A stretch of DNA of 64,000 nucleotides, taken from a virus (lineage: Duplodnaviria > Caudoviricetes). A program made the position numbers and the translations under genes. Below, piece after piece: positions 1 through 64,000 of the stretch. Numbering within the stretch: the first letter of the stretch is position 1; the number at the start of each line of letters is the position of its first letter. Location: positions 209,302 to 273,301 of IMG/VR virus record IMGVR_UViG_3300011242_000002, one strand, 5' to 3'. The notes below the pieces were generated by a model. That model was not told the DNA's origin. It searched no databases and saw only the letters and a program-made list of their open reading frames with translations.

Positions 1-4
1 GAAC

Positions 5-781
5 ATGGCGCGTCAGCTGAACACCATCATCAAACCGCTCAGCAAAACCATCAAGGACCTGAAGCCGATTGACCTGAGCTGGGATGAAGGGGATTTGACG
101 ATCTTCCGTAATGCATTGCCGCCGTTACCACACAACGAAGGCAGCGACCCAACGGCAGAACCGGCAGCACCAACCCCACCACAGCCGGTCATGGCCTCAC
201 CAGCACCGGCACCGACCTACCCTTCTGCTCAACCGCAGCCGCAGCAGATGGCGCCAGCACCGTACGCTCAGCCACACGCTGCACCGACCCAGCCCGCCAC
301 CCAGGCACCGACCATCGGTACGGCGGATCCGAAACACAGCGCTAACAAGGTTTCCTGGAACGAAGCCACCCGCAATAACCCACAGCAGCAAATGATGCCG
401 TACGGGCCGCAGGGCATGCCAATGTACCCAGCGCAACCGGGCTACCCAATGCAGCAAGGCTATCCGGCACAACCACCGATGCCGGGCTACCCAATGCAGC
501 CGCAAATGCCAATGATGCAGCCGCAGATGGGTTTCCAACCGATCATGGCCAACGGTCAGCCACAGCCACCGATGCCACCGGTAAGTCAGCCAGTGCAGCC
601 GCAGGGTCAGATGCAGTACCTGCCGCAGCCGCAGATGCAGCAGGGCTACGGCATGCCAATGCAACAGCCGATGTATCCAATGCAGCAGATGCCGATGATG
701 CAACCGGGTATGCCAATGCAACAGGGTTACCCAATGCAGCCAGGCATGCAGCCAGGGATGCAGTTCAGCTTCGTGCGTTAA
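5..781 (+). CDS. C-terminal part of a probable phiKZ gp70-like protein with a long Gln/Pro/Met-rich low-complexity tail (likely truncated at the window start)
   Basis: Frame is open from the window edge; repeats such as PMQQGYP and MQPGM; lies upstream of the nvRNAP beta gene as in phiKZ-like gene order. Confidence 0.6.
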   Translation: MARQLNTIIKPLSKTIKDLKPIDLSWDEGDLTIFRNALPPLPHNEGSDPTAEPAAPTPPQPVMASPAPAPTYPSAQPQPQQMAPAPYAQPHAAPTQPATQAPTIGTADPKHSANKVSWNEATRNNPQQQMMPYGPQGMPMYPAQPGYPMQQGYPAQPPMPGYPMQPQMPMMQPQMGFQPIMANGQPQPPMPPVSQPVQPQGQMQYLPQPQMQQGYGMPMQQPMYPMQQMPMMQPGMPMQQGYPMQPGMQPGMQFSFVR

Positions 782-790
782 GACGTAGCG

Positions 791-848
791 CGGCATAAAG
801 GTCAGAGGCGGTGTGGGGATGTCCCCACACCTGCCCTCTTCATTTTTT
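791..848. terminator. Hairpin element with CGGCATAA flank between convergent genes
   Basis: cggcataaag followed by stem gtgtgggga/tccccacac; reads hairpin then TTTATGCCG on the minus strand. Confidence 0.7.
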
Positions 849-1193
849 GTTAGTGTAGTGCAGCGTGATCAACCCTTTTAAGACGTTATCTGTCTCATCA
901 ATGAGTAATAATCCATCGTGCAGGTAATCCCACTTCATTGGGTCAATGATGCCGTTCAACCGCATGGTTAGCCAGTGCAGGTGCAGCGGTACCGCGTATT
1001 CCATTAACACCATCCGGAAATCACCCCGGTCGTTATCCTGATCCAGCAGGCTCGGTGCTTTCTCCGCCATGGTGCGAACAGCCCGCTCCCGAAGGATCGG
1101 TAAATGTTTCTCCAACTTGGAACGAAACTCAGGATCGCTAAACAGTTCGTTTTGAGAAAACCTGATTTTACTTCGTGCAGTGATTGTCATCAC
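840..1193 (-). CDS. Hypothetical protein (117 aa)
   Basis: ORF with GGAG RBS upstream; fills the gap between core genes. Confidence 0.7.
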   Translation of the reverse strand: MMTITARSKIRFSQNELFSDPEFRSKLEKHLPILRERAVRTMAEKAPSLLDQDNDRGDFRMVLMEYAVPLHLHWLTMRLNGIIDPMKWDYLHDGLLLIDETDNVLKGLITLHYTNKK

Positions 1194-1269
1194 AAGGCTC
1201 CATCTTAGAATAGCTTGAGTCTATATTATCTAAATGGAGTAACTAACTCGTTTGTAAGGATGAACCAGT

Positions 1270-3381
1270 ATGACAACCCCAGTAATAGAAGCCAGTGAGC
1301 TGTCGGCAGATATTCTCTCGTCAGTTCTCTCGCTTAACCCGACGGTCCACGGTGACTCCTCACCGCGTTCTGCGATGTTCGGTGGCCACGCCGGACAGGC
1401 GGTGACCATTGAGGGTTCCACCCCGCGTATGCTGAAAACCGGTCAAGAATACGAATACGCAAAAGGCACGTTTAAGATCGAAGCACCCTGTGACATGTTG
1501 ATCATTGACGTGATCCAGCGCTTTTCGAAAACCTGGGGTGCGGGCGGTATTCGCTCTAACCCCGAAACCTTTGTCCTGTACGAACGCCTCACCGGTAAAA
1601 CCACCAAGCTGCAGCAGGAGTCGCACGTCTTTGACATCATGCGTATTCCGGCCTACCACACCCGTAACCATGCGCTCGGCTTTAAGTACGTGCAGCATAC
1701 GGTTAACCAGGACCGCCTGCGTCCGGGTGAGCTGGTAGAGAAAGGCACGGTGTTTGCCTATTCCCCTAACCTGACCTCCGGTGGTGATTATAAGTACGGC
1801 CGGGAAACCAACGTGGCGTTTTTATCGATCCCTGAGGTCGAGCAGGACGGCATGGTGGTCACCGAGTCCTTCGCCAACGCCATGGCCTGTACCAAGATCG
1901 AAAGCCGCATTGCCCAGTGGGGGGAAAACAAGATCCTGCTGAACCTGTACGGGGATGCAGAAAACTACCGTCCGTTCCCGGAGATCGGTGATAAGATCCG
2001 TGATGACGGGTTATTGTTCGCCGTGCGTACCATTGAGCCTGGCGTGGGTATCGTCAACCTGACACCGAAAGCGCTGATGGAGTTTGACGACACCTTCGAT
2101 CAGGGCAAGTACGGGGAAGCCGGTGCCACCATCATCAACATTGCGGTGAAGTCGGATCGCATGCGCACCGGTCGCTCAGAAGTCCAGTTCTATGACCGTC
2201 AGGCTGACCGCTATGAGCGTGCCGCCCGTTCCTTCTCTACCCGCCTGCGGGATAATTACGAGAAGCTGGCCCGTGCCCATCCTAACACGCTGCTGCTCGG
2301 TGATGAGCTGAACCGCATGGTAACCGATGCCATTTCGGATACCGGTGGTCTGGATCGTCGCATGAACAGCCAGGGTGAAGTGATCAGCATGGACAAAGGT
2401 GCCCAGATCTACAACAAGGTGCCGATCGGCGACTGGCGTGCCGAGATCACCTTCGTGAAGCGACTGGAAGCCGGGGTGCGCTTTAAGATTACTGACACTC
2501 ACGGTGGTAAAGGTGTTATTGTCAAGGTGATCAAGGATGAAGATGCACCGATCGATGAACACGGTAACCGCGCTGACGTGATCATGGACAACTGCTCCAT
2601 CACCAAGCGTATGAACCTGGGCAAGCCGGCTGAGCAGTATATCAACGGGGCGTCGGTACACGCCACCAAGATTGCGCGTCAACTGAAAGCGGCCAACGAC
2701 ATGGACGGCGCGTGGCAGCACCTGATGTCGTATTACGAGGCAGCGGCCTACGAACAGTGGGAGCTGATGCAAAACCAGCTGTACGCCGTCAAGGCCAACC
2801 GTGACCACCACGTCAACTGGGTTTGTGATCACGGTATTGAGCTGTACTGCCCAACCGATCGTAAGTACTACGGGGCCGAACAGATTCGTCGCATCATGCG
2901 GGGTCATGACTTCCCCACCACCCGCGTGCGCTACCGTGCACCTAACGGGGAACTGGTGTGGACCAAGGACCCGGTGGTGATTGCGCCGATCTACATTATC
3001 CTGCTGGAGAAGATGGGGGAATACTGGGCGTCCTGTGCCATTCCGAAACTGACCCACTTTGGTACGCTGTCAACGCTTACCCAGGTGGACAAGTACTCAC
3101 TGCCGTGGCGTAATACCCCGACCCGCTTTACCGGGGAGTCGGAGATTCGCCTGTTCTTGGCTGCCTGCGGTGGCTGGTTCACCAACCGCCTGCTGTCCTT
3201 TGCGAATACACCAACCATGCAGAAAGCTGCCGTGACCAAGATCCTGCAGGCTAAGGATCCGATGCGCTTGCAAAGCATGATTGATGAGAAGGCCAACCCA
3301 TTAGGTCGGGGTCGTCCGCTGCAGATGTACAAGCATATTCAGGCATGTCGTGGTATTCATTTGGAACGCCGTGCAGCGTAA
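1270..3381 (+). CDS. Non-virion RNA polymerase beta subunit, C-terminal part (phiKZ gp71-73-like), uninterrupted
   Basis: RpoB-like motifs SSPRSAM..H..QAV, EVEQDGMVV, KITDTHGGKGVI, DVIMD..SITKRMNLG, RFTGESE; AGGA RBS. Confidence 0.92.
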   Translation: MTTPVIEASELSADILSSVLSLNPTVHGDSSPRSAMFGGHAGQAVTIEGSTPRMLKTGQEYEYAKGTFKIEAPCDMLIIDVIQRFSKTWGAGGIRSNPETFVLYERLTGKTTKLQQESHVFDIMRIPAYHTRNHALGFKYVQHTVNQDRLRPGELVEKGTVFAYSPNLTSGGDYKYGRETNVAFLSIPEVEQDGMVVTESFANAMACTKIESRIAQWGENKILLNLYGDAENYRPFPEIGDKIRDDGLLFAVRTIEPGVGIVNLTPKALMEFDDTFDQGKYGEAGATIINIAVKSDRMRTGRSEVQFYDRQADRYERAARSFSTRLRDNYEKLARAHPNTLLLGDELNRMVTDAISDTGGLDRRMNSQGEVISMDKGAQIYNKVPIGDWRAEITFVKRLEAGVRFKITDTHGGKGVIVKVIKDEDAPIDEHGNRADVIMDNCSITKRMNLGKPAEQYINGASVHATKIARQLKAANDMDGAWQHLMSYYEAAAYEQWELMQNQLYAVKANRDHHVNWVCDHGIELYCPTDRKYYGAEQIRRIMRGHDFPTTRVRYRAPNGELVWTKDPVVIAPIYIILLEKMGEYWASCAIPKLTHFGTLSTLTQVDKYSLPWRNTPTRFTGESEIRLFLAACGGWFTNRLLSFANTPTMQKAAVTKILQAKDPMRLQSMIDEKANPLGRGRPLQMYKHIQACRGIHLERRAA

Positions 3382-3384
3382 GGA

Positions 3385-5358
3385 GTGATGATGCAAACCT
3401 ATAACTGGCAAGACCTGCTGGCAATGGACGAAACCCAGCTGTGGCAGCTGGATACCGGCAACAACCCGCTGATTAAAGTCAAGGCGCGGGACAAGGAGTT
3501 CGAGATCCTTGCCCGCCTGGCGATCGTCAGCTGGTACTGCTGGCCGCTGCAGCGGCAGTTCCCGGGGATGGCGCTGGACAAGCGCCACTTCGCCACCTCT
3601 ATTCGTCTGTCCAACAAAACCCTGCTCGGGATTCTGACCCAGGGGCTGCGTGATTACGTGGACCTGCATCCGGGGGTGATTGATGTGGTCGATATCAACA
3701 GCCGCATTGCGCGTGCGGTGAACGACCTTAACAACACCTTCGTGATGAAGATCCCGGAGTACGTGACCACCGCCTCGATGCGTCAGTACATTGAGGTGCT
3801 GGATGACCCGGAGATGGTGGCGGTGCGTCAAGCGATGGAGCCGAACCAGAACTCCATTCGCGAATCGTACAAGAACGGCCTGGGGATCATCAAACGCATG
3901 GACAAGTTCATCGGTAACCAGATTGCCGAGGACATCAAGCAGGGATCGGTGTCGGACGGTCAGACGTCACAGGTGTTTATTGCGCGTGGTTATCTGACCG
4001 ACCACAACTCCCGTATCTTCGTGAAACCGGTGATGGCCTGCTACGCCGAAGGGTTGGGGTCGTTCTACGATGCCTTCGTGGAATCCCGCTCGGCCACCAA
4101 AGCGATGCTGTTCCAGAAGAAGCCGCTGGAAGACTCCGAATGGTTTAACCGTAAAATGCAGCTGGTAGCCCAGGCAGTTCAGCGCATCCACATGAACGAG
4201 GACTGTGGTTCTACCGTCACGGTACCGGTGTTGGTTAAAGAGGGTTGGCTCAGTCGTCTGGCCGGTAAGTACTACTACGCCGACGACAACAAGACCCTGA
4301 AGTGCGTGTCGGATAAGGACGATCACCTGATTGGTCGCATTATTCATATGCGATCGCCAATGTACTGTAACCACGTAGACCGCTCCGGCATTTGCGAAGC
4401 CTGTTACGGGAAGTTGGCCATTAGTCTGCCGTACTTTAACGCCCTGGGTGAGATCGGGAAGAACGAAATCATCATCGGGCATATCAGTGCGACAGAGATC
4501 GGTCAGGATCTGTCACAGAAGATGTTGTCCACCAAACACCTGGATACCTCTTCGACCACAGAACCGTTCGTGCCACGTCGTCAGGATGCGATGTACATCA
4601 TTGAGGGGATGCGGGATAATGCTGTGCGGTTACACCCCCGCCTCAAGAAAGACAAGGTGAAGTTAAAAGTAAACTTTAACAAAACCACCGCATTATCTGA
4701 TATCTACGTGGCTGAAAATCTGGATGAGGTGGCGACCCGTGCGGGTGGCTTTAATGAAATCGTGCTGGAGTTCGAACGCGAAGAAGGCTATAGCGAAGCA
4801 ATTCCTATCCCGACGGTGCAAGGTTCACGTCAGGGGCAGTTTACGGTCGACTTCCTGCGCTTCCTGCAAAAGGCCAACTGGACGAATGCCGAGAAAGGCT
4901 TCATCGTAATTGATCTGTCGACCTTTGACTTCGATTGCGACGTGGTTGAGCTGCCGCTGGTACACCAAGACATGACGGTGTACCAAAAGCAGATCGAGGC
5001 GTTTATTCGTTTCAGCAAGGAATCGGCCAAATGGAAGGGCAAGTTCATTACGCCTGAGGATGCGGGATTAGCGCTGAGTGAATTCTACTCGCTGCTGTCC
5101 GAACGCCTGAAGGTTAACATCGTCCATGCCGAGATGATGCTGTATTCGGTCATGACCCTCAATCCGAGCGGTTATGACTATCGTCTCCCACGGGCGTATG
5201 AAGATCGTCAGTTCTCCTCCTACCACGAATGTATCGAGTTTCGTTCGTTGTCGGTGCAGCTTCTGTATCAGGAGCAGGCTACCGTAATGATGAAACCGAC
5301 TACCTTCCTGGTAGAGCACCGCCAGTCTCATCCAGCCGACAGCATCTTTGTTGACTGA
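3385..5358 (+). CDS. Non-virion RNA polymerase beta' subunit, C-terminal part (phiKZ gp74-like)
   Basis: RpoC-like EDCGS and Zn site RSPMYC...GICEACYG; QKMLSTKH; directly follows the beta subunit gene. Confidence 0.9.
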   Translation: MMMQTYNWQDLLAMDETQLWQLDTGNNPLIKVKARDKEFEILARLAIVSWYCWPLQRQFPGMALDKRHFATSIRLSNKTLLGILTQGLRDYVDLHPGVIDVVDINSRIARAVNDLNNTFVMKIPEYVTTASMRQYIEVLDDPEMVAVRQAMEPNQNSIRESYKNGLGIIKRMDKFIGNQIAEDIKQGSVSDGQTSQVFIARGYLTDHNSRIFVKPVMACYAEGLGSFYDAFVESRSATKAMLFQKKPLEDSEWFNRKMQLVAQAVQRIHMNEDCGSTVTVPVLVKEGWLSRLAGKYYYADDNKTLKCVSDKDDHLIGRIIHMRSPMYCNHVDRSGICEACYGKLAISLPYFNALGEIGKNEIIIGHISATEIGQDLSQKMLSTKHLDTSSTTEPFVPRRQDAMYIIEGMRDNAVRLHPRLKKDKVKLKVNFNKTTALSDIYVAENLDEVATRAGGFNEIVLEFEREEGYSEAIPIPTVQGSRQGQFTVDFLRFLQKANWTNAEKGFIVIDLSTFDFDCDVVELPLVHQDMTVYQKQIEAFIRFSKESAKWKGKFITPEDAGLALSEFYSLLSERLKVNIVHAEMMLYSVMTLNPSGYDYRLPRAYEDRQFSSYHECIEFRSLSVQLLYQEQATVMMKPTTFLVEHRQSHPADSIFVD

Positions 5359-5369
5359 GAGGTTTAACC

Positions 5370-6923
5370 ATGGGCAGTATCGCAACCATCACGTTAAGCA
5401 GCCACGGTTTTCGGGTGACTGACTTCAACAGTGACTTTGCGGTTCACCTCTCACAGTTTTGTCGCCGTTTCGTGCAGTGTAAGATCGAAGCCAAGGTCCA
5501 CAACGGACGTAAGACCTTGGTGAAGGTACCCGATCGCACCTTTGCCTCGGCGACCAAGAACCGTAAGGAGATACGGCTTCACCTTAACTGTTTTGAGGAC
5601 TTTAAGCACTTCATGCGGAACTGTGGTTATGCCACGGAGCGTTTTAAGATAGTGCAGTTGGAAGTGCCCGCTGGCCGAGACGTACCGTTTGATTTCACCA
5701 ACCCCGGCATTGCGCCCCGGGAACACCAGGTGGAGTGGCTGGATTACCAGCTCAACCTGGACCCGGTGAGGGTGAACACAAAGGTCAATACCCTACAAAC
5801 AGGGAAGGGAAAGACCTTTTGTGCCATCTACCAAATGGTGAAGATGGGTAAACGGACGGTTATTACGCTGATGCCCAAATACATCAACACCTGGTTGGTG
5901 GGGTTGGCGGACTTTGTTAAGCTGCAGCCGGAAGACATCATGGTGGTGCAAGGCTCAATTGAGCTTAATGCTGCCATGAAGCTTGCGGATGCTGGAAAGC
6001 TGACTGCCAAGATCATCATCGTGTCGCTCCCCACCTACCAGTACTTTATGGCTGAGTATGAGGACAACGACGGGGTGATGACCCACTACAATTACACCCC
6101 GGATCATTTCTGGGAGGTAATGGAACCCGGTCTGTTGATCGTGGACGAAGGACATGAATCCATCCATGCCCTGTACCGCTTTGATCTGTACTGTAACGTG
6201 CGCAACAAGGTGGTACTCTCGGCAACGCTTGAGGCCGATGATCCGTTCATCAACGAAATGTATGCGGTGGTCTATCCGAAAGCCATCCGCTTCCGCGGAG
6301 GCGAGTACGATAAGTACATCGAGTCGGTTGCCTTGATGTACGGGTTAACCAGCACCAAGAAGATCAAGTACGCCGGTTTCGGCGGCACCTATTCGCACGT
6401 GAAGCTCGAGCAGTCGATTATGAAGAGTAACCATCTTCTCGACAGCTACGTGAAGTTCATTGGCGATACGGCAGACTACTTCTTCTTCAAGGTGGCCCAG
6501 CCCGGTCAGCGTTTGCTGATCTACTGTGCGACGGTTGACATGTGCATCAAGGTGGTCGCCTACATGCGGCATCGCCACAAGGACGGTGGGTTAGTCATCA
6601 ACAAGTATACCCAGGAGGATCCGAAGACCACACTGTATGAATCCGATATCACCATCTCCACGCTGATGTCTGCCGGAACCGGGGTCGATATCCCAGGCCT
6701 GCGCACGGTGCTGATGACGGTGGCCATTGGTTCTAAGCAGAAGAACGACCAGGCACTCGGTCGTTTACGTCGTCTGAAGGACTTCCCGGACGTCACGCCA
6801 ACCTTCGTGTATTTCGTCTGTGGGAACATCCGTCCGCACATGGAGTACCACCGTAAGAAGTTGGAGAACTTTGCGAACAAGACCCTGAGTCAGCGTTCGT
6901 TTAACAGCGGCTACTCACTTTAA
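5370..6923 (+). CDS. SF2 (DExH) helicase, phiKZ gp75-like
   Basis: Walker A LQTGKGKT, DEGH, SAT, GTGVDIPGL, QALGRLRR. Confidence 0.92.
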   Translation: MGSIATITLSSHGFRVTDFNSDFAVHLSQFCRRFVQCKIEAKVHNGRKTLVKVPDRTFASATKNRKEIRLHLNCFEDFKHFMRNCGYATERFKIVQLEVPAGRDVPFDFTNPGIAPREHQVEWLDYQLNLDPVRVNTKVNTLQTGKGKTFCAIYQMVKMGKRTVITLMPKYINTWLVGLADFVKLQPEDIMVVQGSIELNAAMKLADAGKLTAKIIIVSLPTYQYFMAEYEDNDGVMTHYNYTPDHFWEVMEPGLLIVDEGHESIHALYRFDLYCNVRNKVVLSATLEADDPFINEMYAVVYPKAIRFRGGEYDKYIESVALMYGLTSTKKIKYAGFGGTYSHVKLEQSIMKSNHLLDSYVKFIGDTADYFFFKVAQPGQRLLIYCATVDMCIKVVAYMRHRHKDGGLVINKYTQEDPKTTLYESDITISTLMSAGTGVDIPGLRTVLMTVAIGSKQKNDQALGRLRRLKDFPDVTPTFVYFVCGNIRPHMEYHRKKLENFANKTLSQRSFNSGYSL

Positions 6924-6931
6924 TGTTGTCT

Positions 6932-6975
6932 GACATGGAAGCTGGACTTCGGTCTGGTTTCCGTGTCTTTCTTTT
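6932..6975 (+). terminator. Intrinsic terminator with cUUCGg tetraloop
   Basis: gacatggaagctggac-ttcg-gtctggtttccgtgtc followed by a T-rich tract. Confidence 0.85.
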
Positions 6976-6983
6976 AAAAGGGA

Positions 6984-7457
6984 ATGATGATGCATGTGAT
7001 TACTGAAGCTTCTTCCGATATGTCGGTAACTGAAGTTGTAGAAGACGAGTATGTGTTGCATATTGACCCTGCGTTATGTAACGCCGAGGACACCGCCCGT
7101 ATCGTCGCCGAAAGAGCCGCCAACGGTAAACCAACGGTGGTGGTGCTGGGAAATGTGGGGCGAACTGAGCAGCTGCTGCTGGAAAGGCTGGAGGCAGAGG
7201 AGGGGGTAGAACGCGATTACTTTGGTCAGCCCCGTGCCAAGCGGGTTGGTATCATAGCGGGGCAGATACATGCTATCAGCACAGGGATGGCACTGTCAAC
7301 TGGACCGGGCTACCCAATGAGTTTCTACGCCGAACCCGTCACCTATTTTGATTACCGTCAACATTTGCGCGATGTAGAAGTTGATCGTCAAACCCGTCGC
7401 CCACCCAAGAAAGCCACCTGTAGCGCCCGACGCCGCGGCCGTAAATTTAAGGGGTAG
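6984..7457 (+). CDS. Hypothetical protein with basic C-terminal tail
   Basis: 157-aa ORF ending RRPPKKATCSARRRGRKFKG. Confidence 0.75.
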   Translation: MMMHVITEASSDMSVTEVVEDEYVLHIDPALCNAEDTARIVAERAANGKPTVVVLGNVGRTEQLLLERLEAEEGVERDYFGQPRAKRVGIIAGQIHAISTGMALSTGPGYPMSFYAEPVTYFDYRQHLRDVEVDRQTRRPPKKATCSARRRGRKFKG

Positions 7458-7459
7458 TT

Positions 7460-7795
7460 ATGAACCATGCAGAATCATTAGAAGTGTGCGTGCTGGCTGT
7501 TAACGATCACATGCGCAAAGGTAATGATCGTAAAGCCTCGGGTGTATTGTTGTCTTATATTGAAAAGTGCTTTGCCACCCGTGACCTGGAAGGTGTTGAA
7601 GCCCTCTTAGTGCGTTTTCGGGAAGATGGTTCCATCAACATTACCCCGCGCCATAAGGTCAGTATTCTCCGAGCGTGTCACCGCTATCGTCAGCAGCTCA
7701 AAGAATACAATGCCTGTTTAGCACGCTGGTATGATGATCTTAATGCCGCTGGCCTGGTGCGGTTATTAGCGGGGATCCAATATGATCGAGAATGA
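7460..7795 (+). CDS. Hypothetical protein (111 aa)
   Basis: Tightly packed ORF in the plus-strand operon. Confidence 0.75.
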   Translation: MNHAESLEVCVLAVNDHMRKGNDRKASGVLLSYIEKCFATRDLEGVEALLVRFREDGSINITPRHKVSILRACHRYRQQLKEYNACLARWYDDLNAAGLVRLLAGIQYDRE

Positions 7796-8217
7796 ATTTT
7801 ATTGCTGTAAAGGATAATGCCATGACCGACTTCTCTAAAGCCCCGGAGGTGCTTACTCCACCCTCATCGCTTCCTATTATGTTTACCGACGAGCTGTTTC
7901 GCAAGCACCAGATTACCGTGTTAAATGATCGGTTGGGGGTGCTGCAGCCCGGCGTCTTTTACGCGCACTACGGCATTAACCAAGCAGGTTATTTACTGGT
8001 TGAGCTGAACGGTGCACAGGACGAAGCTTATGCCCGCTGGCTGGCCGTAATGGGCGTCCAACAACTGCAGGCGTCGATAACGGAATTCAGCGTCTTTCAG
8101 TGCCTGTCTGCTGATAACGAGGTGGCCGTTGTTCAGCCCAGCCCGCAAAAAAATAATGCGCCAAAGCTGCTGATCTACTACCCAGACGGCGGCTACGAAA
8201 TCAAACACATCCATTAA
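7792..8217 (+). CDS. Hypothetical protein (~141 aa)
   Basis: ATGA overlap with the previous gene; alternative start at 7822 after AAGGA. Confidence 0.7.
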   Translation: MNFIAVKDNAMTDFSKAPEVLTPPSSLPIMFTDELFRKHQITVLNDRLGVLQPGVFYAHYGINQAGYLLVELNGAQDEAYARWLAVMGVQQLQASITEFSVFQCLSADNEVAVVQPSPQKNNAPKLLIYYPDGGYEIKHIH

Positions 8218-8232
8218 GAAGGATTAACCCGT

Positions 8233-8922
8233 ATGAACACCAATAAAGCAAATGATTCAGTCATGACTTCCCTTAAGCATCTGCAAAACCTTAGCCCAAC
8301 CGGTCCACGTCAAGCCGAAGTGGAAAGCGCACTGCGCAAGATGGCCAACACACCCGGATTAGAACCCCGCAGCGACGCTATGAAGGGGTATTCGTGCGGA
8401 CGCGACTTTTACCACCATAACGCTAGCGCTTCAGCTCGTTGGAACGCTGAGAAAGGCGGTTACGAACTTACCTCTTCATTTAACACCCCCATTGTTCAGC
8501 ACCCTAACCGTACGTTTCTGTGGGAAGCCCTGTTTGGTGCACCGCAATGGCACGTATGGAACCGTTTCGTCCGCCCGTTCTACTACCTCGCTCCCGAGTT
8601 TGTGAAGCTGGGCCGCCGTCTGAATACCATAAAGTCGTATTTGGCCTTTGACTGGCTGACTAATGTGGTCGTGCCACGCATTAACCAGTATGACCCGATC
8701 AACTACATCGAGTACTGTGAAAAGCACCTGGGGCATGACCCAATCGAGAAGCCAAAGTGGAGGGATGTTGTGAACACCTTTGGGATGGATCCGCGTTGGT
8801 GGGCGCCTTGCAGTTTGCCAGATCCTTTCAAGGGTAACCCGTACGCTATCGACGACCGCTGCAGATTACGCCTTGCCCAGATGTTTCCCGTTAAACCTGT
8901 AATGAACAAGAGAATTATCTGA
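8233..8922 (+). CDS. Hypothetical protein (229 aa)
   Basis: AAGGA RBS; operon packing. Confidence 0.75.
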   Translation: MNTNKANDSVMTSLKHLQNLSPTGPRQAEVESALRKMANTPGLEPRSDAMKGYSCGRDFYHHNASASARWNAEKGGYELTSSFNTPIVQHPNRTFLWEALFGAPQWHVWNRFVRPFYYLAPEFVKLGRRLNTIKSYLAFDWLTNVVVPRINQYDPINYIEYCEKHLGHDPIEKPKWRDVVNTFGMDPRWWAPCSLPDPFKGNPYAIDDRCRLRLAQMFPVKPVMNKRII

Positions 8923-8923
8923 A

Positions 8924-9601
8924 ATGGCCATGAACCATAATTACTACACCCTGGTCCACAGCTACGCCTTGAACAAAGACATGGACCGGGTAGAGGCCGA
9001 CAACATTGCAACAACTTTGGCAGTGCTGATTCCGATGCGTCACGACTACGGTCTGCAGGATGGTCATACCTGGCCTAACAACGACTATGTGGTCGAGAAC
9101 ATCAAAAAACTCCACCAGGGGAAACCGTATCAACGCATCATCCCATTTGACCTTGCGATTCCCCTTATTAAAGTCGATTCCATTAACCAGCTGCCAGCAA
9201 CCACCACGTACGGTCAGCGCTACTACGTTCGCAGCGGTAACCTGTTTATGGAAACCCAACTCAACGGCATGACGGAGACGGTAAAGAAAATGCAAAGCCT
9301 TCAGATTACAGAGCCTTTAGACATAGACCCTGAGCAGTTGGCCCGGCTGCGTGAAAAAGCGGCCGAGCAGGGAATGATCATTGAAGTCTGGGACAAGGGC
9401 GCAAACCATCCCGACAACGTCGCAGGGTTGGCAAAGCTGAAAGAGGCGCTGACGGCGGCGGATGATAAGGCTGCGCCAAAAGTCCAGCCTGAGCGTAAAG
9501 AAGAGCGGAACAGCTGGTCAAACCCCACGGGGAAGATTAAATTCCGTGAGCGTCCATCTAACCGTTTAACCCGTATGCGTAATAATAAAAGAAGAGGTTA
9601 A
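8924..9601 (+). CDS. Hypothetical protein with basic C-terminal tail
   Basis: 225-aa ORF ending RERPSNRLTRMRNNKRRG. Confidence 0.75.
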   Translation: MAMNHNYYTLVHSYALNKDMDRVEADNIATTLAVLIPMRHDYGLQDGHTWPNNDYVVENIKKLHQGKPYQRIIPFDLAIPLIKVDSINQLPATTTYGQRYYVRSGNLFMETQLNGMTETVKKMQSLQITEPLDIDPEQLARLREKAAEQGMIIEVWDKGANHPDNVAGLAKLKEALTAADDKAAPKVQPERKEERNSWSNPTGKIKFRERPSNRLTRMRNNKRRG

Positions 9602-9602
9602 C

Positions 9603-9905
9603 ATGTCTGATCGCAGCGCCTATTTTACACAGCAGCAGCGTCGTTTACAGCTTGAGAGCCTATCAGGTGGGTTTCGTAGCGATGAAATGGTAATGTTCAG
9701 TGCGCCGAATAAGCCTCGTTCACGCATTACCGGGGTCATTGATGAGCCAGCACATATCGGCGGCGTACGGGTTTTGACAATCCCTAACAACAATGACTGG
9801 GGTGTCCGTCGAATCGTACCTCAGAAGAAAGGCCCTAAAGGTCCGATTACGATGCCCGGTATTGGCGAGCGTAAGAAGAAAGGCAAACACCGCGGAAAGT
9901 ATTGA
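9603..9905 (+). CDS. Hypothetical protein with basic C-terminal tail
   Basis: GAGG RBS; ends GERKKKGKHRGKY. Confidence 0.7.
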   Translation: MSDRSAYFTQQQRRLQLESLSGGFRSDEMVMFSAPNKPRSRITGVIDEPAHIGGVRVLTIPNNNDWGVRRIVPQKKGPKGPITMPGIGERKKKGKHRGKY

Positions 9906-9918
9906 GGTTAACTATCCA

Positions 9919-10281
9919 ATGAGTAAACATAAACGTTTAAAAGCGGCAAAGCGTAAGCAGCACAACAAGTCGGCTAAGGTCAGAAGTGCGGAATGGAAAC
10001 AGTACTGTCGTACTCGTGACCTTGAACTCGCGGCAATACGTGAGCAGCGTGAACGTGAACGCGCAGAAGCGCCGCCGCCTGCGCCGCCGAAAAACCACAT
10101 CGACCGTGCATTGGATATGTTCCTCGATGACGGTGCGTTGCTACCAGGTTTGTATCATAGCGACGGTACGCTGGATCTACTAAACCTCGTTAAGCGGGCT
10201 GAGAGTCTGGGTGGTCTTGTATTTATTGATACCGAAGACAGTATAAAACAGGAGACCGAACATGGATCAACACCAGCATAA
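9919..10281 (+). CDS. Hypothetical protein with basic N-terminus (120 aa; start revised from 9793)
   Basis: GAGG RBS before ATG 9919; begins MSKHKRLKAAKRKQHNKSAK. Confidence 0.7.
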   Translation: MSKHKRLKAAKRKQHNKSAKVRSAEWKQYCRTRDLELAAIREQRERERAEAPPPAPPKNHIDRALDMFLDDGALLPGLYHSDGTLDLLNLVKRAESLGGLVFIDTEDSIKQETEHGSTPA

Positions 10282-10450
10282 CGTCACGTATGCAGACACG
10301 ATCGAGTATCAGATTGATCAGGCGTCCGATCGCGCACGTTTACCTTTCTTTGTACTGCCGAAGAAAGAGCCGTTCATTCCAGAGATCTTTAAGGTTAATG
10401 GGGTGGTTGTTCGCGCCGAAGATCAACACATGGGGCCGTTTACGTCATGA
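10262..10450 (+). CDS. Hypothetical protein (62 aa)
   Basis: AGGAG RBS; overlaps both neighbours. Confidence 0.65.
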   Translation: MDQHQHNVTYADTIEYQIDQASDRARLPFFVLPKKEPFIPEIFKVNGVVVRAEDQHMGPFTS

Positions 10451-10593
10451 CACCTAAACAAAAGAAAAGACAGCAGTTAAAGCGTCGCTGTCACAACCAA
10501 CCGGGTAAGGGTCAGCGTAATACTGCGTATATGCAGATTTCTACCTGGCGGGCATCTTCTAAGCAAATGGCGTCCTGGACGACGTGGCCATGA
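10447..10593 (+). CDS. Small basic protein, 48 aa (absent from the ORF track), paralog 1
   Basis: Translated by hand: MTPKQKKRQQLKRRCHNQPGKGQRNTAYMQISTWRASSKQMASWTTWP; ATGA coupling at both ends. Confidence 0.7.
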   Translation: MTPKQKKRQQLKRRCHNQPGKGQRNTAYMQISTWRASSKQMASWTTWP

Positions 10594-10736
10594 CCCCTAA
10601 GCAAGAGAAGCGGTTGCGGTTGAAGCGACGTCACCACAATCAGTCCAACAAAGGCCAGCGTGGTATCATGCAGCTCGCCATTGCACGGCCGGCTATCACG
10701 CAGGGCAAACTCAGGATGACCATTCCGTGGCGGTAA
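10590..10736 (+). CDS. Small basic protein, 48 aa (absent from the ORF track), paralog 2
   Basis: Translated by hand: MTPKQEKRLRLKRRHHNQSNKGQRGIMQLAIARPAITQGKLRMTIPWR; same length as paralog 1 and clearly homologous N-half. Confidence 0.7.
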   Translation: MTPKQEKRLRLKRRHHNQSNKGQRGIMQLAIARPAITQGKLRMTIPWR

Positions 10737-10975
10737 AGAAAAAACGCAAGGTCGGTCGCGCTGCGCCGGTTAGACGTAAACGCCGGCGCAGCCGTAAGGT
10801 AAAGCCCGCGGGCTACAACGATCACGCGTTGAAGTTTATTCAGCAGCACGATCCGTTTAAAACAGAACCGTACGAACCGCCTCGTAGTGAAGACTACGGG
10901 GTGGTCCCTAACCTATTCCAACTCATCACTGCCGAAGAAATGGCGTTCCAACGTCAATACCGCAAACGGCGTTAA
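10727..10975 (+). CDS. Small very basic protein (82 aa)
   Basis: GTG start after AGGA; MAVKKKRKVGRAAPVRRKRRRSRKVK...RQYRKRR. Confidence 0.7.
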   Translation: MAVKKKRKVGRAAPVRRKRRRSRKVKPAGYNDHALKFIQQHDPFKTEPYEPPRSEDYGVVPNLFQLITAEEMAFQRQYRKRR

Positions 10976-10983
10976 GGATAATT

Positions 10984-11574
10984 ATGAGTACCTGTCAAGA
11001 AATAGAAAAACTAGGTCTGGAAAATGAGACCGGTTTTAATTATGCGGGTCTGCGTGTAAAGATGCATCACCGTTATGAGGGGGTTAATACTTGGGATGCC
11101 GTCGTGGTGCCGACTGTTGAGCTTTTTTGGAAAGACGTTTTGCTTGGCAGCTACAAATCCCTCCCTGAAGCAGTCAGTCAGTCATTCAATGCCGTGCGCG
11201 TTTGCCGGCCAGGGATTGCTGAGCAAGTGGGGTCAGACCGCCCACAACTGTTAACCGTGCTGTCATCACTGGGTAGTTTACTTGGCCTTGGTATCGGGAA
11301 TTTTTGCGATGTTCCTGAAATAGAAACTCGTCTTTACCCGGAAGACGATCGCACGCGTGCTGCGTTCAAGCACTGGGATGACCGTCCACAGGTGCGGGTC
11401 TTTGCTTCCTTGTCATCGTTTGATCTCAGTAACTTTAAGAACGAAGCCGTCCGCTATCGGATCGTAATGACCGCCCACGGTTCTGAGGTGATACATGAAG
11501 TCACTATGCCGTCGTGGCAGCTGATTGATCTTAATGAAACGTTAATTCAGCTTATGATCAAACACTTTGCATAA
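10984..11574 (+). CDS. Hypothetical protein (196 aa)
   Basis: AAGGA RBS; ends GCA TAA at a terminator element. Confidence 0.75.
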   Translation: MSTCQEIEKLGLENETGFNYAGLRVKMHHRYEGVNTWDAVVVPTVELFWKDVLLGSYKSLPEAVSQSFNAVRVCRPGIAEQVGSDRPQLLTVLSSLGSLLGLGIGNFCDVPEIETRLYPEDDRTRAAFKHWDDRPQVRVFASLSSFDLSNFKNEAVRYRIVMTAHGSEVIHEVTMPSWQLIDLNETLIQLMIKHFA

Positions 11575-11617
11575 AAAGAGAGGGCTGCCAAGGCGGCCTT
11601 CTTTTTTTTTTATGTTG
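11570..11617 (+). terminator. Hairpin/T-tract terminator flanked by GCATAA and TTATG
   Basis: gcataaaaagagagggctgccaaggcggccttc, long T run, then atgttg. Confidence 0.7.
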
Positions 11618-11625
11618 ATCTTATG
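11618..11625 (+). promoter_or_regulatory. Putative late promoter ATCYTATG
   Basis: Same motif upstream of several genes (20698, 24465, 27201, 31182); TATG is the known phiKZ late-promoter core. Confidence 0.5.
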
Positions 11626-11646
11626 TCATGGAAATGAGAGGTAGGT

Positions 11647-12300
11647 ATGTTAGAAACACTGTTGGGTAGGGCCGGGGCGACGAACAAACATTATATTGAT
11701 ATCAACTTTGAAGATGCGGAGGTTGGGTCAAGATCGATAATCGATCGTGGTACACTCGGGGTAGAGTTTAACCGCACTGTCTCAGGTGGGGTAAATAATG
11801 ATGGCGTCGTTGACGACCCCACCTTTGGTAAATGTTACAAGTTTGATGGCACGTCAGTATTCGTAGGAAACAAACATCCCGGGTTGTGGAATAAGCAGTA
11901 CCGAATGGAATTAAAGTTTGTTAACATCGGCATGAATTCTTCGCAGATTATCTGTGCGGGTGATTACCCTTATGCGGGTGGTCAGGCAGCGGGTTGGGAG
12001 TTGGCGACTAACCAGTACCCGGACACGTACATGCAGATGTTTTTAATCAATGCGAATGTGGTGTACACCCGACTGCTGCTGCCAGGTACCAACCCGGGTC
12101 CTTCCGTGCTGGAGACCATCATTGTTACCCGTATCGGCTCAGTGATCACCATGAGCAATCCCCGCACCGGTCAGAGCGTGGGTGTTAACTTTGATACCCA
12201 AGCCGACTACCTACTGCATGTCGGCGGCGGATATGTGAATAATTACGCAGCAGCGTTCCAGGGCTTATTAAAATCCTACACCGTTGAACTGTTGAGCTAA
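11647..12300 (+). CDS. Putative virion accessory protein, beta-sandwich (LamG/ConA-like) fold, MLExLL N-terminal family
   Basis: Starts MLETLLG; beta-rich; KCYKFDGTS and LHVGGG...FQGLLKS resemble LamG-type motifs. Confidence 0.55.
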   Translation: MLETLLGRAGATNKHYIDINFEDAEVGSRSIIDRGTLGVEFNRTVSGGVNNDGVVDDPTFGKCYKFDGTSVFVGNKHPGLWNKQYRMELKFVNIGMNSSQIICAGDYPYAGGQAAGWELATNQYPDTYMQMFLINANVVYTRLLLPGTNPGPSVLETIIVTRIGSVITMSNPRTGQSVGVNFDTQADYLLHVGGGYVNNYAAAFQGLLKSYTVELLS

Positions 12301-12301
12301 T

Positions 12302-12330
12302 GGCGGGGCTTCGGCCCTGCTGTTATGCCG
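12302..12330 (+). terminator. UUCG hairpin followed by TTATGCCG
   Basis: ggcggggc-ttcg-gccctgct then gttatgccg. Confidence 0.75.
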
Positions 12331-12368
12331 CTCAAGTATTCCTCGACATCCGGTGTAAATAAATTGCG

Positions 12369-12402
12369 TTGTAACTAATTTCACCCCTACATTACTTAGG
12401 TG
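12369..12402 (+). promoter_or_regulatory. Putative early (virion RNAP) promoter with TACATTAC core
   Basis: ttgtaactaatttcacccctacattacttaggtg, closely similar to 61959-61992 and to the phiKZ early consensus TATATTAC. Confidence 0.7.
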
Positions 12403-12450
12403 AATGCATTCCCGCTCATTTAGAGCATCTACACAACGAGGACACACCCC

Positions 12451-13155
12451 ATGTATCAATCTTCTTTTTTATCCCCAACGCCGGTTCAATCCTTAACGCC
12501 GATGATCGCTGAGCTGATCGACGACGTCAATACCCTGCTTGAGCAGGTGAGCCCGGGCGTGGATTACCGTATTGATCCCGACACCGGCGTGATTTTAGGC
12601 AAACGCCAAAAGCCATCCCTGTCTGGCGAGCCCAGCTATGATCACGCGCCCATTGGCTGGCTGGCCATTAATGATCAGGGCGCGGTCATTGCGGCGGAGT
12701 ATTTCAAGAACGAATCTTTCTCCTCTCATATCCACTACGTTCGCTCACTGTACCTGACCAAGCGTCAGGAGCGTATTGATAATCTCAACAGTCCCGACAC
12801 CCCGATCAACCTGTACGAAAAGATCACCGTGGCCTGTGTGTTTGAAGAGCTGATCGTAGAAGCCTTTGTGGCGGAACTCGAGGAGCGCGGCTTCGTGGTG
12901 GAAACCGTTTCGGTACGTAACTGGACGAAGGACAGCTCCCCGCTTGCCAGCATTCATTGTCCGCAGCCGGCCTTGACGATGTTACGCGGCAGCCGTGATA
13001 AATTCGTTCAGCGTTGGTCAGGGTTGCTGAAAGGCACCGACTTTGCTACCGTGACCCATCAGCCCTGGCAGCAGTATCAGCCAGGTGCGCTTAACTACGC
13101 ACCGCAAGACCTTGATCAACAACCGGGCAACGAGCCTAACCACAGCCAAGAATAA
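12451..13155 (+). CDS. Hypothetical protein (234 aa), probably early
   Basis: GAGGA RBS; first gene after a TACATTAC motif. Confidence 0.75.
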   Translation: MYQSSFLSPTPVQSLTPMIAELIDDVNTLLEQVSPGVDYRIDPDTGVILGKRQKPSLSGEPSYDHAPIGWLAINDQGAVIAAEYFKNESFSSHIHYVRSLYLTKRQERIDNLNSPDTPINLYEKITVACVFEELIVEAFVAELEERGFVVETVSVRNWTKDSSPLASIHCPQPALTMLRGSRDKFVQRWSGLLKGTDFATVTHQPWQQYQPGALNYAPQDLDQQPGNEPNHSQE

Positions 13156-13168
13156 ATAGGTAACTACC

Positions 13169-13534
13169 ATGGGCGATTACACGCAAGCAATCTACAAAGC
13201 GGTCAGCAGCAAGACGGTGACCAAAGGCAGCACCATGCACATCGATGACTTCGGTGACATTTGGACGCTGATCCCACAGCTTAACCGCTACGGAGAGCAG
13301 AGCGTGTATCGCCAATACACCGGTAACCTGATTATCTCCGATCGTCCACTGTACTGTGATATGCACGGTAACCATCTCTACATTGGAGAGCTGGTGCCGA
13401 GCTATCACTTTAACATCCGCAACCCTGCGGCCTTTATTCAAGGACTGCAGCACCAGGTAGGGTATTACCTGGAAAGCCGCTTAGGCAAAATCAAAGCGCG
13501 GTATTACAAGAAACCCGTTCGTTTTAAAGGATGA
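13169..13534 (+). CDS. Hypothetical protein (121 aa)
   Basis: AGGT RBS; basic C-terminus KARYYKKPVRFKG. Confidence 0.75.
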   Translation: MGDYTQAIYKAVSSKTVTKGSTMHIDDFGDIWTLIPQLNRYGEQSVYRQYTGNLIISDRPLYCDMHGNHLYIGELVPSYHFNIRNPAAFIQGLQHQVGYYLESRLGKIKARYYKKPVRFKG

Positions 13535-13541
13535 CCTTAAC

Positions 13542-13976
13542 ATGTTGAAACAACTTGCGCTACTGGCCGGCTTAAGCGCCGGCCTTTGTGTTCATGCCGC
13601 AGATACCGTAACCAGCGGTAAAGTCTGGTCGGTGGAGTACAACACCGCCTCCGCGTTCTATTCTGCTGCGAAAGATGAGCAGGAGATTACCATGGAGTGT
13701 CTCCTTGGTGACATGACCTTTGCCCTACACGACGATGAAACCGGTGACGAGTTTAACTCCCGCGACGAGAAGACCTTCATCGTGGTTGACGGTATCGCTT
13801 ATAAGGCCCCTACAACGCTTCAGGAGCGCGCCAAGTTCTACAACACTGTCTTGCATGCCTCAGACAGTATCCAGTACCGTACGGCCTCTGGCATCGAATC
13901 TAAGGTATATCCGGTGAAAGAGCTCCGTCAGTTCTTTCAGACCATCGAGTTTGACCTGTCAGACTGTAAGGAATAA
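13542..13976 (+). CDS. Putative secreted/periplasmic protein
   Basis: Signal-peptide-like N-terminus MLKQLALLAGLSAGLCVHA. Confidence 0.65.
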   Translation: MLKQLALLAGLSAGLCVHAADTVTSGKVWSVEYNTASAFYSAAKDEQEITMECLLGDMTFALHDDETGDEFNSRDEKTFIVVDGIAYKAPTTLQERAKFYNTVLHASDSIQYRTASGIESKVYPVKELRQFFQTIEFDLSDCKE

Positions 13977-14003
13977 ATTAACCTAACCCGTTGGAGTAAT
14001 CAC

Positions 14004-14324
14004 ATGAAAGAAATTCCGCAACAGCTCATTAGCGACAAGTGCCCCGAAGGACTGTGGGTGTATATCAACAAAGATCACTTTGTGTTGGTCAAGGGTGAAA
14101 CTAACGGTCGTCCCAGTGAAGTCGTTTTGGGTGCGGTGTTGGTCAGTGACAAGCCGGTCAAAGCCGGGGTGACCACCAACGTGGTAACCTTCCCCTTTGA
14201 GCGCAACCCTTCTACCTACCTGTACATTACCGGTAACGAGTTCCCGGATGCCCGCTGCTTGCCTATGTGGGACATGATCTTCGATAACTTAAACAAATAT
14301 CTGGCGTTAAAAGGGTATCGTTAA
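14004..14324 (+). CDS. Hypothetical protein (106 aa)
   Basis: GGAG RBS. Confidence 0.75.
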   Translation: MKEIPQQLISDKCPEGLWVYINKDHFVLVKGETNGRPSEVVLGAVLVSDKPVKAGVTTNVVTFPFERNPSTYLYITGNEFPDARCLPMWDMIFDNLNKYLALKGYR

Positions 14325-14338
14325 ATAACAATGATATA

Positions 14339-14370
14339 CAGCGGGGATTCACCTCGCTGTTTTTTTTTTT
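14339..14370 (+). terminator. Intrinsic terminator
   Basis: cagcgggg-attca-cctcgctg followed by a long T run. Confidence 0.8.
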
Positions 14371-14384
14371 GTTGAGGTGGAGTA

Positions 14385-14795
14385 ATGACCAAGGTCTATA
14401 GCAAGATAGTGGCAATCGCCAGTGACTTTGCCGGTGACTTCTCATTTCCCGCGTTACGAGAATGCCTACCGCCCCATACCCGTATCACGTCACTGTACAA
14501 CTTTGCCACCGCAACCCAGTTTGCTGAAGACGTGAAGTCGGCAATGAAACGCAGCGATGTCATCATCGTTGATACCAGCGAACACACCCTGCGGTTCCTG
14601 AAGCTATTGGAAATCCCCTATCAGCTCATCTATCTTGGACAGTGTGTGACCGACTGCGAGCAGCGACACATTAACCACTGTCGGTTGCAGGCCAACTGTA
14701 TTCACACCGAGCTTAAATCGCCTGACGAGTTTAAGCGTCTGGTATGGGAGTATCGCGCGGACGTTGGTCTCTCTGTGGCTTTACCATCGGCATAA
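14385..14795 (+). CDS. Hypothetical protein (136 aa)
   Basis: GAGGTGGAG RBS; stop codon lies in the CGGCATAA motif. Confidence 0.7.
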   Translation: MTKVYSKIVAIASDFAGDFSFPALRECLPPHTRITSLYNFATATQFAEDVKSAMKRSDVIIVDTSEHTLRFLKLLEIPYQLIYLGQCVTDCEQRHINHCRLQANCIHTELKSPDEFKRLVWEYRADVGLSVALPSA

Positions 14796-14846
14796 AAGCA
14801 CAAGGGCTTCTGCTCCCACAACGGGAGCAGAAGCACCTTTATGCCG
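14788..14846. repeat. CGGCATAA-hairpin-TTATGCCG element (probable bidirectional terminator)
   Basis: Stem gcttctgctccc/gggagcagaagc; both convergent genes end in the GCA-TAA of the flanks. Confidence 0.8.
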
Positions 14847-15213
14847 GTTTATTCGGATTAATGGCCTTTAGGGTTTTCTCGAGTTCAGACATCCCTTCCA
14901 GCTTTTTCGCATCGTTCTTGTTGCCGTAGCGAACCGCCCGTTCTTTGATCATCTGCTGCTTAGCGTGGGTGTAGGTCATCCAGACGTCAAGCGTGATTCC
15001 CGTCAGCTCGTAAATCCGGGCTTCCAGGTATTCATCCACGTAGCCGCCAAACCCGCTGACCAGCAGCGGGTCTTCCTGCTCGACTTGGCTAACCAACGAG
15101 AAAGGGGACGGATCGGTGTCGTGATCAATGAACCCGTAGGTGTCATCGTACAGTTCCAATAACCGCAGCTGCGCCACCTCAGGGTCACCTGACATGAACT
15201 TCGGGTCATTCAA
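14839..15213 (-). CDS. phiKZ gp76-like ORF; possibly expressed as a -1 frameshift extension of the upstream gene
   Basis: Only a TTG or internal ATG start with no clear RBS; frame stays open back through the T7 run at 15321-15327. Confidence 0.6.
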   Translation of the reverse strand: MNDPKFMSGDPEVAQLRLLELYDDTYGFIDHDTDPSPFSLVSQVEQEDPLLVSGFGGYVDEYLEARIYELTGITLDVWMTYTHAKQQMIKERAVRYGNKNDAKKLEGMSELEKTLKAINPNKPA

Positions 15214-15269
15214 GGCTTCTTCCCAGGCACCGCTGCGATCATGGTACGCGTTACCGAAATCCGGATGGA

Positions 15270-16919
15270 TTAGATGTCGGCGCTCGCGATAGAACTGTTG
15301 AGCGTATTCGCTAAGAGGGTAAAAAAAGCGCGGTTCATGTTGATCGGCGTGTAGTTCGGGAACTTGTCATTCACCGCCGGCTGACGACCTTGACAGGCCG
15401 GGCACTTGTAGCGTGGCAGCGCAATGATACCGATCGTCATGTCGTTCATAAAGGTGTTGATCTCTTTATAGAACGCTTCTTTAAAGGTTTCGTCTTTGCT
15501 GAGCTCGGCCAGCTGGCTGTAGATGTCTTCATCACCTTCGATAAAGCCGTCGACTTCGCCGTTGCTGTCCAGGTAGTCAATACGACGCACCCAGTGCGCA
15601 TAGTTACGCAGCGCAGATAATGCCGCCTGTTTGTTGATGTAGTTCACGCGCTCTTCACGGGTCAACTCATCTTTAAACGACAGAGTCACCGCGTCTTCAA
15701 TCGCATCGAGCCAGGCGGTACCGGCCTGCAGGTTTTGTTCAACCGATGGTGCACCAAACACCACGCGCACGCCAGGTGTAATGTTCACCACGTTATCACG
15801 GATCGCGGAGAAGTATTCCTGATACGCCAATACCGAGTTCACGTCGTGGTTGCTTTGCTTGCGCATATGACCACGCTGAGCTTCCGTCAGACGGGCGTTG
15901 TCGATAATCATCAGGCGGTTAATGTTGACACGCTGAACTTCCACGTGACCACATTTCGCCGGATCGACCTGACAGGCCTGCGCCAGGTTGTAGCCGGAGC
16001 GGAAACGGGCTGCCATGTAATAACCGACCATCAGCGGGATGTCCTGGATTTTCACCAGTGAGGTCAGTTCTTTCTTGTTGACCTTGCCCATAGAGGTATT
16101 GACGATCATCCCTGAGAGCAGATCCCACAGATGGCGCAGCACGATCACTTCGGAGTTGGAGAACACCAGACCGGCGGTACGACGACCCAGCACGGACTTG
16201 GCCGCCAGCACGCGGGTGTGGAAGTTGAGCATCTCATCTTCCCCGGCCACCAGGATGGTTGCCCAGATACCGGTGTGCGGCATAGGGAAGGTAATGAAGT
16301 CACCGACCTTCAGCTCCTGGCGCACACGGATCATGGCTTCACGTCCGGTTAGACGCGCACCCTTGCTGTGGTTGCTGTTGTTGATGCCTGGACGATAGCC
16401 ACCCTTCACGCGACCGTCGATCAGGATCCCCTGCAACCACTGACTGTTTTCGCGCATGACGGTGTCGGTCAGGCCGTTCTGGTAGCTCATGTGGTTGATC
16501 GACTGCTGGGTCGCAGCCAGCCACTCCATCGCCGCCGGGGCCCCTTTGAGACGGATCATCTCACGGAACAGTTCGGTTTCTGCTGAATCCCCGCGACCTT
16601 CGTTAATCCCGCCGACCAGATCCGCAATGGTCATCTGATCACCGTGGGTAACGTGCAGCAAATCAACCAGCTCGCTATACGGCTCGATCACTTTGCTGAT
16701 GCGCGGATCTTCAAACAGGTTATCGAGCTGAATATCGTCCTGCACTGGCAGGGTGTCATCAACGTCGACATCCACCTGTGCGTGACCGGGAACATTGCAT
16801 GGCTGCCCCATCATACCTGCAGGGCCCGTGTCGCCCTTTAGCATGGTGTCGGATGAGGTTGGGGTATTTAGGCTGGCGAGATCAACGCTCATCTCGTCTT
16901 CAGGTAATACGTGCTCCAT
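15270..16919 (-). CDS. phiKZ gp77-like core protein with Cys motifs; candidate tail/baseplate assembly chaperone
   Basis: ACQVDPAKCGH and KCPACQG motifs; position upstream of the vRNAP beta' fragment block. Confidence 0.6.
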   Translation of the reverse strand: MEHVLPEDEMSVDLASLNTPTSSDTMLKGDTGPAGMMGQPCNVPGHAQVDVDVDDTLPVQDDIQLDNLFEDPRISKVIEPYSELVDLLHVTHGDQMTIADLVGGINEGRGDSAETELFREMIRLKGAPAAMEWLAATQQSINHMSYQNGLTDTVMRENSQWLQGILIDGRVKGGYRPGINNSNHSKGARLTGREAMIRVRQELKVGDFITFPMPHTGIWATILVAGEDEMLNFHTRVLAAKSVLGRRTAGLVFSNSEVIVLRHLWDLLSGMIVNTSMGKVNKKELTSLVKIQDIPLMVGYYMAARFRSGYNLAQACQVDPAKCGHVEVQRVNINRLMIIDNARLTEAQRGHMRKQSNHDVNSVLAYQEYFSAIRDNVVNITPGVRVVFGAPSVEQNLQAGTAWLDAIEDAVTLSFKDELTREERVNYINKQAALSALRNYAHWVRRIDYLDSNGEVDGFIEGDEDIYSQLAELSKDETFKEAFYKEINTFMNDMTIGIIALPRYKCPACQGRQPAVNDKFPNYTPINMNRAFFTLLANTLNSSIASADI

Positions 16920-17377
16920 TATACGGATCCTTGTGGTTGGTTGGTCTGCTGGGCGGCAACGGCCGCTGCGTGTGCCAGTTCGTTAGAGTTGAACAGCGGC
17001 ACAAAGTAATCGTTATACAGCTGCAGCATTTCGCTTTGGATCACCACGTACTCTTCGTGGATCGACAGGAAGTTGGCAATGTCAGCTACCGTCATGGCGG
17101 TGCCGGTGCGACCTTCATGCTTCGGATGAATGTCGATCAGCTTTTGCTCTGCGCTTTGTACACAGGTCAGCAACGCATTCAGCCAGCCATCCAGCAGCTG
17201 TGGGTTCGGATGAAAACGAATGATGTTGCTGTTGACCGCCAGCAGGCACTGGTTGCGGTACTGGGTCAACAGATCAATCGTATAGTGTCTCACACCGGTT
17301 TCCAGGTATTCCCAACTGGAGTCTGCCGGCTGTGTTTCCTCTGGACGTGCCAGCGGATAAAGAGGTGTATTGGTCAT
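16919..17377 (-). CDS. Hypothetical protein (gp78-like position)
   Basis: TAATG coupling to the next gene. Confidence 0.7.
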   Translation of the reverse strand: MTNTPLYPLARPEETQPADSSWEYLETGVRHYTIDLLTQYRNQCLLAVNSNIIRFHPNPQLLDGWLNALLTCVQSAEQKLIDIHPKHEGRTGTAMTVADIANFLSIHEEYVVIQSEMLQLYNDYFVPLFNSNELAHAAAVAAQQTNQPQGSV

Positions 17378-17473
17378 ATGGTGGACGTCCTTTACTAAAA
17401 CAATAATGAGCGGGTCTTCATATATTGATATACCAAATGTTACAGAATACCATATAAAGAAGCGAGTATTGAC

Positions 17474-18316
17474 ATGAGCGATTTCAGCGAGCTGAATGAA
17501 TATTTAATGCCCTTAGTGGTCGACGTGCGTCGTGATCGCATCATCACCGCCTGTCAGAATCTGGCCAACGCCGGCTTTAACCAGGTACAGCCTGACGTGG
17601 ACCGACTGCTGAACATGGCCAACGACGGGGAAGCGCCAGAGGTGCTGGATGACCTGCACAAGCTGCTGTTCAACCACCTGCACGACGCCACCTTAAACCT
17701 CGGCTTTATCTGGAGTCAGGATCTGGATTGGACCGAAGACTTTAACTTGTTAAGCGACGTGCTTAACGCCTTAACGCTTTTGGACAACGTTGAAGACTAC
17801 GGCGAGATTACCCGCGTGCTTAACGATGACCTGCTGAGCAACGAAGAGAAGGTGGTCGACATCTTTGAGCTGACCCTGGCCAAGGATATGCACCGGTTGC
17901 TGGAGCGGGTCGACACCGTTGCCAGCGAAGCCCTGCAGGGGATCGCCAGCGCCATCACCACGCCTTTCGCAGAAGAAGATGAAGTCCCACCGACCAGCGA
18001 GCTGAACTACGTCAAAGAGCGCCTGGTGCGGTATCGTGACCGCCTGTATAAGGGCATGGCATACGAGTACATTGCCTGCGGCGGTGCCTTAGGCGTCAGC
18101 TACGAATCACTGCTGCAGTTGTACAACGATCCGCTGGGCGCGTTAATCGACGTTGACAAAACCGTGCTCACGCAGGAGCTCATTGGCTTTGCCCTGATCA
18201 GCGATGTCATTGATGATCTGTTGCAGGATGAAGTCTGCAAGCAGCTGGACATCTACATCGACGACAAGCTGGCCCTGCAGCCCCTGGGTGCTATCGTAAC
18301 AGGATTCTTCGCATGA
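17474..18316 (+). CDS. Acidic helical protein (phiKZ gp79-like)
   Basis: ATGA-coupled to the vRNAP subunit gene; synteny. Confidence 0.6.
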   Translation: MSDFSELNEYLMPLVVDVRRDRIITACQNLANAGFNQVQPDVDRLLNMANDGEAPEVLDDLHKLLFNHLHDATLNLGFIWSQDLDWTEDFNLLSDVLNALTLLDNVEDYGEITRVLNDDLLSNEEKVVDIFELTLAKDMHRLLERVDTVASEALQGIASAITTPFAEEDEVPPTSELNYVKERLVRYRDRLYKGMAYEYIACGGALGVSYESLLQLYNDPLGALIDVDKTVLTQELIGFALISDVIDDLLQDEVCKQLDIYIDDKLALQPLGAIVTGFFA

Positions 18317-19623
18317 ACCAGAAAGACTATCTCTTAGCCGCCATTCGTCATCGCGCCTACCGGGAACGTGCCTGGGTATTTAGCGTGCTGTCGATTGCCA
18401 GCCACGACTTTGACTGGACCTTCCCCGACCGGGCGCAAGGTTTAAAGGATTACCAGGTGCTTCGCACGCCTAAGGGCGACGAGCTGATGTTCTGGAACCC
18501 CGAGACCCAGCAGCTCGATACCCTGGAAGGGCTCGATCCCAACTTCCCAGTGTTCCGCCCGGACGATGAGATCGCCCTGACCCCGAGTGACTGGAGCATC
18601 ATTAAAGAACCGACGACTACCACCTTCGGGCGGATCCTGGCGAACCTGTATTACTTTTACGACGTGCTCGGCGACCGTGCCCCGTTCTTTAACAAACCCT
18701 TTAGCCGAGGGATGCTGGAAGATTACTTCAGCAAGTACTTCCGCGACCGGGACCACCCCAAGTACAACGATCCGGACACCATCACCTACGCCGAGTTCAG
18801 CGCCTGCATTAACAACGGCTATGCCATGGCGCCGTTCAGCCGGGTGTGTGTCGCCACCGCCTGTCCGGAAACCATGTACCCGCCGAAGTGGCTGGTCGAG
18901 ATGCGCGACAAGCTCTTTGCCGAGCACCGCGATCAGCTGAGTGATCCGTTGGTCATGGGGCGTATCCAGGAAGAGCTCCTCAACGCTTACAAGGCCTTCT
19001 TGGCGACCACCCCGTCGAAGAACTCCTTTATCAAGGCGAAGACCATTAACGACGCCTTTAACAAGATGTTCGTCTCCGGCGGGATCTCCACCAACTTCGG
19101 GGTCTCCACCGTGGTAACCCGTTCGCTGTACGAAGGCTGGGATTTAAAACAGCTGCCGGCCTTAGCCAACTCCTCGATCGAAGCGTCCTTTGGTCGCGGG
19201 GCCTCCACCGCGGACGGCGGGGAGAAGGTGAAGATGCTGATCCGTGCCACGCAGAACATCATGATCACTCAGGATGACTGCGGGACGACGCTTGGGGTAC
19301 CCTGGCGGGTAGACAACCACGTGGTGAAGTCGCAGGTGAACGCCTACGCCATCATCAACGGGGAAACGGTGCTGCTCGATGAAGCGATCCTGAAGGCTAA
19401 CCTTGGCAAGTCGATCCTGATCCGCTCACCTGACTTCTGCCAGAAGACCCACGGGGATTCCTGTCGCTACTGTGCGGGTGCACACAACGCCATGAACGAC
19501 CGCGGCATGTCCTCCGGGGCATCGAAGATTGGTAGTGGTATCATGCTACTCAGCATGAAGGCAATGCACAAGGGGTCTAAGATTGACTTAGTTGAGTTAG
19601 ACCTGGATGAAATCTTCTTCTAA
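18313..19623 (+). CDS. Virion RNA polymerase beta' subunit fragment (phiKZ gp80-like)
   Basis: RpoC-like RGASTADGG, DDCGT, Zn site RSPDFC...CRYCAG, SMKAMH; second copy of this region in the window, as expected for two-RNAP phages. Confidence 0.85.
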   Translation: MNQKDYLLAAIRHRAYRERAWVFSVLSIASHDFDWTFPDRAQGLKDYQVLRTPKGDELMFWNPETQQLDTLEGLDPNFPVFRPDDEIALTPSDWSIIKEPTTTTFGRILANLYYFYDVLGDRAPFFNKPFSRGMLEDYFSKYFRDRDHPKYNDPDTITYAEFSACINNGYAMAPFSRVCVATACPETMYPPKWLVEMRDKLFAEHRDQLSDPLVMGRIQEELLNAYKAFLATTPSKNSFIKAKTINDAFNKMFVSGGISTNFGVSTVVTRSLYEGWDLKQLPALANSSIEASFGRGASTADGGEKVKMLIRATQNIMITQDDCGTTLGVPWRVDNHVVKSQVNAYAIINGETVLLDEAILKANLGKSILIRSPDFCQKTHGDSCRYCAGAHNAMNDRGMSSGASKIGSGIMLLSMKAMHKGSKIDLVELDLDEIFF

Positions 19624-19645
19624 CCGAATGTAAAAGAGTACAAAC

Positions 19646-19661
19646 CTACATTATCCTTGTG
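19646..19661 (+). promoter_or_regulatory. Possible early promoter variant CTACATTATcc..GTG
   Basis: One mismatch to the TACATTAC core, same downstream GTG spacing. Confidence 0.45.
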
Positions 19662-19703
19662 ACGGGCAGTGTGCCGGTCACTTGGATAATACTAGGAGTG
19701 TAT

Positions 19704-20663
19704 ATGAACCATCTGTTGATACTAAAAATTGCCGGTACCGATTTAAAACACATGACTGTCCATGAAGAGAACAGTCTCGCCCCTCATAAGGCGACGGTGC
19801 TTAGCGAGATCAAAGCGGGCGTATTCCCCAACGCTATTTTCCAACAAGCCTATTTGGACAGCGACAGCAAACACATCGACGAAATCATTATCAGCCATCC
19901 CGGTATCAACGATGTGTGGCGCAGTGGTTTCTCACTGATTGAGGAAGCGTTGGGTCAACCTAACCGGGATGCGCGGGAGTTTAGCAATCTCGGTGACTGG
20001 ATTGGAAAACCTGCCAGCCTGATGCTGCCCGATGGCAATGCGGTTGTGGTGACGGATGCGTACAAGTATCTTGCTATGGAAGGTCTGTTTAGTGCCCCGG
20101 TCTTTTTCAACTGGTTAGATGCGAACACGGTATTGCAGCAGCCCGGTGCGGTGATGAGCCACCTGACCGCACGTGACGCTTATTATGATCAGGCGTGTCG
20201 TGTCCTTAACGGTAAGCGTGTCTTCTTTGGCTATGTCAAAGCCGGCGACGACAACCCGGTCGGGAACTTTGCCGTCACGGTGGATGGACTGCCTTATCCA
20301 TCGGTGGAGGCGGTAGCGCTGGCCTACAACATCCCAGTGGAGTGGGTGTACGATCGTTTGGACTCAACGGACGAGCAATGGCGGAACTGGACTTATGAAA
20401 CTGACCTGGTTCCTGCGGGTGCCATCACTGCCGTTAACCAGGCCGCAGACGTTACCCCTAACCAGTCTGAGCAATACACCGGGGGTGGTAACCCGAACGC
20501 CAAGCAGGTGAGTATTCGCGGCAAGATCTACCCCTCCATTGTGGATGCAGTGCGGGCCAACGCGGATTGGGATCTTACCCCGTCCATGATCCACCGGCGC
20601 CTGCGTCAGGGTGATGATGCCGAGATCTTCTACTGCGATGCCGAGGGTAACAAAATAGTATAA
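19704..20663 (+). CDS. Degenerate GIY-YIG-like protein with two NUMOD1-like DNA-binding repeats (start revised)
   Basis: AGGAG RBS; FPNAIFQQAY, NLGDWI; VTVDGLPYPSVEAVA and KQVSIRGKIYPSIVDAVR. Confidence 0.5.
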   Translation: MNHLLILKIAGTDLKHMTVHEENSLAPHKATVLSEIKAGVFPNAIFQQAYLDSDSKHIDEIIISHPGINDVWRSGFSLIEEALGQPNRDAREFSNLGDWIGKPASLMLPDGNAVVVTDAYKYLAMEGLFSAPVFFNWLDANTVLQQPGAVMSHLTARDAYYDQACRVLNGKRVFFGYVKAGDDNPVGNFAVTVDGLPYPSVEAVALAYNIPVEWVYDRLDSTDEQWRNWTYETDLVPAGAITAVNQAADVTPNQSEQYTGGGNPNAKQVSIRGKIYPSIVDAVRANADWDLTPSMIHRRLRQGDDAEIFYCDAEGNKIV

Positions 20664-20668
20664 CTAGC

Positions 20669-20697
20669 AGCAGTCCTTCGGGACTGCTTTATTTTTT
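20669..20697 (+). terminator. Intrinsic terminator with UUCG loop
   Basis: gcagtcc-ttcg-ggactgc followed by a T-rich tract. Confidence 0.85.
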
Positions 20698-20713
20698 ATC
20701 TATGGGAGGCGTC

Positions 20714-21358
20714 ATGTTGGAGTCGTTATTAGGGGGGTCACCGTCGAAATGGAGCCCGCCACCGATGGATGCGAACACGCTGTTTCGTCTGGTGGATTTT
20801 ACCACCGCGGCCGACATTGTGGATCGCAGCCCTAACGCGATTGCGGTGGCCCGTAACGGCAGTCCAACCGTTGGTGTCGATGAAGTCTACTCGTACATTT
20901 TGTTTAACGGTGGCAAGTACCTGACGTTTGCCTCAAGCCTGCTTAATCGCAGTAACGTGGAACTGACGTGGGTGGTGGGCAGCATTCCGAAATCCAACTC
21001 GTCGTATGCCAGTCCGTTGCTTGACACCCGCCCCACGGGGACCAACGGCAACTACCACATACTCAGCATTAACCAGCAGCTGACGGCGCCGTACCCCATT
21101 AACTATAACTATCCGTCCAGCAGTACCGTTCGCTTAACGAAAGGGCTCATCGGCAATGATGCGGGTCCGTACGTGATCAAGCTACAGCTGACGGATGCCA
21201 GAGCCAAGATTCTGGTGAACGGTACGGTAGCGCACGAGGTGGATACCGGATCGGCTCTGAACACGGCAAACCTGAAGCTTGGACGCAGCGCGTTCAATAA
21301 CGTGGTGGCTGATATCCAGATGCGGCTGTATTTCTTTGAAATAAAAAGCCTTACTTAA
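20714..21358 (+). CDS. Putative virion accessory protein, MLExLL family, LamG-like (start revised)
   Basis: GGAGG RBS; MLESLLG; paralog of the next gene (NTLFRL, PLLDTRPT.TNG, KLG.SAF). Confidence 0.6.
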   Translation: MLESLLGGSPSKWSPPPMDANTLFRLVDFTTAADIVDRSPNAIAVARNGSPTVGVDEVYSYILFNGGKYLTFASSLLNRSNVELTWVVGSIPKSNSSYASPLLDTRPTGTNGNYHILSINQQLTAPYPINYNYPSSSTVRLTKGLIGNDAGPYVIKLQLTDARAKILVNGTVAHEVDTGSALNTANLKLGRSAFNNVVADIQMRLYFFEIKSLT

Positions 21359-21372
21359 ACAGGGGACAGCAT

Positions 21373-22032
21373 ATGTTAGAATCCTTACTATCCAATCCAA
21401 ACGGACAGGTGGCGTGGAACGGGATATTGCCGCTGGCCGACAGCAACACGCTGTTTCGTTTAGGCGGATTTAATACCACGGCTGACATTAAAGATACGGG
21501 CGGCAAAAACATCCCCTTTAGCAACTACGGATTAGTGGCCGGGAGCGATAGCTTTGGCACATACATGAACTTCAACGGTTCATCATGGCTTGAGTTTAAG
21601 AACAGCCTGGTCAATGCTGCGGCGGTAGAGATCACGTTCATTATCGGTGGCGTAGTAAAAAACCCTAACCCATACCCACCACCGTTACTGGATACCCGAC
21701 CGACTGAAACCAACGGCTACTACTTTATCTTCCCGATCTGGTCTCACGATAGCTCTATGCTGCTGCAGACTGCCTATCCTGGCGCAGAGACCAAGGTGTC
21801 AACAGAACCGGTAAAGGCGAACCCAGTGGTGATCAAATACGTGATCAACAACCGCACCATCAAAGTCTACTGCGGTGGTAAACTGTTGATCACCTTCAAC
21901 TGGATGGACAACGGGGCCAGCGGGGCGTTTGTAGATCAATACGTTAAGCTGGGACACAGCGCCTTTGCCAGTGTCGGTGTACCCAACTTTCAGGGTAAAA
22001 TGTATTATTTTGATATCAAAAAAATTCCCTAA
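21373..22032 (+). CDS. Putative virion accessory protein, MLExLL family, LamG-like
   Basis: MLESLLS; tandem paralog of the 20714 gene. Confidence 0.6.
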   Translation: MLESLLSNPNGQVAWNGILPLADSNTLFRLGGFNTTADIKDTGGKNIPFSNYGLVAGSDSFGTYMNFNGSSWLEFKNSLVNAAAVEITFIIGGVVKNPNPYPPPLLDTRPTETNGYYFIFPIWSHDSSMLLQTAYPGAETKVSTEPVKANPVVIKYVINNRTIKVYCGGKLLITFNWMDNGASGAFVDQYVKLGHSAFASVGVPNFQGKMYYFDIKKIP

Positions 22033-22041
22033 TACAGCTAC

Positions 22042-22065
22042 TTTCATACCTACATTACTAAGGTG
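22042..22065 (+). promoter_or_regulatory. Putative early promoter with TACATTAC core
   Basis: tttcatacctacattactaaggtg matches the 12369 and 61959 motifs. Confidence 0.7.
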
Positions 22066-22123
22066 GATGCCAATCGGTGTCTGCTTTAGTAATCCACTTA
22101 TGCCCATCAATAAGGAATCTATC

Positions 22124-22489
22124 ATGACCAACCCACAACCTATCCAAGTCGTATTCGATACCCGCAGCCCAGACTTTGCTAACGGAACGCAGTACTATTC
22201 ATTGATTGATCAGGTGAACGCGCAGCTGAAGTCCGGTACGCGGCACAACAAGATCGAGGTCACCCAGTGGGAGCTGTATGAAGGCGGTAAGCTGGTAAAG
22301 GGTGATAGCGATGTTCACGTCCCGATCCATCGCCACTTCTACGTGGACGATAAGAATACTTTTGGCGGCGGGTTTATGCTGTTTGAGTTGTTCGAAGACC
22401 TGCGTTGCCATTACGAGGTTGATAAGTTTGCCCCGGGTTTGTCGCAAGATTTTGAAATGGTTTACACCATCACCGTTACGCCAGTCTAA
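22124..22489 (+). CDS. Hypothetical protein (121 aa), small paralog family (start revised)
   Basis: AAGGA RBS; KIEVTQWELYEGG pattern shared with 23810, 24111 and 24495 ORFs. Confidence 0.7.
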   Translation: MTNPQPIQVVFDTRSPDFANGTQYYSLIDQVNAQLKSGTRHNKIEVTQWELYEGGKLVKGDSDVHVPIHRHFYVDDKNTFGGGFMLFELFEDLRCHYEVDKFAPGLSQDFEMVYTITVTPV

Positions 22490-22516
22490 CGCTATTTAAC
22501 TCATAAGGTAATAAAC

Positions 22517-22936
22517 ATGCACGAAAACCTGATGTTCCATAAACTTACCCTGCTGGATCTTGTCAACCAGAGTGAAAGAGAGTTCCTGCAGTGGCGCGAG
22601 CACAAAGAAGAGCCGTTCCTGCACCGTCTCTATAAAGTGTTGGATGACGCACTTACCCATGCCCATTGTGTCAACGAATTGTTACTGGAAGACCCAACAG
22701 ATATGGGCACCACATCAATCTTCCAATCCTTTGCGAAAGCGGCGGACAGTTGTCAAGTGATGGATGCGCGCTTTATGACCACGGGATTGGGTTGGGCAGG
22801 TCAGACCAAGGTATCAGCCACCGCATTCAACACAATCAACCGTACGATCCTTCATCTAACCGAAAAGAGCGCAGAGCTGGAAGACAGCCTCCGGTTCTTG
22901 CGTCAAGCCATCCAGCGCGAAGCAGCAGGTATTTAG
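22517..22936 (+). CDS. Hypothetical protein (139 aa)
   Basis: AAGGT RBS. Confidence 0.75.
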   Translation: MHENLMFHKLTLLDLVNQSEREFLQWREHKEEPFLHRLYKVLDDALTHAHCVNELLLEDPTDMGTTSIFQSFAKAADSCQVMDARFMTTGLGWAGQTKVSATAFNTINRTILHLTEKSAELEDSLRFLRQAIQREAAGI

Positions 22937-23018
22937 TTAAGTTCAACATAACGAACCTATCTTACTGATAGTCGACTATGTCCGGCTGTATGACAGCAGC
23001 CTTTGAAAGGAGCGGTAT

Positions 23019-23810
23019 ATGTACGCGTTAGAATTGCTAACAGTATCAGGGACTGACGCTAAGCATCTGAACATCTCCACCGACAGCAATGATTTGCTCA
23101 AATGGCGGAGACTGCTACAGGAAGGGTTGTTCAAGAACAAAGACTTTCAACAGGTGTTTAGCGAATCGGCCAGTCAGAACATCGACTCGCTGAAGTTCCT
23201 CGACGCTGAGGAGAAGACCTTTGAAGATCTACGAGAGGCCCGGCGTCAGGCCTACAAGTACCTTAACACCATCGCCTGTAAGAAGGGTGAGGATCTACGC
23301 CAGATCCTGAACATCGGTGATTGGTTAGACGAGCCCGGGTATATCGGGTTTGAAGACGGCAGCAAGCAGTACACCCAGTCGCTGATTCGCGCCATCGTCC
23401 GCCTCAACGCCTGGACGGATTCCATTACCGTCAACCCGCTTCCCCAAGACCGCTGGCCCCAGGGCACCGGGGAAGGGAAAGAAGATACCAGCCAACCCAT
23501 TCCCTATCGGGATGAACAGCTGGACGTCTGTGCCTGCATCATGATCAAGCACACGGAAGACCCAGGATTTGTGGTGGTCATGACCCGGCGCTTAAATGCG
23601 TTCATGAAAAACCCACCCGCGCTGTATAATGCACTGAAAGCCAAATTACCGCGCTTTGGTCGCATGTACGATCGCTGTCAGGGTCATGACATCTATTACC
23701 AGGTAATCACCAAGGGCGACGAGGCGGTGTGTCGCAAGAAGTCGCAGGAGATGCTGGCCAAATATGTCGATGACATTCGCTGTCTTAACTTTGAATCGGG
23801 GAACTGGTAA
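23019..23810 (+). CDS. Degenerate GIY-YIG-like protein (NIGDW family)
   Basis: AGGAG RBS; GTDAKH, FKNKDFQQVF, LNIGDWLD. Confidence 0.5.
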   Translation: MYALELLTVSGTDAKHLNISTDSNDLLKWRRLLQEGLFKNKDFQQVFSESASQNIDSLKFLDAEEKTFEDLREARRQAYKYLNTIACKKGEDLRQILNIGDWLDEPGYIGFEDGSKQYTQSLIRAIVRLNAWTDSITVNPLPQDRWPQGTGEGKEDTSQPIPYRDEQLDVCACIMIKHTEDPGFVVVMTRRLNAFMKNPPALYNALKAKLPRFGRMYDRCQGHDIYYQVITKGDEAVCRKKSQEMLAKYVDDIRCLNFESGNW

Positions 23811-24121
23811 TGACCACGTCAACATACAACATCACGCTGCCGAAGTTTGAACAGGAGCACTTCAATTTCTGCAAAGGCATTCAGTCACTGCGCCAGCGTG
23901 GAATTCAGCCAAAGGTAGAGCTGGTTGGGTTTGTCGTCTACGACGGTCAGGCGGTCGCCGGTCAGGATCACACACGGCGCATTGACCTAAGCCATATCCC
24001 TGACCAGTACGGCCTGCTGGATGAACAGGAGGTTATCCTGGCGATCAATGCAGCCTACGGCAGCAGTTTCCCAGATACCTGTCAGGTGGCCAAGTCCTTA
24101 GAGGTCAGCTATGAGCCGTAA
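23810..24121 (+). CDS. Hypothetical protein (103 aa), small paralog family
   Basis: TAATG coupling; KVELVGFVVYDG. Confidence 0.7.
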   Translation: MTTSTYNITLPKFEQEHFNFCKGIQSLRQRGIQPKVELVGFVVYDGQAVAGQDHTRRIDLSHIPDQYGLLDEQEVILAINAAYGSSFPDTCQVAKSLEVSYEP

Positions 24122-24461
24122 GCACCGCATGCGTAACAACGTGCTGCTGGTTAATAACGAGGAATGGAACCAGCGCTTCTTCAAGGCCTGTCAGTTTGCC
24201 AAGGATGGGCGCTTCATGGAACAGAAGGTGGAGATCATCGCCTGGAAAGCCTACCGTCGCGGTGGGCTGATTGACCAGCGTGATGAGACCCGTATTAACA
24301 TCACCCAGGAAGCCATGTCAGGATTACAGCCCCCGAGCTTCAGTGATTACATCCGCCTTATCAACCAGCACGATCAGGCCGGTATCAATGACGACGGCTC
24401 CGTCACCCTGAGCCTGACCATCGAGATCCGTTACCTGGCGAAAAAGAAGAAGGTTGCGTAG
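24111..24461 (+). CDS. Hypothetical protein (116 aa), small paralog family
   Basis: GAGGT RBS; KVEIIAWKAYRRG. Confidence 0.7.
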   Translation: MSRKHRMRNNVLLVNNEEWNQRFFKACQFAKDGRFMEQKVEIIAWKAYRRGGLIDQRDETRINITQEAMSGLQPPSFSDYIRLINQHDQAGINDDGSVTLSLTIEIRYLAKKKKVA

Positions 24462-24494
24462 TCGATCTTATGTGTTTTATCAATTGGAGTGACC

Positions 24495-24821
24495 ATGAAA
24501 GAAACCCTCATCATCACGGACGAAGCTTACCGTAGCGACATGGAGAAGCTGTGGCGGCGTGTCCGCACTCTGCGCGACACTACCCAGTACAGTAACCTCA
24601 GCTTTACGGTGCAGCACTGGATGCTGGCCTGCGACGGGCGTAACCTGAAGTCAAGCAATAATCAGGGTGCTAACATCACCGGCTTGTTCCTGAAGCTTGG
24701 CGACGCACCCACCAACGGGGAGCTGATTGCGGCACTGGCACAATCCGGGGTGGATGTTGCCGTGGATCTTCCGGCCCGTCTCACCTTTACCCTTGACATT
24801 GACTACACCCGTGTCAGTTAA
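24495..24821 (+). CDS. Hypothetical protein (~108 aa), small paralog family
   Basis: GGAG RBS; SFTVQHWMLACDG and C-terminal LTFTLDIDY. Confidence 0.7.
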   Translation: MKETLIITDEAYRSDMEKLWRRVRTLRDTTQYSNLSFTVQHWMLACDGRNLKSSNNQGANITGLFLKLGDAPTNGELIAALAQSGVDVAVDLPARLTFTLDIDYTRVS

Positions 24822-24832
24822 ACCAGCATAAG

Positions 24833-24886
24833 CGGCATAAAAGAGCCAGGGTTCCGTCAAGGACCCTGGACTCTTTATTTATGCAG
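24833..24886. repeat. CGGCATAA-hairpin-TTATGC element
   Basis: Stem ccagggt/accctgg with outer agag/ctct, flanked by cggcataa and ttatgcag. Confidence 0.75.
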
Positions 24887-25157
24887 AGGATATTCAAAAC
24901 TGATTACTGTTACCAGCCAAGTAACAGGGTACTGCAGTGGCAAGACTTTGCTCATATAATACACAGGCTAGTAGCGATCAATAAGTAGTATTACGATACT
25001 TAATGTATATTTAATATAATTAGTGGCGGTATTCTTCTTAATTATATTAAATTTATATTGTCATAAAACCCTGTCTCGTTAGCGTTAGCTCGCTAGAAAA
25101 CAACAATGCTTTCTATACAAATAGCTAAGTATGTAATCTTTTACAAAAGGACAAGTT
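24887..25157. other. AT-rich non-coding region with a perfect 14-bp inverted repeat
   Basis: atttaatataatta (25009-25022) and taattatattaaat (25039-25052). Confidence 0.6.
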
Positions 25158-25808
25158 ATGCTGCAAGAATTAGAAAAGTTTATTCAAAACCTCGTGGTAA
25201 CGATTAGCAACCTGGACATCGGTGAGTACCCGCTGCTTACTGTCTACCGTCACCACATGGAGCTTACCCCCCATCCCAGCGATAAGCTGCACGGGTTGTT
25301 CGAGTACATCGACATGAACGATGCTGAGCTCAAAGACCTGTTCATGTGCAGCGGGGCGACCGTGGTTGATCTTAACGGATCCATGATTGGCTTACGCGTT
25401 GGCGACTACCACGGCAAGGGCGAACCCATCTACTGGATCAGCTGCGACACCAACCTGCGGCATCTGGCGATGTCCGATCAGTACGACTCGGTGGAGACCT
25501 TCCTGACCAGCATCGAAGAAGAGGAACGCCCGCTGCAGCGCATTAATCTCGGCAACTGTGGCAAGCTGATTACCTGGCGTTCAGTCCAGAACCACATCGT
25601 TAACAATCCCCGCGATCTGGTGCTGAGCTGCCTTAACCACCCGAACCGCTTCTTTACGCCGTCCCCAACGCTCTATGTGCGCATGAAGGACGCCAAGGAC
25701 AACGAAGTACTGCCCATCTCTGAATACCTCTCAGAGAGCGATCTGCGCAGCGAGGAGCCGATCTGGTTCACCGTTAGTAAAGCTGTACGTACGGCGATAG
25801 TATTATAA
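25158..25808 (+). CDS. Hypothetical protein (216 aa)
   Basis: AAGGA RBS. Confidence 0.75.
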   Translation: MLQELEKFIQNLVVTISNLDIGEYPLLTVYRHHMELTPHPSDKLHGLFEYIDMNDAELKDLFMCSGATVVDLNGSMIGLRVGDYHGKGEPIYWISCDTNLRHLAMSDQYDSVETFLTSIEEEERPLQRINLGNCGKLITWRSVQNHIVNNPRDLVLSCLNHPNRFFTPSPTLYVRMKDAKDNEVLPISEYLSESDLRSEEPIWFTVSKAVRTAIVL

Positions 25809-25815
25809 GGGGGCG

Positions 25816-26346
25816 GTGATGAGTAACGATTTTAACAATCGCGTCCACATTGCCTGCAGCAGCGCCGACGCCGGTCTACACGTGAGTGTTGCCAGCGGTT
25901 CGCCTTTTCACCCTAATCCGTACGCTGATCTGCAGATTCCCGAACCTCTTTATGAAACGCGCATTGCGAAAAAGGATGCCCCCGTGAGCCAGACTCTCCC
26001 TGATGATACCGTGACCACCATGCGGGTAACGGACTATGACCCGAACCAGCCGCTGATTGATGCCGATCGCTACAGTGAAGAGCAGCGTATTACCAATCAG
26101 CTCTCCCTGCAGGCCGACGCCCGTCTGGCGGCCTTCATGCACAACTGCCGTGCCCTGCGCGAAGCACACCCGGATGATATTAATCTGATGCTGCAGGAGT
26201 TTGCCAATAACCTGATTGATCTGTACTTTGACGGACGTTTACCACTACCCACCACCCTGCGCCACAGCACCACCATGAAGCTGGTGCTGAAAGCCGAATT
26301 GGTTAACCTGATCGCCAGCCACGGTCAGGGCAATCGCACTAAATAA
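25816..26346 (+). CDS. Hypothetical protein (~176 aa)
   Basis: Operon packing; G-rich RBS. Confidence 0.7.
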   Translation: MMSNDFNNRVHIACSSADAGLHVSVASGSPFHPNPYADLQIPEPLYETRIAKKDAPVSQTLPDDTVTTMRVTDYDPNQPLIDADRYSEEQRITNQLSLQADARLAAFMHNCRALREAHPDDINLMLQEFANNLIDLYFDGRLPLPTTLRHSTTMKLVLKAELVNLIASHGQGNRTK

Positions 26347-26370
26347 CTTCATCTAAAAAGGAAACGAACT

Positions 26371-27156
26371 ATGTTCATCAACAAACAGGCGAGGATGCTG
26401 CACATCATTCGCTTTCGTAAAGGGCCGGTGGTGTACATGCAGACCGTCGATGACGCAGCGTTAGCTGTCAGCTACTGCAACGAAGACCTGCGCACCAAGG
26501 CGTTCCGCAACCTGGAGTTTCAAACCGCCTACGAACTGGCCAAGGCGGAGATGGGGCTGCTCGACCCGGACCCGAATGACGTGGTGTTCCACCAGTTCAT
26601 TGTCAACGAGGGGCAGACCGGCTACATGGCCGGGCACTGGTTGATTCGTGACTACCTGGCGCGCCATGAAGGCCTGGACGTGATCGCCAACATCGGTGAT
26701 TGGCTGGATGCTGACGGCTTTATCGACGTTACCCCGGCCGACCAGGACCGTCGCAAGTTTATCCGTGTCACCGACATTGGCAAGTACTATGCCGAACACG
26801 GTTACTTCGATCAGGGCGTCTACCCGCTGTATATCCTGGCTGACGAGAACAACCAGATCCAGTCAAGTGGATTGATTGAAACCCACCGCGATCAGCAGCC
26901 TAAGCGTGGCGGTTATGACCGGGTGTCCTACGGTCAGGATCGTCGCCTGTTGGACTACCACGACGTGTCCATTGATCTGAGCGAAGAGCAGGAGCAGGTG
27001 ATCAGCAACAAACCGATCTCCGCCAACGGCAGACTGTACAGCAACATCAACCAGTTTGCCCACGCCCGTAATGTACCGACCTGGTTTGTGCTGGAGCAAA
27101 TCACCGCCCCGACCGAGCAGCGCTACGTCTACGCCCAGGACTGGCACTTCGTTTAA
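26371..27156 (+). CDS. Degenerate GIY-YIG-like protein (NIGDW family) with a C-terminal NUMOD1-like motif
   Basis: FRNLEFQTAY, ANIGDWLD, KPISANGRLYSNINQFA. Confidence 0.5.
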   Translation: MFINKQARMLHIIRFRKGPVVYMQTVDDAALAVSYCNEDLRTKAFRNLEFQTAYELAKAEMGLLDPDPNDVVFHQFIVNEGQTGYMAGHWLIRDYLARHEGLDVIANIGDWLDADGFIDVTPADQDRRKFIRVTDIGKYYAEHGYFDQGVYPLYILADENNQIQSSGLIETHRDQQPKRGGYDRVSYGQDRRLLDYHDVSIDLSEEQEQVISNKPISANGRLYSNINQFAHARNVPTWFVLEQITAPTEQRYVYAQDWHFV

Positions 27157-27160
27157 GCAA

Positions 27161-27194
27161 GGAGGGGCTTCGGCCCCTCTTCTTTTTTTTTTTT
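27161..27194 (+). terminator. Intrinsic terminator with UUCG loop
   Basis: gaggggc-ttcg-gcccctc followed by a long T run. Confidence 0.88.
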
Positions 27195-27243
27195 GACCTC
27201 ATCCTATGTGATCACCCCCTTTTGATAACGAAGAGGATTACAT

Positions 27244-27984
27244 ATGGGCAAGCGTAGCAAAACAGCCACCAAGGAGAATTCCGTGGAAGAAGTACAGAAA
27301 GATGAACAGCTGCCGGTTTCTGAAGAAAGCACCGAGCAGCAACCCGAAGACACCAATACCGATGGTGAGTCGTCCGTGGGCGAAGAATCCCCAGCATCTG
27401 GCTCCGAAGATGAGGCCGGTGTGGATGGTAGTGGTGGCGACAGTGTGGATGGCGATACTGACGCTGCTGCACCTGTGGTGGATGAGTCTATCACCACCCT
27501 GAGTCAGCTGGCTGCTGTGGCGCCGGTTGTCCCGACCGTGGCCGAGCTGCGTTCTGATAAAGCCGAAGCCATCATTGGCTACATCCGCGAGTACGTGGAC
27601 CACATGGATCCATCCAAGTACCAGGATGCCAAGTCCGGTGTGCCACACCAGAAACGTCTGTACAGTATGCTGGTTGAGCTGATGAAGCTTGAGTTCCTGG
27701 ACTTCAAGCTCGGGATGGACCTGCTGCTGAAGCTGATCTTTGAATACCGCCATGCGGCGTTCAGCGAGCTCTACAGCCGTCGTTTCTTTGAGAACCTGTA
27801 TCCGCAGCTGACCCAGGCGCAGATCCGTGAGTTCGACGACATCCTGTCGATCCTGGTTACCGTCGGTGCATCGGCTAACCGCAGCCGTGCCATGACCCAG
27901 GTAGATCTCGGTGCCGCACTGAAAGGCGTGAAGAACGCCAAGGCGCAGCAGAACATGTCCGCTTACTTCTCTGCCCTGCGTTAA
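27244..27984 (+). CDS. Hypothetical protein with an acidic, likely disordered N-terminus
   Basis: GAGGA RBS; preceded by ATCCTATG; D/E/S-rich first ~80 aa. Confidence 0.7.
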   Translation: MGKRSKTATKENSVEEVQKDEQLPVSEESTEQQPEDTNTDGESSVGEESPASGSEDEAGVDGSGGDSVDGDTDAAAPVVDESITTLSQLAAVAPVVPTVAELRSDKAEAIIGYIREYVDHMDPSKYQDAKSGVPHQKRLYSMLVELMKLEFLDFKLGMDLLLKLIFEYRHAAFSELYSRRFFENLYPQLTQAQIREFDDILSILVTVGASANRSRAMTQVDLGAALKGVKNAKAQQNMSAYFSALR

Positions 27985-27992
27985 TCCTTAAT

Positions 27993-28045
27993 CAGCATAA
28001 AAGTGAGCCTGGTTCCCGCTGGGGAACCAGTGCTCCTTTATGCCG
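27993..28045. repeat. CAGCATAA-hairpin-TTATGCCG element (probable bidirectional terminator)
   Basis: Stem ctggttccc/gggaaccag between convergent genes. Confidence 0.78.
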
Positions 28046-28053
28046 TCTGATGT

Positions 28054-29352
28054 TTATCCTACCAACTCCAACACCGGACGCCACCCACAGGTCATGTCCG
28101 AGGTATTATAATCCATCCCTGCGAAGGTGGTCATGTCATTAGCGCTACCGCGCCACGCCGCGCCGCCATTAAAGTCATTCAGCGCCAACGTACGACTACC
28201 CTGTGAACTGGCCATTCCCAAATCACCATAGGTAAGCTGATCCCATTTTACGCCATTGGTTACCTGCTGACCGGTAATGGCGGAAGCGTGAACACTGTAC
28301 ATTAAACGCTCCCATTCCGATCGATCAGTAGGTGCAGGAACTGAAGCAGGTTCATAGGTTGTGCCGGTGGGGCAACGAACAATATACGTTTTGCCCTTAA
28401 TCGTAATTTGTTTGTTTCCTTTTAACAAATTTAAACCAGCAATGTTATTGCGCGTCACCCCGGCGAGAATGGCTTTTTTCGCAATGTAAATGATTTTGTC
28501 ATCCACTGCAAATTTTAACCATCCGGCATCCAAATTGATGCGGGTAAATTGCTCTGGCACACCGGTGACCGTGAGCAGGTCAGTCATGGTAATCAAGTCA
28601 TTTTGTGTTACCTGACCGTAGTAACCTGCTACTCCGCCGTCAGAACGGGTAAAGCTATTGAGTAAGGTCTCGCCACCCGCCGTCAAGTTAACCAATTCCA
28701 GCACTGGCATAAAACCACGATCTCCCTGATTAGGGTCTGTCGACTTGAGCGCGTTAACTAACGATCCCGTATAGGTCACCCATAGCGCTTGGTTAGTATC
28801 GGTGCTAAAGGTGGTCTGGGTGGGGGTGTATTTATTGATCCTGGCGACAGGTTCTACCAGACTGTCCCAGACCCCGGTAGCCCAACCCGCATTGATGACG
28901 GATCTCGCAAAGACCTTGGCGTACAGGGCAAAGAACTCGGCGCTGGGACTGACAGTTAGCAACGCCGGGTCAACGGTAGAGCCAGCTGGCATCCGGATCT
29001 TAAACTTGCGCTGCACACCGCTAAAGGTTTTGCTGATGGTGCGGGTGGTAGCGTTGCTGTACACGATGTTCTTGGTGGCAAAGGCGTTCCAGGTGTTGTC
29101 GTTAAACAAGAACTGGCTGGGGAAATAAACCACCTTGTTTTTCCAGTAGAACTTACACCACACCATGTTCGCGTCTGCACGCTGGATCACCGAAAGCGTA
29201 ATTGCCGAGATGATCTCTGCCGCCGTAAAGAGCTCACTTTGTGATACGACGCCAAAGTACCCGGCGTCGGTATCACCAAACTTAAGGTTCTTGGGGCCAG
29301 GGCCCGAATCCGGATATTTATCCACCTTACCTGTCATTAACAGTTCTAACAT
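28054..29352 (-). CDS. Putative virion structural protein with two internal repeats, MLExL family (start revised; 432 aa)
   Basis: GAGGA RBS; MLELLM..GPGPKNLKFGDTDAGYFG; repeated GY(F/Y)G.V.Q..L.T, W.KF and (M/R)PVLELV. Confidence 0.65.
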   Translation of the reverse strand: MLELLMTGKVDKYPDSGPGPKNLKFGDTDAGYFGVVSQSELFTAAEIISAITLSVIQRADANMVWCKFYWKNKVVYFPSQFLFNDNTWNAFATKNIVYSNATTRTISKTFSGVQRKFKIRMPAGSTVDPALLTVSPSAEFFALYAKVFARSVINAGWATGVWDSLVEPVARINKYTPTQTTFSTDTNQALWVTYTGSLVNALKSTDPNQGDRGFMPVLELVNLTAGGETLLNSFTRSDGGVAGYYGQVTQNDLITMTDLLTVTGVPEQFTRINLDAGWLKFAVDDKIIYIAKKAILAGVTRNNIAGLNLLKGNKQITIKGKTYIVRCPTGTTYEPASVPAPTDRSEWERLMYSVHASAITGQQVTNGVKWDQLTYGDLGMASSQGSRTLALNDFNGGAAWRGSANDMTTFAGMDYNTSDMTCGWRPVLELVG

Positions 29353-29389
29353 GTTTTGTTTCCTCGCCAATAAATGCCACCTATATGAT

Positions 29390-29448
29390 CGGCATAAAGT
29401 CCTCTGGGTGCTCTTCGGAGCCCCAGAGGTTAAGACCACTTTATGCGG
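29390..29448. repeat. CGGCATAA-hairpin-TTATGC element
   Basis: Stem cctctggg..ctc-ttcg-gag..cccagagg; the right flank is the polymerase gene stop. Confidence 0.75.
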
Positions 29449-31171
29449 CGTCTAAGTAGGTAAAGGTGTGGTTGTGTTCTGCAGCGTAAGCCTGGGCCAG
29501 AGTAACGAAGTCCGGTGCCTTGTACACCATACGGGCAATTTCCCCTGCGTTGTTAAAGCCACCCGCGGCCAGGTTGACGGCCACCTGCCGGTACTGGGTA
29601 TCGTCCAGTCCTTCTATGGCAGTCATCTCAATCCAGGTGGTTTGCTTGCCCACGTTCATGATCACGGTGCCCGACGGATACGCCCCCTCTACGTCGATGT
29701 CGTTGGTGCCGGTACGCACGTAAGACGGGAGATTCGGGAGTTCCTTAAACATCGGCTTCCCGTTCACCGCCACAAGCTCGGTGGGGAGCATGACGATCCA
29801 ACCGCCCAAGGACTGCAGGTGGTCATCCAGGTCGGTGCGCATTTGGTCAGAGGTGGTACCCCAAATATAGCCGTTGTCCATTACGTCGTAGTGCATGGCT
29901 TCGGCGATGCGGTTAGGCTGAGAAGTAAAGTTGCGGTATTCCGATACCCCACAGAACGCCGGGACCGCTGCGGCTAGGTCATTGGTCTTCTCGTCCATCA
30001 TCTCAACCACGATGCAGTCGAATAAGTTATACACCACGTATTCGTAGCGGTAGTTGGTCTGCATGAACTCGTGCAGGTCCAGGCCGTAGTAGCCTTCAGA
30101 CTCTTTAAACGACAGCTTACCGATCCCGTCCAACACCTTGCTGGCGATGTGGTCAAGCTTGTAGTTCAACTCTTTACCCTTGGCGGTACGCAGGTAGTAG
30201 TAGGCACACATCGAATCGGCCCAGCGGAACGAGGCCGGTGCGTTGACGTACGGCCACTTCTCGTAGTTGGCCAGCGGACGTTTGGTTTCCTTGACCCCGT
30301 CGTTTTTCACCTGGTGGGTCTTACCCTGGAAGTACTTCACGTTCCGGTACTCTTTCGGCACCGACGGATCGCAGTACACATCCGCTGGGTTAATCCCCGC
30401 CATCTCCAGGCAGTTGGTGATCACCTGGTAGTCAAAGTCCAAGCTGTTCCAGCCGGTAACCCAGTCAGGCTTCCACTCGTGGGCTTTGGCAAACAGCTTC
30501 ACAAAGCCGTCGGCCGGATGGTCAACCAGCTCGTACTCCATGGCGAGCTTGCGCTGATCAATGATTTCACCGATGTGCTTATGCGCGCATTCGTGCAGCT
30601 TGCGAATAATCGTTGCATCGTCTTCGCCGGGGAAGAAACGACGCACCACAAAGGTGTACGAGCGATCCTTAAACGACAGCGATGCCATCAATGGCTCACC
30701 CATGTGGTCTTTGTTGATCACATCGGTTTCGATGTCGATCACGCTGACCTTAAACGGTGTCATGCCGATTTCGGGGAACTTGCGGTCGTACATTGCTTTC
30801 ACTACTGAGGCCGGACTGATGTCAGCGCCGTACACGTACGGGCTACGGCAGACCTGTTTGAGCGGCAGCGACGTGGCGCCTTTCCCCAGTGAACGGCTGA
30901 TGTGGTTGGCCAGGTTCCAGTACTGGGTGGTGAACTTCTGCAGCTTTTTCACCTCTTCGTAATCTTTCTTATCCTGGTGATCACGGAAGGCTTCACGGGT
31001 GAGGTAGTAATCGTACGGCATGTCTTTGATCATGCGCGTGTTCGGTTCTTGTCGTCCGTCCGGATGGTGAATCACTTCCTTAATAAACACGATGTCGGAT
31101 TTCCCCGACATGCTCGGGCTGTAGACAGCAAATTTACATTCAAACTTAGGCTGAGTGGCGGTGTCGCTCAT
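29441..31171 (-). CDS. Split family-B DNA polymerase: 3'-5' exonuclease plus motif A subunit (phiKZ gp82-like)
   Basis: ExoI DIETD, ExoII GWNSLDFD, ExoIII YNLFD, motif A DIDVEGAYPS; no motif B or C. Confidence 0.85.
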   Translation of the reverse strand: MSDTATQPKFECKFAVYSPSMSGKSDIVFIKEVIHHPDGRQEPNTRMIKDMPYDYYLTREAFRDHQDKKDYEEVKKLQKFTTQYWNLANHISRSLGKGATSLPLKQVCRSPYVYGADISPASVVKAMYDRKFPEIGMTPFKVSVIDIETDVINKDHMGEPLMASLSFKDRSYTFVVRRFFPGEDDATIIRKLHECAHKHIGEIIDQRKLAMEYELVDHPADGFVKLFAKAHEWKPDWVTGWNSLDFDYQVITNCLEMAGINPADVYCDPSVPKEYRNVKYFQGKTHQVKNDGVKETKRPLANYEKWPYVNAPASFRWADSMCAYYYLRTAKGKELNYKLDHIASKVLDGIGKLSFKESEGYYGLDLHEFMQTNYRYEYVVYNLFDCIVVEMMDEKTNDLAAAVPAFCGVSEYRNFTSQPNRIAEAMHYDVMDNGYIWGTTSDQMRTDLDDHLQSLGGWIVMLPTELVAVNGKPMFKELPNLPSYVRTGTNDIDVEGAYPSGTVIMNVGKQTTWIEMTAIEGLDDTQYRQVAVNLAAGGFNNAGEIARMVYKAPDFVTLAQAYAAEHNHTFTYLDAA

Positions 31172-31269
31172 GGAATTTATAATCCTATGTCAACAAGGGC
31201 AAGCGGTATCCCCTTTAAGAAGGCTATAGTATCAACGCGCCCATTTATCTTTTTACAAAGGAGTTCATC

Positions 31270-32526
31270 ATGCTGCTTGGCAGTGGTTTAGAAGTTATTG
31301 CCTTCCAACGCACCCGCCCGATCTTTAAATTACTCACTGCCGAGGTTCAGGCCATCATGGATAAGATGGCAGCGACCAATCAAACCCAGCTGACTGATGC
31401 GCTGCTTAATGACTCCAAGCTGGCACAGATCATGCAGGAGGCCAGCGGGTTTGAGAAGATCACCATGATTGCTGATGCCGCCGCGCCGATTAACGCCTAT
31501 ACGCAGGCCATCACCCTGTCAAAGAACCACGTGTTCAACGACAGCATCCGCCAGGCGTACTCCGGTCATGCCGATGCCTATAACCTGTATCGTCGCGTCA
31601 GCGGCGTGTTGACCGGGCAGATCGACCTTGAAACCGGACGCGTCAGCGGTGCCTTTAGCAAGATCCCGATTACCATTGCGCTCGGCAACCAGATGCTGAA
31701 TCCCAAGCACGGCATCACGGCTGAAGAGAACACGGCAATTCTTCTGCACGAGCTGGGGCATGATTTTACCTACTGCTACGCGCTGCACTATAGTTGCACC
31801 ACTAACATGGTGCTGCATGCAGCGGCCAATGCGCTCCTGGCTGCAGGCGAGGTTAAACAAAAGCACGCGATCATGTCCGATGTGGAAAACACCCTGGGTA
31901 TCAAAATCGATAACCAGGCTGAGCTGGTTAACTATGACAAGTATGATGGGTATTACATCACCTTGCTGACCAAGTACTCGGCGAAGATCTACGACGCGGT
32001 CGGAGCCACGGCCTATAACACCAACATGTGTGAACAGCTGGCGGACATGTTTGCGGCCCGTCACGGCGCCGGTGCGGCGATGGTCAGCGGTATCAACCGC
32101 ATCAACTTGCTCTATGCGCCTTATCGACCTAACAAGTACGTGGCAATGACGAAGTCGCTGCTGGCGCACATTCTGTTCTTCCCGGTCATGATCCCGATGT
32201 TCCTCACTGCACTGTGCAGTAACGATTGGGTGAGCGCCACCTACGATGTGGACAAGGATCGTTTTATCCGCCTGCGTAATGAATCCATCGCCTCGCTGAA
32301 GGATCCGCGTCTGACTGCCGTTGAGAAGAAACAGATTGTGGCTGAGATTGAGCAGATGAACAAAATCATCGCTGCCACCGACTACGAATGGTCAGTGTCG
32401 CAGAAGCTCGGCCAGATGGTCCGTAGCAGCCAGCGCAGCCAGATTCGCCAGAAGCGTCTGCTGCAGGATCTTGAAGCCTTAACCAATAACCCCCTGTATG
32501 TTGCTGCGGCAAAATACTCCGTATAA
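31270..32526 (+). CDS. Virion head protein with a zincin HExxH motif (phiKZ gp83/84-like)
   Basis: GSGLEVIAFQ N-terminus; LLHELGH; EQLADMFA; hydrophobic segment. Confidence 0.7.
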   Translation: MLLGSGLEVIAFQRTRPIFKLLTAEVQAIMDKMAATNQTQLTDALLNDSKLAQIMQEASGFEKITMIADAAAPINAYTQAITLSKNHVFNDSIRQAYSGHADAYNLYRRVSGVLTGQIDLETGRVSGAFSKIPITIALGNQMLNPKHGITAEENTAILLHELGHDFTYCYALHYSCTTNMVLHAAANALLAAGEVKQKHAIMSDVENTLGIKIDNQAELVNYDKYDGYYITLLTKYSAKIYDAVGATAYNTNMCEQLADMFAARHGAGAAMVSGINRINLLYAPYRPNKYVAMTKSLLAHILFFPVMIPMFLTALCSNDWVSATYDVDKDRFIRLRNESIASLKDPRLTAVEKKQIVAEIEQMNKIIAATDYEWSVSQKLGQMVRSSQRSQIRQKRLLQDLEALTNNPLYVAAAKYSV

Positions 32527-32539
32527 AGGAACAGTGAAA

Positions 32540-33034
32540 ATGGTCTTAATGAATGTTGAAACGCTCAAGGGCAACGTGATTGCCGTGCGCGGGATGTCCG
32601 AGATTGCCTCTACCCTGCGTGAAGATCTGGTGGTCTTTGGCCTGGCGCGCCTGGTGGCCTATGGCACCGCCATTCCGTCTAACCCGGTGGATAACCCGGT
32701 GGCCTTCTTTGCCGAGAACAGCAAGACGGCAAAAGCGGTGATCGCCGAAGTCAATGAAAACACCGTGGTTAACATGGGTAAGGTCCTGGAGCTCGCTGCC
32801 AACATCTACCGTGCCCGTTACGACATGGTGCATGCTCCGATGACCAAAGCCGCTCAGGAGCTGGCCCAGCACGCCCTGATTGCCGCCGGCAGCTATAACT
32901 TCCCGCAGGCCATTGCCGATATGTTGGCAATCAGCGAAAACTCTGCCGACCTCGGGCGTTCAGTGGGTTATGCACTGAACCTGTTTGCCGTGGCGTCTAC
33001 CCCATCCCTGGACGCTGCTCCGGCCGCCGAATAA
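32540..33034 (+). CDS. Virion protein (gp85-like; start revised)
   Basis: AAGGA RBS; position in the head operon. Confidence 0.55.
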   Translation: MVLMNVETLKGNVIAVRGMSEIASTLREDLVVFGLARLVAYGTAIPSNPVDNPVAFFAENSKTAKAVIAEVNENTVVNMGKVLELAANIYRARYDMVHAPMTKAAQELAQHALIAAGSYNFPQAIADMLAISENSADLGRSVGYALNLFAVASTPSLDAAPAAE

Positions 33035-33043
33035 GGAGATCCC

Positions 33044-34447
33044 ATGTCCTTAGAAATGATCACCAGCTTTATGGGGCCGAACGGTACGGTGCCGAGCTCG
33101 GCCTTTACGGTTGTGAAGAAACCCAATGACGATGTCGAAATCGTCACCACCACCGAAGACCAAGCGGTTGCTGCCTCTGTTGAACACATCAACGACCTGA
33201 TTCGTCTGCACGGGCGCGTGAGTCGTGAAGGCATGTCGCGTGCTGCCGTGGTGGAGCTGCAGCGCATTGCCCCGTCAGCCGTGCCGGGTGGTTACGGCCT
33301 TGAAGCCTTCACTGAGTTGCCGAGCAACGTGATGCTGCGTGAAGGTACGGAAGGCATTGTCAATACGGTATTGACCGGGCTCTATAAGCTGATCAAGTTC
33401 CTGATTGAAAAGCTGAAGGCCGGCTTTAACTACCTGGTTGACGCCTACCGTTCACTGACCGGCATTGCCCCGTCGGCGTACAAACTTGCCAAGCAGCAGG
33501 TGTTCACCGAAGAGATCACCAAGAACTGGCGGACCCTGATGCAGTCTGATCTCGATGAAGACGTGCTGAAGTATCTGCAGGAAGGCGGTAATGACGAGAT
33601 CAACGCCCAGCTGATCATTGACGGCTTCTTTAATGACGCCAACATGATCTGTGAAAACCTGGCGGTGTTTGAACCGTTGATCATCCAGCTGCAGCGTGCG
33701 GTAGAGGACCTGGTTTCCGAGTCGGCCATCAACCAGGTGACCTACAACCGTCTGTGGGAGGCCTCGCAGGCGAAGACCCCGACGCCGGAAGAGTATCGCG
33801 AGATGGCGCTGCGTATCTCCCGTCTACTGGACACCAACGCGTTCCAGAAGATCACCAAGCTGATGGAGCAGCTGGCTGCTAAAGTCACCAGCTCCAAGCT
33901 GTACAGCGATGACAAGGAGAAGAAGCCGATTGTCGATCGCCTGCGCAGCGGTAAACTGCGGGATATCCTCCAAGGGTTGGAGCAGGCCTGTACCACCCGG
34001 TCACCGATCACCCTGCAGGCCACCGACGTCTTTACCCTGGCCAAGAAGCAGGACTTCAATAAGCTGGTTAATCAGCTGAAGAGCTTTGAGCCGGTTGACG
34101 GTAACAAGGCCCGTGACTTCAAGAAGCACCTGGATGCGCTGCGGGTGTATGATCGCTACGTGGCAGCGGACATGACCGAGGAGAACGGCTTTGAAGTCAT
34201 CTCCACCAAGTTTCTCTCCCAGCAGGCTGACGTCAAGGCGATCATGGAGGTGGTGCGTAAGATCACTGCTAACTACGCCGAGACGGTATTTAAGATTGCC
34301 GCCTGCCGTGATCGTGTGCGCCTCTTAACCGTACCGAAGATTGTTGCCAGCAGCCCTGTAGAAGTGATGATGGAAAACAACGAAGCCCGTATGGATGAGC
34401 TGCGCAAGAAAGTGCGTGCCTGGATCCAGCGCGCCACCACCGTCTAA
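33044..34447 (+). CDS. Internal head protein with predicted protease-cleaved propeptide (gp86-like)
   Basis: SLE, SVE, GLE and GTE motifs followed by an amphipathic helix. Confidence 0.6.
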   Translation: MSLEMITSFMGPNGTVPSSAFTVVKKPNDDVEIVTTTEDQAVAASVEHINDLIRLHGRVSREGMSRAAVVELQRIAPSAVPGGYGLEAFTELPSNVMLREGTEGIVNTVLTGLYKLIKFLIEKLKAGFNYLVDAYRSLTGIAPSAYKLAKQQVFTEEITKNWRTLMQSDLDEDVLKYLQEGGNDEINAQLIIDGFFNDANMICENLAVFEPLIIQLQRAVEDLVSESAINQVTYNRLWEASQAKTPTPEEYREMALRISRLLDTNAFQKITKLMEQLAAKVTSSKLYSDDKEKKPIVDRLRSGKLRDILQGLEQACTTRSPITLQATDVFTLAKKQDFNKLVNQLKSFEPVDGNKARDFKKHLDALRVYDRYVAADMTEENGFEVISTKFLSQQADVKAIMEVVRKITANYAETVFKIAACRDRVRLLTVPKIVASSPVEVMMENNEARMDELRKKVRAWIQRATTV

Positions 34448-34456
34448 GGAGTCACC

Positions 34457-35719
34457 ATGCAGACCTTAGCAGAAGCCATTCGTGAGACGGTGACCCTTAC
34501 CGACGATCTCATGGCGCTGGCACAACGGGCTGACGGATTGGAATCCCTGACCACCGAACACACGGCGTTCATGAACCAGTACGAGGCCATCAGCCAGAAG
34601 ATTGTCTTTATTACCGGGTCGATGGAATCCATTGGTGAGCACGGAATTTCCCAGGAGGTGATGTCAAGCATCCAAACCATGCTGCCGGGCATTGCCGCGG
34701 AGATCCCGTTAAACGGCTATACCCGTGCGCTGTCCAAGCACAACCTCGGTTACGCCATGGAGTCGTTGTCCACCGGCAAGACCGTGCTGTTAGCCGGTGG
34801 ACTAGGCGGGATCATCGCCATCATCCTAAAAGCCATCCAGTGGTGCATCACCACCCTGAAGGCCTACTTGAAGTCGCGGCGGGAAATCAACCGCGTGGGA
34901 TTAAGCGCCACTTCAGCGGCAAATAAGGTAGGGTCGGTTAACGATACGCCTGCGGACATCATTGACCGCTTGTGCAAGAGCCGCGAGTTCGTGAACGCGG
35001 CCAACGGCTACAGCTGGTTGATCTCGGTCCGTGACGACGTTGACGCACCCTTTAAGTTTGATGCCGATTCGATGACCCAGTGGTGGCCCGAGCTTTCAAA
35101 GGAGATGGAGTACGAGTTCCGTGCTATCAAGGCCCGTTACCAGGCGCTGTTGGAAGGCCAGACCTTTAAGGCTAATGTGTCAGCAGTAAAGGACTCGGCG
35201 GCGTTCTCCCGCTTCTTTAAGGCACTGCCGCAGGGTGTGAAGCGTGATGGGAAACCGTGTAGTTTGGACGAGGCGATGGCGGACTTTAACCGTAACCCAA
35301 CCATCGCCTTAACCAACCTCAACAGTCGACTGGGGCAGATGTTCCTGCTGCCGCGCATTGATGATAAGGAGGCGCTTGCCCATAACCTCCTTCGCATCGG
35401 GCGCAGTATTGAGACCTACACCATGATTGATCGGGTGGTGTACGACTCCCTGAACAGCATCGAAACCAACCGAGCATTTGACACCCTGTACGCCGACTTC
35501 ACCGCCTTCTATAAAACGATTCAGTCCCAGCGTTTTGAAGCGGACCAGACGTTGGTGGATGACTTCGTGACCTTAGTGAACGTCTACGCCGACAAGATGA
35601 ACTGCTACTCGCGGTTGATCACGGTGGTGGCGTACCTCGACTCGATGTCGTACAGTGCCGGGGAAGCCCTGGGTAACTTCGTGGGTAAATGGGTGCAGTT
35701 GATGCAGGACCGCGCATAA
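34457..35719 (+). CDS. Internal head protein with predicted protease-cleaved propeptide (gp86-like)
   Basis: GLES, SMES and AMES motifs, then hydrophobic LLAGGLGGIIAIIL. Confidence 0.6.
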   Translation: MQTLAEAIRETVTLTDDLMALAQRADGLESLTTEHTAFMNQYEAISQKIVFITGSMESIGEHGISQEVMSSIQTMLPGIAAEIPLNGYTRALSKHNLGYAMESLSTGKTVLLAGGLGGIIAIILKAIQWCITTLKAYLKSRREINRVGLSATSAANKVGSVNDTPADIIDRLCKSREFVNAANGYSWLISVRDDVDAPFKFDADSMTQWWPELSKEMEYEFRAIKARYQALLEGQTFKANVSAVKDSAAFSRFFKALPQGVKRDGKPCSLDEAMADFNRNPTIALTNLNSRLGQMFLLPRIDDKEALAHNLLRIGRSIETYTMIDRVVYDSLNSIETNRAFDTLYADFTAFYKTIQSQRFEADQTLVDDFVTLVNVYADKMNCYSRLITVVAYLDSMSYSAGEALGNFVGKWVQLMQDRA

Positions 35720-35778
35720 AGCACAGCGGCCTCCTCTCCCCGTCAAGGGAGAGGAGTGCCACTTATGCCGTTATGCCG
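35712..35778. repeat. GCATAA-hairpin-TTATGCCG element; near-identical inverted copy at 52351-52409
   Basis: Stem ctcctctccc/gggagaggag; tandem TTATGCCG; both convergent genes end GCA-TAA. Confidence 0.85.
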
Positions 35779-38725
35779 TTAAGTTGGATTTCGAGTCTTT
35801 GTGCTTCAGGAAGTTGACCGTGATGTCTTCCATCACCGTTAAGCCACCGTTGGTGGTGACGTCCAGACGTTTCTTCACCGCGCAGCGCAGCGTTGGATCA
35901 GAGACCGTTAACACCTTAATGTCCCGGTCAGGACCAAAACCTGCCACGTCAATGTCGACCACCTCAGAGGTACGGAACGCTCGCAGCTCATCGGACAGGT
36001 CACTTGCCGAGAAGGTCTCACGCGATAACAGCTCGGTGATCACTCCCGGAATGGCGCTGGTCAGGTTATCACGCAGCGAGGTGTTCTTATAACCGGTGTC
36101 GGTTAAGTAGACGTCGAGCGAGAAGGCCACAGCGGCAGAAATCTGGCGTGCATCCTTGGCGTTTGCCACCACGTCAATCAGTCCCAGTGTCTGCTTCGGT
36201 CGGAACACCACTTCCGCCTGGTTCAGCAGCTTCGCGTGCACCGCCGTCATGTCATCAACCACCCAGGTTACCAGCTGTTTGATCACCTCGGTGATGTAGG
36301 TGGCGTCGAGCGAGTTGGTGGAGAAGAAGTACGCGCCGTCCAGCCCGACCAGGTCAAACTCGTGCAGCACCACCCGCTGACTGATCGGAATAGGGTTTAA
36401 CTGATCATCCCGCTTGATGTCGCCGACATGGAAGCGAATCTGCGGTTGCCCCTCGGCATCGAGCAGCAGGTCCCCTTTCTTGTGCAGCTTGATCGGGTTA
36501 CCCTGCGCATCAAACACCAGCTGCTGACGGGAATCGCGCTTATAGACGTCGGCCTCATAGCGCCAGTAAACATCCACGTCGTAACGCTTATACGCCACGT
36601 CAGAAGGAATAGGGCGTGAACGGGTGTACAGCTTGTCCAACGCCACGCCAAACTGCAGCTGGTAGACCTGCTCGGTCACCACCACAAACGGCTTGGTCGT
36701 ATAGAGATTGCCTAACAGTTCATCACTGCTGGTCAGCACCACGTCGTTCGGCGATTTGTTGCGCGCAATACAGTTCAGTACCGTGAAGGAACCGGACAGC
36801 AAAGAGCGCAATGCCGACGGGGCGTTACCAAACTGACCAAAGGCGGTCAGCACCAGCTCGTGTTTCTCGGTGACGTCCATATTGGAGGTTAAGCGAAACT
36901 CCCATACACGCTCCCGAGTTGACGTGCGTCCGATGATCTTGCCGTTCAGGTAGGCTGCGGTGCTTTCCCCTTCCGGTGTAAACATCATTTGCATCAAGAC
37001 GTCTTCATCGGCCAGGTTCTTGTAGTAGTCCCCGGAGGCGGTGGTCACCGTAAAGACGTAGCCGTCGCTGTCCTTGCTAAAGGCGTAGTTGGCAATCCCC
37101 GCTTCCACCCCTAAGGAGTTGTTCTCGTTTAAGAACGAACGGTACTCCACCTTTGGGCGATCCATGTCGTAGACGCGGGTAACGAAGGCATCGTTGTTGG
37201 TGTCCAGCACATAGTAGAACGGACTGTACAGGTACAGGCCATTGTTGATGGCCGCTGCCAGGTTCTCGGGGCGCATTCCCTTGAGCTCGGTCATGCGGGC
37301 ATCGGTGGCCATCTTGTAGATACCGTCTACCACTTCGAACATGGCTTTTGGCGTGATGGTGATACGGTTGCCGTTGTCCCGCACCGCCGAGTTGGTGACC
37401 AGCTGTTCAATGGTCATCTGGGTGGTGATGATCCCGGTACCGATCGAGGAGGTCAGACGTTTGTTGCTTTGCTTACCGACACTACGGCTTGCCTGATAGA
37501 TAAGGCTGGTCACCAGGTCCTCGGTTTTCAGGGTGTCGTAACCCATGTCAGCGAGCGTGGCGTCAATCTGCCCCGGGGTGATCGGGATATTGGTTTGGTT
37601 ACTGGCATAGATGGTTCGCTCACGCAGCTGTTCCAGCGACAGACCGTTGGTGCCTCCGGCCATGGTGCCGTTGGTCATGATGGTCTTTTCGTTGAATACC
37701 GTAATCGGTGTGGCAAACTTATCCAGCTGGCGGTTGTCGTAGTTGAAGTCCAACCACTGGGCGGTGACCGTTGAGCCATCGACCGCGGTCGGCTCTAAGT
37801 ACAGTGCGCCCTGTGAGGTATAAACATCGACGCGTACCTGGCGACCAATACCCAAACCGTTCGCCACGTAGATCTCCGGCAGGCGTACTTCAACCGTTCG
37901 TTCCAGCACCTTCAGGGTAAAGGTCAAACGAGAGGCGTCAAACACCTGATCGCTGTGGGTGGTATGGGCTTCTTCCCATGCACCATCGGAGCTGGTTCGC
38001 GTCCACACCCGAGCGTAGTAGAACTGCTCGTCGTTCAGGCTAAAGGTATTCTTGTAGCCGGACATGGCGGTAATGACGCTGAAGTACGGGGTCGCCGTAA
38101 ACTGACGCATGTTAAACATGATCGACAGGTAGTCGGTGTTGTTGATGCGGTCCACCCGCCAGTTGATCTGGTTGGTCTCGAGGTTCAGCAGTGGGGTTGG
38201 TTGCGACACATCCCACACCACCATGAAGCCACCGTGCTTCATCACGCGGATCTCCAGCGGGTACTCCTGACTGAAGTTGGCCCCGGCAATCCCGTACATC
38301 GAGTTACGTGGCAGCACCAGTTTCGAGTACACGGCGTTCAAGTCATCGTTGGAACTTGCTGCCACCGGCACCGCACGTTGACGTACCTCATCGGCGTTCA
38401 GCACCATCATGAACGGCAGCCGAGCTGGCGTACAGAAGCGGTTCTTGTAGTCCTCATCCGACATGTGGCGGTACAGGTCTTCCTGGGTGTTGGCCTGCAC
38501 GCGATAGAACTGGGCAATCTCGTCGGACATGGTCTGCATGCTGGCCGCGTTCATTAAGGCCGCCATCTCGAGCGCAAAGACAAACGGGTTGCTGGCGTCG
38601 GGGATGTCGATTTCACCGTTCATTGCCTGGTCAAGCAGATCCAGCGACAGGTCCACCATGCGGGAGGGGTCATAGCGTACGGCCATGATCTGCTCCACGG
38701 TGGAGAGGGTAGATAACTCACTCAT
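35771..38725 (-). CDS. Large virion structural protein, probable baseplate component (phiKZ gp87-like)
   Basis: 984 aa; GAGGA RBS; wedge-like segments DVYTSQG and GGTNGLSLEQLRER; reversed orientation. Confidence 0.6.
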   Translation of the reverse strand: MSELSTLSTVEQIMAVRYDPSRMVDLSLDLLDQAMNGEIDIPDASNPFVFALEMAALMNAASMQTMSDEIAQFYRVQANTQEDLYRHMSDEDYKNRFCTPARLPFMMVLNADEVRQRAVPVAASSNDDLNAVYSKLVLPRNSMYGIAGANFSQEYPLEIRVMKHGGFMVVWDVSQPTPLLNLETNQINWRVDRINNTDYLSIMFNMRQFTATPYFSVITAMSGYKNTFSLNDEQFYYARVWTRTSSDGAWEEAHTTHSDQVFDASRLTFTLKVLERTVEVRLPEIYVANGLGIGRQVRVDVYTSQGALYLEPTAVDGSTVTAQWLDFNYDNRQLDKFATPITVFNEKTIMTNGTMAGGTNGLSLEQLRERTIYASNQTNIPITPGQIDATLADMGYDTLKTEDLVTSLIYQASRSVGKQSNKRLTSSIGTGIITTQMTIEQLVTNSAVRDNGNRITITPKAMFEVVDGIYKMATDARMTELKGMRPENLAAAINNGLYLYSPFYYVLDTNNDAFVTRVYDMDRPKVEYRSFLNENNSLGVEAGIANYAFSKDSDGYVFTVTTASGDYYKNLADEDVLMQMMFTPEGESTAAYLNGKIIGRTSTRERVWEFRLTSNMDVTEKHELVLTAFGQFGNAPSALRSLLSGSFTVLNCIARNKSPNDVVLTSSDELLGNLYTTKPFVVVTEQVYQLQFGVALDKLYTRSRPIPSDVAYKRYDVDVYWRYEADVYKRDSRQQLVFDAQGNPIKLHKKGDLLLDAEGQPQIRFHVGDIKRDDQLNPIPISQRVVLHEFDLVGLDGAYFFSTNSLDATYITEVIKQLVTWVVDDMTAVHAKLLNQAEVVFRPKQTLGLIDVVANAKDARQISAAVAFSLDVYLTDTGYKNTSLRDNLTSAIPGVITELLSRETFSASDLSDELRAFRTSEVVDIDVAGFGPDRDIKVLTVSDPTLRCAVKKRLDVTTNGGLTVMEDITVNFLKHKDSKSNLTA

Positions 38726-38736
38726 GATGATCCTCG

Positions 38737-39774
38737 TTATTTAGCGTTCTTCGGCACCCACCACTCGAACTCGTTGGTGTTGAGATCGATACGCGGATAG
38801 CCCACAAAGTTGTAGTACTGGTATTCGGTTGGCGTCAGCTTGCGATAATAGGTGCTGCGGTGTTCGGACTTCATCTGCGGGTTGAACATCTCCACCGTCG
38901 AGTTAAAGTCCTGAATCAGTGACATGGTGTTGTAGCGAAAACCGACGCAGGACCAACTGCAGTTGATCTGGTTGTTGGCCTTGATCAGCGGCGTGTCCTT
39001 GGTGGACATAAAGTCGAAGGCAGCACCGATCGGGTTGGTGTTGCAGATGGCCGCATACGGCGCACCGATCTTGGTCACGTAGCGACAGGTCTGGTCCAGC
39101 ACGATACGATACGGACGCATGGTGTAGTCAATGTAGTTATTGACGATCGCATCCCAGTACGGCACCATCTCACCTAAGTACACCGCCGAGGCATAGGTTT
39201 GCAGCAGATCCAGGATCATGGTGATCGGGTCACCGGAGATATTGCTGAACGATGCCGAAAGCTGATAGGCCTCATGAAACTCTGATTGCCCATCCACCAT
39301 CTGCCAGGTCTCTTTACGCGCACCGGGAGAGGCTGTAAACAGGTCCACCACGATATCCGGGAAGCCGGTTAAGGATTCCAGGGTGTTGCCCAGAATCGGC
39401 ACGAAGGCCTGACTGTTGTCAAACAACCGACTGTAGCGCTTTTCCAGCACCGTGCCTTTGGCATCAAACATCGAACGAATCGCCCCCGGGATGGTATCCG
39501 GGTTGTTGGTGGCCAAGGAATAGAGCTTCTCTTTGCGTAACAGGTTATCGTATGATAAGTTAAGGATCGGCCGAGTCCAGAAGGTATATCCCATGACGTC
39601 TCGGTTTGTTGGCAGAAATGCGGCACGGTTACTGAACTTGTTAAAGCCGTAGTAGTTGTGTGCGAGTGAAGACGAGACGCTACCGTGTCCTGCGACCCTT
39701 GCCGCGTCATCAATTTCGTTCATCCATAGGTTCGGGTTAAAGCTGCTTTCGTCGGCCATTCCTGAGTTCCTCAA
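38737..39774 (-). CDS. Virion structural protein, tail tube/baseplate-like (phiKZ gp88-like)
   Basis: GYTFWTRPILNL, DYTMRPYRIVLD; synteny; start may be ATG 39759 after AGGA. Confidence 0.55.
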   Translation of the reverse strand: MRNSGMADESSFNPNLWMNEIDDAARVAGHGSVSSSLAHNYYGFNKFSNRAAFLPTNRDVMGYTFWTRPILNLSYDNLLRKEKLYSLATNNPDTIPGAIRSMFDAKGTVLEKRYSRLFDNSQAFVPILGNTLESLTGFPDIVVDLFTASPGARKETWQMVDGQSEFHEAYQLSASFSNISGDPITMILDLLQTYASAVYLGEMVPYWDAIVNNYIDYTMRPYRIVLDQTCRYVTKIGAPYAAICNTNPIGAAFDFMSTKDTPLIKANNQINCSWSCVGFRYNTMSLIQDFNSTVEMFNPQMKSEHRSTYYRKLTPTEYQYYNFVGYPRIDLNTNEFEWWVPKNAK

Positions 39775-39811
39775 AAATCATGTATATATTAGTCTCTTAA
39801 AGGAGTGACGT

Positions 39812-41014
39812 ATGTTACCAGTTACTGGCGTGATCACGCTGGCCTCGGCAATCGCTTCGTTAGGTGCTTGGCTTAAATCGGCCAAGGACAAGGCGAGCGC
39901 TAGCGGCAACAGTCTCGATAAAACGCTGCAGACCATCACCGCGACCAACAAGGCTGACCTGATCACCTTCACCAAAGTCTGCCGTATGGAACCCCTGGTG
40001 CTGTTGGATGACCGTCTGCGTAATGATCCGGTAACGCCTGATCTGTTGCAGGTGCTGACCAGCATCGTTGCCGGCTACTATCTGCAGACCTTTGCCCTGC
40101 TGGGGCAGATTAGTGGGGTTGACGTCATCGGCACCCTGGACAAGCTGAACCCATCCCGTACCGGGATCGGCCTCAACTCCTTTGCCGGGGAAAGCACCGA
40201 CTACATTAATGCGCATAGGCTGGCCCAGGCTACCCTTCCGTTCTATACTATCGGCCTTGAAGCTATCGACGATAAGGTCGACGGCAGCAACGTGCTGATT
40301 GCGAACCAGGGCGCAGCGAAGGATGAAAAGGAATCCAAGAGCAACCTTAGCGTGCCGGGTAACGTCGCCGATATCTATCAGGTCACCAACCTGGCGGTCG
40401 GTAAGATGATCAAGGCGGTGTTGACCGCTGACGGTAACTCGATTGAGATCCCGATCACCATTCGCATGAAGCCGATCACCACCGACTCGGCCTCCATTGC
40501 AGCGACCCTGTCCATCGGTTCGACCAAGAACAGCGTAAAAGAACGCTGGCAGCGCTTCCGTGCCGGTGAGCTGACCTTCTCCAACTTTATCCTGATGGAT
40601 GACGTGGTCAAGCAGCACAAGTCGATCCTGATCAAAGACAAGTCCGGCTTTTATGCTGAGGTGGTGCGTCGCGCCAACGGCAACTTGACCAAAGGGATCG
40701 TGACCGGCAACCTGTCGCTTGCCACCAACTCCAACATCATCGTCATTACCTCTCAGACTGCCCAAGCGGTCGCGCGTGAGCTCGGCGGTGAGCTGGACAA
40801 CTACAAGATCCGCGAGTCGGTCTTCACCACCGTGCACTGCAACATGCTGGTCATCGTGAACCAGGACCGCGGCATGGTGACCTTCTACTACCGTGGCGAA
40901 ACCACCGGCAACGTGGTCTCGGTCTACGACCTGAAGCTATCCGGTAAAGGTAACGGTCCGGACATCATGTCCATCTTCACTGCCTTTGCTGAAAACAAAA
41001 TTCCACCACTCTAA
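39812..41014 (+). CDS. Head/inner-body protein (phiKZ gp89-like)
   Basis: AAGGAG RBS; AGE and GLE motifs; NLAVGK; synteny. Confidence 0.65.
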   Translation: MLPVTGVITLASAIASLGAWLKSAKDKASASGNSLDKTLQTITATNKADLITFTKVCRMEPLVLLDDRLRNDPVTPDLLQVLTSIVAGYYLQTFALLGQISGVDVIGTLDKLNPSRTGIGLNSFAGESTDYINAHRLAQATLPFYTIGLEAIDDKVDGSNVLIANQGAAKDEKESKSNLSVPGNVADIYQVTNLAVGKMIKAVLTADGNSIEIPITIRMKPITTDSASIAATLSIGSTKNSVKERWQRFRAGELTFSNFILMDDVVKQHKSILIKDKSGFYAEVVRRANGNLTKGIVTGNLSLATNSNIIVITSQTAQAVARELGGELDNYKIRESVFTTVHCNMLVIVNQDRGMVTFYYRGETTGNVVSVYDLKLSGKGNGPDIMSIFTAFAENKIPPL

Positions 41015-41027
41015 GGAACCCGGTTGA

Positions 41028-41930
41028 ATGAACATCATTGAATACGCCAAGTCCATCTTTAAGGGTGGGATTGAAAAACGCGATCTGCTGAGCGAAGTCG
41101 ACCGCCTGGAAACCGAGCTCAGCAAGTTTACCTTAAGCGGCTACAAGCAGGCCGTGGGGATGGGGCTGAAGGCGGAAGGCAACAACTACTACCTAAAGCA
41201 GCTGACCCGCCTGTACGAGCCGGTACGCAGCGAGAACCGTCTGCGTGCGGTTGAGGTGGTGGAGGCCACCTACCTGAGCCTGAACCAGCTGACGCTGATC
41301 CTGCCGTGGTTGCGCAAGCAGCTGGAGCGTGAAGCCAAGCAGAACATCGCCACCGAAAACCTGGACTTCAAAACCGCCAACTTCCTGCGCTACATTGACT
41401 CGGTGGACTTCTACCTGCGTTATGCCCGCTCGATGCTGCTGGTGATCTCCAGCATCAAGGCCTCTGGCGATGAGGCGGGTTACCAGCTGGACAAACAGGT
41501 GCTGATGGCCGAAGCCAAGTTCCTGACCGAAACCGCGGGGTTCTTCACCTACCTGATCGGGCTGTTCTCTCAGCCAGTACAGACTACCGAGAAGCTGTTT
41601 GATGCAGTACCAACGGTGGTGGTGTCGGAAGCGGATGAAGCGGCGGTCAGTGCCGTGCTGGGTGATAAGGTGAACGCCTTCCGTAATGGCTTTGTCCCGA
41701 AAGAGTTCAACATCTTCTACCTGATCGGTAAACGCCGTGCCGAACGTCGCGTGAAGCGCCTGCGTGCTGCGGAAGCCTCTGCCCACGCCATTGAGCTGAC
41801 GCTGAACAAGCTGCAGGAGCTCAAGGCCGGCGGTAGCCAGGATCCGACGCTCGATAAGCAAATTCAGTACTATACCAACGTGCTGAACAAGCTGAACTTC
41901 GAAATCGAAACCATCAACAACGAAGCGTAA
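41028..41930 (+). CDS. Head/inner-body protein (phiKZ gp90-like)
   Basis: Helical 300-aa ORF with C-terminal coiled-coil pattern; synteny. Confidence 0.6.
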   Translation: MNIIEYAKSIFKGGIEKRDLLSEVDRLETELSKFTLSGYKQAVGMGLKAEGNNYYLKQLTRLYEPVRSENRLRAVEVVEATYLSLNQLTLILPWLRKQLEREAKQNIATENLDFKTANFLRYIDSVDFYLRYARSMLLVISSIKASGDEAGYQLDKQVLMAEAKFLTETAGFFTYLIGLFSQPVQTTEKLFDAVPTVVVSEADEAAVSAVLGDKVNAFRNGFVPKEFNIFYLIGKRRAERRVKRLRAAEASAHAIELTLNKLQELKAGGSQDPTLDKQIQYYTNVLNKLNFEIETINNEA

Positions 41931-41939
41931 GGGGTCGGT

Positions 41940-42470
41940 ATGTCTAAAGTAGCTACCGGTGCGGATGCCATCTATGACACCGGCTTTACCTCGTACGCCA
42001 ACCGCAGCAACGTGAAGTTTGAAACCGATGCCGATGTGCTAAAGCTGTATCGCGAACAGATCGCCACCCCGGCGGTGTTCGATAACTGGCGCTATAAAGA
42101 GCGAGTGCTGGAAGTGGCGGCACGGCTGCTGTTCCCGCTAGCCCCGTGGGTGATGGCACAGCGTGCCAACAGCATGCACTCCAAGCACGCGCTGCTGTTC
42201 GTGCGTGATCTGGCGAAGGTTGCCCTCGGTGGGGAGCGGGATATGTCGGTGCGTATGCGTGCGACGCTCATGACCGAATCCGCGGTGCTGTCCAATCCGG
42301 TGGAGTTGCGTGGCGATATGGATAAGCTCAACACCTATTTGCCGATCCAGCTGATTGAATCTCTGCGCGCAGAAGATGCCGGTCGTGCGCTGGCTAACCT
42401 GACCGACACCCCGGAGAAGCTCCGCGACCTGGTGCAGTCATTATATGTCATGTTTGGTACGGGTCGCTAA
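41940..42470 (+). CDS. Virion protein (gp91-like)
   Basis: Operon position. Confidence 0.55.
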   Translation: MSKVATGADAIYDTGFTSYANRSNVKFETDADVLKLYREQIATPAVFDNWRYKERVLEVAARLLFPLAPWVMAQRANSMHSKHALLFVRDLAKVALGGERDMSVRMRATLMTESAVLSNPVELRGDMDKLNTYLPIQLIESLRAEDAGRALANLTDTPEKLRDLVQSLYVMFGTGR

Positions 42471-42501
42471 GACCCGCATCATCTATCTATCATAAGAGGA
42501 A

Positions 42502-43965
42502 ATGGTAATGAGTTCACCTATTCTTGATGCGCTGCTGGGCACCGGCCTGGAAGCTTTCGAAGAGCAAACCCCGGAAGTGGCACCGGTACCGTCTATTGAC
42601 GTTGCCGTCTGTGAAGACGAAGTTGCCGTGGTGGAAGCTGCGACTGGTGCCGTACAGGCAGAAGCTGCAATGCTGGACAGCGTTGAGGCCGTGATTGAAA
42701 CCGACACCCTGGTCGACGCCCAAACCGAGCTGGTGTGCGAGACCGTGGAAGTGGTAGCGTCCATGGAGAGCTTTATCGGTTCCCCAATGTCCAAACAGGA
42801 CGCCCTGGCGTTGCAGATGCGTGTGGTGCAGGCAACCCGCGGTCAGTACGGTAAAGAACGCATTGTAGGTTCCGTGGAATCCTTCGGTACCGATATTACC
42901 ACTGACGACGCCCTGCAGGCGGGTCTGGAAGGGATCGGTGAATTCCTGACCGCAGCGAAGAACAAGCTGTCCGGTCTGGTTGCTGCCCTGCGTGCACGCG
43001 TGAGCGGTTTCTTCAAAGACGCGTTTGTCAACTTTGACAAAGTGGCCAAGCGTTCTGCTGCCGTACAGCGTCTGGCAAAAGGCACCACCGGTGAATCTAA
43101 CTCTTCTGCAATCCAGCTGAGCATCGATACCGCAATGCACCTGGTAAAAGACGGCAAGTTGGCACCTAACCTGGCCAACCTGGTCGCTGACCTGTCCAAG
43201 ACTGCCGAAGCGGTGATGCGTGTTAACAACAACGAACTGGCAGAGCACCGTAAGAAGTTCATCGATCTGGTGAACCCGCTGGCCAGCGCGGACATTGAAA
43301 CCGCGTCAGGCATTGCGAAGAAGGTCGGCGAATGGCGTCTGCCAAAACCGGGCTATGCGAAAACCAAGATTCAAACCAGCTCGCGTACCCTCGACACCTT
43401 CCGCAGTGATGTGCTGCCGGGTGATGAAGCCCTGATCGTGGAAGTCCCGATTGATCTGGACAAAGGTACCAGCCTGAGTAAGCAGCTGGAAATTGCCGGA
43501 GACCAGGCCTGGGCGAACGGCGTTGCGCTGAAGGAAGTGGCGAAGAAGCCAAGCAAGCTGGATCTGGCTATCGACACCCTGAAGCCGGCGGAGATCGTCA
43601 AGATCACCGAAACCATCGATGCGATCCTCGGTGACATCAAAACCTACTCCAAGACCTGGGGTGCGTGGGATGAAGCCAACAACGAACTGGATCGCCTGAT
43701 GGGTATCCTGATCAACGTGCGTTGGGAAGGCGACGTAGCGCAGTACGAAGGTACCGCTGAAGATGCTTACGGTGATGCTTACGTGATGACCAGCACCCTG
43801 AACATGCGTCTGGCCGATACCGTTTACTACATCAACAGCGCGTACGGCTTCCTGTCTACCCAGCCGACTATCCTGCTGTCGAAGAAGCTGATCGTGGTGC
43901 TGAACCGTGTGCTGGAAGTGTGCGAACGCTCCCTGGCCACCTATTCCGATAACAACCTGAAATAA
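42502..43965 (+). CDS. phiKZ internal head protein family paralog
   Basis: Acidic propeptide with GLEAFEE, SMES, SVES and GLEG. Confidence 0.75.
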   Translation: MVMSSPILDALLGTGLEAFEEQTPEVAPVPSIDVAVCEDEVAVVEAATGAVQAEAAMLDSVEAVIETDTLVDAQTELVCETVEVVASMESFIGSPMSKQDALALQMRVVQATRGQYGKERIVGSVESFGTDITTDDALQAGLEGIGEFLTAAKNKLSGLVAALRARVSGFFKDAFVNFDKVAKRSAAVQRLAKGTTGESNSSAIQLSIDTAMHLVKDGKLAPNLANLVADLSKTAEAVMRVNNNELAEHRKKFIDLVNPLASADIETASGIAKKVGEWRLPKPGYAKTKIQTSSRTLDTFRSDVLPGDEALIVEVPIDLDKGTSLSKQLEIAGDQAWANGVALKEVAKKPSKLDLAIDTLKPAEIVKITETIDAILGDIKTYSKTWGAWDEANNELDRLMGILINVRWEGDVAQYEGTAEDAYGDAYVMTSTLNMRLADTVYYINSAYGFLSTQPTILLSKKLIVVLNRVLEVCERSLATYSDNNLK

Positions 43966-43975
43966 GGATAACGAG

Positions 43976-45292
43976 ATGCGCACGTCATTTCTTGATCATG
44001 CGCTCTCCACTGGTCTGGAGGGGTTCGCCTCTCCAGATACCAATGCAGAGACTACACCAGATTCCGTTATGTCCAGTGCCCACCGACTGGCGCTGGACGC
44101 CGATGCTGATTTAACCCACGCCCACCAAACCGTCTCCGATCTCACCCGTCTGGGCAATGGCCTGGAAGGGTTGATGATCGAAGTTGCACATTTGGAACAG
44201 AAAGATGACGTCACCAGCGAAGAGCTTGCCGTGCTGCGTGAATCCGCGATGGCGGTACGTCGTCAGTTCCTGAGTGAAGAAGAGCGCCGCGTGTTTGACG
44301 GTGTGTTGGAAGGCCGCCTGGAAGGCTCTACCGAAGGTTTAGGCGACCTGTTGAAAAACGTCGGCACCAAGCTTGGCTACGCGGTGGGTAACTTATTCGA
44401 CAGCCTGAAGCGCAGCTTTGGCGGTAATAAGGAGATGCTGTCACTCATCGATCGCAAGCTGTCTGACACGTTAGCGCGTCTGGCCAACCTGCCGGATGTC
44501 ACTTATGAACGTACCCTGTCAAAAGACGATGCGGTGCTGTTCTCCCTGCAGGGTAAGGTTGACGCTCATGCGGTGCTGGCTGATTTGCCAAAGGCTGTTC
44601 AGGCCTGGTACTTCCAGCCGATGACGGACATCCTGGATCGCATCGAGCTGCTCTCGGCTCACCTGGCCGAAACCCTGAACACCACGAGCGAAGAGCAGTA
44701 CAACGAGGTGGTGGAAGCGAAGGCTGGCCTGTATACCGTTCCACTGCCATCATCCGCGGCACAGGTGGATACCGTTACCGGTAAGTACTACGTATTCGAC
44801 CTGTACGACATTTACCAGTCTTACGGCACCCGTAGCCGTTCGGTCTATGTGGCACGCCCGAACAAGGGTACGCAGTCCGTCAGTACTCAGTATGCGAACG
44901 CATCGGCCTTAGGCGTGTCAGAAGCCGTCATGACCAGCGAACGCGCCCGCAACGCCCAGCCGGCTAAGGTAACCTTTACCAAAGCTCAGCTGATGGAAGG
45001 TGTGCAGCAGCTGAAGACGGTGATCAAAGATCTGATGGCGTACATGGAGCAGCAGTCGCTGATCGTTCAGAGCTATCGCAACTACGTGCAGTCCACCAAC
45101 AACTACGAAAACTTTAAGAAGAATTCGTTTGTTGACAAACAGGTGCTGGCGCGCGTGGGTGCTCAGGCGGGCGCTATCCTTGCTCTCTTTGACATGGTCT
45201 GCATCTCCTTCTACCCAACAGCCAAAGACGTGGATGCGATGGCGGCGGTACTGAAAGCCTTCGTTTACAGCTCCGATCTGAGTAAGGGTTAA
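43976..45292 (+). CDS. phiKZ internal head protein family paralog
   Basis: GLEGF, GLEG and STEG motifs. Confidence 0.72.
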   Translation: MRTSFLDHALSTGLEGFASPDTNAETTPDSVMSSAHRLALDADADLTHAHQTVSDLTRLGNGLEGLMIEVAHLEQKDDVTSEELAVLRESAMAVRRQFLSEEERRVFDGVLEGRLEGSTEGLGDLLKNVGTKLGYAVGNLFDSLKRSFGGNKEMLSLIDRKLSDTLARLANLPDVTYERTLSKDDAVLFSLQGKVDAHAVLADLPKAVQAWYFQPMTDILDRIELLSAHLAETLNTTSEEQYNEVVEAKAGLYTVPLPSSAAQVDTVTGKYYVFDLYDIYQSYGTRSRSVYVARPNKGTQSVSTQYANASALGVSEAVMTSERARNAQPAKVTFTKAQLMEGVQQLKTVIKDLMAYMEQQSLIVQSYRNYVQSTNNYENFKKNSFVDKQVLARVGAQAGAILALFDMVCISFYPTAKDVDAMAAVLKAFVYSSDLSKG

Positions 45293-45294
45293 CT

Positions 45295-46650
45295 ATGTCC
45301 GACATCGCCATGTTGTTAGAAGGCGGCGGGTTGGAAGCGTTTGACGATGCGCAGGCGCCTACGCCTGCGCTCGATCTGACCGTTGACCTAACCCCGCTGA
45401 CCGAAACCAGTGCCGTCGTTGATACAGCACTCGGGGAGATGGAAGCTGAACGTCAGCGTTTGGTAGGACTGCGTGAAGCGTATGACTACGGCCAGTCGAT
45501 GCGTGAGACCTTATCGGAATCCGCCGCAGCCGACCTGCAGCAGCGCGTCATTGTAGTGCTGGGTGAAGAACGTGCTACCACCATCGTGGGCTCCGTGGAA
45601 AGCTACAACGGCCCACTGGCCGGATCGTTGCTGACCTGTGGCCTGGAATCGATCTCCGGTTTCCTGCGCAACGCCATTGCCGAGCTGATCCGTCTGATCC
45701 GCACCGGTATTCGCACGATGATGCAATACTTCAGCTCCGCAAGAGTCGTGCTGGGCAAACAGCTCGAAGCCAACGATCTGCTGCGTAAGGCCCTGGGTAG
45801 CTCTGACGCGCCGTGGCAGAACTGGGCGCTGGAAGCGAAGGATGTCTACCGGGGCGTGACGATCGGCAGTGCTAAGGTTACCGGACCCCAGCTGCGTGCC
45901 CTGTGCACCACTGACGGTTCTAGCCTCACCGTCCCCGAGGACTTCGTCGGTATCTTAAAGAGCACCGCGCACTTTATCCTGAACTCGGCAATTCCTGGAC
46001 TGAGCGGGTTGAATGATCATTACGCAGCCATCCTGCAGCTGGTGCGTAAATCACCTTCAATGTCGGAGCCTAGCCGTTTCCTGCACTTGGCGCAGCTGCA
46101 CATTGACCGCTTTGTACCCGCTAACCGTCTGCTTGCCAGCGGACCGGATAAGCACGGTATGTGTATGTTGTCGACCAATCAGCTCATGGGGGCAAAGGTC
46201 TTTAATATCCGTGCTACGCCGATCGTTATGCATCAGCGTTACGGGCACGATGCTAATGCCTTAGAGGTGGTCAAGCAAATGTCACAAACCACCGCCGGTG
46301 TTAACTCGGTTAACCTGCGGAACGTGCGGACTCAGCTTAGCGTACGAGCACTGTCACAACCAGCAGGTCTTGCCTCACTGGACCAGGTGGACTACATCGC
46401 GAACGTGTTCCTGAAGCTCGACTACGCCGATGACATGAACACCCTGGCCAAAGTCGCCGATCGTTTAGCCCATGAGGTGCTGTTGCAGCTGGATGGCGAT
46501 AGCCGTATGGACTTCTGTGGTCGTGTCACTGAGATCATGTCCGCCTTGACCCGTGTAACAGCAAGCGCTACCCGCGAGCTGATTGCCTACGTCAATGAGC
46601 TGTGCGATGCGGTGCGTGCTTACGTATCGGTCAGCGCCGGCATCCGCTAA
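45295..46650 (+). CDS. phiKZ internal head protein family paralog
   Basis: GLEAFDD, IVGSVES, GLES. Confidence 0.72.
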   Translation: MSDIAMLLEGGGLEAFDDAQAPTPALDLTVDLTPLTETSAVVDTALGEMEAERQRLVGLREAYDYGQSMRETLSESAAADLQQRVIVVLGEERATTIVGSVESYNGPLAGSLLTCGLESISGFLRNAIAELIRLIRTGIRTMMQYFSSARVVLGKQLEANDLLRKALGSSDAPWQNWALEAKDVYRGVTIGSAKVTGPQLRALCTTDGSSLTVPEDFVGILKSTAHFILNSAIPGLSGLNDHYAAILQLVRKSPSMSEPSRFLHLAQLHIDRFVPANRLLASGPDKHGMCMLSTNQLMGAKVFNIRATPIVMHQRYGHDANALEVVKQMSQTTAGVNSVNLRNVRTQLSVRALSQPAGLASLDQVDYIANVFLKLDYADDMNTLAKVADRLAHEVLLQLDGDSRMDFCGRVTEIMSALTRVTASATRELIAYVNELCDAVRAYVSVSAGIR

Positions 46651-46661
46651 TTGAGGTTACT

Positions 46662-48101
46662 ATGTCAAGCATTGCAGGTTTTATTAGTGGCTCAGGCCTC
46701 GAGGGTTTTGAAGATGCGCCGGCAGTAACCGATCTGCCGGATGACGTCAGGGATGATGAGCTAGCGGAAGTCAGCCGTGATGTGGACTTAACCGTCCAGG
46801 CCCTTAACGATCAACAACAGCGTGTGGCGACTCTGACTGACGTACGTGCCTACGGTGAAAGCATTCGTGCTACGCTCACCCCGGCTGAAATTACGGAGCT
46901 CCAGCGTCGGGTGGTAGCGGTAGTGGGTGAACAGCGCGGGTTGACCATCGTGGGTTCGGTAGAGCACTACGGTGGCAGCACCGGGCAATACGTGCTTGAT
47001 GCCGGGCTGGAATCGGTAGGTAGCATGCTGCGCGCGGCACTGGAAGCACTGATTAAGCTGATCCGTACCGGTGCGAAAGTCATGATGCGCTTCTTCAGCT
47101 CCGCCAAGGTAGTGCTGGGTAAGCAGCTGAAGGCACTGATGGATTTGAAAAACTCGGTCAACAACAAGCTTGAAGGTTGGGAAGAGTTTCAGATCTCCAT
47201 TGGTGGCGGTACCGGGGTGAAGGTGAATCACGGTCCCAGTGGAACCATCTTTGATCCACAGGCTGATGAGCCTTTGACCCCGTATGCGGCTGACGACGGT
47301 AAACGTCTAACGCCTGATGCGCTGTATCGGGTGCATGCCTCGCTTCTGTCCGTTACTAGCGCCAACGGCACGCTGCGTATCCCAAGTCCGTTTGTCCCGG
47401 TATTAAAGGAAACGGTCAGTGAGCTCCAGGGTGTAGTGCTGAAATCTGCCGAAGGCTTTTGTGAGCTGTACGACGATGTCATGGGGGCGGTTAAGGCCGC
47501 AGCCAAAGTGTCGGATGCTAATGTGGACGCCATCTTTAACAGCCTGGTGCTTGAGAAGTATGTTCCTCTGTCCAAGATGAAAATTGGTCGGGACAGCAAC
47601 GAGTTCCAGACACGTGTCTACAGCAAGTCGATGTTGGGTGACGTAGACTTTAACTTCTACGGTCCGCCGTGCGTGGTGTTTACCGCAGCCGGCAGAAACA
47701 CCAACGACGCGCTGAAGTCAGCCAACAGCTATGCGTCAATGGGGATGTCGCTGGGCTGCCGGAATCCTGAACGCACACAGCTCGACAGTTCAGTACTCTC
47801 GCTGAATAAGAAGGACAGCCTAGCTGCCATTGCGAGCGTGGAAGATCTGGTAGATTCCATTATTTCATCCAAGCTTGATAAAGCCTCAGGCGAGCTGGCG
47901 AAGCAGGCCGACGAGATTGCCAGTCGGGTGCTGCCAAGTCTCGACACCGGTAAAGCATCTGATGATTACCGCGGTGCAATTGCCCGTGCGATGAGCAACC
48001 TGACCGGTATCACCGGTGCGCTCCCGCGCGACCTGATTAGCTACGCCAACCAGTTAACCAACGCGGTGAAACACTACGTTGAGGTGAGCGCGGCCCTGTA
48101 A
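46662..48101 (+). CDS. phiKZ internal head protein family paralog (start revised; close paralog of 45295)
   Basis: GAGG RBS; GLEGFED, IVGSVE, GLES, FSSAKVVLGKQL. Confidence 0.72.
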   Translation: MSSIAGFISGSGLEGFEDAPAVTDLPDDVRDDELAEVSRDVDLTVQALNDQQQRVATLTDVRAYGESIRATLTPAEITELQRRVVAVVGEQRGLTIVGSVEHYGGSTGQYVLDAGLESVGSMLRAALEALIKLIRTGAKVMMRFFSSAKVVLGKQLKALMDLKNSVNNKLEGWEEFQISIGGGTGVKVNHGPSGTIFDPQADEPLTPYAADDGKRLTPDALYRVHASLLSVTSANGTLRIPSPFVPVLKETVSELQGVVLKSAEGFCELYDDVMGAVKAAAKVSDANVDAIFNSLVLEKYVPLSKMKIGRDSNEFQTRVYSKSMLGDVDFNFYGPPCVVFTAAGRNTNDALKSANSYASMGMSLGCRNPERTQLDSSVLSLNKKDSLAAIASVEDLVDSIISSKLDKASGELAKQADEIASRVLPSLDTGKASDDYRGAIARAMSNLTGITGALPRDLISYANQLTNAVKHYVEVSAAL

Positions 48102-48106
48102 TATAC

Positions 48107-48170
48107 CGTATCGTTGATTAACCATTATATGTGCCACCCGTGCGGTACACACGGGTTAATTGACGATACG
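48107..48170 (+). promoter_or_regulatory. 17-bp RNA stem with two G-U pairs enclosing a TATG motif
   Basis: cgtatcgttgattaacc pairs with ggttaattgacgatacg. Confidence 0.55.
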
Positions 48171-48199
48171 TCATTTCATGAAATTACGGAGTACAAACA

Positions 48200-49699
48200 A
48201 TGAGTATGTTTCTTGACGCCCTGTTAGCCAGTGCTGGCAATGAAGCTTTTGATGACCAGACAGCACCGGTGGTAGAGCCTGCGCCTGAGGTTGTGGTTGC
48301 ACCAGTTGTGGCGGAACCTGAAGTGGTGACAGCACCTATCGTGGCTGCGCCGGTAGTAGAGCCTGTGGTTGAAACGGTAGTGACTCCAGACCCTGTTGAC
48401 GTAGCCGCGGTTAACGCCGCTGCGGTACTGGTGGCGGAAGCGGAAGCGGATCTGGAGATTGCCAACAGTCGCGTTGCGCTGGCCACCCTCGATGGTGAAC
48501 TGGCTGTCGCCGAGCGTGAAGTGGCCGCTGACACCGATGCGATTAACCATATCCAGGAAGTGACTGCCGGTATCGAACACTTTATGGAAGTAGGTAGCAT
48601 CTCTGCCTCAACCGCCATGTTGCTGCAGCAGTCGGTTAACTCCGCGATGCGCAAGCTCGGTAAAGACGGCCGTGAAACCATGGCTGGTGGCCTGGAACAA
48701 TTCGGTGACTCTCCGGACCAGGCGATGATCGTTCTGGGCGCTGGCTTGCTTGAGCTGGAAGAAGAGAAGAAGTCGCTGGCCACCAAGGTCATGAACGCAA
48801 TCAAAGCGATTGTGAAAACGATCGGTGGGTTTATCGACCAAATGTTCGGCGCCACAACCCAGATGCGTACGAAGGTCACCGGCCTGCAGAAGACCATCAA
48901 AGGCAAGCCGGAGAAAGAAGTTGAGATCCGTGTGGGTGAGCTGATGATCAGCAAAGAGTACTCCACCAACATCCCAGCTGACCTCGACAAGTTTAAAGTA
49001 GCAATGATCACCAACACCATTGCTGCCATCACCAGTCGCAGCAACTGGTACTTCAAAACCGCACCACAGTGGATCAACAAGATCGCTGCCGCCGGTGACG
49101 CCGATGAAGCGCTGGGTTACGTGAAGAAGCTGGTTGTGCCGCCGATGAAGAACGCCACTACCTCCGTGCGTGACGAAGAAGGCATGGTACTGAAGCGCAC
49201 CGAAGTGACCCTCGGTAACTACGCGGTGTTTGAGCTGTCGGTGAAAGCCGGTGCGCCAACCGACGCCGCAAGTGCGGTCGCCTACCTGAAAGCTACCGCC
49301 AAGTCACGCATTAACATTCAGCGTGCGAAGATCGGTATCGCCCCACCTGAGCCTATCACGATGAACGAAGCACTGGCTTCTAAAATCCTGAGCTCGGTAG
49401 ACAGCTTGCTGGCGGAAGTGGCCAGCCTCAAACCGGCTATCGATGCCCTGGTGAAACAGAGCATCGACTTCAAAGCTATCACCAGCGAAGATGCTGATGT
49501 GAAGAAGATGGCGAAAGAAGCCGCTAACCTGCCAATGGGTCTGGTGGATACCGTGTCCCAGCTGCCACGTACCGTTGCCCGCGCGGCCCTGGACGTGTCT
49601 AAATCGGCCGTTGACCTGGTTGAAGCTTTTGCCAAAGCCAAGAAAGCTGACGCTGCCGAGAAAGACGGTGACGCCGATGCCGAAGCTGTACCAGCGTAA
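48200..49699 (+). CDS. phiKZ internal head protein family paralog with a V/E/P/A-rich propeptide
   Basis: GGAG RBS; GNEAFDD, GIE and GLE motifs; APVVEP-type repeats. Confidence 0.72.
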   Translation: MSMFLDALLASAGNEAFDDQTAPVVEPAPEVVVAPVVAEPEVVTAPIVAAPVVEPVVETVVTPDPVDVAAVNAAAVLVAEAEADLEIANSRVALATLDGELAVAEREVAADTDAINHIQEVTAGIEHFMEVGSISASTAMLLQQSVNSAMRKLGKDGRETMAGGLEQFGDSPDQAMIVLGAGLLELEEEKKSLATKVMNAIKAIVKTIGGFIDQMFGATTQMRTKVTGLQKTIKGKPEKEVEIRVGELMISKEYSTNIPADLDKFKVAMITNTIAAITSRSNWYFKTAPQWINKIAAAGDADEALGYVKKLVVPPMKNATTSVRDEEGMVLKRTEVTLGNYAVFELSVKAGAPTDAASAVAYLKATAKSRINIQRAKIGIAPPEPITMNEALASKILSSVDSLLAEVASLKPAIDALVKQSIDFKAITSEDADVKKMAKEAANLPMGLVDTVSQLPRTVARAALDVSKSAVDLVEAFAKAKKADAAEKDGDADAEAVPA

Positions 49700-49714
49700 C
49701 ATTGTCTAACCACT

Positions 49715-49747
49715 GGGGGAGGGGTTTTCCCCTCCTCCTTTATTCCG
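49715..49747 (+). terminator. Hairpin terminator
   Basis: ggagggg-tttt-cccctcc followed by tttattccg. Confidence 0.7.
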
Positions 49748-49763
49748 CCCTATAGGTGAAACC

Positions 49764-52037
49764 ATGAGTGAAGGACTGTCCCTTGGTGTCAACCACCAGA
49801 TGCTCGTCGACGAGTATTCACCCCGGGCTGTCGATGACAGTCAGGCATTAGATGACATTACCGAACGCCTTACCAAGGACAGTCCCGAACTGTCTGAAGG
49901 TAACGAAGCCCTGGTCATGATTGCCGCCCATGCCCCGGAAGCCATTCCGACCGACCTGGAGTTGGAGACCCTGCTGTTCCGTGTACGCGAAGCCGTGTTG
50001 GGTTACTTAGGTCAACACAGCGGCGAGGCCAAGCTGGAGGTCAGCGGCCTCGATGAACCCTTGACCGATATCGGCCTTGAGGATTACAAGCAGGTATTAC
50101 TTGCGGTGAAAGACCGGGTGATAAAAGCCATCCGCTGGCTGGCCAAACAGTTTGTCGCGGCCTATAAGCGCCTGAGCGATCGTCTGGGGCGTTTATCGGT
50201 GCGCCTGATGATGATCGAGCGCAAGCTGGACTCGAGCAGCGACAGCGCCATTCCCACCGATGTGATTAAACTGCCGCCGTCTGCGGCGATGCTCTCACTG
50301 TTAGGGAAGATTCCGGCTAACGCCTCGGAGGTGATGAACGCGGTCAACAAAGTCAAGTGGCTCTTCACCACCGTCCACAACGACTTTAACCTGTACCAGA
50401 ACACCTTCAAGCGTGCAATGGAATCCGGTAACCGCACCGAGGTGTTGGAGCTCGTTCGTGATTACCTGGGACATTTGGCTAACCGCTTGAATGCCAAGGC
50501 AGATTCACAGCGTAACGGTCGTCTGGTGTTTAACCAACTGCCTAACAGTTACATCGTGGAAATTTCCCAGGGTGACTCTTTTACCGACTGTTGGGCCACA
50601 ATCAACCGTACCGGGATACTCAACGTCGGTGGCGAAGAGTCACGCCGTCCGGATCGAGCAAGCCTGTCACGTCTGGTCAGCGAACAGCGTAACTTCCTGA
50701 AGGTGGTAAACGAACTCTACGGGAAAGTCGGTAGCCGCTTGACCACGGACTTCCGTAACCTGGTGCGTGACGCCGAACGCAGCCTGGATCGTTCAAACAC
50801 GGATAACCGTACGGTGGAGTCCACTATCAACTGGTTTACCGAACAGCAGAACCGACTGTTCTATCGCAGCATGGTCATGGCTTGCAGTACCATGTCAGCC
50901 GCCATGGACTACTGTGTGGTGTCGTTACGGGCCGATGGCGTGGGCGTTGAAGACCTGGCCGATGACGAATCCTTTGTTGGTGAAGGTGCAGCGTCGCATG
51001 TGGCGCAGCTGGGGCAATACTTTGATCAGCGGCAGGCTACCCTGGATCGCGCATTGGTGGGAATAACCACGCTCAGCGCCGCGGTAGAATCACTGGCCGA
51101 AAGCGGCACTCCTGATCACAGCGTCAGTCAGTTGCTACGCGCCGATCTGCAACCGGCACTCGCTCGCTATGACGGCCTGCTTAACCATCAGCGTTACCTT
51201 TACCCGGGCGAGCTGCCAGACTGTTCGGAATCGCTGATGCAGATGATGAACGCGGTCCAGCGTGAGCTGAACCTCTTTAGCACCACGTCCATGAAGGAGT
51301 TTCGCCTCCTGTTCCGTGTACGTACCGAAGAGGACAAACCTACCAGTCCGTTGTTGAAGAAGCACGGCTACCTGGGAGAATCCGGCTATGTTCAATATTT
51401 ACGTTACGGTAGCGAGACTCCAACGAATTGCGAAGGTGTCATGGAAGGGGCCCGCTATGGCGTGCGCACTCTTATTGGTGTACTGGCAGACTTCCGTGCT
51501 CGAACCGATACGGTGGTGGGAGCTCTTGGCGACACTGATATCCTGGTAACCGAGGTCTATGATGCCGTGGGTGCACAAAGCCGTACGGCGTTGCAGGATG
51601 TGACCCTGACCGGAGGCGTAGAGCTGAAGGCCTTGGTCAGCAGCAGCGCATTTGGTTCGGTGTCCACGGCACGCCTTTCGCTGTCGACTGACGCTCCCGC
51701 ACCGTATAGTGTGCCCGCCCCGGATGCCGAGGCCCGGGAGAAGATCCAGGAGCTGCTCGTTGTGTTAGTGGAGCTGGACGTTGCGTTAACGGATCACTGG
51801 CAGGCGATTAACCGCATCGTGCAGCACACCCGCACCATCCAAGGTATCTTGTTGGACAGCATGGCGCAGTGTAACCGCTCGCAGGTAGAAGGCTGGCTCA
51901 AGCACGGCCTTGCCTATCTGGGGTTATTGTTGACCGAAGCCCGCTGGCAATCTAACCTGCTGCGGGATCTGATGCTGTATCGTGAAGCTATGATCCTGTC
52001 GCTGTGCTTCTACCAAAACACCGGGGTGGATGAATGA
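49764..52037 (+). CDS. Large internal head protein (phiKZ gp97-like)
   Basis: 757 aa; GNE, GLED and internal GVED motifs; last gene of the paralog array. Confidence 0.65.
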   Translation: MSEGLSLGVNHQMLVDEYSPRAVDDSQALDDITERLTKDSPELSEGNEALVMIAAHAPEAIPTDLELETLLFRVREAVLGYLGQHSGEAKLEVSGLDEPLTDIGLEDYKQVLLAVKDRVIKAIRWLAKQFVAAYKRLSDRLGRLSVRLMMIERKLDSSSDSAIPTDVIKLPPSAAMLSLLGKIPANASEVMNAVNKVKWLFTTVHNDFNLYQNTFKRAMESGNRTEVLELVRDYLGHLANRLNAKADSQRNGRLVFNQLPNSYIVEISQGDSFTDCWATINRTGILNVGGEESRRPDRASLSRLVSEQRNFLKVVNELYGKVGSRLTTDFRNLVRDAERSLDRSNTDNRTVESTINWFTEQQNRLFYRSMVMACSTMSAAMDYCVVSLRADGVGVEDLADDESFVGEGAASHVAQLGQYFDQRQATLDRALVGITTLSAAVESLAESGTPDHSVSQLLRADLQPALARYDGLLNHQRYLYPGELPDCSESLMQMMNAVQRELNLFSTTSMKEFRLLFRVRTEEDKPTSPLLKKHGYLGESGYVQYLRYGSETPTNCEGVMEGARYGVRTLIGVLADFRARTDTVVGALGDTDILVTEVYDAVGAQSRTALQDVTLTGGVELKALVSSSAFGSVSTARLSLSTDAPAPYSVPAPDAEAREKIQELLVVLVELDVALTDHWQAINRIVQHTRTIQGILLDSMAQCNRSQVEGWLKHGLAYLGLLLTEARWQSNLLRDLMLYREAMILSLCFYQNTGVDE

Positions 52038-52348
52038 TTCCTGCAAAAATACCGTACCAGTATGAGTACCCGCTGGATTTCACCCCGTATGCCAAGGTCA
52101 TGGCAGCGCAGGTGATCAACCAGCCGCCTACGCCAGAATTGGCCGAGGTGCTAGCGGAGATTACCGGCCATCCCTGGACCACGGAGTTTCAGCAGCCGTA
52201 TACGCTGTACGGCGCCACGGTGTTCTATCGCGGGCCTAACCTGCCGGAGTTTCCCTCCAGCAACCGCTTTAGTTACTGTATTGGCATCGAACTCAGCAGC
52301 TGGTATTTTAACCGGCGTTTGTACCTGGTATTCAACATCTTAGAGTAG
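52034..52348 (+). CDS. Small putative virion protein (104 aa)
   Basis: ATGA-coupled to the previous gene. Confidence 0.6.
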   Translation: MIPAKIPYQYEYPLDFTPYAKVMAAQVINQPPTPELAEVLAEITGHPWTTEFQQPYTLYGATVFYRGPNLPEFPSSNRFSYCIGIELSSWYFNRRLYLVFNILE

Positions 52349-52350
52349 GT

Positions 52351-52409
52351 CGGCATAAGTGGCACTCCTCTCCCCAGCCAGGGAGAGGAGGCCGCTGTGC
52401 TTTATGCCG
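52351..52409. repeat. CGGCATAA-hairpin-TTATGCCG element (inverted copy of 35712-35770)
   Basis: Reverse complement matches 35712-35770 at 53 of 59 positions by manual alignment. Confidence 0.85.
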
Positions 52410-52411
52410 GG

Positions 52412-53086
52412 TTAATCTACAAAACCAAGCGGGAGTTCAGGCAGGGTATCGCCCACGTTCAGCAAACGCACCGCATCCTTGAAGTCCCAGTACTTCTTGT
52501 ACGCCGCATCGATACCGGCAAGCAGCGCCAACAGTTGATCCACAAGTTCAGCCGGTGTGAAATCAACAAACGTATTTTCGTAGGTACGAATGGACATGAC
52601 ATCAGTAGCGCCTGCTTCTTTACGCATCAGGGCAACCTGGAACAGTCCCACCCAGTTTCCACGATCACGCGGTGCCGCCTGCAGATGATAGCTGACGGTT
52701 TCGCCGTTGATCTCTTTGCTAAACGGAATACCGATCTTCAGCTCGCTTTCAACCAGCTGATCTGCATCAGTTAACAGCGCCGTGCGGCGTGCGTTAAAGG
52801 TGGTGGCTGCATCCGTTTCGCTGACCACCCAGGTCTGGTACCACTCGCCGTCTTCGCGCAGTTCAGGTGCACCCTGAATCACCACGTCGCCGGCCGGTTG
52901 CTCAACCGCGTTAACTACCGCGTAGCCAAAGCCGGCCAGTTCGGACACCGCTAGGGTATCAGAGGAGAAGATGGTTTGACGGTTGTCGTCTTTCAGGTTA
53001 CGGTAGTAGCGGGGAAACTCCAGGGTTTCCAGTTTAATCAACGGCGTGGAGCCATTAATCACGCGTACGGTTTCAGTTTCGCTCAT
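52412..53086 (-). CDS. Putative tail-fibre assembly/chaperone protein
   Basis: GAGGA RBS; immediately downstream of the fibre gene; GAPELREDGEWYQTW and IRTYENTFVDFT are typical of fibre-associated proteins. Confidence 0.55.
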   Translation of the reverse strand: MSETETVRVINGSTPLIKLETLEFPRYYRNLKDDNRQTIFSSDTLAVSELAGFGYAVVNAVEQPAGDVVIQGAPELREDGEWYQTWVVSETDAATTFNARRTALLTDADQLVESELKIGIPFSKEINGETVSYHLQAAPRDRGNWVGLFQVALMRKEAGATDVMSIRTYENTFVDFTPAELVDQLLALLAGIDAAYKKYWDFKDAVRLLNVGDTLPELPLGFVD

Positions 53087-53100
53087 AGCGTCCTCAGTAC

Positions 53101-53142
53101 AAAAAAGAAAAGGGTAAAGACAGGGGGTGTTGCCACCCCCTG
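53101..53142 (-). terminator. Possible terminator after the fibre gene
   Basis: cagggggtg/caccccctg stem with a T-rich tract downstream on the minus strand. Confidence 0.6.
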
Positions 53143-53147
53143 ATAGG

Positions 53148-56100
53148 TTACACGGACATCGAGGTTTGACCGGTCAGGTTCGCCCCGTCCCACAGCAGTG
53201 CAATCACCGTACGGGTGTCACCCAGTACCGGCGTTTCACCGCGCGACCAGCTGATCGGGTTAGTGAAGGTGATGTTACCCCCCTTCCCTTCCAGTACGAT
53301 CACGATGGTCGCAATACGGGTTGCCGCTGGCAGGTTGGTGATGGTCAACGCCTTGGTCGTGGTGCCGGACAGCTTAAAGCCGTTGCCCAGCGCAAAGTCC
53401 AGGGTATTGCCCGACGGCTGAATCAGCTTCAGGTCGTAGCGATCGAAGTCAAACTTGAGCGCCGTCCAGACACCGTCTTTACGCACGTAGCGCACACCGT
53501 CGACCGGTGCATCGTAGACGTTACCGCCGCCGAGTTTCCCGAGCTTAGACCAGGTTGCGGTATCGGTTTTCTGGAAGTAATCAAGGTTATCGGTGCGCAG
53601 GTAGAAGTCGCCCACGACACCGGTGGCGGAGTTCGGGTCGCCAGCAAGAACGATCCACTTGGTACCCGGATCCCCTTTGTCGCCTTTGTTCCCTTTATCC
53701 CCGGTATCCCCTTTCACCCCGGTCAGACCACGAATACCCTGATCACCTTTCGGCCCCTGGATTTGACCCACATCAACGAACGCACTGCCGTCCCACACGT
53801 GGAAGTTGGTGCCGATCATGTAGCCGTCACCGACCTCTGTGGCCGACGCTGGCAAATCACCGACGCTGGCTTTCTTACCGAGGATTTTAATCCCCGCACC
53901 GATGTCACCCTTCTCACCCTGTGGACCGGCTGGGCCTTCAAAGTCACCCATGTCTACCCAGTCGGTACCGTTCCAGGTTTTCAGGTTGGTACCTACCCCC
54001 CAGGTATCCCCCTTCACCTGCCCGGTGGTTGGCAGATCCCCATCGGTAGCCACGTAGCCTTTAAAGGAAACGCTGTCACCTTTATCCCCGGTATCCCCTT
54101 TATCACCCTGAACACCCTGTGCACCTTGTGAGCCTACGTCACCTTTCGCGCCAGTATCACCCTTAGCACCAGTGGCACCGGTATCCCCCTTGTCGCCCTT
54201 GTCGCCTTTTGGCCCCTGCAGGCTACCGAGATCCAGCCATGCCGTCCCGCTAGATACGTGCGAGTGCAAGGTATCGGACGCTACGTAGATCCAGCCGGTA
54301 TTGCCGGTGGCGGCAGCAGGTAAGGCAGAGGCTGATGCCACGGTGCCTTTCGGTACCAGACCTGCCCCGATGTCGCCTTTATCACCCTTGGCACCCGTAT
54401 CGCCTTTCACGCCTTGGGCACCCGACATGTCACCCATATCCACCCAGGCAGTGCCGTTAGAGATCCAAGAGTGCTTGGTGTCGACTAAGGTGTAGTACCA
54501 GCCGGTATTGCCGGTAGCGGGTGCAGGTAATGCAGCAAAGTTGGCTACGGACCCTTTGGCAATTACGCCAGGACCCACATCACCCTTGTCACCCTTGTCG
54601 CCTTTGGCGCCGGCAGCACCGGTATCACCTTTGGCACCATCCGCACCCTTCGCGCCAGAGAAGTCACCAAAGTCAACCCACGCCGAACCATCGGATACGT
54701 GGCTGTGTTTGTCATCCAGTGTGACGTACATCCAGCCGGCGTTGGCTGGGGCAGCCGCAGGCAGTGCAGCAGCGTTAGCGACAGAACCTTTTGGTACAAT
54801 CGGGTTACCCTGATCGCCTTTATCACCTTTCACACCCTGCGCACCGGTGTCGCCTTTCACACCCTGAATACCTTGATCACCCTTAACCCCTTGGCTACCT
54901 TGGGCACCGGTATCACCTTTGTCACCCTTGTCGCCTTTTGGCCCTTGGATAACGCCCAGGTACTCGTACGCACTTCCAGTCCAGCCATAGAAGCTACCGT
55001 TAATCAGATAGCCCTGGCCCAGCGTACCAGTGCCCGGCAATTCTGAGGTGGAGGTGAGTTTGCCAAGGATAGTGATCCCCGGACCCATTTCACCCTGGTC
55101 ACCTTTCGGCCCCTGCACCCCCTGGATACCCTGATCGCCTTTCACGCCTTGGTTACCCTGCGCACCGGTATCACCTTTCGGTCCTTGCACGCCTTGGGCG
55201 CCGGTATCGCCCTTGTCACCTTTTGGTCCCACCTGACCCACGATAGACCATTGGGTGCCGTCCCACACGTACATCTGCTGACTGATGATGTACGCATCAC
55301 CGACGATCTGATCCTGAGTAGGGAGGTCATCGGTGGAGTTGAAAGAGCCACGAATCTGCAGACCAATACCGTCGGCACCTTTCTGCTCTTCCAGGAACTC
55401 CTGTACGGTACCCTGGTTACCTTCTTTCAGCCACAGGTCATAGTTGGACAGGCCCTGCGGACCGGACATGTCACCGAGGTCTACCCAGACGCCGTTGGAG
55501 ACGGTGTGGTAATGACCTTTGATCACGAAGGTGTCGCCGTTACCGTAGTCGGCGGCATCCGGCAGCTGGCTAACGTCATCCAGATGATCAATAACCTGAA
55601 TACCCAGACCACGGTCACCTTTGTCGCCTTTATCGCCTTTATCACCTTTGGCACCGGTGGTCCCGGTTGCGCCGGTGTCGCCTTTAGCGCCTTTCGGACC
55701 GGTGAAGTCCCCCATATCCAGCCACTGCGTGCCGTCAGACACGTGCATGTGACCGGCGATGGTGTAGACCCAAGAGACGTTGCCGGCAGATGCCGCTGGC
55801 AGGTTAGTGGTAGACGCCAGAGTGCCTTTGGCCACCAGACCGGTGCCCTGTGGCCCACGCAGATCACCGAGGTTAACCCAGGTGGTGCCGTTAGAACCGT
55901 ACAGCACTGAGCCGACCATCGCTAAGGCGTTGAGGTTGCTGCCCGCGGGTGGCAGCGCACCCACAGTGGCAAAGACGCCGATGATGGAGACAGACACCCC
56001 GTCCTTACCGACGAAGGAGCCGATGCTCGTCCAGTCGATACCATTCCAGGCCCAACCTTCGGCTTTGACAAACCAGGTGTCACCTTTGACGTTGCCGGTT

Positions 56101-56447
56101 GCCGGCAGCGATGCAAAGTCAGGCTTAGTGCCAAGCAGGCGGATGTTGGTGCCGTCTACACCGTTGGTGCCGTTAGCACCGGTGTCACCTTTGTCACCTT
56201 TGTCACCCTTGGCACCCGTTGCACCAGCAGCGCCCGTGCTCCCGGTATCACCTTTGTCACCCTTATCGCCCTTATCACCTTTGGCACCGGTAGCCCCGGC
56301 AGGGCCGGTGTCACCTTTTGGTCCAACCATCAGCGACAGTGGAATTTTAACGGTTTGTCCTGATTGAACCGCCGGCACTACCTCGGTTCCCGTGAGTGTA
56401 GCATTGCCTGCCGGCAGCTGACTGATTGGAGTTTTGCTATTCGCCAT
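53148..56447 (-). CDS. Collagen-like (Gly-X-Y) fibre protein with 11 repeated modules and a foldon-like motif
   Basis: GDKGDKGDTG runs; ~50-aa repeated modules; DAPVDGVRYVRKDGVWTAL. Confidence 0.85.
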   Translation of the reverse strand: MANSKTPISQLPAGNATLTGTEVVPAVQSGQTVKIPLSLMVGPKGDTGPAGATGAKGDKGDKGDKGDTGSTGAAGATGAKGDKGDKGDTGANGTNGVDGTNIRLLGTKPDFASLPATGNVKGDTWFVKAEGWAWNGIDWTSIGSFVGKDGVSVSIIGVFATVGALPPAGSNLNALAMVGSVLYGSNGTTWVNLGDLRGPQGTGLVAKGTLASTTNLPAASAGNVSWVYTIAGHMHVSDGTQWLDMGDFTGPKGAKGDTGATGTTGAKGDKGDKGDKGDRGLGIQVIDHLDDVSQLPDAADYGNGDTFVIKGHYHTVSNGVWVDLGDMSGPQGLSNYDLWLKEGNQGTVQEFLEEQKGADGIGLQIRGSFNSTDDLPTQDQIVGDAYIISQQMYVWDGTQWSIVGQVGPKGDKGDTGAQGVQGPKGDTGAQGNQGVKGDQGIQGVQGPKGDQGEMGPGITILGKLTSTSELPGTGTLGQGYLINGSFYGWTGSAYEYLGVIQGPKGDKGDKGDTGAQGSQGVKGDQGIQGVKGDTGAQGVKGDKGDQGNPIVPKGSVANAAALPAAAPANAGWMYVTLDDKHSHVSDGSAWVDFGDFSGAKGADGAKGDTGAAGAKGDKGDKGDVGPGVIAKGSVANFAALPAPATGNTGWYYTLVDTKHSWISNGTAWVDMGDMSGAQGVKGDTGAKGDKGDIGAGLVPKGTVASASALPAAATGNTGWIYVASDTLHSHVSSGTAWLDLGSLQGPKGDKGDKGDTGATGAKGDTGAKGDVGSQGAQGVQGDKGDTGDKGDSVSFKGYVATDGDLPTTGQVKGDTWGVGTNLKTWNGTDWVDMGDFEGPAGPQGEKGDIGAGIKILGKKASVGDLPASATEVGDGYMIGTNFHVWDGSAFVDVGQIQGPKGDQGIRGLTGVKGDTGDKGNKGDKGDPGTKWIVLAGDPNSATGVVGDFYLRTDNLDYFQKTDTATWSKLGKLGGGNVYDAPVDGVRYVRKDGVWTALKFDFDRYDLKLIQPSGNTLDFALGNGFKLSGTTTKALTITNLPAATRIATIVIVLEGKGGNITFTNPISWSRGETPVLGDTRTVIALLWDGANLTGQTSMSV

Positions 56448-56483
56448 TACAGCACCTTATTCGGAAAATGGATAAAGATAAAA

Positions 56484-57005
56484 TCAGGATCCCTCGACGA
56501 CCAAATATTTGCCGTCTTCAGTTAACAATGCAAAGTCATCTTCGGTCATGATAGCGCCAATCGGGATGCCGATAACCGCCACGGTTAACTGACCCTGATA
56601 GGCTAATGACCTATTGGTTATAATGGTGTAGAGAATGTTGCCATTGGCATCTACGTTGGCTGGATTGATGGGGTCGTTGACAACCTCGCTGAGGCTAAGC
56701 CCAAGACCGTAACGATCATTAAAGGCAACGAGGATGTCCGCAACGCTTTGTAAACTGGGTACTGTCAATACCACTTTGAACCGGAATAATGATTCCAGGT
56801 CCAGGCGGTTATAATTGCCTAATACGCTGCCTACGTACCCGCCACCCGGTTTAGCCAGAATGGGAAGATTGGTATCCCCATTGACTGGATTCACGACTTG
56901 GTCAGGTATCCCGAAGCGAACTTGCGCACTGGTCAAGGCGGTGTTGTTATCCTTGTTCAGTTGGGCAAGCAAGATCAGATCCGAAGGCTGTTTCAGGATG
57001 GTCAT
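56484..57005 (-). CDS. Putative virion/fibre-attachment protein (173 aa)
   Basis: GGAG RBS; YNRLDL motif; C-terminal MTEDDFALLTEDG repeat; first gene of the fibre cassette. Confidence 0.55.
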   Translation of the reverse strand: MTILKQPSDLILLAQLNKDNNTALTSAQVRFGIPDQVVNPVNGDTNLPILAKPGGGYVGSVLGNYNRLDLESLFRFKVVLTVPSLQSVADILVAFNDRYGLGLSLSEVVNDPINPANVDANGNILYTIITNRSLAYQGQLTVAVIGIPIGAIMTEDDFALLTEDGKYLVVEGS

Positions 57006-57120
57006 ACAAGGTCTCCCTCACGGCGGTTTCTACGATCATAGTATATTTTCAATAATACATAGTCGCCCTATTAAGGGAGTGACGAAATCGTATAGCTTTC
57101 CACATTACCTGAGGTTGTCT

Positions 57121-58659
57121 ATGCCTATCGTTAAGCGCCAAATAAAGGAACAGCATAAATCGATTATTCGCCCGGTGGTGATCGATGTGGTGAACGACCT
57201 GATTCGTTTCATGGAGCTGAAGCCTAACACCGACGTGATCTTCCGCGGCCATGCGGATATCGCCCTGATGCCCAATGGGGTGATCGGGGTTAAACCCACC
57301 GGTAGCGTCAAAGAAAACATTCGCACCGTGGGTCGGGAGCGTATTTTCATCGAGATCGAAGAAGAGGCACCGGAGACCACGCTGTTGGAGATGCCGGTTA
57401 CCTACCCGGAATGGCCCTACATCTTCGCCGATGAGTCGCTGGGGATTTTCATCTACCCGATCAAAGAACGCACCAGCGTGCGCATTAACTTTATCAACCG
57501 CTTTACCTCCAAAGCCAGCGCTGATGCCTGGACCTCGTTAATGAAGCAGCTGGTTGCGCAAATGGTCAAGGACGTGCTGCACCAGGCGACCTACCACTAT
57601 GCCTATCCGGATGAGGTGCTGGGGTTGCTCCACACCTTGTGGAAGTACCGTGAGAATCAGGGCGGGTATAACGAGTCGTTCTCCCACTGGTTCCGCCGGT
57701 ACTCGACCAACAAGCTCACCGCCATTGCTAACCTCGACGGTGGGCAGTCGGACCTGGTGATTGCCGAGACCGCAGAGAACATCACCGGCAACTGGGAGTT
57801 TGACACCCCACCGTTCCCAACCAAGGCCAACAACCTTGGTAACTGGCAGGCCGAGTTCTCGTACCGTTTTGAATTTGACAAACCATTGGGGATGGTGATC
57901 CAGTATCCGATCATGATCCACAATCAGGTGCTTGACGCCACCCTGATTCCGAAACGTCGTCTGCCGACCTACCGGGAGAAGCTTTACCAGAAACCGTTGC
58001 AGCAGACCCGCTTTGAGGGTATTCAGGAAGACATCGGCCAACACTTTGATTCCCGGCTGACCGACTGGCTGGTGTATCCGGAGTTTGATGAATGGCAACT
58101 GCCGATCTTTGATCACCGCTACGTGCCGCAGTACCAGGTCTTATTAAGCGTTGATCCCGCCGATCCTCGTGCGGTGGTTAACCTGCGTGAGCTCGGACCC
58201 TACCAGTTTACCCCACGCACGCTAAAGTACCTGCAGTATGTGCATACCCGTTGCTTCCATGCCCACCAGTCGGTTATCCAGCTGGCGCTGTTCTGCGGCG
58301 ACGATCTGCTTGATGCCAGCCAGGTAACGGTGGATCCCCGTACGCTGGACGTGAGACTGAACTTTGATATGGACCTGCGCAAGCAGTATCGTCTGGTGGT
58401 GTATCTGGACGGTAACCTGAAGCACCTGTGGGAGGACGTGGTCTCGGATCTGAAAGACCGAGGGGTCTGGACTCAGGAGGTGGTCTCCGTGTTGTACCCG
58501 GACAAGGTCCCGGGTTTGACCGAGGATGGACGCATCTCCGATGATGACTGGCGCAAGCTGATTGATGAGATTGACTGGACCCGCCTACCGGTAACCGAAA
58601 CCTTGTACACGGGCCGTTTTGTTATTATTGCAAGGAGTGAACGCGATGGCTATCGCTAA
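57121..58659 (+). CDS. Virion structural protein (phiKZ gp98-like; start revised from 56815)
   Basis: GAGGT RBS before ATG 57121; synteny. Confidence 0.6.
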   Translation: MPIVKRQIKEQHKSIIRPVVIDVVNDLIRFMELKPNTDVIFRGHADIALMPNGVIGVKPTGSVKENIRTVGRERIFIEIEEEAPETTLLEMPVTYPEWPYIFADESLGIFIYPIKERTSVRINFINRFTSKASADAWTSLMKQLVAQMVKDVLHQATYHYAYPDEVLGLLHTLWKYRENQGGYNESFSHWFRRYSTNKLTAIANLDGGQSDLVIAETAENITGNWEFDTPPFPTKANNLGNWQAEFSYRFEFDKPLGMVIQYPIMIHNQVLDATLIPKRRLPTYREKLYQKPLQQTRFEGIQEDIGQHFDSRLTDWLVYPEFDEWQLPIFDHRYVPQYQVLLSVDPADPRAVVNLRELGPYQFTPRTLKYLQYVHTRCFHAHQSVIQLALFCGDDLLDASQVTVDPRTLDVRLNFDMDLRKQYRLVVYLDGNLKHLWEDVVSDLKDRGVWTQEVVSVLYPDKVPGLTEDGRISDDDWRKLIDEIDWTRLPVTETLYTGRFVIIARSERDGYR

Positions 58660-59941
58660 AGTACCCCCGGTTGCACCGGCTGCCCCTTTGCCGCAGCCGC
58701 CCGAGATTAAAAGCAACGTGCTGCAAGACGAGGTGGTCAACGCCGGCTACACGCCGCTGAAATCGTTGATTACCTACGCCAGCGGCAAGAACTGGATGTC
58801 GACCTTCTTTAACCAGAAGCTCGGTCCAGGTAGTGAACCGATGGCCCCGCAGCTCGACGATGCGAAATCGATGCAAAGCTACCTGCGCATTCGCAAGTTC
58901 ACCCTGAAGGTGCAGTCGGAACTGTCGCGTAACCCTAACCAGGAGAAGGGGGAGATGGAGGTCACCGGGGCGGCGATTATTCTCCCCGGTGTGGTGCCTA
59001 ACATCCACGATGCCTTTACCGCCGATATCGGTGACGGTAACGTGGGGTTCTTTGTCATCACCAACGTCGAACAGCTGTCGATGTACAACGATGCGGCCTA
59101 CCAGATCGAGTACGGGCTGTACGACTACTACACCCCCGCCATCAGCGAACAGATGGAAAGCCGGGTAGTGCAGGATGCGGTGTACGACATGGATTATGTC
59201 CACACCGGCAAGAACCCGATCATCGCCTACGACGAGTACTTCACCCGTGAACGTCTGGAGCGCGAAGAGCTGGGCTTGTGCGACCACTTCTTTAGCCAAT
59301 TCTTTAGTAAGGATGTGGGGACGCTGCAGGTGCCAGATGCTGATGCCTGGAACAAGCTGTATGATCCGTACCACACCCAGTTTGTCGATCGCCTGATCGA
59401 ACACAGCAAGCGTCCGTCACGGTTGCGCATGCTGGTCCTCGATGCATCAATGAACGGTATCAACGCGCCGGTAACGCTGTGGGATATGCTGGTGAAGCAG
59501 GATGTGCGCCAGTTTGCCTACGTGCAGCGTGACATGCAGATGGTAGGAACCTCGTACTTCAGGGGAGGGTCGGTATTGATGGGGGGTGTTGCCTACAGCG
59601 GGTTCCACGACGTGGTCTTCCCGGTTACCGACGGCGCGCCGTTATCGCAGCGCGACATTTTAGGCGATGAGTCCACTAACGGCGATGCGACCGGCATGTT
59701 GTTTAAGCGGCTGGGGTATACGCGCAACTACGTGTTGTCTGCTGCCTTCTACGATCAGCGGCGTGTGGAGATGACACTGCTAGAGCGCGAGGTGCACAAC
59801 CTGATTACCGGACAGCCGATCAGCGTGGATAACGTTGACCAGATGCTGAACGTTTACTATACGTCACCGAAGCTGGTGCAGTTCTACGCGTTCCCGTTAC
59901 TGGTGACGCTGTGCCGTACTGCTTCCCAGCGTCTGGTGTAA
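58646..59941 (+). CDS. Virion structural protein (phiKZ gp99-like; start revised)
   Basis: AAGGAG RBS; PNIHDAFTADIGDG and YDPYHTQF; synteny. Confidence 0.6.
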   Translation: MAIAKVPPVAPAAPLPQPPEIKSNVLQDEVVNAGYTPLKSLITYASGKNWMSTFFNQKLGPGSEPMAPQLDDAKSMQSYLRIRKFTLKVQSELSRNPNQEKGEMEVTGAAIILPGVVPNIHDAFTADIGDGNVGFFVITNVEQLSMYNDAAYQIEYGLYDYYTPAISEQMESRVVQDAVYDMDYVHTGKNPIIAYDEYFTRERLEREELGLCDHFFSQFFSKDVGTLQVPDADAWNKLYDPYHTQFVDRLIEHSKRPSRLRMLVLDASMNGINAPVTLWDMLVKQDVRQFAYVQRDMQMVGTSYFRGGSVLMGGVAYSGFHDVVFPVTDGAPLSQRDILGDESTNGDATGMLFKRLGYTRNYVLSAAFYDQRRVEMTLLEREVHNLITGQPISVDNVDQMLNVYYTSPKLVQFYAFPLLVTLCRTASQRLV

Positions 59942-59950
59942 GGAGTCACC

Positions 59951-60583
59951 ATGATCAGAAGCAACCGCCGTGACTTTATCGTCGAAGAAGTCAAACGGCT
60001 CCAGACCGTGATCTTCGAATGCCGTTACCAGTGCCGAATGACCCAGCGTGACCAGTACGATGTGCAGTACCTGGAAAACCGTGGGTTACCGGTGACCGGC
60101 ATTGATTGGATTGATCAGCTGGCCGATGAGCAGCAGAATACCGTTTTGCTCACCATTGAGCGAATGACCGAGCTCTGTGCCCAGGGGATCAACTTCTGGC
60201 TGGAGAACCCCGGCACCTACGCCGGCATCATCTACAAGGCCTGCACCGATTACATCGTGTATTACGGTGAGCTCAGTGATATGTACCCTAACCTGCAGCT
60301 GCCGGACCAGGAGGACTTTGAGGCCCTGGATGAGCTCGCCAAGAGTATGTACCGCCTGTACCGCTGCTACGAGTCTGAGGTTGAGACCGGTGGCTTCCTG
60401 TCACGTCTGCGTGGACGTCGTATGCGTTCGTTTGATATGGTTAAGGCCGGGATGAGTACCAAGGATCAGCCGATGCTGAATGAGGATGGTTCAGTGCCGC
60501 AGCGTGAACACCAGTCGCAGTTGAGCACCGCCTTCGGCTACCGCTACCGTCCACGTAAGGAGCCAACGGCCAATGAGCATTGA
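59951..60583 (+). CDS. Hypothetical protein (gp100-like position)
   Basis: AAGGAG RBS; synteny. Confidence 0.6.
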   Translation: MIRSNRRDFIVEEVKRLQTVIFECRYQCRMTQRDQYDVQYLENRGLPVTGIDWIDQLADEQQNTVLLTIERMTELCAQGINFWLENPGTYAGIIYKACTDYIVYYGELSDMYPNLQLPDQEDFEALDELAKSMYRLYRCYESEVETGGFLSRLRGRRMRSFDMVKAGMSTKDQPMLNEDGSVPQREHQSQLSTAFGYRYRPRKEPTANEH

Positions 60584-61907
60584 TAACACGGCATTGATCA
60601 ACGAGATCACGCAGATTGCGGCACCCCAGCGGCGTCTGTACCACACGATCACCGCCGAGCTTACTTACGACGCCACCGCGCTTAACGTGTTCCGTGTAGC
60701 GAACCTGCGTAGACGTAGCGATTACGTGAACGCCTACGCTGAAGAGTGGATTGTGGACCTGGTCATGAACACGGCGCTGTTTAACACCGCGGTGATTGAT
60801 AACCAGGATCGGCTGATGATCAACCTGTTCATTGACTCCTCGGTCCAGGGCAAACCCCCGAACATCACCAAGCTGACCATGCGGGCGTTCCCGAAGAACA
60901 CCACCGATGACCGCCTGAAGCAAAACCGTACCGCGGACCTTAACCAAAGTGAAGTGGGTAGACTGGAGATGGGGGTGTTCCAGTTCCAGCTGCTGGATGT
61001 GGCGGTAGAACACATGCGTGCCATGCAGACCGGGGGTAACTACCCGGTGACTTCTGCAGCGGCGGTGCTGGTGACCTTATTGGGAGGCGCAGGTTCGATG
61101 CTTGATCTGCCGATTGAGCAAAAGCCCAAGGCGCCGGACATGGTGCCGCCGGATACCGAAGTGGTGAAGAACATGATCTGCATAAAGCAGGGGCTGGCGC
61201 TGTGCGATTTGGCCGGCTACCTGCAGCACCACTACGGGCTGTACAACACCGGACTGGGGTCGTTCTACCACGAGCGTTCCTGGTACATCTGGCCACTGTA
61301 CAACACCCGACGCTTTGAGCTTGCCAAGAAGACCCTGACCTTGATCAATGTCCCGCGCGATCGCTTCCCGGATATCGAAACCACCTACGTGGAACGCGGG
61401 AGCAACCTGGTGGTGCTGTTAACCGGTGATACGGTGTACGAAGACACCACCAACCGTCAACAGTATAACCAGGGTAACGGGACGCGTGCGGTACGCGCCT
61501 CGGCGATCTCCGGTGACGAAGGACGGATTGTGGATAAAGGGCAGGTGATCTTCCAGCGCAGCCAGTCCAACACCGAGGTGCTGACCAACGAACGACGCAG
61601 CGGGGTAAGCGTGGCGCCTTCGACAGCTGAGGTCACAGATAACACCTCTAGGGTGCTGAGTCGTACCGCCACCGTAAACGGCACCACCGGGCAATTTACC
61701 TGGCAGGGCAGTAACCCGGCACTGATCTTCCCAGGGATGCCGGTAAAGCTTTTGTACCTGAAAGACGGTAAGGTAGTCCAACGCTACGGGGTTCTTACCG
61801 GCGCAGAGTCAAACTACGAGCTGGCGCAACCCGGTCTGGTCGGTACTGCGATGCTGGCCAACACCGCCCTCACTGCGTTTATCAGCAACGCTGATGACGC
61901 ACTGTAG
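60573..61907 (+). CDS. Virion structural protein, possible baseplate hub (phiKZ gp101-like)
   Basis: YLQHHYGLYNTGLGSFY, WYIWPLYNT, WQGSNPALIFPGMPVK; synteny. Confidence 0.6.
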   Translation: MSIDNTALINEITQIAAPQRRLYHTITAELTYDATALNVFRVANLRRRSDYVNAYAEEWIVDLVMNTALFNTAVIDNQDRLMINLFIDSSVQGKPPNITKLTMRAFPKNTTDDRLKQNRTADLNQSEVGRLEMGVFQFQLLDVAVEHMRAMQTGGNYPVTSAAAVLVTLLGGAGSMLDLPIEQKPKAPDMVPPDTEVVKNMICIKQGLALCDLAGYLQHHYGLYNTGLGSFYHERSWYIWPLYNTRRFELAKKTLTLINVPRDRFPDIETTYVERGSNLVVLLTGDTVYEDTTNRQQYNQGNGTRAVRASAISGDEGRIVDKGQVIFQRSQSNTEVLTNERRSGVSVAPSTAEVTDNTSRVLSRTATVNGTTGQFTWQGSNPALIFPGMPVKLLYLKDGKVVQRYGVLTGAESNYELAQPGLVGTAMLANTALTAFISNADDAL

Positions 61908-61914
61908 TTCACAC

Positions 61915-61950
61915 TGACGGGGTTCGCAGGGACCCCGTCATTTTATGCTG
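61915..61950 (+). terminator. Hairpin followed by TTTTATGCTG
   Basis: tgacggggt/accccgtca stem followed by ttttatgctg. Confidence 0.75.
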
Positions 61951-61958
61951 ATTTTGTA

Positions 61959-61992
61959 TTGTAATTAATTTCACTTCTACATTACTTTCGTG
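61959..61992 (+). promoter_or_regulatory. Putative early promoter with TACATTAC core
   Basis: ttgtaattaatttcacttctacattactttcgtg, closely similar to 12369-12402. Confidence 0.72.
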
Positions 61993-62016
61993 ATAATGAT
62001 GACAAAGGAAATGACC

Positions 62017-62409
62017 ATGAACGAGATCAAAACCACCGACACCAATGCATCTGACGTGATGCAGCTTCACCTGTATGCGATCAAGGATTACGAGACCAGT
62101 TTCCTCAACGCCGACCCGAAGGTTGCCAACGTCTATCGTCACATCGGTCTGTATCGGTTGTTTAACAGCGCCCAGGTCCTCGACACTAACTGCACCTGGA
62201 TGGTCCAAGCGGTGATCGAAGCAGAGATGCGTCGGGATAATGTAATTATCGACACAGTGGACCAATTCGATGAGTATTACGACAATTTCGTTTTCTACCT
62301 CGGTGTCTACAACGACGAGTTCAAAAATAATGAGGATGTTAAGCGCTTGATTGGCCATGCGTTTGACAACATCTACGCCACTAAGGGATTCATTGATGAA
62401 AAAGAATGA
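62017..62409 (+). CDS. Hypothetical acidic protein, probably early (start revised)
   Basis: AAGGA RBS; first gene after the promoter motif. Confidence 0.7.
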   Translation: MNEIKTTDTNASDVMQLHLYAIKDYETSFLNADPKVANVYRHIGLYRLFNSAQVLDTNCTWMVQAVIEAEMRRDNVIIDTVDQFDEYYDNFVFYLGVYNDEFKNNEDVKRLIGHAFDNIYATKGFIDEKE

Positions 62410-62686
62410 GAGCTTTGACGACAAGCTGTACCGGATTACAATGGTGGTCTTCTGCGTGTGCATGGTGTGTTTGTCAGCCTTTATGCTAATGTTTGTTTTA
62501 AGCAAGCAGGCAAAGGCATCCCAAGATGCACCAAACGACCTGTATGCAATGCAGTGCGTTGAGGGCACGTGTTACTATGCCACAGGAAAAAAGATCCCTA
62601 AAGAGACGCTGGCGAAGTTTGAGAAGCATCTCGCCGATGAGATGGCTAAAATTGAAAAAGAAGAAGGAGCAGCAAGTGATCAGTAG
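62396..62686 (+). CDS. Small single-pass membrane protein (start revised)
   Basis: Hydrophobic ITMVVFCVCMVCLSAFMLMFVL segment. Confidence 0.65.
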   Translation: MKKNESFDDKLYRITMVVFCVCMVCLSAFMLMFVLSKQAKASQDAPNDLYAMQCVEGTCYYATGKKIPKETLAKFEKHLADEMAKIEKEEGAASDQ

Positions 62687-63320
62687 TTATTTTGCATTGG
62701 AAGGCCTGGACGGCTGTGGCAAGACCACGCTGCAGGAAAAGATTCAGCAGGCGCTGGTTGAGATGGGGGTGCGGTTTGCCCTGGTCGAGGAACCGGGACA
62801 ACATGGTGATCGTGCCGAGCTGCGTCGTATCATGACCGACCCGGATACGATGCTCGCCCAGCAGGACAAGAACATGGTGCGCACCCTGTTGATGGCGGCA
62901 GACCGGGTCATGAATGCCGACCTGATTCGCGCGGATCTGGAAGCCGGGACCACGATCCTGGCCTCGCGCTCGTTTATGTCAAGCGTCGTGTACCAGGGGG
63001 TCATTGGGGGGCAGCTGGATCTGGTGACCGAAATTCATCAGAAAGCCAACATCCCGTTCCCGGACATTATCTTTGTTATTCGCGTTAGCGGGGAAACGTC
63101 GGTTAAGCGCACTGCCGGACGGGGTGCGTTGGATGACATCGAAAAGCAGGTCCTGTTGCGTGCAGACGAATTTGCTTCGGCCTACGACTACGCGGAGTCC
63201 TTTGTCCGTCATATCTCCGGTGGCAAAACCCGCGTCATCTACCTTAACGGCGAAGCGTCCCCGGACGACATTTTCGCTCACGCCATGGCCCACATCAAGG
63301 AACAACTGGCATGCAACTGA
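62676..63320 (+). CDS. tmk: Thymidylate (dTMP) kinase (GTG start revised)
   Basis: P-loop EGLDGCGKTT, EPG, LLMAADR, SSVVYQG, PDIIFVI; AGGAG RBS. Confidence 0.88.
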   Translation: MISSYFALEGLDGCGKTTLQEKIQQALVEMGVRFALVEEPGQHGDRAELRRIMTDPDTMLAQQDKNMVRTLLMAADRVMNADLIRADLEAGTTILASRSFMSSVVYQGVIGGQLDLVTEIHQKANIPFPDIIFVIRVSGETSVKRTAGRGALDDIEKQVLLRADEFASAYDYAESFVRHISGGKTRVIYLNGEASPDDIFAHAMAHIKEQLACN

Positions 63321-63643
63321 ACCTGTACGGCGCAAACCTGAGCGAGACCCTGCTGACTGAACTGTACGGTTGGGGTGAAGTTCCGTTTGACTGGCTTAAC
63401 GACCGCGCCACTGAATTTGAAGCGATTGCTGCCTCGTCAGATATTCCAACCGTGATGACCTCCCACTACCAGGGAAGTGAGGGCAACGATTGGCAACACG
63501 TGTTTGTTCTGCCGGCGTTGCCCGACTCGGATGCCGAACATAACCTGGTGACCCGCGCCCAGAGCCTTATCAATCAACTGCCCAACGGACTGTTCCGCGT
63601 GGAGCACGTGCACGCGGGCGTGCGCTGTATTGCCTTTATGTAG
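63311..63643 (+). CDS. Hypothetical protein (110 aa)
   Basis: AAGGA RBS; overlaps the tmk stop. Confidence 0.7.
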   Translation: MQLNLYGANLSETLLTELYGWGEVPFDWLNDRATEFEAIAASSDIPTVMTSHYQGSEGNDWQHVFVLPALPDSDAEHNLVTRAQSLINQLPNGLFRVEHVHAGVRCIAFM

Positions 63644-63670
63644 TAAACCCTTAACCTGTGAGTAGAAGCG

Positions 63671-64000
63671 ATGAAATTAGGACACTATTACGGTCTGGTC
63701 AAAGACAAAACTACCAACGGCTACCTGCTGCTGAAGATTCAACGCCTCACCCGTGGGGAATCTTCAGTGGAAGCCTATACCCGTTGGGTAAAAGAACTGG
63801 AGCAAACCCACAAGGGACGTTACACCACCATGGGGTTGTCCTTTGGGGTGCTGCGGGTTGAATACGATGCGGTAAAACGCACGGGTGCGGTTAAGGTGGG
63901 GTTCTCGGTACTGGGAATGGTCACCCCCCGTCCCTCTATTCAGTCACGTGGTATCCGCGGTATCGCGGGACAAAGCATGTATTTGTCCGGCGCCCCGAAC
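63671..64000 (+). CDS. Hypothetical protein, truncated by the window end (not in the ORF track)
   Basis: Open frame MKLGHYYGLVKDK... with no stop before 64000. Confidence 0.55.
   Translation, partial: MKLGHYYGLVKDKTTNGYLLLKIQRLTRGESSVEAYTRWVKELEQTHKGRYTTMGLSFGVLRVEYDAVKRTGAVKVGFSVLGMVTPRPSIQSRGIRGIAGQSMYLSGAPN

Follow-up and report, generated by a model that had tools for sequence, protein, structure and literature searches.

Organization of the locus

The window analyzed here, a 64,000-nucleotide stretch of a metagenome-derived virus record, belongs to a phiKZ-like phage, and no near-identical phage DNA was found by megablast. All of the features described below are on its minus strand. The central gene in the ORF list, at 15270..16919, encodes a 549-aa protein homologous to phiKZ gp77, Goslar gp081, and RAY gp267. 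A tblastn search with this protein returned 219 phage records, PHIKZ077 included, and the protein matches phrog_4585 with an E value of 1e-113. The gp77 family is core gene cg18 of the Chimalliviridae, the nucleus-forming jumbo phages, where it is labelled "hypothetical protein" (PMC10299810 supplement). The "gp77" of the Goslar, PCH45, and PhiPA3 papers refers to other proteins, named according to each phage's own numbering.

The neighbors of the 549-aa gene are homologues of gp78 and gp79 and a virion RNA polymerase subunit gene. Immediately upstream, at 16919..17377, a 152-aa gene sits in the position of phiKZ gp78, as judged from the ORF list, the sequence, and conserved synteny. Its stop codon overlaps the ATG of the gp77 homologue in the sequence TAATG, and so the two genes are probably translationally coupled and part of one operon. 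At the other end of the locus, an intrinsic-terminator-like hairpin with a 13-bp stem followed by a T-rich tail (14806..14834) probably ends the transcription unit.

Sixteen codons before the UAA of the 549-aa gene, the mRNA reads GCU UUU UUU ACC. This contains the slippery heptamer U UUU UUU (15321..15327, an A7 run on the plus strand), which in the zero frame codes for F532 and F533. From the heptamer, the -1 frame reads FFYPLSEY...AWEEA, enters the TTG of an ORF listed at 14839-15213, and continues to a stop at 14839-14841, 5 nt before the terminator-like hairpin begins. Translation of this extension (14839..15321) gives 160 codons, from 15321 down to 14842, plus the stop. The last 16 zero-frame codons and the first 17 extension codons share a dual-coding overlap at 15270..15320. 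Upstream of the heptamer the -1 frame is shut by a stop 13 codons (39 nt) away, with no start codon between. The ORF finder recovers the extension only from TTG 15213, as a 124-aa ORF; ATG 15195 is another candidate start within it. Neither TTG 15213 nor any of the next three candidate starts is preceded by AGGA, GGAG, GAGG, or AAGG. An earlier note, made from the window alone, had pointed out the heptamer near the 3' end of the gene, the -1 frame open from there to the TTG and closed about 40 nt upstream, and a downstream ORF without a convincing ribosome-binding site, and all of these observations hold.

Conservation of the proposed slip site and frame relation

We analyzed 31 loci in full, comprising the window, 12 metagenome contigs, and 18 GenBank phages whose hosts include Erwinia, Salmonella, Pseudomonas, Escherichia, Proteus, Vibrio, Ralstonia, Xanthomonas, and Bacillus. 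All 31 have N UUU UUN in the zero-frame register, 8 to 21 codons before the stop, and a -1 frame of 153 to 172 codons after the slip site. The codon before the site varies (GCU, GUU, ACU, CUU, UAU, AUU, or UGU) and its final U is present in 30 of the 31. Nine further loci, from atypical clades with no FF motif in their proteins, also keep the -1 arrangement, with sites of U UUU UUG, U UUU UUC, or CUU UUU A; the one clade with only CUU UUU A has a poor canonical heptamer. The alignment of homologous loci that the earlier note proposed thus yields a U-rich slip site in register, and a -1 frame open back to it, in 40 of 40 loci.

Since the protein conserves the FF dipeptide as such, some of the conservation of the U-run is at the protein level, a caveat that the codon choice and the preceding U address. 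Phenylalanine codons elsewhere in these genes are mostly UUC (0 UUU versus 18 UUC in RSL2, 6 versus 9 in the window), yet at the slip site UUU UUN is invariably used. A site kept in register by all of the relatives, and against the local codon preference, goes well beyond what chance would give.

The window comes from a metagenome and homopolymers are prone to error, so that the frame break might be imagined to be a mistake for a true T8 and a single 693-aa ORF, as the earlier note had allowed, or else the mark of a decaying split gene. The same break is present, however, in 40 independent assemblies, which include isolate genomes from different platforms, and it is preserved whether the run is T6, T7, or T8. 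A HMMER search over 1.84 billion representatives gave 1320 clusters, and the best 150 of these have proteins of 438 to 645 aa that end no more than 34 residues past the motif region. FF lies 7 to 34 residues from the C terminus in 144 of these best 150, and none of the 150 is a fused single-ORF form; word-based searches also found none. In light of these numbers, and of the purifying selection on both parts described below, an error at the homopolymer or a decaying gene is very improbable.

Coding signature of the -1 frame

Gene callers and GenBank annotators give a separate small ORF downstream of the gp77 homologue in every record, and in the window both a TTG and an ATG are available to it. 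One reading of these annotations would involve no recoding at all: a small gene of its own would begin at TTG 15213 or ATG 15195 or be translated by reinitiation, with the -1 frame ahead of it open merely by accident. The starts themselves speak against this, since as called they differ widely and give products of 72 to 136 aa among close relatives. Between the upstream stop of the -1 frame and the heptamer, 29 of 31 loci have no ATG, GTG, or TTG. After the slip site, the first start lies between codons 9 and 88, depending on the locus, and a Shine-Dalgarno (SD) motif is almost never present. In AH06, phiKZ, and AgentSmith the first possible start is at codon 86 to 88, downstream of conserved residues. 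The 31-locus alignment of the extension shows three conserved motifs upstream of the first start, RHLIHxDFG, DRSxAWExALxDPKF, and LELYDDTYG. The extension also matches phrog_13274, starting at residue 1.

Substitutions among 13 close relatives, counted from the zero-frame stop to the first start, number 200, 280, and 733 at positions 1, 2, and 3 of the -1-frame codons. Such a pattern marks this stretch, which lacks a start codon, as protein-coding in the -1 frame. In the dual-coding overlap both reading frames are conserved, and the substitution density there is 16.5 per nt compared to 24.3 upstream and 22.5 downstream. By these measures both the zero-frame and the -1-frame parts are under purifying selection. 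Together with a -1 frame that is open back to the heptamer in 40 of 40 loci, the coding pattern leaves an independent gene very unlikely.

Proposed mechanism

The arrangement of the sequence, its conservation throughout the family, and the signs of coding in the -1 stretch that lacks starts are direct observations, and on the strength of them we consider it likely that a programmed -1 ribosomal frameshift joins the gp77-family gene to the downstream ORF, giving products of 549 and 693 aa. The earlier note had proposed such a pair, of 549 and about 693 aa, and the comparison among relatives supports it strongly. Most ribosomes would pass GCU UUU UUU ACC in the zero frame and terminate after a further 16 codons. 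Their product would be the 549-aa protein, the last 20 residues of which would form a C-terminal helix. A fraction would slip back one base with Phe-tRNAs on UUU UUU, both of which could re-pair perfectly with U UUU UU. The slipped ribosomes would then read 160 codons in the -1 frame and make a protein of 533 + 160 = 693 aa, composed of residues 1-533 and a mostly helical 160-residue domain. If the slip occurs in this way, the downstream "gene" is the 3' part of the long form and not an independent gene. For the window phage, the predicted tryptic peptide spanning the junction of the 693-aa product is AFFYPLSEYAQQFYR.

No conserved stimulatory element was found. The short stems that the earlier note had seen after the site are real to the extent that agcg/cgct appears in the minimum-free-energy fold downstream of the heptamer; nonetheless, the 100 nt downstream of the heptamer in the window fold no better than shuffled sequences (z = -0.12), and a consensus RNA structure is absent in 18 relatives (RNAalifold, -1.25 kcal/mol). 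The sole long-range pairing proposed by RNAalifold, of the U-run with a purine-rich codon stretch, was judged to be incidental. Downstream folding is notable in 2 of 15 other loci, those of RP12 (z of -5.5) and PhiPA3 (z of -2.5). No SD-like motif upstream of the slip site is visible in the alignment. Because no conserved stimulator was found, the efficiency of the frameshift may be low, or it may depend on something unseen.

The failure to find a stimulatory RNA structure would also suit a slip during transcription, in which the host or phage multisubunit RNA polymerase adds one U on the T-run, and a subset of the mRNA then codes for the 693-aa fusion with no slip by the ribosome. One extra U would give the same protein, and unusual polymerases transcribe these phages. 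The site is a homopolymer, T7 in the window and T8 in 10 of the 31 loci, but four Vibrio phages and PhiPA3 have only T6 and a marine clade only T5, whereas known bacterial cases of transcriptional slippage involve runs of about 9. Moreover, the feature that is conserved is the in-register U UUU UUN heptamer and not the length of the run. We regard transcriptional slippage as unlikely for these reasons, and we infer that the slip is ribosomal.

A related proposal, to which we give a similarly small chance, is that phage machinery makes or tunes the shift, either because the phage's non-canonical RNA polymerase slips on the T-run in a programmed manner or because ribosome-binding phage proteins set the rate. 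The latter would explain the absence of a conserved cis-acting stimulator. If true, either route would give nucleus-forming phages a novel means of fixing the isoform ratio of a core assembly factor.

Predicted fold and function

Searches of the PDB by sequence and by fold gave no accepted match for the gp77-family protein, and no solved structure was found for its fold; proteasome-like rows in the fold search were discarded (E > 0.07, TM < 0.2). The 549-aa protein was modeled by AlphaFold with a pLDDT of 88 and a pTM of 0.86, with a C-terminal helix at residues 528-547. The extension folded alone gave a model of low confidence (pLDDT 60) and was left out of the fold searches. Foldseek against BFVD matched the 549-aa model to many T4-like models of baseplate hub assembly proteins, chaperones, and hub subunits, with E values of 5.7e-5 to 0.1 and target TM scores of 0.45 to 0.59 over 310 to 365 columns. 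In the ESM Atlas, TM scores of 0.47 to 0.48 were obtained to a cluster with PF12322 in 14% of its members, and neighboring clusters have PF12322 in 14 to 24% of members. Both sides of each of these comparisons are predicted models.

T4 gp26 and gp51 are described as hub assembly chaperones in a review of the T4 tail (PMC3004832). They score 215 and 177 bits, respectively, against PF12322, a profile that gave no match at E ≤ 1 in 19 diverse gp77-family members, and hhalign of the gp77 family against the T4 gp26/gp51 family gave a probability of only 22%. The C terminus of T4 gp26, AVPxKCPECG...EFFELL-stop, aligns with AIPxYxCPxC...FFTLL of the gp77 family. The gp77-family protein is twice the size of the T4 chaperones. 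From the predicted models, the fold shows a moderate resemblance to T4 gp26/gp51, and the gp77-family protein may be a non-virion assembly factor related to them in fold. In the 201phi2-1 record, gp136 is not marked as a protein identified by mass spectrometry and its neighbor gp138 is, an indication that is indirect at most.

The T4 gene 26 is also annotated with two products, gp26 and an internally initiated gp26'. T4 thus has two paralogous genes and an internal start with no frameshift, compared to the frameshift proposed for the gp77 family. The C-terminal FF of T4 gp26 is encoded as UUC UUU, with a stop three codons later and no -1 extension, a codon use that would count for the frameshift only if gp26 is a true outgroup.

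Comparison with known frameshift systems

The frameshifts of P2 E/E+E' and lambda G/GT resemble the one proposed here: toward the 3' end of a gene for morphogenesis, ribosomes slip by -1 at a heptamer rich in U, and one mRNA yields both a short protein and a long one with an extended C terminus. The P2 site annotated in RefSeq, GGU UUU UUG (U UUU UUG), is of the same heptamer type and is identical to that of one gp77-family clade. The proteins themselves are different. The gp77-like protein has 549 aa compared to about 90 for P2 gpE, its extension has 160 aa compared to about 50, and hhalign gave a probability of 0.1 to 0.2% when the extension was compared with P2 gpE or E', i.e., no detectable homology. 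A similarity between the extension and P2 GpE suggested by the Atlas (score of 0.86, from 117 shared features only) was rejected, since the profile comparison is against it. No Pfam tail-chaperone match was found for the window protein or family members, and the gp77-like gene does not lie between the tail tube and tape measure genes, unlike tail assembly chaperone genes. The suggestion in the earlier note of a G/GT-like chaperone pair is therefore apt as an analogy, in the -1 frameshift near the 3' end and the extended second product, and fails as a statement of family membership; similarly, the comparison of structures that it had suggested leads, moderately, to the fold of T4 gp26/gp51 and not to that of lambda G or P2 E. 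By this analogy, the two isoforms may act together in fixed proportion, as do frameshift-derived chaperone pairs in other phages, and it seems reasonable to compare the gp77-family protein, in function, to an assembly factor that a frameshift supplies in two forms.

Phage T7 gene 10A/10B has a -1 frameshift at a U-rich site, G GUU UUC, near the stop of a late structural gene. The 10B product is a minor, C-terminally extended isoform, made with no classical strong stimulator immediately downstream. In T7 the protein concerned belongs to the capsid, about 50 aa are added to it, and the phage can do without the long form; the gp77-family extension is, by contrast, a conserved 160-residue domain across the whole phage family. 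The dnaX gene of E. coli makes two isoforms, tau and gamma, in a fixed ratio by a -1 slip on the homopolymeric A AAA AAG, with an SD-like element upstream and a hairpin downstream as stimulators. The dnaX shift truncates the protein; that of the gp77 family would extend it, and neither type of stimulator was found.

Implications

No report of a frameshift in the gp77 family was found in the openly accessible literature searched, and the public records examined carry no annotation of one. A genuine frameshift would mean that every Chimalliviridae genome encodes a protein of about 690 aa that has gone unannotated, and that the small downstream ORFs such as phiKZ gp076.4, PhiPA3 gp073, 201phi2-1 gp135, and Goslar gp082 are wrongly annotated, truncated versions of its C-terminal domain. 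The number of core genes, the maps of knockouts and transposon insertions, and the databases used in proteomic searches for these phages would then need to be corrected. The family would also provide a natural U UUU UUN frameshift, seemingly without a conserved stimulator, in phages of hosts ranging from Pseudomonas to Bacillus. The predicted fold link to T4 gp26/gp51 points to a testable function in baseplate hub assembly, and it suggests that a two-form assembly factor made by recoding may have arisen outside the classical tail-chaperone family.

Locus layout

The window comes from a virus record of 273,301 bp that is complete and has terminal repeats. Its gp77-family gene is a minus-strand ORF of 549 aa (15270-16919) with its UAA 16 codons past a run of seven U's (15327-15321, minus strand), in the zero-frame text ...AAC CGC GCU UUU UUU ACC CUC.... 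Translated from this heptamer, the -1 frame stays open for 160 codons and ends at 14839-14841, giving a predicted fusion of 533 + 160 = 693 aa, the layout that an earlier note on this DNA had described. This open frame, here called the extension, contains the TTG (15213) that the ORF finder takes as the start of a 124-aa ORF. The earlier note's further points, that the downstream ORF has no convincing ribosome-binding site and that its frame is closed about 40 nt upstream of the slip site, were borne out: in the window, no Shine-Dalgarno motif precedes TTG 15213 or subsequent candidate starts, a stop closes the -1 frame 13 codons ahead of the heptamer, and between the two that frame has no ATG, GTG, or TTG.

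Upstream, a 152-aa gene in the gp78 position has its stop codon within TAATG (16917-16921), where it overlaps the start codon (ATG) of the gp77 homologue, and the order gp78-gp77-extension is common to all annotated relatives; because of this overlap and this order, the three reading frames are probably one coupled unit. A 13-bp terminator-like hairpin (14806-14834) begins 5 nt past the stop of the extension and may act as a bidirectional terminator. A convergent plus-strand ORF of 136 aa (14385-14795) ends about 10 nt from the hairpin foot at 14806.

Conservation of the slip site

Relatives of the gene were found by tblastn in 219 phage records, every one a jumbo phage, PHIKZ077 among them, and HMMER against 1.84 billion cluster representatives gave 1320 clusters at E <= 0.001. 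The family is phrog_4585 (function unknown) and is listed as core gene cg18, "hypothetical protein," in the Chimalliviridae core-genome supplement (Goslar gp081, phiKZ gp077, and RAY gp267; PMC10299810). We compared 31 loci: the window, 18 annotated GenBank loci (pEa_SNUABM_48, SA002, AH06, Desertfox, phiKZ, PhiPA3, 201phi2-1, Goslar, SPN3US, Proteus phage 10, Bacillus phage AgentSmith, four Vibrio phages, two Ralstonia phages, and Xanthomonas phage LucasX), and 12 metagenome contigs whose proteins share 40-71% identity with that of the window.

All 31 have N UUU UUN in zero-frame register, 8 to 21 codons ahead of the stop, followed by an open -1 frame of 153 to 172 codons. The heptamer is U UUU UUU at 24 loci, U UUU UUC in SPN3US and the four Vibrio phages, U UUU UUA in AgentSmith, and G UUU UUU in PhiPA3. 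The U that completes it is the last base of the codon for a variable residue (GCU, GUU, ACU, CUU, UAU, AUU, or UGU) and is kept in 30 of the 31. The site reads UUU UUN although UUC mostly encodes Phe elsewhere in these genes (UUU/UUC of 0/18 in RSL2, 2/19 in PhiPA3, and 6/9 in the window). These two features, and the FF codons of T4 gp26 given below, address whether the U-run is anything beyond a consequence of a conserved Phe-Phe.

The Phe-Phe (FF) motif encoded at the heptamer is absent from 6 of 150 representative proteins, and for relatives of three of these six we fetched the DNA (nine loci). U UUU UUG occurs in one clade and U UUU UUC in another, and a marine clade of IMG/VR contigs (L038-L044) has just CUU UUU AUU, with five U's and the junction ...LFYYP.... 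A -1 frame of about 165 codons with a stop just upstream is present at all nine, which brings the arrangement to 40/40 loci.

Probable translation of the -1 frame

At 29 of the 31 loci the -1 frame contains no start codon from its upstream stop to the heptamer. Past the slip, the position of the first ATG, GTG, or TTG ranges between codons 9 and 88 (codon 86 to 88 in AH06, phiKZ, and AgentSmith), almost never with a Shine-Dalgarno motif before it, and gene callers disagree on where the small ORF starts, with products of 72 to 136 aa. The extension can be aligned at every locus, beginning with its first residues, and in many phages the motifs RHLIHxDFG, DRSxAWExALxDPKF, and LELYDDTYG precede the first possible start. 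In a set of 13 close relatives, the region from the zero-frame stop to the first start of the window has 200, 280, and 733 substitutions at -1-frame codon positions 1, 2, and 3, the signature of translated sequence. Substitution density in the 48-nt overlap is 16.5 per nt, versus 24.3 upstream and 22.5 downstream, a drop consistent with what is expected of dual coding.

The alternative of a homopolymer error (T8) masking one fused ORF is excluded: none of 18 close database proteins or 150 diverse representatives is fused, no longer match to the extension is a fused ORF, and the frame break is kept with every run length from T5 to T8. The feature at the slip site is real.

Mechanism

On U UUU UUU, two Phe-tRNAs would slip simultaneously, and the layout is compatible with this; we consider programmed -1 ribosomal frameshifting at the gp77-family gene very likely. 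Transcriptional slippage on the T-run would yield the same protein, but what is conserved is an in-register heptamer rather than a run length, and runs of 5 to 6 U's are short for polymerase slippage, so that this route appears improbable. For ribosomal frameshifting, a stimulator was sought but not detected: in the window the downstream 100 nt fold like shuffled sequences (z = -0.12), and RNAalifold on 18 sequences gave a consensus of just -1.25 kcal/mol.

Ralstonia phage RP12 has two very stable hairpins about 25 nt past the heptamer (L017:2392-2491; -46 kcal/mol, z = -5.5), which may be a lineage-specific stimulator; among the 15 loci folded besides the window, RP12 and, more weakly, PhiPA3 (z = -2.5) alone stand out.

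Predicted protein structure and likely function

The 549-aa protein was modeled from a 150-sequence alignment (pLDDT 88, pTM 0.86). Its zero-frame tail folds as a helix at the C terminus (528-547), beginning at FF, and in the long form the extension would, on this model, take its place. Residues 1-52 are predicted to be disordered (pLDDT < 50); the N-terminal ~50 residues vary greatly in length among relatives, with SPN3US-type N termini about 100 residues longer. Four cysteines, C316 and C323 (CxxxxxxC) and C506 and C509 (CPxC), are fully or almost fully conserved in 150 members and may form a zinc site near the C-terminal region of the frameshift. Modeled alone, the extension is helical and folds poorly (pLDDT 60), and it showed no similarity in Pfam or PDB or to P2 gpE/E'.

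PDB searches by sequence or fold gave no match for the 549-aa protein. BFVD matches were to its own family first and then to a consistent series of T4-like models labelled "baseplate hub assembly protein / chaperone / hub subunit" (E of 5.7e-5 to 0.1, target TM of 0.45 to 0.59, 310 to 365 columns). PF12322, which includes both T4 gp26 and gp51, is carried by 14 to 24% of members in neighbouring ESM Atlas clusters; gp26 and gp51 are listed as hub assembly chaperones in a review of the T4 tail (PMC3004832). The suggested comparison with these proteins points to a resemblance of predicted fold, short of established membership: no gp77-family member searched matched Pfam, and hhalign to T4 gp26 gave a probability of only 22%. 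The C terminus of gp26 (L032:3803-4429, in the compared T4 locus), ...AVPIKCPECGKTHAHVIRGLKEFFELL-stop, resembles the gp77-family AIPxYxCPxC...FFTLL; in this weak alignment its FF is UUC UUU, with a stop three codons on, and both gp26 and gp51 also have a CPxC. We infer that the gp77-family protein is an assembly factor like gp26/gp51.

A -1 frameshift that extends a phage morphogenesis factor at its C terminus is a well-known kind of event. The P2 E/E+E' site annotated in RefSeq, GGU UUU UUG, has the same heptamer type as the window, and T4 gene 26 also has two products, by a different route, through the internally initiated gp26' of RefSeq. The earlier G/GT-like label is apt as analogy but not as family, the protein family and genomic position differing from those of lambda G/GT and P2 E/E+E'. 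No joined CDS appears at the gp77-family locus in any of the 18 GenBank annotation tables, and we found no mention of the frameshift in literature outside subscription-only papers. Judged by the loci compared, it is kept throughout the nucleus-forming jumbo-phage family and beyond, to a Bacillus phage. The marine clade L038-L044 keeps its start-less ~165-codon -1 frame despite a reduced slip site, and offers a natural test of the minimum slipperiness needed.
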